From: an uncultured Clostridia bacterium
GTDB taxonomy: Bacteria; Bacillota; Clostridia; Christensenellales; UBA1242
Assembly: GCA_947625955.1 (NCBI GenBank)
Contig: CANQQH010000002.1
Coordinates: forward strand, 1 to 33,645
Length of the DNA stretch: 33,645 nt
Direction of reading: 5' to 3'
Below the pieces are notes generated by a model. That model was not told the DNA's origin and searched no databases. It worked only from the letters and a program-made list of their open reading frames with translations. Of the stretch, positions 1 through 33,645 are shown piece by piece; position 1 is the stretch's first letter, and each line of letters opens with the position of its first letter. The translations under genes and the position numbers were made by a program.

Positions 1-870
1 CTAGAAAACAAAGAAAAAACTCACCTTTTGCAACAAAAGACTTTGGAAGAGAGCTACAAGCAGAAACTTCAAGACAAGGATGAGCAAATCGGCTACTATA
101 AAGATCTCAAAATCCGCCTTTCAACCAAGATGATTGGCGAAACTTTGGAACAGCATTGCGAAACTGAATTTAATAAAAATCGCGCGCTAGGTTTCCAAAC
201 GGCAAGTTTTGCGAAAGATAACGACGCGTCTTCGGGCAGCAAGGGCGACTATATCTTCCGCGACTTCGACCAAGACGGCACCGAGTTCATTTCAATCATG
301 TTTGAGATGAAGAACCAATCGGACACCACTTCAACCAAGCACAAGAACGAGGACTTTTTCAAAGAGCTCGACAAGGACCGCCGCGAGAAAAAGTGCGAAT
401 ACGCCGTGCTCGTTTCCCTGCTCGAACCTGAAAACGAGTTTTATAACGAAGGAATTGTCGACGTCTCCTACAAATATGAAAAGATGTATGTTATTCGTCC
501 GCAGTTCTTCATTCCTATCATAACGCTTCTCAGGAACGCGTCAAGGTCGTCGCTTGAATACAAGCGCGAGCTCGCAATCGCGAGAAACCAAAACCTCGAC
601 ATCTCAAAGTTTGAAGAGGACATGAACGAGTTCAAAACCAAATTCTCGCGCAACTATTCACTTGCCAGCGAAAAGTTCTTCAAGGCCATTGAGGAGATAG
701 ATAAGACCATCGACCACTTGCAGAAGATGAAGGAGAACCTGCTTTCAAGCGAGAACAACCTTCGCCTTGCAAATAACAAGGTTGACGAGCTCTCAATCAA
801 AAAGCTCACGAAGAACAATCCAACCATGCAAAGCAAGTTTTTGGAACTAAAAAATAAAAAAGACAACTAG
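1..870 (+). CDS. DUF2130 domain-containing protein (5'-truncated by window edge)
   Basis: Frame is open from base 1. Family motifs [56 protein letters not shown] and NNLRLANNK. Confidence 0.9.
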
Positions 871-873
871 CGT

Positions 874-903
874 GCATAAACTCCCCTGCCCCGGCTCATA
901 CTA
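874..903 (+). promoter_or_regulatory. Sigma-G-like (forespore) promoter
   Basis: GCATA (874-878), 18-nt spacer, CATACTA (897-903): matches the SigG consensus. Followed by an AGGAGGA RBS and ATG at 923. Confidence 0.6.
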
Positions 904-922
904 AACGCAGGAGGATGTGTGT

Positions 923-1093
923 ATGAAAAAATATAGGCCAGGTGACACTGTTCCAATGACTTGTGGCTACAAGCCATACGACAAATCTGGAAACAGCCTT
1001 TCAAGCGACAAGATGTTCCTTGAAGAGGGCGACACTTTTCCACCAACCCAGCAGTCCGGCGGCTACTACGTTATGGATATGCGCGGGGAATAA
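923..1093 (+). CDS. YjzC-like small protein (56 aa; not in ORF track)
   Basis: AGGAGG RBS; MKKYRPGDTVPMTCGYKPYDKSGNSLSSDKMFLEEGDTFPPTQQSGGYYVMDMRGE has the YjzC-like (Y/F)RPG..P...Y and L..G..FP.T pattern. Confidence 0.75.
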   Translation: MKKYRPGDTVPMTCGYKPYDKSGNSLSSDKMFLEEGDTFPPTQQSGGYYVMDMRGE

Positions 1094-1131
1094 AAGTAAA
1101 CCACGAGATAAATTCTCGTGGTTTTTACTTT
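1093..1131. terminator. Bidirectional intrinsic terminator
   Basis: AAAGTAAACCACGAGA / TCTCGTGGTTTTTACTTT inverted repeat between convergent genes. Confidence 0.75.
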
Positions 1132-1385
1132 CCGTGTTCAAGGTTTTCTCTCATTGATTTGAGGTCTTCAATCAAGTTTTCGTTAAGTTTCATTCTAAGT
1201 TTTGCTTCCTCAGCCTGCCCATCAAAGTATGAAGTTTCGGTCGTTGAATTTGAATATCGTGAAAGTTGCGATATTTCCTTTTGAAGGAGAACATTCGCTT
1301 CTTGCAAACGATTAATAGCTTCTTCAATACTATGAGCATCGGCAACATCAACTTTGAACGCCTTGCCATTGATGTCAATAACCAT
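1125..1385 (-). CDS. Hypothetical coiled-coil protein (86 aa)
   Basis: AAGGGGGAG RBS, own promoter (TTGACA-16-TATAAT at 1410-1437), ends in the shared terminator. Confidence 0.7.
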   Translation of the reverse strand: MVIDINGKAFKVDVADAHSIEEAINRLQEANVLLQKEISQLSRYSNSTTETSYFDGQAEEAKLRMKLNENLIEDLKSMRENLEHGK

Positions 1386-1551
1386 TAAAAACTCCCCCTT
1401 ATATCATTAATTATACCACCAACCTGGGTTTTGTCAATATTTTGTATTTTTGGCACATTGCCACCAAAAAAACCACAAATGCGTGAATTGATTTGATTTT
1501 AGTATTATTTTATTTATAATTAAATTGAGATAGTATATCAGAAGGAACATA

Positions 1552-4072
1552 ATGATAAAATCAATAAATCGTCACGCAATAAGGAATTTGAGAATCATTC
1601 TCATATTCTCAATCCTCTACCATCGCAGCTTGTTCGGTGGTATGCGTTTATTGTGCGCTCTGGGGCGAGGCGAACTCATCATTCAACATTGTTTATGAGG
1701 TCTTCACCAGCGATCCGTTCGTCTATGTTCTCAAAGGCGACGACACCTACGAAATCGTTGACCTGACCGATGACACGCTTTCTGAATACATCATCCCCGA
1801 CATGGTCAACGGCAAAAAGGTCACTTCCATTGCAGACAGCATCTTCTATCCAGCGAGGTCAACCATGACGAATGTTGTTTTTGGAAACAACATCAAAAAG
1901 ATTGGTGCATACAGCTTCTATCATTGCAAAAGTCTTACCGAGCTCAACTTCAATGAAGGCTTGGAAGAGATTGGAAAACACGCTTTTCAAGAGTGCGACA
2001 TTCTTTCTTCCATCACAATCCCAACAACCTTCAAAACTTTTGGGAAAAATGCTTTCACGGATTGCTTTGAGCTTGCAACAATAACCTATAAAGCAATAAA
2101 TGCAAACGACATGGACGACGAGTGCCGCCCATTTAGCAACAGCAGTTCACAAAGGCAAGACATGGAAGTTATTTTCACCGAGGATGTTATTCATATTCCA
2201 GCGTGCCTATTCCGCTCTTCTTCCTCAAAAGGTTCTCACGCCTACCTCACAAAGGTCACGATTGGCGAAAATGTTCAAACGATTGGCGACCACGCGTTCT
2301 ATAACAGCTTTTCACTTGCCACATTGAACTTCAATGCAACGCGAGCTGAGGACTTCAATTCAAGTGCCGACATTTTCTATGCTGCCGGCGTTCTTGCCGA
2401 CGAGCTTGTGGTTAACATGGGCAACAATGTTGAGAACATCCCTGCGAATATTTTCCATGGAAGTTCGAGCACAACCAACTATATCAACATAAAATCGCTC
2501 ACCATTCCAGAGGGCGTCAAAGATATTGGCGCGAGCGCGTTCAAATACACATTCGGTCTCGAACATCTCTATTTCAACGCAATCGACTGCGCCAACATGG
2601 AAGACGAAGACGATATTTTCTATCAAACTGCAACGCTTGCTCCAAACGGATGCGAAGTTGTTGTTGGCGACCAAGTAACAAGGATTCCAGCCCACCTTCT
2701 TCACGGCAGCTCCGACAAAGAAAAATTTAACCACTTCACAAAGCTGACCATCGGTTTGTCGGTGAAGGAGTTTGGCTTATACGCATTCAGGAACTGCTAT
2801 GGCCTCAAAGAAGTTCTTTATAGAGCAGAGAACTGCAACGACCTTTCGAGCAGCCTCAGGGTGTTCGACAGGTGCGGCGAGAACACCGACGGCCTGATTT
2901 TCACAGTTGATGACACGGTTCAAAGAATCCCTGCCTATCTTTGCGAAACAACAACCTCAACCGCCGCGCACACCATAGAACTCACAATCGGTCAAAATGT
3001 GACGTCAATTGGCTCGCGTGCGTTTGGCCATTTTGAATATCTTTCAAAGATTTTCTATAACGCAACCGCCATGCCCGACTTCGACCTTTCCACCTTTGTT
3101 GAAGACTCGCCAAACATTTTCTACGACGCCGGGCAACTGAACGAGAACGGCATTGAACTTGTTATTGGCGAAAATGTTACAAGTATTCCTTCGTATCTTT
3201 TCCACTGCCACACAAACGGCTTTCCAAATATCAAAACAATGAACATTCCTGAAAAAGTTGAGTTTATTGGCGAGTATGCCTTCCCATTTTTATATAATCT
3301 TGAGACCCTCAACTATAACGCGATAAAGTTTAGCCACCAGCACACCGAAAACATGCACATTTTTAACTCCGCCGGAAGAGACGTTCAAGCTGGGCTGACC
3401 ATTAACTTTGGCGAATCGGTTTGGGAAATCCCAGACTACCTCTTCTACCCTTCTGGGCAAGAGACTTTGATGATGAATATAAAATCGCTCACCATTCCAG
3501 ACAATGTTCAAAGAATTGGCAGCAACGCGTTCAACTATAACTATAACCTTCTCGAGCTCACCATTGGAACTGGCGTGAAAGAACTTGGCGACTATGCCTT
3601 TGGTCGCTGCAATAACCTTGCAACCATAAACTATAAAATTCCAAAACTTGACCATGAGCTGACAAGCGACTCAAATGTTTTCTATCGCGCAGGGCAAGAC
3701 CATGTTGGAATTGTTTATGTCATCTTCTCCGACGACGTTATCGACATCCCTGCCTACCTCTTCTGCAATAGCGAAACCAGCGCCACAACCATTGACCACG
3801 TTTATATCGGTGCAAACGTTCAAACAATTGGCAACAAAGCGTTCGAATATTGCTTGGAACTTGCAACCGTTATCATCGGCAGCGAGACTATCTATTCTCA
3901 GCTTCAAGACATACAATCCGCCGGGCTCTTGATTGAATACGCAAAGCAAATCGCGGTCAAAGACTCCATCATTGAAAGCCTGGGAACAAACGATTTCCTT
4001 GAAAACAACTACACAAAGTCAGCTGGCGAAGGCGACTATGTTGGCTTCACCGTTTATAGTTTGGCGGCATAA
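1552..4072 (+). CDS. BspA-type leucine-rich-repeat (LRR_5) surface protein, frameshifted near 1618
   Basis: Many L..L.I...V..IG..AF repeats in ORF 1637-4072. ATG 1552 has an AAGGA RBS and encodes the first half of a hydrophobic leader in a different frame. Confidence 0.85.
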
Positions 4073-4105
4073 TACATTTTTTTCGCAAAATTGCTATAAA
4101 TCATT

Positions 4106-4134
4106 TTGTTTTCCACTAAAAATTGTGATATTAT
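4106..4134 (+). promoter_or_regulatory. Sigma-A promoter for the 4195 gene
   Basis: TTGTTT, 17-nt spacer, extended -10 TGaTATTAT; AAAGGAGG RBS downstream. Confidence 0.45.
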
Positions 4135-4194
4135 AAAGTCAAATTGAGTGCCATCGCCCAATTTGAATAAAAAAATTTATCAAAGGAGGAGCTT

Positions 4195-4803
4195 ATGAGC
4201 ACAAAGAAAAAACTTGTTATTTCGTTGACATCTCTCGCAATTGTTCTCGTTGTTGCAGTTGCTGCGGTTGGAATTACCCTTGCAGCTTTGAATGGAACAG
4301 TTGCTTCTACATTTACCATTAATTACACCGCCTATAACGTTAAAGCAACCGTTACCGCAAAGTATAAAATTGGAACACAAGGAGATGTAAATTTCACTGG
4401 CGGTGAGCCTGCTGGTACATTAAAATTCATCGAAACCCAAGAAACAGCATCTGGAACTCTTAAAGTAGATGATCCTATCACTTTGACATCTACAGATACC
4501 TATGTTGTTGTTACCTACACATTCAAAAACGATTGGACAGAAGATGACAGCGAAACAAAGTCAAACCTTGTTGTTTCTACCGAAACAACAACAATCCAAG
4601 GTCAAGAAGGCATTAAAATCACATACGATACAGATGGTGATGATGACTTTGAGGAAACAGATCTTTCAAGCCTTGCTGCAGTTGCACCAAATGAAACTTT
4701 AACAATAAAGATCAAGTTTGAACTTACCAATAACGCAACAAAAACTGTTAACCTTTCAGTTTCACTTAACTGGAAACTTGAATCACAAAAAATTGAAGAG
4801 TAA
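4195..4803 (+). CDS. Secreted beta-rich protein with SipW-class signal peptide (TasA/camelysin-like candidate)
   Basis: Strong AAAGGAGG RBS. MSTKKK, a hydrophobic stretch, then GITLA-ALN, resembling the TasA GGTWA-AFN cleavage region. Thr/Val-rich mature part. Confidence 0.6.
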   Translation: MSTKKKLVISLTSLAIVLVVAVAAVGITLAALNGTVASTFTINYTAYNVKATVTAKYKIGTQGDVNFTGGEPAGTLKFIETQETASGTLKVDDPITLTSTDTYVVVTYTFKNDWTEDDSETKSNLVVSTETTTIQGQEGIKITYDTDGDDDFEETDLSSLAAVAPNETLTIKIKFELTNNATKTVNLSVSLNWKLESQKIEE

Positions 4804-4914
4804 TTAAAAACAAAACAAATAGCTTTCAAAAGTTTGATGGCGGATTTTGAAAGTAGAACAAAATGTCCGGTTGAATTTTTGTTGGCCGAACATTTTTTTA
4901 TTGAAGGAGAAAGC

Positions 4915-5502
4915 ATGAACACTCAATATATCTCCACCGCCCCTGCTGCTGAGCAGGAAGAAAAAAAGAAGAAAAAGAAACTTATTCTCATTATTTTCTT
5001 CATCTTCTTTTCGTGTGCCGCCGTTATTGGCGTTATTGTGGGCGTTGTTCTTGGAACGAAAAAGCCCGCTTCAAACCTGCTTTCAGTCACCATCGACCCG
5101 ATTATTGTTAACAATGCGAGCGAAACGCATATCGAAGGCGCCGAGAAGTTCACTCTCGACCTCACCAACGGCTCAAAAGACTTCACAAAAGATCTAAATG
5201 TGCAACTCTCGGGCGAAGAATATTTCAAATATTCAATCGAAATTGAAAACGACGAAACAGACAAAATATACTTTTTTATCAGCCTTTCAAACCTTGAAAA
5301 CAACGGCTTTGCAATAACCTATAAAATTGGTGGCGAGGAGCTCGCCTTCCCCGCCGAGGGTGAAGTGAAGGGCGAGATTGCAAAAGGGCAAAAACAAAAA
5401 ATAGAAATACTTTTCAAAATGAGTGATAGTGAACTTGAAAGTGGTAAAGTTGCCGGGAAGCTGACTTTCTCGGCGTCAATGGTAGAAGAAATAGATGAGT
5501 GA
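4915..5502 (+). CDS. Hypothetical N-terminally membrane-anchored protein (195 aa)
   Basis: GAAGGAG RBS before ATG 4915; poly-Lys followed by one TM segment and a beta-rich extracellular domain; overlaps the start of the next gene. Confidence 0.75.
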   Translation: MNTQYISTAPAAEQEEKKKKKKLILIIFFIFFSCAAVIGVIVGVVLGTKKPASNLLSVTIDPIIVNNASETHIEGAEKFTLDLTNGSKDFTKDLNVQLSGEEYFKYSIEIENDETDKIYFFISLSNLENNGFAITYKIGGEELAFPAEGEVKGEIAKGQKQKIEILFKMSDSELESGKVAGKLTFSASMVEEIDE

Positions 5503-6700
5503 AAACGAAGTTATAGTCGATAGAAAACTGGAAGCAAAGGCAAAGAAACTTGCAAAAAAATATGCCAAGCAGAGAAAGGTCAACGAAAAACTCTTGCGGC
5601 CTAAAAAATGGTGGCAATCTCTTTTGACATGGACATCAAGTATTCTCATGCTCTTTGTAATTTTTATCGCAACAACTTTTTCGGTCAGCGTTGTTGTTTC
5701 AAAAATCAACAAGACAGCCCCAATCTATTTGGGAACAAGCTGCATGAAAATCGCCAGTGGAAGCATGAAGGCAAGCGGCTTTGAAATCGGAGATGTTATC
5801 GTCACCCACTCCGTGAAACCCGAGACCCTCAGCGTTGGCGACAACATTGCGTTCTATGTTTCCTATAACGACATGAGAAGGTTCAATTCTCAAACCGCAA
5901 AACTGATTGAAACAAACCAGAAAATCAAATTTACAACCCCAATTTCCACCCTTCTTGGCATCCATTCAAAAAAGATATCCACTGCTGCAAAGACTGGATG
6001 CAAAATTGTTTTCCACCAGATTGTTGCCGTGTATGAAGACGAAAACGGCGAGAGGTGGTTCAAAACCAAGGGCACCTCAAACTCTTCAAGCGACACCTGG
6101 ACAATAAGCGAATCCATGGTTATTGGCGCCCATGCAACAAACGGCTTTTCAAAAATGGTTGCTGCGATTCTCAACGCCATAACAAACGACCCAAGGCTTC
6201 TTGTTTGCTGCACGCTTCTGCCTTTCATTCTCGTTGTTATACTGGTTGCTGGCAACCTTATCAAAGATATAGCCCTCATCATGATTGAACTCGACATTGT
6301 TGAAGAGAAGCGAAAACTCACCGACGATATCTGCGTCAGGAATAAGATTGGCTACCAAATGGGCACGAAGGTGAAATATAAAGTTCTTGCGCAAGCCAAG
6401 CCTGAGGAGTTCTCGCTCTATATGTCGCTGCTCTGGGAAAACGGCTCAACACCTGCAAATGTGAAAAAGTATTATAAGCGCAAAGCGCTCCTTCTCAGGA
6501 AAAACCAGGAGTTGCTTGAACTCAACCGCGAGTGCCAAGAGATGTTCAAAAACAACGAGACTCCAACAAAGATTGCAAAGCACTATAACGACAAGCGCAG
6601 CGAAATCGAAAAACGCCACAAAGAGCGCGTCAAGAAACTAAACGCCATCAAGAAAAAATACAAAAACAAAAAGCCCCAGGCCGACGCTCCCGCACAATAA
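5495..6700 (+). CDS. SipW-type (S26B, ER-type) signal peptidase I with long C-terminal extension
   Basis: IASGSM (catalytic Ser), GDVIV, VGDNIAF, IVFHQIV (catalytic His) and FKTKG motifs; flanking TM segments. Confidence 0.8.
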   Translation: MSENEVIVDRKLEAKAKKLAKKYAKQRKVNEKLLRPKKWWQSLLTWTSSILMLFVIFIATTFSVSVVVSKINKTAPIYLGTSCMKIASGSMKASGFEIGDVIVTHSVKPETLSVGDNIAFYVSYNDMRRFNSQTAKLIETNQKIKFTTPISTLLGIHSKKISTAAKTGCKIVFHQIVAVYEDENGERWFKTKGTSNSSSDTWTISESMVIGAHATNGFSKMVAAILNAITNDPRLLVCCTLLPFILVVILVAGNLIKDIALIMIELDIVEEKRKLTDDICVRNKIGYQMGTKVKYKVLAQAKPEEFSLYMSLLWENGSTPANVKKYYKRKALLLRKNQELLELNRECQEMFKNNETPTKIAKHYNDKRSEIEKRHKERVKKLNAIKKKYKNKKPQADAPAQ

Positions 6701-6720
6701 AAAAACATCTATAATAAGCA

Positions 6721-6750
6721 AAAAAATAACGCTACGCAGCGTTATTTTTT
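6721..6750. terminator. Bidirectional terminator
   Basis: AAAAAATAACGCT-ACGC-AGCGTTATTTTTT between convergent genes. Confidence 0.7.
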
Positions 6751-8732
6751 CTCTCCTTTTTTGGAAAAACCACAAATCTTTTATCATCAAAAATTATGTT
6801 CTCAACTTTGTGCTTTCTCTCGTCTTGTGCAACTTCAACATCAAATTGTTGCTTTTCCTCATCCGCACAAGCGTTTGAAACCAGAAGTTTTGGCCACTTC
6901 TCAAACTCCTGTTCTTGTTTTTGCTTCGCGGCATTTGGAATAAATGAGCTTTGCGCATAAGTGACCTTCGCCTTGAGAAGCGCGTCATTGCCAGATGTAT
7001 TACTAATCTTGGCTTTCAAACTATTCCATTGTTCTCTCGTCCCATGAAAAATAACATCTGTCAAACTATCACAATTTGAAAATGCCGAATCTCCAACACC
7101 TATTAATTCTCCTGGAAGTTCAATCTTCTGCAACTCGTAGCAATAATCAAAAACATTATAATCAATCACCGTCACTCCGCTTGGGATGCTTATTTCCTTC
7201 AATACTTCACAATGAGTAAATGCCGCCATAGGAATCGTTGTAATATATTGAGGAAGCCGAATATAAGTAAGATAATAATTATGACCAAAAGCATACCTAC
7301 CAATTTGTGTCATTGTATCCGGCAAAATCAAACTTTTGAAACTTTTACTATAAAAAGCATTTTCTACGCACGCAATAACAGGCGCACCCGCATAATAGTT
7401 TGGCACAACAATTTCGAGATTTTCATTAGCAACATTATTAGGCACCTGCACAGTATAACCGCCGTCTATTGAAATGTATCTTAAATATGTTGATGAAGCT
7501 GGTTTTTCTTCATATATGATAACAACATCATTATTAACGACATATCTATCTGTTGTTCCCTGTCTTGTTACCCCTTCAACTTCAAGATTCATCCAATATT
7601 CGTTTTTTATAGTATAATATATTTCAAGAACTTCATCTTTTTTAACCTTTTCACCACTATACAATTGTGTTCCATTTCTTTTCACAACAACTTGCTGAGG
7701 TACGGTTCCAAGAAAGAAATCAACATTTTTGTTCAAAATTTCATCTTCATTTATTTCTTCACTTGAACAAGAAAATATTGCGTCTTTTTCAACATATATT
7801 GCTGATCCATATTCAGCTTCACAACGATAAATTTCACCACCTGTTATATTGCAAGATGACCCCGTTGAAACATATATTCCGCCACCATATGTTGCTTGAC
7901 AGGAGTATATTTCGCCTTCAGTCATGGTGAGAGAAGCCCCACCAGATGCAAGAAATATTCCGCCACCATTTGTTGCATTACCACTATAAATTTGCCCATA
8001 ACTATTGTTAATTTCTACTGAACCACCAGCTTCAACATAAATGCAACCACCATTTTGCGCATATCCTCCAAAAATAGCTGGGTGTTTTGATAGGCTTTTA
8101 TAATCAACAACCAATGTTGCACCAGACGACAAGTATATAGTACCACCATTTGAGTTACAATTCCCATCAATAATGCCACCATACATTTCAACTTTGGCAT
8201 TTTTTTCGCAAAAAACCGCTCCACCACAATACTCAGAAGAACCATCTATTGATCCGTCATTCATAATCAAGGTCGCATTTTCTTCAAGATAAACTGCTCC
8301 GCCCCATAGCGAGCTCCCGCGTATATCTCCGCCATTCATTATAAATGTTCCACCCGATTCAACATAGACCGCGCCACCAAAATACGCTTCCGTGCTTCCA
8401 AGGTTCCCGCCTTCCATAATGAATGTGCCCTCGCTCGAAACATAAACAACACCACCAAAGGTTGCGATCCTGCTATCTTCTTCCTCTTGATAAATATTCT
8501 CAAATTCGCCATCCGTCAATGTCATTGTTGCGCCTTTTCCAACAAAAATGCGCGCACCCCGCAAATATGATTCACTCGCTATGCTCGAAGGCTTTGATGG
8601 CGGCTCTTCAAATTCATATTCACCTTCCCAATATAGTGCCGAAGCACTACTTTGGTTTTGAATGAGTTGAAACGAAAAATATATCGCCAGAGTGGTTACA
8701 ATAAAAAGTAAAATTGCCGATATCTTTTTCAT
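6732..8732 (-). CDS. Secreted adhesin-like protein with Pmp-like GGA(I/V)Y beta-helix repeats and C-terminal BspA LRRs
   Basis: Signal peptide MKKISAILLFIV...SASA; about 9 GG(A/G/V)(V/I)(Y/F) repeats; LRR_5 repeats (LILPDTMTQIGRYAF, ISIPSGVTVIDYNVF). Confidence 0.8.
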   Translation of the reverse strand: MKKISAILLFIVTTLAIYFSFQLIQNQSSASALYWEGEYEFEEPPSKPSSIASESYLRGARIFVGKGATMTLTDGEFENIYQEEEDSRIATFGGVVYVSSEGTFIMEGGNLGSTEAYFGGAVYVESGGTFIMNGGDIRGSSLWGGAVYLEENATLIMNDGSIDGSSEYCGGAVFCEKNAKVEMYGGIIDGNCNSNGGTIYLSSGATLVVDYKSLSKHPAIFGGYAQNGGCIYVEAGGSVEINNSYGQIYSGNATNGGGIFLASGGASLTMTEGEIYSCQATYGGGIYVSTGSSCNITGGEIYRCEAEYGSAIYVEKDAIFSCSSEEINEDEILNKNVDFFLGTVPQQVVVKRNGTQLYSGEKVKKDEVLEIYYTIKNEYWMNLEVEGVTRQGTTDRYVVNNDVVIIYEEKPASSTYLRYISIDGGYTVQVPNNVANENLEIVVPNYYAGAPVIACVENAFYSKSFKSLILPDTMTQIGRYAFGHNYYLTYIRLPQYITTIPMAAFTHCEVLKEISIPSGVTVIDYNVFDYCYELQKIELPGELIGVGDSAFSNCDSLTDVIFHGTREQWNSLKAKISNTSGNDALLKAKVTYAQSSFIPNAAKQKQEQEFEKWPKLLVSNACADEEKQQFDVEVAQDERKHKVENIIFDDKRFVVFPKKERKNNAA

Positions 8733-8811
8733 TTGCTTCCTCTATTCAAAATTATTCACAGGAAAAACAGCGCGCAAAGCGACCCTGCCCACTCTTTTTC
8801 TATACATAAAA

Positions 8812-8842
8812 AATATACCCCCCCCCCCCATATTTTTGTCAA
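8812..8842 (-). promoter_or_regulatory. Sigma-A promoter with G12 homopolymer in the spacer (putative phase-variable)
   Basis: Minus strand reads TTGACA-AAAATAT-G12-TATATT (19-nt spacer); C12 at 8818-8829 on the + strand. Confidence 0.75.
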
Positions 8843-8885
8843 ATGTTTAGGGGCAGTTTTTCAATATTTTTTATTTCCATCAAAC

Positions 8886-8922
8886 AAAAAATCCACTTCG
8901 AAGATGTTGAAGTGGATTTTTT
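8886..8922 (-). terminator. Intrinsic terminator after the DUF1858 gene
   Basis: AAAAAATCCACTTC...GAAGTGGATTTTTT hairpin. Confidence 0.75.
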
Positions 8923-8933
8923 ATATTTTTTTT

Positions 8934-9146
8934 CTAGCCTTTGAGGGCGGCGTTGAGTTTTTCAACCATGAGGTCAACGTCAACACCATGAACCATGGCA
9001 GCCTCTTCGAGCGTTTCCATTCTGCTCATTGGGCATCCAAAGCAATGAAGCCCGAAGCCCATCATTATTGTTGCGAGGTTCTCGTCGATTTTCAAAACAT
9101 CTTCAATGCGCATGGTCTTTGTTATTTTTGCACCTTTCTTTTTCAT
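8934..9146 (-). CDS. DUF1858 domain protein (hybrid-cluster-associated redox disulfide domain)
   Basis: ITKTMRIEDVL...GLHCFGCPMSRMETLEEAAMVHGVD signature. Confidence 0.9.
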   Translation of the reverse strand: MKKKGAKITKTMRIEDVLKIDENLATIMMGFGLHCFGCPMSRMETLEEAAMVHGVDVDLMVEKLNAALKG

Positions 9147-10546
9147 TATTTATTCTCCTTATACTTCGTCATTGCATCAACAAGCTCTTTTATCTGCTTT
9201 TCAATACGCTTTGTTTGGCTGGCAGACAAAGGTTGCTCGTTCTTTCTCATGAGTTTCTCGGCTCTTTCAAGCGCTTCCTCGAAGTCCTTGTCGTTCTTTA
9301 TAACGAACTCGCCCGACTGGTTAACTTCCTTCTTTGGTCTGCCTCTTCCCCTCTTCACAGGCTCGTTTTCTACCTCAGTTTCAGGCCCTTCACTCGTTGA
9401 AACGAACGAGTTGATATCAACCTTGAAGTTGTCGGTGATCTTCGCCTTTTTGTCCGCCTCAGTTTCTTCTTTGCCACCAACTTTTTGGGTTTCAGCAGGC
9501 GCTGCTATTTCCTCGTCGGCCTCGTCTTTTTCCTCAGCGAGTTCCTCGTTGTCTTCTTCGATAGGCTCGTCATCTTTTAGTTCTTCGTCTTCTTCATCAA
9601 AGTCGTCTTCTTCAACATCTTCGTCTTCCGCCTCTTCTTCGCTTGGAACGTTAATTTCTTGCCTTGGGGCTTCTTCCTTTTTTATTTCTTCTGCTAGGGT
9701 TGAAGGTGCTTCTTTTTGATTTTCTGGTTCGGTTGAAGGCTCTTCATCGGCAAGGTCTTCAAAGCCCGGCGCAACTATAATGTCGCTGAACATATCTTCT
9801 TCTTTCGACTCTTCTACCCCCTTTATATCTTTCTGCACATCTCTTTCATTCAAAAGATTATTGATTCGATCAAGAAGGTCTTTCACGTCGGAGCCTGCTA
9901 CCACCTCTTCATTTTTGCTTTCGGTTGCAGGTTTGCAAGCTTTGTGGGCGTTGTCGAAGTTATCGAGCATGTCGTTGAAGTCGTCAACGGCGGTTCTATA
10001 TTGATATTGTCTGATCGCCGTGTAAACATAATAGAACACTTTCGCAAGGAGCAAAAATGCCAAAGGAATAATCGCTGCCTCAGCAATCAAGTAGCCAGTC
10101 AAGCTCACCTCGTTTCCAAGGAACGCGATGCTGAAAAGCAAAAGAGAAGTGAAAACAAAGTTGATATATGTTTTGATGAAGGACTTGTTTTGATTGAAAA
10201 CACCACCCGACAACTCAACATCTAGGCTTTCAAACCTCTTGATGAACTTTGAAGGTTTGTCGGTCTGCCCGTCAAGATAGTTGTTGAGTCCGCGTTGGAA
10301 CTCGGACGGCATTTTCTCAGCGAGTTTCAAAAGCCCAGCTTTCGACTCTTCGCCCAGCCCGTTTCTGCTGATATACTCATTGATTTCCCTTGCCCTGAGC
10401 GAGAACTTGTTTTGGAAGGAAAAGATGAGCGAAAAAATAATCCAAATTGCCAAAATTCCAAGGCAGATAAGCCCTGCAATCGCCAAACGCTCGTTTGTTA
10501 TAACGCCAACAATAACTTTGAACGCCGTTCTAAAATATTCAAACAT
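9146..10546 (-). CDS. Membrane protein with about 3 TM segments, long acidic linker and C-terminal AT-hook motif
   Basis: GGAGG RBS; hydrophobic segments in the first 180 aa; D/E-rich region; KRGRGRPKK; stop overlaps the next ATG (TAATG). Confidence 0.8.
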   Translation of the reverse strand: MFEYFRTAFKVIVGVITNERLAIAGLICLGILAIWIIFSLIFSFQNKFSLRAREINEYISRNGLGEESKAGLLKLAEKMPSEFQRGLNNYLDGQTDKPSKFIKRFESLDVELSGGVFNQNKSFIKTYINFVFTSLLLFSIAFLGNEVSLTGYLIAEAAIIPLAFLLLAKVFYYVYTAIRQYQYRTAVDDFNDMLDNFDNAHKACKPATESKNEEVVAGSDVKDLLDRINNLLNERDVQKDIKGVEESKEEDMFSDIIVAPGFEDLADEEPSTEPENQKEAPSTLAEEIKKEEAPRQEINVPSEEEAEDEDVEEDDFDEEDEELKDDEPIEEDNEELAEEKDEADEEIAAPAETQKVGGKEETEADKKAKITDNFKVDINSFVSTSEGPETEVENEPVKRGRGRPKKEVNQSGEFVIKNDKDFEEALERAEKLMRKNEQPLSASQTKRIEKQIKELVDAMTKYKENK

Positions 10547-10639
10547 GATTTTGCCTCCATATTATTTTTTTCATTATATCACAATATTTTACCAACAACT
10601 AGCAATTTTTAGTATGTTTTATACATTTTAGATATTTTT

Positions 10640-13600
10640 TTAGACTTCAATGAGATTCCCGGTTTTGAGGCTGGCAAGATACTTCTTCATAACCTTCTTG
10701 TGCTTTGATTTTTCCATTGCCTCAGCATAGAGCGCAAGTTGCTTTCGATATCTTTCGAGCGTGGCTGGATTTTTGAGCGAGCCTGTTTTATAGTCGATAA
10801 TAACAAGTCCGCCATTTTCTTCAAGGCAAAGGTCAACAATACCCTGAACAACAACGCCGTCACCCTCGCAGCCGCCGAAGTTTTCTTTGGCTGAAAGCAA
10901 CATATAAAATTCAACTTCCTTTCCAATGTTCTTCGCGTTTCGAACAAGCAACGCAAACTCATTGTTTTCAAGCAGCTTGCTGATTCCGTCAATCATGATA
11001 TTCTCGCCCTCGTCTTTGGTCAAAAATCCAACTTCAACAAGCTCCTTCACCTTTTTTTCAAGCCCCTCTTTGTTTTCAAGGAGTGAGAGTTTTTCCATGA
11101 ATTTGTGTTGAAGCGTTCCATTCTCTGCCGACGAGCCGTCGCCTTCATCAAACGCAAACATCTGCGGTTCGCCCTCTTCTGCTGCCTCGCTAGAAATGGT
11201 CGTGACCGCCGTTTTAACAGGCACACCAACGCTGTTTTCAAACGGATATTTCTCAGCAAAAATCTCTTTTATCTTCTCAACCTTCTCATCATTAAACTCA
11301 TTAATAAGCACCTGCCTTTTCTCAGGTTTTTGCTTGCTTTCAATAAGTTCGTCGGCGTCGAAGAGCAAAACGTCATAGTTCACGGAGGCATATTTCGTTG
11401 GATTTTTTATCATGTCGCCAAGGTAATCAACAAAGCACATTGGGCTTGTTGGCAGTTCTTCCTTGATGCTTTCATAGCTGCCGCTTCCAACAACATAGAG
11501 ATAGTCGGTTGCCCTCGTCAGCGCAACATACAAAAGACGCTGCTGTTCTTCGAGCAGTTTTCGTGTTTCAACAAGTTTCACCCCTTGCTTTGCGATTGTT
11601 GGAAGTTTATACCTCGCAAAGGTCTCATGGAAAGAGAGCCCAACGCCTAGGTCCTTGCTGATGAGCATATCGCCCCTGAGCGATTTGAGGTTGAAGTTTT
11701 TGTTCGCCATAACCAAGAACACCACGCCAAACTCCAAGCCCTTCGACTTGTGGATTGTCATCACTTTCACGGAGCCGTAGGTGTGCTCGGGCTCGCACTT
11801 CACCCCGCCCTCGTCTTCAAATATATACTCAAACACGCTCTTGTCGCCAAGCGAGGAGAGGTATTTTATGAGTTTTTGCTTTCGTTTTTCGCCAGCCTCT
11901 TCAAAACTCATTCGAACAAGCACGTCTTGTTTTTTCACGATTTCCTCAGCAATCTCGCGTGCGCTGAGATACTCGCTTCGCTCGCGCGCGTTATCAAACA
12001 ATAGGAAAAAGTCTTGAAGTTTCTTTTGAAGTTTTTCGTCAAGTTTGCCGCTTTTGAGCGCGCTGAGTACGTTCTCATAGTAGTAGTCCCCGCCGCCCGC
12101 CAACTTTATCTTTGCCAGTTCATTCGCCGTGAAGCCGAATATCTTTGAGAACAGGCACGAAAAGAGGCTGTAATCATTCTTATAGTTCGCAACACTCTCC
12201 AAAAAACTTTTGAGCCCAAAGATATACTCGTCTTCCAAAATGTCGCTCTCGGTGTCGGTGCTAACAGGAATGCCCTGCTCTTCGATGGTCTCAACAAGCT
12301 TGGTCAAAAAACCATTGCGCGACTGCGTGAGGATGGTGATATCGCTATACCTGATTTCCCGCATCCTGCCAAGGTCTTTGTCGAAAATTTTCTTGTGGGC
12401 AACGAGGTCAGCAATCTGCCCCGCAATCATCAGGCCCTCTGCCTCGCCGTCTTTTTCAAGCTCAATCTCGGTCTGCTTGTCGTTCATAACGCTATAAACT
12501 TCAAGCTCGCCATCGTCTTTTTCTTGCTTCTTGGAGTCTGCAAACAAAATCTTGACGCGCTTCTCAGTGTCAACCTGTTTCTCCTCGTCGCCTGCAACCA
12601 AGCACGCCTCGTCTTTATAGTTAACGCCCCCAAACTCCTCGGTCATGCTCATTGAGAATATGGTGTTAACAAAGTCGAGAATCGCGCTCTTACTGCGGAA
12701 ATTCGCATTCAACAAAACCAGCTCTCCCTTTGTTTTGTCGGCGCCATAGAGGTTGTATTTTTCCAAAAATATCTCGGGGTCGCAAAGCCTGAAACGATAT
12801 ATGCTCTGCTTAACGTCGCCAACCATGAACCTGTTGTCGGGTCTTGACAAAAGGCGCAAAATCTCCTCTTGAACGCCGTTTATGTCTTGGTATTCGTCAA
12901 CAAGCACATAGTCATACTTCGCGCGTATCTCTTCAAGCAGGTCTTGGTTTTTCAAGACTTTGAGCGTGTTCTGTTCAAGGTCGTTGAAGTCCAGCCCGCC
13001 CTTTTCCTTTTTGAGCGAAGAAAACTCAACTTCAAACTCCTGCGTGAGGTCAAAGAGCCGCTGAACAACCTCTTTTGTGACAACAAGATTATCTTTTATG
13101 CTGTCGAGCGCGTCGGATATTGCATACTTTTTGAGCTCCTTGTAGCGCTTCAAAATCTCCTCTTTCAAAGCGGTTGCAGATTCTTTGAGAACAGTTTTCT
13201 CGGGCGTCAGTTTTGGAATGGTTGGCATGCGCGGGATCTCTTTGAGCCTTGACGCATTCTCCAAAAAGTCGCTCTTTGGATTGATGAAACTAACAATCGT
13301 GTCGAGTGCTTGCAGATATTCAACCAGCTCAGTTTCGCCGATTTTTGCAAACTCTTCAATCTTCTTTTGCACTTTTTCCTTGCAACGATAAAACTCGGCT
13401 TTCATGTGGGCGTCTATAATTTTAACGGCTGGGTTTTTGTTTAGGTCCGTGCTATAAAGGTCGTTGATTTTTTCCTTCCATCCGTCGCGGTCAACGATTG
13501 AGCAGAGAAAATCATAGAGTTTCAAAATGACTTCTTTGAGCGCAAACAAACTTCTATTTTTCGCAAAAATGTCAACAAGATTATAAAAATCCGCGTTATT

Positions 13601-14038
13601 TTCGGCACTTTTCGCCTTGAAAAGTTTTTCAAGCGCGCGTTCTTTGAGCGAAGAAACTTCGTCTTCGTCGAGCACAACAAAGGTTGGGTCGAGCCCCACT
13701 TCGAAAAAGTAGGCTTTGAGCAGCCTCGCGCAAAAGCTGTGAAGGTTGCTCACATCACTTGTTAGAATATCGTCAAGCTGCGCCAAAATAAATGGTGTTG
13801 GTTCAAGCGAAGAAAGTTTTTTGATGAGCTTATTTTTCATGTCGCTGGCGCTTGCCTTGGTGAAGCTTATTATCAAAAAGCGCTTGATTGGAATGTGGTC
13901 ATCGCAAACAAGTCGGGCAACTCTTTCAATCATGACCGTTGTTTTTCCGCTGCCCGCTGCCGCCGAAACAAGAATCGAGTTGTCTTTGAAATTGATTGCC
14001 TTTTCCTGTTCTTTGGTGAACCTTACTTTGTCAGCCAT
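10640..14038 (-). CDS. addA: ATP-dependent helicase/nuclease subunit A
   Basis: SAAAGSGKT Walker A, VDEYQD, VGDVKQSIYRFR, MTIHKSKGLEF, RLLYVALTRA and C-terminal QGIVDL...IIDYKT nuclease; adjacent to addB. Confidence 0.93.
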   Translation of the reverse strand: MADKVRFTKEQEKAINFKDNSILVSAAAGSGKTTVMIERVARLVCDDHIPIKRFLIISFTKASASDMKNKLIKKLSSLEPTPFILAQLDDILTSDVSNLHSFCARLLKAYFFEVGLDPTFVVLDEDEVSSLKERALEKLFKAKSAENNADFYNLVDIFAKNRSLFALKEVILKLYDFLCSIVDRDGWKEKINDLYSTDLNKNPAVKIIDAHMKAEFYRCKEKVQKKIEEFAKIGETELVEYLQALDTIVSFINPKSDFLENASRLKEIPRMPTIPKLTPEKTVLKESATALKEEILKRYKELKKYAISDALDSIKDNLVVTKEVVQRLFDLTQEFEVEFSSLKKEKGGLDFNDLEQNTLKVLKNQDLLEEIRAKYDYVLVDEYQDINGVQEEILRLLSRPDNRFMVGDVKQSIYRFRLCDPEIFLEKYNLYGADKTKGELVLLNANFRSKSAILDFVNTIFSMSMTEEFGGVNYKDEACLVAGDEEKQVDTEKRVKILFADSKKQEKDDGELEVYSVMNDKQTEIELEKDGEAEGLMIAGQIADLVAHKKIFDKDLGRMREIRYSDITILTQSRNGFLTKLVETIEEQGIPVSTDTESDILEDEYIFGLKSFLESVANYKNDYSLFSCLFSKIFGFTANELAKIKLAGGGDYYYENVLSALKSGKLDEKLQKKLQDFFLLFDNARERSEYLSAREIAEEIVKKQDVLVRMSFEEAGEKRKQKLIKYLSSLGDKSVFEYIFEDEGGVKCEPEHTYGSVKVMTIHKSKGLEFGVVFLVMANKNFNLKSLRGDMLISKDLGVGLSFHETFARYKLPTIAKQGVKLVETRKLLEEQQRLLYVALTRATDYLYVVGSGSYESIKEELPTSPMCFVDYLGDMIKNPTKYASVNYDVLLFDADELIESKQKPEKRQVLINEFNDEKVEKIKEIFAEKYPFENSVGVPVKTAVTTISSEAAEEGEPQMFAFDEGDGSSAENGTLQHKFMEKLSLLENKEGLEKKVKELVEVGFLTKDEGENIMIDGISKLLENNEFALLVRNAKNIGKEVEFYMLLSAKENFGGCEGDGVVVQGIVDLCLEENGGLVIIDYKTGSLKNPATLERYRKQLALYAEAMEKSKHKKVMKKYLASLKTGNLIEV

Positions 14039-17000
14039 TTTTCGCCCTCCTTATAGAATTTTTCCGCCTTTTCGAGGCTTGGCTTGCGGATGAACTTGTA
14101 TTCGTCGTCGTTGATGCCGCAAACATTTTTCAGTTCGCAATAATCGCATGGCAACCTGTCGCCCTTTTTGAACGGCGTTTTGCTGTGGTAGCCCGAAAGT
14201 ATTTCATTTATTGCCTTTTTCGCAACCGCCAACGCGTAGTCACGCATGCTAACAAGCTCGCTTTCAGAGAGAAGATAGTCGTTCGCCTTGAACTCAATGA
14301 TGTTCTTTTCAATGTTCTTCTTCGCCGTTTTGAGGCTTGGCGAAATATAGTGGCTCTTTGGCGAGAGCAAACTGAGGTTCGTGTCCATATCGAAGATGGC
14401 TTTTTCGTTGTTCAGCAAAAAGCCTTGCATCTTGTAGGCGTCCTTTGCCTTTTCCTCGTCGTCAACGAAGTCGTTGTGCACAGGAAAATACAAAACCCCC
14501 GCAGGGCTTTTCTTGCTGCCGCTGAGCGCACTGAGATATATTGCAAGCTGCAACTTGTGGCCATAGTAAACATCCTCAGCCGACGTTGCCAGCTTGCCCG
14601 TTTTATAGTCGATGATGCGATAGTGATCGCTATTTTCGTCAACGCGGTCTATTCTTCCAACGATTTTAACGCTTGGGTTTTCGTGAATTTCAATGCCTTG
14701 AAGTTCGCCCCCGCCGAACCATTGTTCAAGCAAAGTTGGAACAAATTTCGAGTGGTCGAGTTGGTCTTTCAGCCCTTTCAAAAGCCGCTTGGATTCGTCT
14801 TTCAAAATCCCAAGCAACGCAAGGTTCTCTTCCTCGTTGTAGTTTTTCTCCTTGAAAACTTTCATCAAGAGATTGATTGCGAGCTTGTCGGAGTCAAAGT
14901 CCTTGTGCTTCAAATAGTGGTCAACAAACTTCTCACAGACCGCGTGCAAAATGTCACCAACATCAAGAGCTCTCAAAGAAGCAAGCTGCCTTTCTTTGAG
15001 CCTCAGGCCATACGATGCGAAGTGTTTGAGCGGACACGAGAAATAACATTCCAACTCTGAAATACTCGTTGTGCCCTTTTTGAAAAACAAATCTTTTGCG
15101 TTTTCGAGCGGCTCTTCTTGTTTTTGGATGTTGATATTATCAAAGAGTTCCTTTGCCGCGCCCATATCGTTTTCAAGCGCCTTATAGAGGCTGTGAACAT
15201 CCTCAGGCCTTGCAGCAAAATCCTCGCCGTCGCGATAGTGCGAAAGCGCCTCAGCCAAATAGTCGATTGCAACCTCGCGGCTGCCAAGACTTTTCGCGAA
15301 CTCCTCCACCTCGGCGTCTTCCTTGAACGGCGAGTGCAGCCTTTCGATCTTCATCTGCTCCTCGCCAACCAAGAACATTTCAGCAAGACTCATGACAAGC
15401 GCACTCATCTTCTCCTCTTCACCACTAGACGCGTGCTCAGAGAAACTTATGGTGAGTTTCTCAGTTGGAAGCAAAAGCAGCTCAAACGCTTTGTATCTCT
15501 CTCGGCGGTTTATGGTTCGAATTGTTGGCTCAATTTTCTTCTCGCTTATATTCTCAATCGACGAAATCTCGCTGTCTTGAATGAGGCCAAGGTCCTGCTC
15601 ACGCTTTGGGAAGTTCCCGTCGGTTGCACCCATGATATAAATGCTCTTGATGTTATATAGTCCGTCGGGCGAAGACACGATTTGAACCGTGTCAATCGAA
15701 AGGGGCAAAAGATTGATATCTGCTGATTCAAGCCCACTTATCAAAAGTGCATAGAGTTCATCGAGCTGAACTTTTCTTTCGCCCAAAAATTGTTTGAGTA
15801 TGAGAAGAACATTGCTTAGTTTCTTCTCTGCTTGTTTTGTTGCCATTGCAGAGCGCTCATCACCATTTTCAGTTTGCATTTTATAGAGTTTTTCAAGGCG
15901 TTTTGATAACTCAAACTTTTCAAAAAACGCAAAAATGCCGTCAACAAGGTCAAAAATGCGTAAATTTTCGCCGCAAACCAGAGAAAATTCACTAAAAACA
16001 TCGAAAACAACTTTTCGAATCTCTTCGGCATTTTCTTTGAGCGGGTCGTCAATTGAGAAAGGTTTTGAAAACCTGTTGTGGTTTATTGAGTACTTCAAAA
16101 CATAGTTTTCAAAGTCGTCGCACTTGTCTTTGTCTAGTTCCAAAAGTCCATTTCGAACGAACTGCAAAACGTCCTCTTGATCCAAACTTCTCTTAACAAG
16201 CCAGAAAAGCTCCTTCACCAAAACAAAGACCTGATGAGTTTCAAACTGATATGGGCAAGCTGAAAAATATGGCACTCCAAAGTCGCCAAGCGCGCTTTCA
16301 ACGAAAGGTCTAAGCTCCTCTTTCGCCAGATATACGCAAATGTCACGATAGCGATATTTGCCGCTGAGGATGTCTTCCCTTATGAGACTTGCAACCTTTC
16401 TTGCCTCAACATATTCGCTCGTTGCGCCGAAGATATTGATTTCTCCATGGCGCTGCTGCTTTTTGAGCGGATAGCTATAAAGATCATTATAAATATGCAA
16501 AAAGTCCCCTTTGAAATCTGCTTTCACCAGCTCTGGGTCATATTTTATGTGCGCTTTTTCAGCAACAACTTTCAGTTTTTCAAACACCTCATTATCGCTT
16601 ATATGCGCATTTTTTTGCGTTTTGTGCATATATGGAGCACTAACAGTGAGCGATTTTGCGTTTTTTAGTATGCTCGATATAACGCTAGTCATCGACGCCG
16701 TGAGCGAATCAAAGCCAACAAAAAACACATGCGACTTTTTGATTCTCTCGCTAAGTTCAACTTGTTTTTCAAGCATTGAGAGTTTGTCGGATGGGTCGAA
16801 GATGTCTTCCCCAAGATAGTTCTCATAGGCATCATACAAAAGCGCAATGTCAGTCAGCTTGATTTTGAGCGCAACAGGGCATTTTTGCGATGACTCACTG
16901 AGTTCAAGTGGTGAAATTCCACTTGATTTGAGTTGCTGGATTGTTTCATAGATATTCTCAGCAAAGCCAACGGTGAGTGCTGTTTTCTTATAGCACGCGA

Positions 17001-17301
17001 GGTTATCTTGCATTTCCATGATGATGTTGCGAACAATCATCACGCCCGCCTCTTTTGAAAGCGGAAAAATAGGCTTCAATTGCAATTTTTTGAGAAGCCT
17101 TGAAAAACTATAAACGAAAACATTTGAAAAAGCGTGCGAAGGAAAATTATCAAGCAAATATCTTTCAACATAGAGCGTTTTTGTTTCGGGAGCCAAAACA
17201 ATGAACTCTTCCTCACTCCCATTTGCCTTTTCAATAAGTTCACTAAGTGCCTTTTTCAAGGCTTTTTCACAAGTTGCACCAATAATAAAATTCATTTTCA
17301 T
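14023..17301 (-). CDS. addB: ATP-dependent helicase/nuclease subunit B
   Basis: SISELECYFSCP...PCDYCELKNVC Fe-S cysteines, GRIDRVD...IIDYKTG nuclease, LQLAIY; overlaps the addA start. Confidence 0.9.
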   Translation of the reverse strand: MKMNFIIGATCEKALKKALSELIEKANGSEEEFIVLAPETKTLYVERYLLDNFPSHAFSNVFVYSFSRLLKKLQLKPIFPLSKEAGVMIVRNIIMEMQDNLACYKKTALTVGFAENIYETIQQLKSSGISPLELSESSQKCPVALKIKLTDIALLYDAYENYLGEDIFDPSDKLSMLEKQVELSERIKKSHVFFVGFDSLTASMTSVISSILKNAKSLTVSAPYMHKTQKNAHISDNEVFEKLKVVAEKAHIKYDPELVKADFKGDFLHIYNDLYSYPLKKQQRHGEINIFGATSEYVEARKVASLIREDILSGKYRYRDICVYLAKEELRPFVESALGDFGVPYFSACPYQFETHQVFVLVKELFWLVKRSLDQEDVLQFVRNGLLELDKDKCDDFENYVLKYSINHNRFSKPFSIDDPLKENAEEIRKVVFDVFSEFSLVCGENLRIFDLVDGIFAFFEKFELSKRLEKLYKMQTENGDERSAMATKQAEKKLSNVLLILKQFLGERKVQLDELYALLISGLESADINLLPLSIDTVQIVSSPDGLYNIKSIYIMGATDGNFPKREQDLGLIQDSEISSIENISEKKIEPTIRTINRRERYKAFELLLLPTEKLTISFSEHASSGEEEKMSALVMSLAEMFLVGEEQMKIERLHSPFKEDAEVEEFAKSLGSREVAIDYLAEALSHYRDGEDFAARPEDVHSLYKALENDMGAAKELFDNINIQKQEEPLENAKDLFFKKGTTSISELECYFSCPLKHFASYGLRLKERQLASLRALDVGDILHAVCEKFVDHYLKHKDFDSDKLAINLLMKVFKEKNYNEEENLALLGILKDESKRLLKGLKDQLDHSKFVPTLLEQWFGGGELQGIEIHENPSVKIVGRIDRVDENSDHYRIIDYKTGKLATSAEDVYYGHKLQLAIYLSALSGSKKSPAGVLYFPVHNDFVDDEEKAKDAYKMQGFLLNNEKAIFDMDTNLSLLSPKSHYISPSLKTAKKNIEKNIIEFKANDYLLSESELVSMRDYALAVAKKAINEILSGYHSKTPFKKGDRLPCDYCELKNVCGINDDEYKFIRKPSLEKAEKFYKEGEKWLTK

Positions 17302-17307
17302 AGGTCA

Positions 17308-17336
17308 ATTATACCAAAAATCCGTTGCTTTTTCAA
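17308..17336 (-). promoter_or_regulatory. Sigma-A promoter of addBA (leaderless geometry)
   Basis: TTGAAA, 17-nt spacer ending in TGG, TATAAT, 6 nt, then ATG; no SD sequence. Confidence 0.65.
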
Positions 17337-17472
17337 TCAAATTGCGTTCAAAAATCATTTTTGTATAGCTCCACAAAACGCAAATTTAATTACTCACTTG
17401 TATAAAAACGCGCAATTTTTATGCGTTTTTAACATTTATATTTTCAAAACAAAAAATAGCAGCGTCAAGCCG

Positions 17473-17916
17473 CTATTTTTTTGAAACAATAACTTTCACC
17501 TTTCCGTCAACACCCTTATAGAGCTTGATTGGAACAGAATATGTTCCAACCGCCTTTATTGGATTTTGAAGCGCAATTTTCTTTCTGTCGATATCGAAGC
17601 CGAGGTTTGCAAGTTCTTCGGCAATTTCCTTTTGCCCAACTGAGCCAAACGCCTTGCCATTTTCGCCAATTTGAACACTCAAACTAACAGTAATGCTTTC
17701 AAGTTTTTTTGCAACCTCTTTTGCCGCCTCGGTTTCCTCTTTTATTCTTCTCGCCTCGTTGGCCTTTTCTTGCGCATTTATATTGAGATTTGCATTCGAC
17801 GCAACAACAGCAAGTTTGTTTTTCAAGAGGAAGTTGTTTGCATAGCCGTCGCTAACATTAACGATATCCCCTTTCACGCCCAAAGCTTTCACATTTTGCA
17901 ACAATATAACTTTCAT
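17473..17916 (-). CDS. rplI: 50S ribosomal protein L9
   Basis: [30 protein letters not shown]...FGSV...IK.VG.Y. Confidence 0.97.
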
Positions 17917-17957
17917 TTTTCACTCCTTCTAAAAGTGGCTTTGCCCTTATGTTTTTT

Positions 17958-17986
17958 ATTATATCATGCTTTTTTTCTTGGGTCAA
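17958..17986 (-). promoter_or_regulatory. Sigma-A promoter of rplI
   Basis: TTGACC, 17-nt spacer, extended -10 TGaTATAAT. Confidence 0.6.
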
Positions 17987-17992
17987 TGAATA

Positions 17993-18022
17993 GTATAAAA
18001 ATTCCAAACTCATCTCAAACTA
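17993..18022 (+). promoter_or_regulatory. Sigma-G-like promoter
   Basis: GTATA, 18-nt spacer, CAAACTA, upstream of a GGAGG RBS and ATG 18040. Confidence 0.45.
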
Positions 18023-18039
18023 GAAACGGAGGAAAAGAA

Positions 18040-18327
18040 ATGTTTGATTTGAAATGCAAAAGGATGGATTGCAAGTTCAACGAAAAGTGCAACTGCAATT
18101 CCAAAAAGATTGAAGTGAATCCCAAGACCACTTGCAAAACCTATGAAGATTGCGGCGAAAGAAAAGAGATGCCCGACGAGATTGACCAAGTGCCATCGAG
18201 AAAGAACACGGTTGTGCGCTGCAAAGCAAAGTGCCTGTTCAACGACAACACGGTCTGCAAAGCAAATGGTATCTCCGTTCTCACGAACAACCAGAGCCCG
18301 CAATGCTCAACCTTTATGCCAAAATAA
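18040..18327 (+). CDS. Tandem DUF1540-domain Cys-rich protein (95 aa)
   Basis: GGAGG RBS; two C-x(3-4)-C-x-FN-x(4)-C...I.V...C.T(Y/F) units. Confidence 0.8.
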   Translation: MFDLKCKRMDCKFNEKCNCNSKKIEVNPKTTCKTYEDCGERKEMPDEIDQVPSRKNTVVRCKAKCLFNDNTVCKANGISVLTNNQSPQCSTFMPK

Positions 18328-18373
18328 ACCCGCCACAATAAAATATGCCAATCGAATTTTCGACTGGCTTATT

Positions 18374-18790
18374 TTATTTTTTTGAAAAATCGGGGTCAAA
18401 CTTCATTCCTGCGCCAACCTCGCCGTATGGCCTTGCAACGAAGCCGAACTTTTCATAGAACTTCTCTCTTCCCTTCGACGCCCCGAGATAAAGGTAGGTG
18501 TCGTCGTCCTCAATTGACCTATACCACTCCACAATCTCTCTCATCAAGATTGCGCCAATGCCTTCCTTTTGGCGTTTCTTGTCAACAACAACATCAAAAA
18601 CGGTATAGTAGCTGCCGTCACCAACAACGCGCGCCATGCCAACAATGTTTTTGCCCTCATAAACCGATACCGCAAAAGCGTTCATCTGCCTGTGCATGTT
18701 TATTTTTTCATCATCTCTTTCTCCCCAACCAACCGACATGAATAGTTTGTTGAAGTCCTCATTGCTTGGGAAACTATGTTTTATTTCCAA
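18374..18790 (-). CDS. GNAT family N-acetyltransferase
   Basis: VGMARVVGDG, DVVVDKKRQKEGIG, FYEKFGF. Confidence 0.9.
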   Translation of the reverse strand: MEIKHSFPSNEDFNKLFMSVGWGERDDEKINMHRQMNAFAVSVYEGKNIVGMARVVGDGSYYTVFDVVVDKKRQKEGIGAILMREIVEWYRSIEDDDTYLYLGASKGREKFYEKFGFVARPYGEVGAGMKFDPDFSKK

Positions 18791-18803
18791 TTTCTTGCCC
18801 TCA

Positions 18804-19514
18804 CTAATTGTTTTCCTTCATTTTAGGGCTTGGACGAATCATCTTGTCGTTAACCTTGACAGTTATTCGATTCATTGTTGAAATCGACACCGAAATTTTG
18901 CTCTCGCCAAGCGTTGTTGAAAGGACAATTGGTACAAAGCTCGTCAGCGTTTTGTGCTCATCAACCGTTTCGCCATCAACCTTGATATAGTGGTTGTAGA
19001 AACCAGCATACACAACAACTTCCTTTCCATCCACCGAATAGATTTTGAAGTTGAGCATCAGCGAGCAAAGGAAGAACGTGAGCGAGATTAATAACACAAA
19101 CACAGAAACCAACAAAAGCGCATAGTTAGTGTTGTCGGCGTCTATCGCAGGGTCAATCGAATAGCTTACTGCCTTCAAGCTCACGCCATAAACATCAACA
19201 CTTGCCGTTTTCTTGCCATTGAAAAAGAAATGCTCGAAGCTGTCGTCAACATATTTTCCGTCTTCGCCATAGAACTTTATGGTGATATATGCGTCGTTGG
19301 CTTTATGGTTAAGGGTCACGGTTATTTTTGCCGTTGAATATTCACCTGTGCTATTTGAGATGATTTTCCCACTATCGTCAACAACTTTATAGTTGCCAAA
19401 TGGATAGAAAGAAAATATCAACAAAAACAGCGACACAAGAAACAATACCCCAAACACCACTCTGTTTATGAGAATGAATAAGTTTTCCTTGTAGTCAAAT
19501 TTTTTCTTTTCCAT
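18804..19514 (-). CDS. Hypothetical membrane protein (2 TM)
   Basis: 236-aa ORF with two hydrophobic segments, co-oriented with its neighbours. Confidence 0.75.
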   Translation of the reverse strand: MEKKKFDYKENLFILINRVVFGVLFLVSLFLLIFSFYPFGNYKVVDDSGKIISNSTGEYSTAKITVTLNHKANDAYITIKFYGEDGKYVDDSFEHFFFNGKKTASVDVYGVSLKAVSYSIDPAIDADNTNYALLLVSVFVLLISLTFFLCSLMLNFKIYSVDGKEVVVYAGFYNHYIKVDGETVDEHKTLTSFVPIVLSTTLGESKISVSISTMNRITVKVNDKMIRPSPKMKENN

Positions 19515-19534
19515 ACAAATTTCCCTGTTACTCG

Positions 19535-19870
19535 CTACGCACCTTGACCGTGCGCGGCTTCACTTTTACTTTTATCATAGAGCATTTTAATGTGAAAGCC
19601 AAGCTCATCTTTGAGCTCATAGTTGGTGAAAAGGCTATAATTGTCGTTTATACCAATAACTCCACTTTCAGCAATTGAGCGAAGTATCTCAGTTTCTTTT
19701 ATGAACGGATACTTATGATTATTTTGCTTGATTCTTGCAATCACAATGTCTTTTTTGATAGGAAAAATATATAAATCGTGAATTGAATCCAAAATATCTT
19801 TCTCTATTTCAGTGAGATTTGGTTTGTCTTTTAGAAAATTGTATATTTCAAAAACCTTCTTGTCAAACAT
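19535..19870 (-). CDS. Hypothetical protein
   Basis: 111-aa AT-rich ORF in the minus-strand run. Confidence 0.6.
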   Translation of the reverse strand: MFDKKVFEIYNFLKDKPNLTEIEKDILDSIHDLYIFPIKKDIVIARIKQNNHKYPFIKETEILRSIAESGVIGINDNYSLFTNYELKDELGFHIKMLYDKSKSEAAHGQGA

Positions 19871-19928
19871 ACTTTTTCACCATTTTGTTAAATTTTTATT
19901 TTCCAATAATCCACGCGATTTTTTTCAG

Positions 19929-20372
19929 CTATTTATTTTTCGCATTTTTCAAAACTTCAACCGCTTCTTTTCGCATGATGTTATGAATTTCAATTTTTCT
20001 ATTTTTTGTTGCTTTGGCTATTGTCTCGCAAGCGATGAGCACTTCTGGGCAATAGTATTTGTTGCTATCTTCGAGTTTTGCAGCGTAGTAAAGTTTATCA
20101 AATTCTTCATATAAAATTGCGCCCATACACATTGGGCAAGGCTCGGTTGAAACATACATTGTCGCCCCCTTTAATTCGCCATATAAGTTGTTATCTTTAA
20201 GGGCGTCTTGGATCGCAACAAATTCTGCATGAGTATAACAACCATTTAGTTTGACCTTTTTGCTATCGCTTCTGCCAACAATCTCGCCGTCCTTCACAAC
20301 AATTGCGCCATAAGGATATTTCGCTGTTTTAGAAATATCAATCGCAATTTGCATGTATTCTTTGTCTGTCAT
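19929..20372 (-). CDS. Zn-dependent nucleoside/nucleobase deaminase (guanine/cytidine deaminase family)
   Basis: PYGAIVV, HAE, STEPCPMC; AAGGAG RBS before ATG 20372. Confidence 0.9.
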   Translation of the reverse strand: MTDKEYMQIAIDISKTAKYPYGAIVVKDGEIVGRSDSKKVKLNGCYTHAEFVAIQDALKDNNLYGELKGATMYVSTEPCPMCMGAILYEEFDKLYYAAKLEDSNKYYCPEVLIACETIAKATKNRKIEIHNIMRKEAVEVLKNAKNK

Positions 20373-20392
20373 AATTACTCCTTGTTTCAACC

Positions 20393-20542
20393 TTACTTGT
20401 TCCACATTGCCTTTTGAATCAAAATTGCACGAGTTTGCAAATCATTGAAGAACGCACATTCATGTTCAATGTCAAAATCTTCGCAGTCTGTTTTAAGTTT
20501 ATATTCAACAACAACATTATTATCAAAGAAATATCTTGTCAT
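20393..20542 (-). CDS. Small hypothetical protein (49 aa; not in ORF track)
   Basis: AAGGAG RBS; MTRYFFDNNVVVEYKLKTDCEDFDIEHECAFFNDLQTRAILIQKAMWNK fills the gap between two genes. Confidence 0.5.
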   Translation of the reverse strand: MTRYFFDNNVVVEYKLKTDCEDFDIEHECAFFNDLQTRAILIQKAMWNK

Positions 20543-20555
20543 CACTCCTTAAAGT

Positions 20556-21022
20556 TTATAACTTTGAAATAATATCATCTGTTTTGCCTTGAATTAAAAA
20601 CAAATCATCAACTTTTTCAAATCCTATTCGTTCATACCAAGAGAAAGGCATATTGTTCTCGCCAAGATAGGTTGCTCCGTTAACGCAGGTGACTTTGTAG
20701 GCTCTTTTTGCTTTTTTAAGCAAAGTGAGAAGCAACTTTTTTGCCACTCCTTGCCTTCTATACCTTTCGTCAACCGAGATTTCTTCAACCATAAGTTGGT
20801 TGCCATCTGCCCATGGCTTCACATATGAAAAAGTGAAACCAATAACAGCCTCTTTGTCTTTTGCAACAAGAAACAAGTCGGGTTGTTTTCAAAATAATAC
20901 TTGCAAATTGCGTTTGAACTTTCAGTTGTCCACCCCTCGCTCAAAACATTGCTATTATAAATATCCATCAAAATTTTTGCACATTGTTTGATGTCTTGTG
21001 CTGTTGCCGTTTGAATCTTCAT
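20556..21022 (-). pseudogene. GNAT acetyltransferase, frameshifted (one base missing near 20886-20889)
   Basis: ORFs 20819-21022 and 20556-20876 join into one GNAT (YYFEKQPDLFLVAKD...EISVDERYRRQGVAK...WYERIGF) if the minus-strand A4 run were A5. Confidence 0.8.
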
Positions 21023-21049
21023 CCTATTCTCCTTATGGCTTCATGTATA

Positions 21050-21081
21050 ATTATACCACTTCTCGCGGCGACTTCCAACTT
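21050..21081 (-). promoter_or_regulatory. Sigma-A promoter, copy 1 of a duplicated element
   Basis: TTGGAA-17-TATAAT with TGG extension; 25 of 32 nt identical to 22347-22378. Confidence 0.65.
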
Positions 21082-21108
21082 TTTTGCATGGCTTTTTGCC
21101 GCCCTTGT

Positions 21109-21714
21109 TCATGCTTTTGGTGGAAAAATTTGAATGAAAGATTGTTTTCTTATTGACGGTTCCAAGCAATGATCATCAAACCAAGTGTCAAAAAATCGCT
21201 CGGCTGAAAAGTAGTTATAGCCGTCTTTGTTGCCGTCGTAGGTATCGCTTGGGTCGGCGAATATCAAAACATCTTGCTCCTCATTGTCTTTGTTCACCTC
21301 GTCAAACCCAATAACAACACGATAGTGTCCGCCGTCTTCACAATTTTCAACAATCAGCGGTATCTTTTTGTCAATGCTCTCAATGGCGAACTTCTTGAAA
21401 TCACCATATGTTTCAAAGCAGATTCCATCGTCGTTTTTCATGTCGTAGGTGGAAAAAACCTTCAAGCCTGTTAGCATTTTCAAAGCGTTTATGAGGTCAA
21501 TAAGGCGAGTGCCTGTGTACTCTTTTGAATGGCACAACGCTGCAAAGTCCATCTCAGCTGGCACCTTTATTCCATAGTAACCCAGAACCATCATAACGCA
21601 CGAGATTCCACAGGTGTATTCAGTTGTTTGTTGAAGCGTTTCAAACTTTTCAATCAAGTGCAAGTGTTCATTCGCTTTCAAATTATAAAAATCAAAACTC
21701 TTATAGTAGTTCAT
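21109..21714 (-). CDS. Peptidase C39-like (papain-fold) protein
   Basis: QQTTEYTCG (Cys), GGHYRVVIGFD (His), FADP (Asp); GAGGAG RBS before ATG 21714. Confidence 0.85.
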   Translation of the reverse strand: MNYYKSFDFYNLKANEHLHLIEKFETLQQTTEYTCGISCVMMVLGYYGIKVPAEMDFAALCHSKEYTGTRLIDLINALKMLTGLKVFSTYDMKNDDGICFETYGDFKKFAIESIDKKIPLIVENCEDGGHYRVVIGFDEVNKDNEEQDVLIFADPSDTYDGNKDGYNYFSAERFFDTWFDDHCLEPSIRKQSFIQIFPPKA

Positions 21715-21775
21715 ACTCTCCTCGCCCTCGCCTATTTTCGCGTCTTTCATACTCTCTCCGCTTTTGCTTCTGGAC

Positions 21776-22339
21776 TTATTTAAGCCCAGCAATCAAATTT
21801 TTTATTTTTTCAAAAATTTCTATATTGTCTTTATACCCACGCGGATTGAGCGGCGACGGATGATATATTGGTATTAAAGTATATGCCAACGAATTGATTT
21901 CGATTTCAAAAGTCTTTCCAACAACATCGGCAAACTTGTTTATTTTTGTGCCCAGCAGAGCTTGCGTTGGAAACAATCCCATTGTCACGATTATTTTGCA
22001 CGGAATGTCTTCAAGTTGCTCATAGAGTATTGGCAAGCAATTTTGCGTGCAAAACCCCAGATTTTTTCTGTTTTCAATCACACATTTGCAACATTCCGTG
22101 AAATATATGTCATTAATTGAATAGCCAATGTTTTTTAGCAGATTATTTAGTACTCGCCCCGTCCCCTGCAACTTCCCAGAAGAATTATAAAACGCCCGCT
22201 TTGACTGTATCCAACCGTCTTTCGCAGGGCTTTCCCCTATCACAACAAACGGAGTTGTTCCCAGCTGTATCGACGGCTCAACAAGTTTTGGCAGTACGCC
22301 ACACAAACTGCAACTTTCAATCTTGCTTTTGATTTCCAT
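21776..22339 (-). CDS. Uracil-DNA glycosylase superfamily protein (family 4/5-like, Fe-S cysteines)
   Basis: CSLC, IGESP, FTECCKC, C...L.EQL, PIYHPSP. Confidence 0.85.
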   Translation of the reverse strand: MEIKSKIESCSLCGVLPKLVEPSIQLGTTPFVVIGESPAKDGWIQSKRAFYNSSGKLQGTGRVLNNLLKNIGYSINDIYFTECCKCVIENRKNLGFCTQNCLPILYEQLEDIPCKIIVTMGLFPTQALLGTKINKFADVVGKTFEIEINSLAYTLIPIYHPSPLNPRGYKDNIEIFEKIKNLIAGLK

Positions 22340-22346
22340 ATAAATT

Positions 22347-22378
22347 ATTATACCACTTCTCGCATTAGTCTCCAACTT
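22347..22378 (-). promoter_or_regulatory. Sigma-A promoter, copy 2 (leaderless geometry for UDG)
   Basis: TTGGAG-17-TATAAT, 7 nt, then ATG; no SD sequence. Confidence 0.6.
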
Positions 22379-22386
22379 ATTTATTC

Positions 22387-22416
22387 AAAAAAGCACGCAC
22401 TTTGTGCGCGCTTTTT
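22387..22416 (-). terminator. Intrinsic terminator
   Basis: Minus strand AAAAAGCGCGCAC-AAA-GTGCGTGCTTTTTT. Confidence 0.75.
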
Positions 22417-22426
22417 GTTTGAAAAA

Positions 22427-22906
22427 CTATTCAAAGTCCACCAAGTTTTCGGTGGTGATGCTCCACTCTTTATAGCTTTCGCTAATTTGCGAACTATGCT
22501 TTGGAAAATTCAAAACGAACTTGTCCCAAAACTTAACCGCGCGCAAGTTTTCAAGCCGTGTTGAAAACGAGAACTCGCCGCCAAAGAGATTGATGATTTC
22601 AGCGGCAAACATAGTGGCATTATTTTTCCCCCTGAACTTAGGCAAAACATAAAATTCGGCAATCTCAAAGTGCTTTGGTTCAAGCTCCCGCACCAGCGCC
22701 AACCCGGCAAATTGGTTGTTCTCGCTCAGCAAAAACGGATACCTGTCCTTGTCTTCCCAGTAGCAATCAAACCACTTGTAGATTGGCTTTTTGTTTTTAT
22801 CAAACTTTATTGTTGGATCAAACTGAGACAGCTCCAAAAGGTAGTCGATGAAGTATTTTCTCACCTTTTCCTTATCGTTCTCCCCCACAAGTTGTATTTT
22901 TTTCAT
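22427..22906 (-). CDS. GNAT family N-acetyltransferase
   Basis: AGLALVR, IAEFYVLPKFRGK, N.RAVKFW; AAGGAG RBS before ATG 22906. Confidence 0.85.
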   Translation of the reverse strand: MKKIQLVGENDKEKVRKYFIDYLLELSQFDPTIKFDKNKKPIYKWFDCYWEDKDRYPFLLSENNQFAGLALVRELEPKHFEIAEFYVLPKFRGKNNATMFAAEIINLFGGEFSFSTRLENLRAVKFWDKFVLNFPKHSSQISESYKEWSITTENLVDFE

Positions 22907-22939
22907 TTCTTCTCCTTTTGTTGAAATCATTGACAATTG

Positions 22940-23725
22940 CTAATCAAGTCGTGGTTTTGCAAGCGTGTAGAATTTGTCAATGATTTCGCAAAATTCTTTT
23001 GGAAGTTTATTTCTAGCCTGCTGTTTTAGATCTTGGTCAATCCCAAACAACGCTTCTGCCATACTTCCAACAATGCACGCGTTTGTGTCGGTGTCGCCGC
23101 CGAAATATATCGCTTTTTTGATGGCTTCTTCAAACGAATTTGAACTAAATAACGCAAACAAGCAGACATCGATTGTTTCGTGGCAAGTCAAATTGAAGTG
23201 CGTTAACCTAGGCTTTTTGATTTTCAGTTTCAGCTTGTCCATAATTTCTTCTTTCGAAAGACCCTGCCTTGCATAGAAGATGATCAGCGCAATCGTCGTG
23301 GCGCACGAAATCGCTTCCTCTGTGTTGTGCGACGGGATTGTGCAAAGCCGCGCGTTCTTGACAACCTCTTCTTCGCTTTCAAAGAAATTCCCAACCGGTG
23401 AAATTCGCATCATTGCCCCGTTACCCGCACTATTTCCGTCGGCCTTTCCTTTCGCCCAATTCGTGAAGTTTGGCGAGAACATCGACTTGAAATATGGAAT
23501 ACCCTTTGGTATTTTTTCGTCAAATTCGAGTGCATACTCCCTGAGCTTTTTCTCGTAGCTTTGCTTGTTTATAATCGCGTCGGCAACAGCAACTGTGAGA
23601 ATAGAATCATCGCTGAAAAACGCATCGTCCTCAATGATCTTTCCAATCTTCACCTTGCAATGGCGGCTCACCTGCCCAAACTCATAGACCGACCCCGCCA
23701 AATCTCCAATAATCGCCCCAAACAT
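22940..23725 (-). CDS. ADP-ribosylglycohydrolase family protein
   Basis: GAIIGDLAGS.YEF, FSDDS, SAGNGAMMR.SP, SHN, GGDTDTNACI.GS.AEA. Confidence 0.92.
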   Translation of the reverse strand: MFGAIIGDLAGSVYEFGQVSRHCKVKIGKIIEDDAFFSDDSILTVAVADAIINKQSYEKKLREYALEFDEKIPKGIPYFKSMFSPNFTNWAKGKADGNSAGNGAMMRISPVGNFFESEEEVVKNARLCTIPSHNTEEAISCATTIALIIFYARQGLSKEEIMDKLKLKIKKPRLTHFNLTCHETIDVCLFALFSSNSFEEAIKKAIYFGGDTDTNACIVGSMAEALFGIDQDLKQQARNKLPKEFCEIIDKFYTLAKPRLD

Positions 23726-23903
23726 TTCCTCTCCTTTCATTTCCATTATACCACCTTCTCCCCTTTCTTCCAAACCTTTCTCGCAAGAAATCACAATATA
23801 AGCGCCACCTCAAACTTCAAGTATTGCTTTTTATACAAATAATTGATTTGATTTGAAATTTGTTATATTAAAGATTTAATTTAAGAAATTAATTATTCAT
23901 ATT

Positions 23904-25074
23904 GGTTAAGTTCCTTTTTGATTCTTGATATGGTATAATTTCATTTGAAAAGACAATTGGATTAATCCAGTTTTAGTTCCCTATTGGATTTTGGTATGGT
24001 ATAATTTATTCCGACGAGGATTGGTTGCATGATAAGTTTTAGTTCCCTATTGGATTTTGGTATGGTATAATTCTGTTAAGAAACATGAAGCCCTTATCAA
24101 GTGTTTTAGTTCCCTATTGGATTTTGGTATGGTATAATATTGAAAGTTAAGCCTGCGTCACCGCAATTGTTTTAGTTCCCTATTGGATTTTGGTATGGTA
24201 TAATCCGCGCGGGCGGCATTCTTGACGATAGCATGTTTTAGTTCCCTATTGGATTTTGGTATGGTATAATTCTTGTATTTGACAAAATGTCATACAGATA
24301 GTTTTAGTTCCCTATTGGATTTTGGTATGGTATAATTTTTGCGCAGCTCTTTCATATCGTTTGACAGTTTTAGTTCCCTATTGGATTTTGGTATGGTATA
24401 ATAGTTTTTCTCGCCACTGTGTCATCTAGTGAGTTTTAGTTCCCTATTGGATTTTGGTATGGTATAATGGAAACTAAAATAGAGTGAACAGGATTATAAC
24501 CCAACCATAGGTTTTAGTTCCCTATTGGATTTTGGTATGGTATAATTAAAAGGCTCAGTTTTTGCATGGATTAAAAGTTTTAGTTCCCTATTGGATTTTG
24601 GTATGGTATAATAAAAGCAACAAGCCCCAATAAATTAGGACAGTTTTAGTTCCCTATTGGATTTTGGTATGGTATAATAACCATCAAGTGAAAAAGCATA
24701 ACCGTCTTGTTTTAGTTCCCTATTGGATTTTGGTATGGTATAATTTTAACTCCATGATGGATTTTTTCAGCTCAGTTTTAGTTCCCTATTGGATTTTGGT
24801 ATGGTATAATTAGCGTTTTCACTGGCAAATTGATACCTAAGTTTTAGTTCCCTATTGGATTTTGGTATGGTATAATAGGGCGGTCGCACGGAGGTTAAAA
24901 ATTATGGTTTTAGTTCCCTATTGGATTTTGGTATGGTATAATTGGAGCAATTTCCTCACCACAAGAAAGATAGTTTTAGTTCCCTATTGGATTTTGGTAT
25001 GGTATAATCAATAATCGATATTATATATACGGCAAAAAGTTTTAGTTCCCTATTGGATTTTGGTATGGTATAAT
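23904..25074 (+). CRISPR. Type II-C CRISPR array: 17 identical 36-nt repeats (23970-25074) plus 1 degenerate repeat (23904-23939), 17 spacers
   Basis: Repeat GTTTTAGTTCCCTATTGGATTTTGGTATGGTATAAT. Spacers are 30 nt except one of 31 nt (24072-24102) and one of 42 nt (24469-24510). + orientation inferred from the GTTTTAG start, the terminal -10 box and tracrRNA complementarity. Confidence 0.98.
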
Positions 25075-25088
25075 AGGCAACTAAAAAC

Positions 25089-25131
25089 AAAGAGTTCAAC
25101 ATTCGATATTTTCGTTCGTTGAACTCTTTTT
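25089..25131. terminator. Hairpin/terminator between array and cas2
   Basis: AAAGAGTTCAAC / GTTGAACTCTTT 12-bp stem ending in a T run. Confidence 0.65.
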
Positions 25132-25155
25132 CATTATAATGATTTTTTCGAAATT

Positions 25156-25476
25156 TTAGAAAAAACTTAATTGATTGCTTTCAACTTTTTTCTCTTTTTT
25201 CAAAGGAACACCAGTTAAAATCTTCATTGAGGAATATTGTTTTTCAGTCACAATCATAGAGCGCACTGAACCTGTTTTGGGAACTTTTACCGCAACTCTG
25301 TCCTGATGCAGTTGAGCTGATTCCAACGTGTTGCACACTCTTCCATAGAGGCTATATTGTATCATATAGAAGCCATCTTTTATCAAAAAGTTCCTAAATT
25401 GTGTTGCCTCTTTTCTTTCAACAGCAGTCACAACGGGCAAATCAAAAAAGACCAAGATTCTCATAACTCTACTCAT
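25156..25476 (-). CDS. cas2: CRISPR-associated endonuclease Cas2
   Basis: MRILVFFDLPV...FRNFLIKDGFYMIQYSLY; overlaps the cas1 stop. Confidence 0.95.
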   Translation of the reverse strand: MSRVMRILVFFDLPVVTAVERKEATQFRNFLIKDGFYMIQYSLYGRVCNTLESAQLHQDRVAVKVPKTGSVRSMIVTEKQYSSMKILTGVPLKKEKKVESNQLSFF

Positions 25477-26359
25477 ACTTGTGCACATTGAGCCCAACAA
25501 TTTTGATTTGTTTTATTTCTCTCTTATTTGTTTTCAAACATTCCAAAAAACTCTCAACATAAATATCGATCGCGTTTGAGAGCGTTTGCATTTTACCATC
25601 AACTTCAACGTCTATATTAATTATATTATAAATCCGTGTTTTTATCTCGGTTGTGACAGCAGTTTCTTTATCAAGATAAATTTTCACAAACAAGTCCACA
25701 ATTGGCCTAAATGGTTCCATCAGATCATCTGCCAAATTAAATTGGTTGAACTGATTTGAATGTTTTATTCCCCAAAACGGCATGAGGCCATGCACAACTA
25801 TACTTCGCGCAACAAATCCGCGTATGATTGCATAACCATAGTTCAAAAATGCATTGATAATGTTATCGTTCCTACGCTTGAAGTCTTTGTTAAACAATTC
25901 TTTGAAATAAATTTGACTTGCTGTTGCTTCAACGTTGCTGCTATCATCACTCAGCACACTATCAGCCAAATTTTTGAGTTTGTCATTCCCGCCACAGATA
26001 TTCAAGACTTCGTTTTGATTCCTAATTTTATTTTTTACAACATTTTGCCATAGTTGTTTTATCAATGGTTTGCTTGCACCAATTTGATGGTTGTAGTTCA
26101 AAATATTATAATGTTGGCAATATGGCAGCAACACGCCACAGGGCAAGTGTTTTTCGTCGCAAACAAAGACCAAAACACCGTTCTGCGCAAACTGAGAAAG
26201 AGTGTAATTTGAAATGCTTCCACTCATATTTTCTATCATAACGCTATTAATGTCTTCAAGTGGATAATCGTTTTGCTGTTCTGAGTTTTTCAAAAACACC
26301 TGGTTGTTCTTTATGTTTATATGCGCTTCATTGCCCACAAAAATATTAATATAACCCAT
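25469..26359 (-). CDS. cas1: CRISPR-associated endonuclease Cas1 (type II)
   Basis: CDEKHLP, NAFLNYGYAIIR, GIKHSNQFNQFNLADDLMEPFRP. Confidence 0.96.
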   Translation of the reverse strand: MGYINIFVGNEAHINIKNNQVFLKNSEQQNDYPLEDINSVMIENMSGSISNYTLSQFAQNGVLVFVCDEKHLPCGVLLPYCQHYNILNYNHQIGASKPLIKQLWQNVVKNKIRNQNEVLNICGGNDKLKNLADSVLSDDSSNVEATASQIYFKELFNKDFKRRNDNIINAFLNYGYAIIRGFVARSIVVHGLMPFWGIKHSNQFNQFNLADDLMEPFRPIVDLFVKIYLDKETAVTTEIKTRIYNIINIDVEVDGKMQTLSNAIDIYVESFLECLKTNKREIKQIKIVGLNVHKYE

Positions 26360-29300
26360 TAAAGTTCTTTCCTTGTTTCCTTAGGCGCTTTGTATATGTT
26401 GCCCATAATATCAACATAATATTTTTCAATATTTGGCAGCGTTTTAACACCTAAATTATCTCTTTTGTAACACCTATCATGAGTAAGGACCTCAATGCTA
26501 GCATTTGCAATATTTGTTCCATTATAATATCCAAGCAACTCTTTCACCTTTATTTTATCTGGCTTCTTCGATAATGGATTATTAAATGTCTTAACACACT
26601 CCTTTTCTTCATTGAAGGTTAACTTTATTAGGTCGTTTTGATAAAGACTGAAACAAAATTCAAAACCATCATCAATTTCAGTCCATTCTTTTCCTATTTC
26701 CACAACTTTATTAGGCAATTTCTTTGCATAATAATCACTCACATAGACTGGACACAAGAAATATTTATTGGCCTTTTTGAAAACATCAACCCTTACCATA
26801 CCTCCGTTTGCCGCCGCCCCATTTGGAGTTTTCACATAGCTTGACGCTTTAACATAAGCTTTAACCTTTCTAACAACAGGCCCATCCGTTCCGTCCTTTC
26901 TAGGTTTTCTAAATTCTATGTTTGGCGTTATTTTCCCATTTTCAATCAAGTAATTTTTGAGCTTCAAATATAACAATCTATCACTTTCTGGTTTATAGTA
27001 ATCCTCAATAGATTGATTTGGATACTTATCCCCTTTCAAAGGAACAATTTCAGGTTTGTTTTTCACACTAAGATTTTCAATAGAAACACTCTTTATCAAT
27101 CTTTTTGTGTTTCCATACTCACGATCACTCATCATTGTTTCTTGGTGAATTGCGCCCGTCAGTTTTGTTGTTTTCATTCTGCTGATAAACACTGGCTCCG
27201 CACCCGCAGTCTCTTCTTCGCTATAACCAAGATTTATCAGTTCTTGTTTGTCGCTTTGCGAAAATTCATTGCGATAGTAGTCAACTTTTCCGCGAATTTC
27301 CAGTTCCTTCACGAAGTTCAAGTATGGCGGAGTTAACCTATCGCTCATCAAATCAATGCCAAGCTGTTCCAATTCATCTTTTTCTTGTTTATTCAAAACT
27401 TCACCAGTTTTCTTGCTGATGAAAACATTATGCTTATCATCAAAAACAAATTTTTCTTTCAGCATATTAAACTTTGTAATTTTTTGAATTTCGCTATTTG
27501 ATACTGTTGAAATGATGGCTGCGTCAATACAATGGTGAATATCACCATCATCACGAATTTTGTTGATACCCCAAAACTTCCTAAGATAACTTGTAACCGC
27601 CCCATTAACACTTCTTATAACATTCTTTTTTTCGCGTTGGCTTGGCTCAACTTTGAGGTATTTTTGCATGAGGTTGAGCATGAAACGAGAAATATATCTT
27701 GTATCGTTAAGATTGCGTTCAATAAAATATTTTTGTTGTTCTTCGCCATACTTTTCCTTTAACAACCTGGTTTCTTTTTCTCTATTTTTCAAAAGAACAA
27801 CACGCCCAACAAACTCAGCCCACTTGTTTTTATCATCGCCCATGTATTCAAACGGAGTTCTGTTGCCCTTGTTCTGGTTTTCCTGAGCCAGAACCAAAAC
27901 CTTATTATTAAAGCTATCATCCATACTTCTGCTGAAAGGCAAAATATGGTCAATTTGCACATAGTTTGGCTCGAAAAGTCTGCTAAACTCTATTGGTTTT
28001 CCACTATATATACATTTACCATTCTGCTCATTATACAATTTATATTTCAGCAAATCCAAGTAGGTCGGTTTAACAAGTCCAAATTCCTTTAAGTTCTCGC
28101 GCGCTTGATCGTTTTTTAGCAAGTTTTCATCTTGCCTTTTCTGCATTTTCTTTCTTTCAGAAAAGTCTCTACTCATATCTCTTGCAAGTTCGATGTTAAC
28201 TTGTTGAGGAGAACCATATTCCTTTATTATTGCATTGATGATTCTTAATGTTTGGTGAACCGCCCTTTTAACAACTGGAGAGGTTATATCTTCAAGTGTT
28301 TCATCAATTTCCTTGCCTTTGAGATATTTCATCTTTTCTGTTTCAAAGCTTGAATGATTATAGCCAGCACTTCTTGCTGCGATATCATATCTCTCGCCCT
28401 TTTCAAGATAAGGAATCATCTTCGTCATTGCAATAATACTCAAAGAACCAAACTGCTCAAAACTCAGTTCTTTAATGCTATTTTGCTGCTCAACAGAAAG
28501 CCCCTTTAACAAATCGCTGTTTTCAATATACTTTTGAATATTTTGCTCACTTTTATTATACGAAAGTATTGTTGCAACCTCGTCGATAAGTTGAATATTG
28601 TCATATGAGCTTTCCAGTTCCAACGCCTTCCTGATCGAATAACTCTTTGTCATACTAAAAAATGTTGCTTTTTCGCTTGACGCAACCAGTTCTTCATCAG
28701 TCAGTTCAACATCTCGCTTGCCTTGATATCTGCAAAGATTGAATCGCTCACTAGTTGGCAAAGACAACAACTTTCTTATTTGAGAAAATTTGAGCTGCTC
28801 TTTCTCCCTGATCTCTTTTATTAGAATATTTCGTTGTTCTTCTGTTAAAGGTTCATCATTGATTCTTAGATTGTTTATTTTCGAAAGCGCATTGAAATAT
28901 TCAAATGTATATGTTGCCTTTGGAGCTCTTGGTTCACCATTTTCGAACGTACACATTCCAACTTCGAATTTGGCAGAGTACGGACTTGGTTTCCCAGGGC
29001 CTTGATCAAATGTCCTCTGCGCAGAAAAAATACTAAGCACATTCTCAATGAATTGCTCGTCGATTTGAGGATAATACTCTTTTTGTTTTTCAAGAATTTG
29101 CCTTATTTCATCTTTTAGCAAACTTCTATAAAAGCAATTTTGGTAATCTCCTGAATGGTTTCTAATGTTATATATCTCGCGCCCGCATTGTTCAATCTTG
29201 AATCTATTGTCAAAATAAAGAGCTTCGCCGACAGTTTTGTAGCCTCCATCGGTCAAGAACTTCGTGTTGCTATTTAATGATTCAAGCAACTTTCCTTCTT

Positions 29301-29718
29301 CACTTCCACCATTCTTGCGATTACTTTCAAAGCCTCTTCTTTTGAGAATATTGAGAATTATTTTTATGATTTCTCCACAACTAACTTTTTCTTTTATAGC
29401 TTTTGAGCGCAACCAATAAACATCTTCATTGGAAACGCTGGCCAGTTGTTTTTCAACATCAACACCAAAAGTCCTTTGCAATAGTGCCTTCATTCTTTGC
29501 TTTCTCAACGCCTTTCTGCGCGTGCGACGACGCAATCCGCGCTTTTCGCGTCGATTTTTGGCAGTGCTCTCACCAGTCTTTTCCACTTCATTTGGACTAA
29601 ACGTCCTGACACCCAACTTTATTATTCTTGTTGGTTCTTCGGTTACAGGGTCATTTTCCAAAACAGCCCAACCAACACTTCCAACGCCAATATCTAAACC
29701 GATTCTATACTTATTCAT
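26359..29718 (-). CDS. cas9: Type II-C Cas9 (1119 aa), catalytic motifs intact
   Basis: RuvC-I GLDIG, Arg-rich bridge helix, RuvC-II IELAR, HNH IDHILPFSRS.DDS..NKVL...N..K, RuvC-III HHCIDA; no csn2 or cas4 in the locus. Confidence 0.97.
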   Translation of the reverse strand: MNKYRIGLDIGVGSVGWAVLENDPVTEEPTRIIKLGVRTFSPNEVEKTGESTAKNRREKRGLRRRTRRKALRKQRMKALLQRTFGVDVEKQLASVSNEDVYWLRSKAIKEKVSCGEIIKIILNILKRRGFESNRKNGGSEEGKLLESLNSNTKFLTDGGYKTVGEALYFDNRFKIEQCGREIYNIRNHSGDYQNCFYRSLLKDEIRQILEKQKEYYPQIDEQFIENVLSIFSAQRTFDQGPGKPSPYSAKFEVGMCTFENGEPRAPKATYTFEYFNALSKINNLRINDEPLTEEQRNILIKEIREKEQLKFSQIRKLLSLPTSERFNLCRYQGKRDVELTDEELVASSEKATFFSMTKSYSIRKALELESSYDNIQLIDEVATILSYNKSEQNIQKYIENSDLLKGLSVEQQNSIKELSFEQFGSLSIIAMTKMIPYLEKGERYDIAARSAGYNHSSFETEKMKYLKGKEIDETLEDITSPVVKRAVHQTLRIINAIIKEYGSPQQVNIELARDMSRDFSERKKMQKRQDENLLKNDQARENLKEFGLVKPTYLDLLKYKLYNEQNGKCIYSGKPIEFSRLFEPNYVQIDHILPFSRSMDDSFNNKVLVLAQENQNKGNRTPFEYMGDDKNKWAEFVGRVVLLKNREKETRLLKEKYGEEQQKYFIERNLNDTRYISRFMLNLMQKYLKVEPSQREKKNVIRSVNGAVTSYLRKFWGINKIRDDGDIHHCIDAAIISTVSNSEIQKITKFNMLKEKFVFDDKHNVFISKKTGEVLNKQEKDELEQLGIDLMSDRLTPPYLNFVKELEIRGKVDYYRNEFSQSDKQELINLGYSEEETAGAEPVFISRMKTTKLTGAIHQETMMSDREYGNTKRLIKSVSIENLSVKNKPEIVPLKGDKYPNQSIEDYYKPESDRLLYLKLKNYLIENGKITPNIEFRKPRKDGTDGPVVRKVKAYVKASSYVKTPNGAAANGGMVRVDVFKKANKYFLCPVYVSDYYAKKLPNKVVEIGKEWTEIDDGFEFCFSLYQNDLIKLTFNEEKECVKTFNNPLSKKPDKIKVKELLGYYNGTNIANASIEVLTHDRCYKRDNLGVKTLPNIEKYYVDIMGNIYKAPKETRKEL

Positions 29719-29790
29719 TAGTATCTCCTAAGCAACTATAATTAACGACATAATAACACACTTTTCATTCGTTGGCTAGTATTTTTCAAA

Positions 29791-29885
29791 CAAAAAGACC
29801 ACCTTCTCAGGTGATCACTTACTGGATGGGCTTTCGCCCACCATTATTTTAGTAACCTATTGAACTTTGGTATGGTATAAGTTAC
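29791..29885 (-). ncRNA. tracrRNA
   Basis: Anti-repeat at 29846-29880 (+ strand ATTTTAGTAACCTATTGAACTTTGGTATGGTATAA), hairpin TGGTGGGC-GAAA-GCCCATCCA, terminator GATCACCT-GAGA-AGGTGGTC-T5. Ends are approximate. Confidence 0.9.
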
Positions 29886-29891
29886 ATTTTC

Positions 29892-29920
29892 ATTTTATAG
29901 TATCTTTCCCCTTTTGTCAA
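29892..29920 (-). promoter_or_regulatory. tracrRNA promoter
   Basis: TTGACA, 17-nt spacer, TAAAAT immediately upstream of the anti-repeat. Confidence 0.75.
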
Positions 29921-30068
29921 TAATTTTCAAACATAATTTTTTTTCAATAAATTTTATTGCCGCTGAGCATACTAACACTAACCAGCGCAGAAAACAAATT
30001 TTATGATATTTTCTTTTTTTGCGTGCTTTTGCGAAAGTTTATGCTATAATGGCGGTGTGGAGAAAAAA

Positions 30069-30401
30069 ATGAAAGTATATAACAAACTTGTGAGGGATAA
30101 AATTCCTGAAATCATCGCTGCGGACAACGGCAGAATTTGCTCAACCAGAATAATGAACGACAAAGAATACTTGCTTGCACTCAACCAAAAAATGCAAGAG
30201 GAACTCATCGAATATCTTGAAAGTGGAAGCGTTGAAGAACTGGCGGATTTGGAAGAGGTTTTGCGAGCAATTCTCGACATCAAGAAAGTTCCGTATAGCG
30301 AATTTGAAGAGATAAGAAATTCAAAAGCAGAAAAACGCGGTGCGTTCAAAAAGAAGATTTTTCTTGAAAATGTGAAAGAACCTGATGAACCTGACAGATA
30401 A
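30069..30401 (+). CDS. MazG/HisE-like NTP pyrophosphohydrolase (phosphoribosyl-ATP pyrophosphohydrolase-like)
   Basis: YNKLVRDKIPEII, EEL.EY, EELADLEEV, K.EKRGAF. Confidence 0.88.
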   Translation: MKVYNKLVRDKIPEIIAADNGRICSTRIMNDKEYLLALNQKMQEELIEYLESGSVEELADLEEVLRAILDIKKVPYSEFEEIRNSKAEKRGAFKKKIFLENVKEPDEPDR

Positions 30402-30421
30402 CGGCTCAGTTTTCGTATAAC

Positions 30422-30449
30422 AAAAAGTCGAGCTTTCGCTCGGCTTTTT
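30422..30449. terminator. Bidirectional terminator
   Basis: AAAAAGTCGAGC-TTTC-GCTCGGCTTTTT. Confidence 0.75.
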
Positions 30450-30494
30450 GCTTTGAGAATTTATTCAAAACATTCATTTTCTTGGCATATTTAT

Positions 30495-30942
30495 TTATAT
30501 TTTATTCTTTCGCATCATGAAATGAGTTCGAGATTCGTCATATGTTTCAAAAGCCCAGCCTCTCATATAAGTGTTTTGCGGGATTAGATTTGAAAACGCG
30601 CAAAAGGATGACACAATTTTTGTGCTCTTTAATGATTTCTTTTAATATTGTTGTTCCTATTCCCTTGCCCTGCCATTTGGGCAAAATGCAAAGGTTCCCC
30701 TGCTCGTATTCGCCGCTTGGCAAAAACTTGCCATTTTTGAACCCAATTTCTTCATTGCCGCATAGGATAATCTCTATATTTTCTTTTTCATCCTTGAGAA
30801 AACTATCAAACATTTTGTGCTGAACTGCGTCGTCCCAACCGCCAAAATATTCATCAACATATTTCTTATAGCCGATTTTCTTCACATCATAAATGAAGTC
30901 ATAGTCAGCATCGCTATATTTTCTAAAACTAATTTTTTTCAT
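30495..30942 (-). pseudogene. GNAT acetyltransferase with C-terminal frameshift (extra base at 30549-30552)
   Basis: ILPKWQGKGIG...NPAKHLYERLGF* stops abruptly. Removing one T from the minus-strand T4 run gives ...GFETYDESRTHFMMRKNKI*, a typical final GNAT strand. Confidence 0.7.
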
Positions 30943-30988
30943 AATTACTCCTTCGACTTATTGCCTATACTCCATAAGAACTAAACGA

Positions 30989-31444
30989 TTATAAATTATA
31001 ATACTCTGTTGTGGGTTCGTCCAAAAAATAAATAAGACTATTTTGTGTTTTGAATTCTAGCCCTGAGTATGTGGGTTTTTGAACAAAATTAAACCTTTTA
31101 TCATTTTTATAGGTTTTGAAAAATATATCATAGTCTGTCACGCGAAAATCTGGCGCGGCAAGCCATGGCAGTCTTGTTTCATCAAACTTGCGAACTTTAA
31201 TGATTTTGAGCATCCCAAATTGAGTTTTTATAGGTTTATGAAACACATAAAAATTACCTCGTTCAGTTTCTTCTATCACCCTTGCAATCTTTTTTGCTTC
31301 TTCATCAAGCATGGCTTTATGTTCTTCTGACCTTGGAAAAATGTCAATAAAATCAACACCTTCAACATATTTTAGCGTTGAGATGTCTTTTTCGCAATCT
31401 TTCAAACATCCTATGATAATGCTATTAATATTAGAATAGTTCAT
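30989..31444 (-). CDS. Hypothetical protein
   Basis: 151 aa, GGGAGGA RBS. Confidence 0.75.
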   Translation of the reverse strand: MNYSNINSIIIGCLKDCEKDISTLKYVEGVDFIDIFPRSEEHKAMLDEEAKKIARVIEETERGNFYVFHKPIKTQFGMLKIIKVRKFDETRLPWLAAPDFRVTDYDIFFKTYKNDKRFNFVQKPTYSGLEFKTQNSLIYFLDEPTTEYYNL

Positions 31445-31514
31445 ATTTTTTTTCCTCCCTCAAAGTCACGAGTGTATATGTTAATATAAGATTCCTATTT
31501 GATTTTCATCCAGC

Positions 31515-32183
31515 TTACTTTATCTCAAAACTCCACCTGACGTGTTGGGCGGCAAAATATGGGCAGTGCTCTTTGTCTATGTCAGAGTCATGCTCAATGC
31601 CTTCCCAAGCAGCCCAAAATATTCTTCCGTTTTCAATGAACATCGACGCTTCAAAAATCCAATTTGGGTCATCGTCGGGGTCTATTGATGTTCCATTTCC
31701 CTTAATAACATTGGTTTCAACATCTCCATCACATTCGAAAAGAGCCTCTCCACCCCAACAAACAAATTTAATATATTGTTTGTTGCCCTTTTTGTATTTG
31801 TCTATCACGAGGGTATCATGGAACCACAACAGCGCCTCCATCACCCCGTCAATGTCCTTTTGGCTCTTTATCTCAAACCACTCTTGGAACTTTACCTTTA
31901 ATTGCATCTCTTTGCAGCGAGGCAATACCGATTCCAGGGGCTCAGCGTTAAGAATCCAATCATACCCACGATCTTCATCGCGCTCAATCCAATTCTCATT
32001 GCTCACGTCATAGATGAACACTTTGTGAAGAATTGCGCGATTAATCGTCTCAAAGACCGTGACTCTAATCAGCTTTTCGTTTGCCTCGTCCATGACAAGA
32101 AATTCTCGCTCTTCCTCGGTTTTATGAACGGCAAACACCTCTGCGTCATAGAACCCGTTTTTAGTCTTTATTCGTGCACGCAT
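31515..32183 (-). CDS. Hypothetical protein
   Basis: GGAGGG RBS before ATG 32183; promoter TTGACA-17-TACAAT at 32204-32232. Confidence 0.78.
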   Translation of the reverse strand: MRARIKTKNGFYDAEVFAVHKTEEEREFLVMDEANEKLIRVTVFETINRAILHKVFIYDVSNENWIERDEDRGYDWILNAEPLESVLPRCKEMQLKVKFQEWFEIKSQKDIDGVMEALLWFHDTLVIDKYKKGNKQYIKFVCWGGEALFECDGDVETNVIKGNGTSIDPDDDPNWIFEASMFIENGRIFWAAWEGIEHDSDIDKEHCPYFAAQHVRWSFEIK

Positions 32184-32255
32184 ACTTTTGCCCTCCAAAT
32201 ATGATTGTAACCGTGCATCAAGTTCTTGTCAAGCCAAACTGGCGGCATATTTGTT

Positions 32256-32313
32256 GCGTGACAAGTCACGCGAAAAGTAATGGCGTTCTGCTTTTCCGCC
32301 CGTTCGAATCCCT
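32256..32313. repeat. 58-bp direct repeat, copy A (hairpin plus tRNA T-loop-like GTTCGAATCC)
   Basis: Identical to 32765-32822. Confidence 0.92.
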
Positions 32314-32449
32314 AACCCCTTGGAGAGAGGGATTCGCTCCTCGTCGAAGTGCGAGCTTTGTGGCGGGCAATCACTTGTTCCGCCTCTCTATCGAACCGGC
32401 GGCACAACCAACCGCACCTAGCATCATCTTTTGGGTTAAAAGTCAATTG

Positions 32450-32490
32450 AAAAAATCGCCATACAGCAGTAGTGTTATGGCGATTTTTTT
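32450..32490. terminator. Intrinsic terminator-like hairpin
   Basis: AAAAAATCGCCATA...TATGGCGATTTTTTT. Confidence 0.65.
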
Positions 32491-32764
32491 CTTGCCTTTT
32501 ATTCCCAAAATCTAACGCAATCTGCTACCCTGGTCGATAGAATAAGTATAACAGGGTGAAACTAATAAAGGTTTACTTCGTTTCAGCCAGCCCCTTAAAG
32601 TTAACGCTACTCCTGTTGTGGATGTTATATAGTATAAAGCAGCAGATAGGGTGAAGATTATGAAATATGCAAAGAAAGAAAAAGCCTTAGACCTGTTTGG
32701 TCAAGGCTTTGCACTTTCTGTCGCAAATTTTGTGATATTCGCCCTATGTGCGTGAACTTTTGTC

Positions 32765-32822
32765 GCGTGACAAGTCACGCGAAAAGTAATGGCGTTCTGC
32801 TTTTCCGCCCGTTCGAATCCCT
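32765..32822. repeat. 58-bp direct repeat, copy B
   Basis: Identical to 32256-32313. Confidence 0.92.
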
Positions 32823-32877
32823 CAATTCACACTAGATAAAATGAAATCCGGACACAAGGTTCGGATTTCGTTTTATA

Positions 32878-32898
32878 TGGCGGAGAGAGAGGGATTCG
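32878..32898 (-). other. tRNA-Ser-like 3'-end fragment (att-like site); not an intact tRNA
   Basis: Minus strand CGAATCCCTCTCTCTCCGCCA followed by a terminator hairpin (32838-32874). The upstream sequence does not form a cloverleaf. Confidence 0.65.
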
Positions 32899-33162
32899 CT
32901 CCGCATCGCTATCGCGACCGCCCACTTCCGTGGGCTTGCTATCACGCCGGCCGCTAAAAACGCTCCACTGGAGCATTTTTTTAACGCGGCGTTCGAATCC
33001 CTCACAAACTTCGTGAGATAAAAAAATCGGGCATAAGCCCGACTTTTTTTATCTGGCGGCACGTCGGCATCCGAATTTGAACTAAATTTATATATCACAA
33101 AAAAGCGTTTTGCCATTAAATTTGCGCTAACTCAATTTAACTTATATCAGCATGGCATCTGT

Positions 33163-33545
33163 TTATATTTCAGTTGAGACCATTTTATAAGTACGATTTT
33201 TTGTGCTTACACTTTCTTTATAGATATTATAACCCTTTTCACGAGCTACATCAATTAAAAATTTTTGATTTGCTTGCGATATTTTACTTCCAAGATAAAT
33301 CGCCGTCGGCTTTTTTATTACAAAACCAATATCCTTTTGTAACAAAGTATAATCATTTGTATTAGTGTATATAATTCTCCATTCTTTTTCTTCCTTCCAC
33401 TCTTTTGCCTTATGAATTATAATCCTAGCCCAAATCAGTGAGTCTATCGGTCCAAGCATTTGTTGTTTGAAATCATTGTTTACTCCACCAAACATATATA
33501 TTAATAATTCATCTAATAAAAAAGAACGCAATATATTATGTATCT
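33163..33545 (-). CDS. DUF2971-like protein, C-terminal part only
   Basis: HKAKEWKEEKEWRII and KPTAIYLGSKIS motifs; no convincing start in the window. Confidence 0.6.
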
Positions 33546-33645
33546 TTACATTACCTTCTGAAACATATTGCGCACCTTGTCCAGGCGGCTGTTTGGACGG
33601 CGGGGCTGGATGACTGGCTTGCCGACAGCGGCCTGATACCCTTTC

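Follow-up and report, generated by a model that had tools for sequence, protein, structure and literature searches.

The acquisition end of a type II-C array

We asked whether the leader that follows the last repeat of this CRISPR array could, by folding back onto that repeat, influence how the newest crRNA is made. The window, by which we mean the whole stretch of 33,645 nt that was analysed, carries genes matched by the NCBIfam models for cas9, cas1 and cas2 (Table 1), the sole cas genes of the locus. The Csn2 and Cas4 families had no match in the four flanking ORFs tested; judged from its genes, the locus is therefore of type II-C (cas9-cas1-cas2, minus strand). By the ORF list, the gap between cas2 and the array has no space for an extra cas gene. 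Scanned against Rfam, the full window gave no hit at or above a family's gathering score.

Table 1. Features of the CRISPR-Cas locus, in window positions
Feature	Position	Strand	Remarks
Degenerate oldest ('extra') repeat	23904..23939	+	8/36 positions off consensus; -10 box intact
CRISPR array, 17 identical 36-nt repeats	23970..25074	+	from sequence
Penultimate repeat	24973..25008	+	from sequence; predicted internal promoter
Newest spacer	25009..25038	+	from sequence
Leader-adjacent (newest) repeat	25039..25074	+	5' arm 25040-25054, loop 25055-25071, last 3 bases = start of 3' arm
Leader element, 12 nt, anti-repeat-like	25075..25086	+	forms the 3' arm jointly with 25072-25074
Putative intrinsic terminator hairpin	25089..25131	+	12-bp stem with inner stem-loop, T run; RNAfold
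cas2	25156..25476	-	TIGR01573, 74.3 bits; start codon by eye
cas1 (type II)	25469..26359	-	TIGR03639, 274.7 bits
cas9, 1119 aa	26359..29718	-	TIGR01865, 775 bits
Canonical tracrRNA	29791..29885	-	34-nt anti-repeat, nexus-like stem-loop, terminator; ends inferred from promoter and terminator

The 16 spacers of the array are 30-31 nt long, except for one of 42 nt, and the 3' end of all 17 repeats is an extended -10 box. Because the tracrRNA is complementary to the plus-strand repeat, the crRNAs would be plus-strand RNAs read toward cas2, and the degenerate repeat places the old end of the array at the other side. In type II-C systems, new spacers are acquired at the repeat that comes last in transcription order (PMC12080349, PMC8092290, PMC12477760). 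We therefore regard the stretch after position 25074 as the leader and the repeat next to it as the newest. Transcription toward the acquisition end is predicted from the 17 -10 boxes, from the complementarity between plus-strand repeat and tracrRNA and from the degenerate repeat at the far end. A search for RNA runs covering 24700-25500 found none. The original prediction of a type II-C array growing at its 3' end is supported, and the leader helix described below sits at the acquisition (leader) end. DNA contigs from four runs over 23800-25500 broke at the repeats and were uninformative on which array end varies between samples. In the II-C array of N. meningitidis the transcription start is the 6th base of the spacer (PMC12477760); here the newest crRNA would start at about position 25014, from the promoter of the penultimate repeat. 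The 42-nt spacer opens with 11-12 nt that resemble the leader (likeness by Hamming distance; the MAFFT alignment was poor).

Newest repeat and leader are able to fold onto each other. As had been predicted, 14 of the 15 bases in 25040-25054 find their complement in 25072-25086, and the sole mismatch sets C25048 against C25078; the first three bases of the 3' arm are the repeat's own last three, and the loop comprises 17 nt. RNAfold of 25009-25131 returned this helix together with a second hairpin (MFE -31.2 kcal/mol, z = -4.97), and none of 200 dinucleotide shuffles folded as well. When the first 25 leader bases were shuffled, a match to any 15-mer with at most one mismatch appeared in 7 of 20,000 shuffles, and in the same 15-mer test the array's own 16 spacers had 4-9 mismatches against the repeat at best. 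A chance origin of the pairing is ruled out by the fold z-score, the leader shuffles, the spacer controls and the controls from related arrays (see below). By its position, the helix would lie within the stretch transcribed by read-through from the repeat promoters.

The hairpin with a 12-bp stem and a U run, the second part of the original prediction, starts 2 nt past the leader helix; its stem pairs 25089-25100 with 25118-25129, and the T run reaches to 25131. It has the stem-loop and U run of an intrinsic (Rho-independent) terminator, as which it is predicted from its sequence. Read on the minus strand, the same hairpin has a U-rich run after it, 25 nt past the cas2 stop; it probably ends the convergent cas operon as well and would thus be a two-way terminator.

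The tracrRNA of this locus has a promoter-like site at 29920-29892, upstream of cas9 and on the strand of cas9. Its anti-repeat (29880-29846, minus strand) pairs with repeat nt 1-8 and then again from nt 11, and repeat nt 9-10 are left unpaired opposite two U. The mismatch in the leader hairpin is repeat nt 10 and falls inside this 2x2 internal loop, so that the placement seen in the original prediction proved correct. The trans duplex with the tracrRNA is ∼32 kcal/mol more stable than the cis hairpin (-44.7 vs -12.9 kcal/mol). The 17-nt loop of the cis hairpin remains unpaired as a toehold, and its complement is the best-conserved part of the anti-repeat in the tracrRNA.

We found a full tracrRNA in six of the seven genomes examined, upstream of cas9 in five (the window, G008, G011, G048 and G034) and on another contig in G003; G032, a genome of 84% completeness, yielded none. 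In G008 and G003 the leader 15-mer does not differ at all from the 3' part of the genome's own tracrRNA anti-repeat; it is one base off in G034 and two off in the window, and the internal loop has the same place in the leader stem as in the tracrRNA duplex. In G011 and G048 the leader helix is shaped differently from the genome's own tracrRNA duplex. Moreover, the leader element is without the promoter of a tracrRNA gene: the sole promoter upstream of it is the -10 box of the last repeat. Transcription from the 6th base past this box (the start rule of PMC12477760) would begin at about 25080, and the RNA would lose most of the element.

Leader-repeat pairing in related arrays

The original prediction had pointed to related II-C loci as the place to look for conserved complementarity and for covariation of leader and repeat. 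A Cas1 search of 61 related genomes gave a match in 17. The seven best Cas1 loci of these 17, with identities of 100% to 39%, carry arrays of this same type, and in all seven a short anti-repeat-like stretch stands directly after the last repeat, followed by an A-rich linker and a terminator hairpin. In one of these relatives the change is matched, as the repeat differs at its 4th base and the leader has the complementary base; another has an altered repeat middle and a correspondingly altered leader.

For a wider sample, one genome per species was scanned for two repeat-end motifs one period apart, which gave at least 120 stretches; flanks were taken from 80. At least 127 loci had two or more motif matches, of which 95 had at least 70 clean downstream bases, 90 were non-duplicate and 89 were used. 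Left out were the 32 of 127 with fewer than 70 clean downstream bases, five duplicates and L088 (repeat mis-called), as were loci L008-L018, which had other repeat types or were duplicates. Local alignments were inflated by the A-rich linker matching the T-rich repeat, and we used junction-anchored helices instead, defined as contiguous Watson-Crick helices with a 3' arm that begins anywhere from the last three bases of the repeat to leader base 4. As controls we used 1024 internal repeat-plus-spacer units of the same arrays.

The complementarity is conserved well above these controls. Among the matches listed, a junction helix of at least 6 pairs was present in 53 of 89 arrays (60%) compared to 72 of 1024 controls (7%), and one of at least 7 pairs in 19 of 89 compared to 19 of 1024; a perfect 6-bp helix was absent by this definition in 36 of the 89 listed arrays. 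The median duplex energy was -10.1 kcal/mol in the listed arrays and -7.1 kcal/mol in the controls (Mann-Whitney p = 6e-18), where the 89 loci are kin, gathered via one repeat motif and mostly from Clostridia metagenome bins, so that P values make the case look stronger than it is. In 68 of the 89 listed loci the fit of the leader to its own repeat exceeds its average fit to the remaining 62 repeat variants. Some leader positions are constant irrespective of the pairing register: among the matches listed, leader base 1 is A in 80 of 89 arrays and base 2 is G in 77 of 89. Leader bases 10-13 are A in 60-74 of the 89 listed arrays.

MFE folds of the listed matches gave a similar picture. Repeat nt 7-17 were paired with the leader in 35-58% of the 89 terminal units, as opposed to 9-15% of 245 internal units, while nt 21-36 were paired in 2-7% of the terminal and 8-26% of the internal units. 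This modelled pattern fits a design that hides the Cas9-bound half of the repeat and exposes the other half. Which part of the repeat is paired depends on the subclass: nt 2-16 in that of the window, nt 7-13 as a perfect helix in many arrays and nt 13-20 in a class of 25. The nt 2-16 register with its internal loop was shared, among the matches listed, by the window and eight other non-redundant arrays of its subclass.

The class of 25 arrays, which was chosen among the matches listed by a pattern in the repeat only, allowed us to follow individual base pairs. Both-sided changes occurred at three of the eight pairs in these listed arrays (A-U 13 / G-C 10; U-A 19 / C-G 2; A-U 17 / G-C 5), which is the covariation that the original prediction had asked about. 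Standard pairs filled 89.5% of the 200 cells of the class, compared to 25-50.5% when the 3' partner was slid by 1-3 columns, and doubly changed cells numbered 17, compared to 5.8 +/- 2.3 after shuffling, a value equalled in 0 of 500 shuffles. By type, the 200 cells comprised 138 Watson-Crick pairs, 41 G-U, 2 A-C and 19 other mismatches. The invariant G at the second leader base, which may be kept for another reason, accounts for 22 of the 41 G-U cells, and three of the 25 rows (L025, L034, L063) misfit the helix. One class has six matched repeat/leader variants, and such variants can be seen at once in the alignment.

In 82 of the 89 related arrays among the matches listed, a hairpin of terminator type, T run included, followed within 100 nt; the stem of these listed terminators started at a median leader nt 11, and its 5' foot was A-rich in 56. 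The idea that the element is just the A run of a two-way terminator was rejected, as it fails to explain the covarying bases in the class of 25.

Outside these repeat families, a Cas1-family search of 401 genomes added four II-C-like arrays whose 36-nt repeats belong to other families. L158 has an anti-repeat-like 10-nt stretch 19 nt past the array (duplex -22 kcal/mol) and L168 a matched helix of 5-6 bp; of the other two, one has an A/T helix only and one is without a clear helix. L167 has a longer degenerate anti-repeat ∼10 nt past the array, followed by hairpins.

Possible roles of the leader element

Conservation among relatives, with compensatory changes, makes it very likely that the pairing has a function, and we take it to be most probably a working RNA helix that is joined to a two-way terminator. 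With moderate confidence we propose a cis RNA helix, conserved at the acquisition (3') side of the II-C array, that modulates maturation of the newest crRNA together with the probably two-way terminator. The sequences show the pairing with its conservation and covariation, the terminator and the tracrRNA; we infer both that the element acts as RNA and in which direction it affects the newest crRNA. In the related arrays among the matches listed, the element always stands between the last repeat and the terminator, inside the predicted read-through transcript. In addition, its register and loop size vary, which an RNA hairpin tolerates and a protein bound at fixed DNA positions would not. The abundance of G-U and rarity of A-C in the class of 25 fit a plus-strand RNA. 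Two further comparisons were neutral: among the 89 listed loci the plus strand folded better in 47 and the minus strand in 40, and the mismatch types in local alignments, which are noisy, were T:G plus G:T in 44 and C:A plus A:C in 36 cases among the matches listed.

The reverse view would be that the pairing is a signal in the DNA of the leader, in which the inverted part of the repeat marks the newest repeat for Cas1-Cas2 and makes insertion polar; it could be recognised as a palindrome or as an extruded structure. We consider this possible but doubtful. The near-invariance of the first two leader bases in any register has the look of a sequence-specific anchor, and these two bases may serve the integrase. 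The helix is also mostly Watson-Crick and folds equally on both strands, as a palindrome would, and the leader-like start of the 42-nt spacer agrees with an integration event shifted to the element's outer edge. On the other hand, where the palindrome is centred, and how far that is from the two integration sites, changes by class with the paired register, the 41 G-U against 2 A-C cells in the class of 25 speak against a DNA signal, and a 17-nt loop is unfavourable to cruciform extrusion. Acquisition in type II-A requires leader bases adjacent to the repeat (PMC8092290), but in the solved II-A integrase structure the contacts to the leader do not extend past its first 4 bp, and it is the repeat's own inverted ends that are read (bioRxiv 10.1101/2025.06.12.659244). 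Since the known integrase contacts cover these 4 bp only, they do not explain the covariation of leader nt 3-12. Thus, an RNA role is more likely than a DNA role for the element.

Could the element instead be a leftover? A tracrRNA gene or an inverted repeat may once have stood downstream of the array, its complementarity inherited or gene-converted since, with the terminator alone at work today; we regard this as improbable. Anti-repeats downstream of arrays are a known position of tracrRNAs (PMC3737331), the array L167 has a degenerate anti-repeat with hairpins after it, and in some genomes the leader 15-mer is identical to the tracrRNA anti-repeat. But compensatory changes at three pairs, six matched repeat/leader variants in one class and the preference for the own over a foreign repeat in 68 of the 89 listed loci all argue against a relic. 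The element is also kept from 100% to 39% Cas1 identity, across which an unselected 12-nt relic would have decayed, and we know of no mechanism by which the leader would receive an inverted copy of a stretch of the repeat.

The original prediction had seen in the last transcript the layout of a single-guide RNA and had suggested, among other outcomes, that the newest spacer works independently of tracrRNA or that its RNA is processed in cis by RNase III. The layout holds in the window and its closest relatives (spacer, stem with the internal loop placed as in the tracrRNA duplex, stem-loop, U tract) but not in the other subclasses, in which nt 13-20 or 7-13 are paired and the lower stem, critical for Cas9, stays free. 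Independence of tracrRNA fits the layout of the window but not the full tracrRNA in six of seven genomes, nor the duplex energies of -44.7 and -12.9 kcal/mol. As for RNase III, stems of 8-15 bp are short for this enzyme.

In its full form, the guide reading holds that Cas9 binds newest spacer, repeat, leader anti-repeat and hairpin as a natural sgRNA without tracrRNA. It is possible for the subclass of the window only and unlikely overall, and we give it the slightest chance of any reading. Besides the layout of the window, it can draw on the leader 15-mer, which equals the matching part of the own tracrRNA anti-repeat in G008 and G003 and nearly does so in G034 and the window, and on the hairpin 2 nt past the duplex, a spacing that recalls the nexus of II-C tracrRNAs at 1-3 nt past (PMC6546382). 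However, the lower stem and bulge that Cas9 reads are not kept among relatives: the class of 25 pairs nt 13-20 only, so that the Cas9-critical lower stem and loop are unformed, and the leader helices of G011 and G048 are unlike the tracrRNA duplex. By eye, in the window and G011 loci, the leader hairpin has no sequence likeness to the tracrRNA tail. Finally, six of the seven genomes examined have a complete tracrRNA with its own promoter, and the trans duplex is the stabler by ∼32 kcal/mol. We give hardly more credence to a combined version, in which the 3' leader RNA of II-C arrays mirrors the leader of II-A and sets, with the terminator, the rate and amount of loading of the newest guide, while the subclass of the window yields a natural sgRNA free of tracrRNA.

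Returning to the cis RNA helix as the preferred reading, we propose the following course of events. Transcripts from the repeat promoters would cross the newest spacer and the leader-adjacent repeat and run into the leader, whose first 10-15 bases would fold back onto the 5' half of the newest repeat. The fold-back would mask those repeat bases from which, with the tracrRNA, the Cas9-bound stem is made. The repeat's 3' half, whose partner is the best-conserved stretch of the anti-repeat, would remain accessible in the 17-nt loop. Two bases on, the intrinsic terminator would end all array transcripts before they enter cas2 in antisense, and the same hairpin would probably stop the convergent cas operon. 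Given the far greater stability of the tracrRNA duplex, rate is all that the helix could act on. It may delay or steer the entry of the tracrRNA, which would pair with the loop first and then displace the strand, or it may stabilise the 3' end of the newest pre-crRNA; under either option the helix would set the amount of the newest guide that is made. The masked repeat is one that serves the newest spacer; a simple block would cost immunity, and its benefit is not obvious.

Comparison with known leader hairpins and terminators

Finally, we asked how the element relates to systems that have been described. Bidirectional intrinsic terminators occur between convergent genes, and the hairpin between the array and cas2 resembles them in that its stem contains GC and is accompanied by runs of T and of A on opposite strands. 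Such a terminator accounts for 25087-25131 only and not for the complementarity between 25072-25086 and the repeat. A different likeness is offered by tracr-L of S. pyogenes (Workman et al. 2021), which is reportedly a natural single-guide RNA that includes the whole tracrRNA scaffold and is aimed at one fixed site in the cas promoter. Like the RNA proposed here, tracr-L is said to join a repeat-like and an anti-repeat stretch in one transcript with a guide-like fold; the spacer here is a changing one, in contrast, and by eye no nexus is recognisable.

Within the same subtype, the suppression of extraneous crRNAs in II-C arrays (PMC12080349) concerns the same architecture, and the window too has a mutated extra repeat at the old end. 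The analysis of that study covered the old end only, upstream of the array, and reports mutated extra repeats, terminators and guide-trapping hairpins there but no leader-repeat hairpin, whereas the helix described here is at the other end. Full-text searches and passages of PMC12477760, PMC8092290, PMC3737331, PMC6546382 and PMC10120712 contained no account of a helix that joins the newest repeat of II-C arrays to the 3' leader.

Leader-repeat RNA hairpins are an accepted means of tuning crRNA production, and the closest parallels are those that act on it in types II-A and VI-B (PMC12080349, PMC13187072). In the II-A hairpin (Liao et al. 2022, as cited in PMC12080349 and PMC13187072), the transcribed leader likewise folds onto the adjacent repeat and competes with the tracrRNA, and the element likewise stands at the acquisition end and concerns the newest spacer. 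In II-A, however, the leader is 5' and the masked repeat is extraneous, serving no spacer, whereas the leader here is 3' and masks a repeat on which the newest spacer depends; unlike the II-A hairpin, the helix here is also fused to a terminator, and the paired part of the repeat varies between relatives. The hairpin of VI-B and related Cas13 systems (PMC13187072) shares with it a cis leader-repeat structure that hinders access of the effector but belongs to another effector without tracrRNA, a 5' leader and an extraneous repeat. Thus, the conserved, above-chance leader pairing of the II-A and VI-B systems is found here as well, but with the leader at the 3' side and on a repeat that follows the newest spacer.

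The leader-repeat hairpins known from these sources have a 5' leader and mask a useless repeat, and a helix on a needed repeat at the acquisition end of a II-C array is a different case. If the proposed role is true, it would bear on how II-C arrays are excised for heterologous use, on the annotation of array ends and direction, and on how tracrRNA genes may have arisen beside arrays. It would also mean that II-C systems, too, use leader RNA, to control or stabilise the newest guide rather than to remove a useless one.

Anti-repeat-like leaders and their terminators

Among arrays of other repeat families, L158 (G274:C94) has repeats with a different -10-like end, and its leader carries an anti-repeat-like 10-mer located 19-29 nt past the array (duplex -22 kcal/mol). 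The leader feature thus extends beyond a single repeat family. A further array, L167 (G425:C7), is II-C-like with long repeats and a period of 76. Within the first 120 bases past this array, a longer degenerate anti-repeat lies ∼10 nt from the last repeat, ahead of two hairpins and a T run. The stretch may represent a tracrRNA that occupies the leader position, with its promoter supplied by the last repeat.

We also observed a minority leader type in four arrays (L039, L068, L072 and L105; first 70 bases past the last repeat, among the matches listed). In these leaders the first base of the terminator stem is leader base 1-3. The 3' arm of the stem continues into a stretch that pairs with the repeat's final five bases, which means that the -10 box is pulled into the terminator stem.

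Loci closely related to the window locus

In genome G034 (arrays L006 / L018), cas1 is broken by two stop codons (one TGA and one TAA). Despite the broken cas1, the array, the leader helix and the tracrRNA are all retained. In the last three repeats of another relative, L002 (G008:C6), the newest two spacers are identical and the intervening repeat has one base change; these twin spacers, together with the changed repeat, suggest that a duplication took place recently at the array's leader end. In genome G003, a tracrRNA-type anti-repeat was not found beside the cas genes of the C4 locus in the adjoining stretch searched, and the one identified in this genome (L149) is listed in the table.

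Features in the window and in related loci
Feature	Location	Strand	Note
cas1 with two stop codons	G034:C2:451811-452700		L006 / L018
tracrRNA-type anti-repeat of G003	G003:C2:21783-21812		contig other than that of the cas1-array locus (C4)
42-nt spacer	window 24469-24510		sole spacer of this length in the array
Leader start resembling the 42-nt spacer	window 25076-25087		2 mismatches
Degenerate oldest repeat	window 23904-23939		8/36 mismatches, all in nt 2-25; -10 box intact
Gene adjoining the array's old end	window 22940-23794	minus	weak match, ADP-ribosyl hydrolase families

The 42-nt spacer and the old end of the window array

The first 11-12 bases of the 42-nt spacer resemble the leader start, a likeness seen in only one of the 1024 internal spacers of the 89 non-redundant related arrays (among the matches listed). 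The spacer length (42 = 12 + 30) would fit an integration displaced as far as the leader element's outer edge; a fossil leader would fit it as well.

At the old end, the product of the adjoining gene scored about 50 bits against ADP-ribosyl hydrolase families, far under the family cut-offs. The degenerate oldest repeat is the mutated 'extra repeat' known from II-C arrays, as described in PMC12080349.
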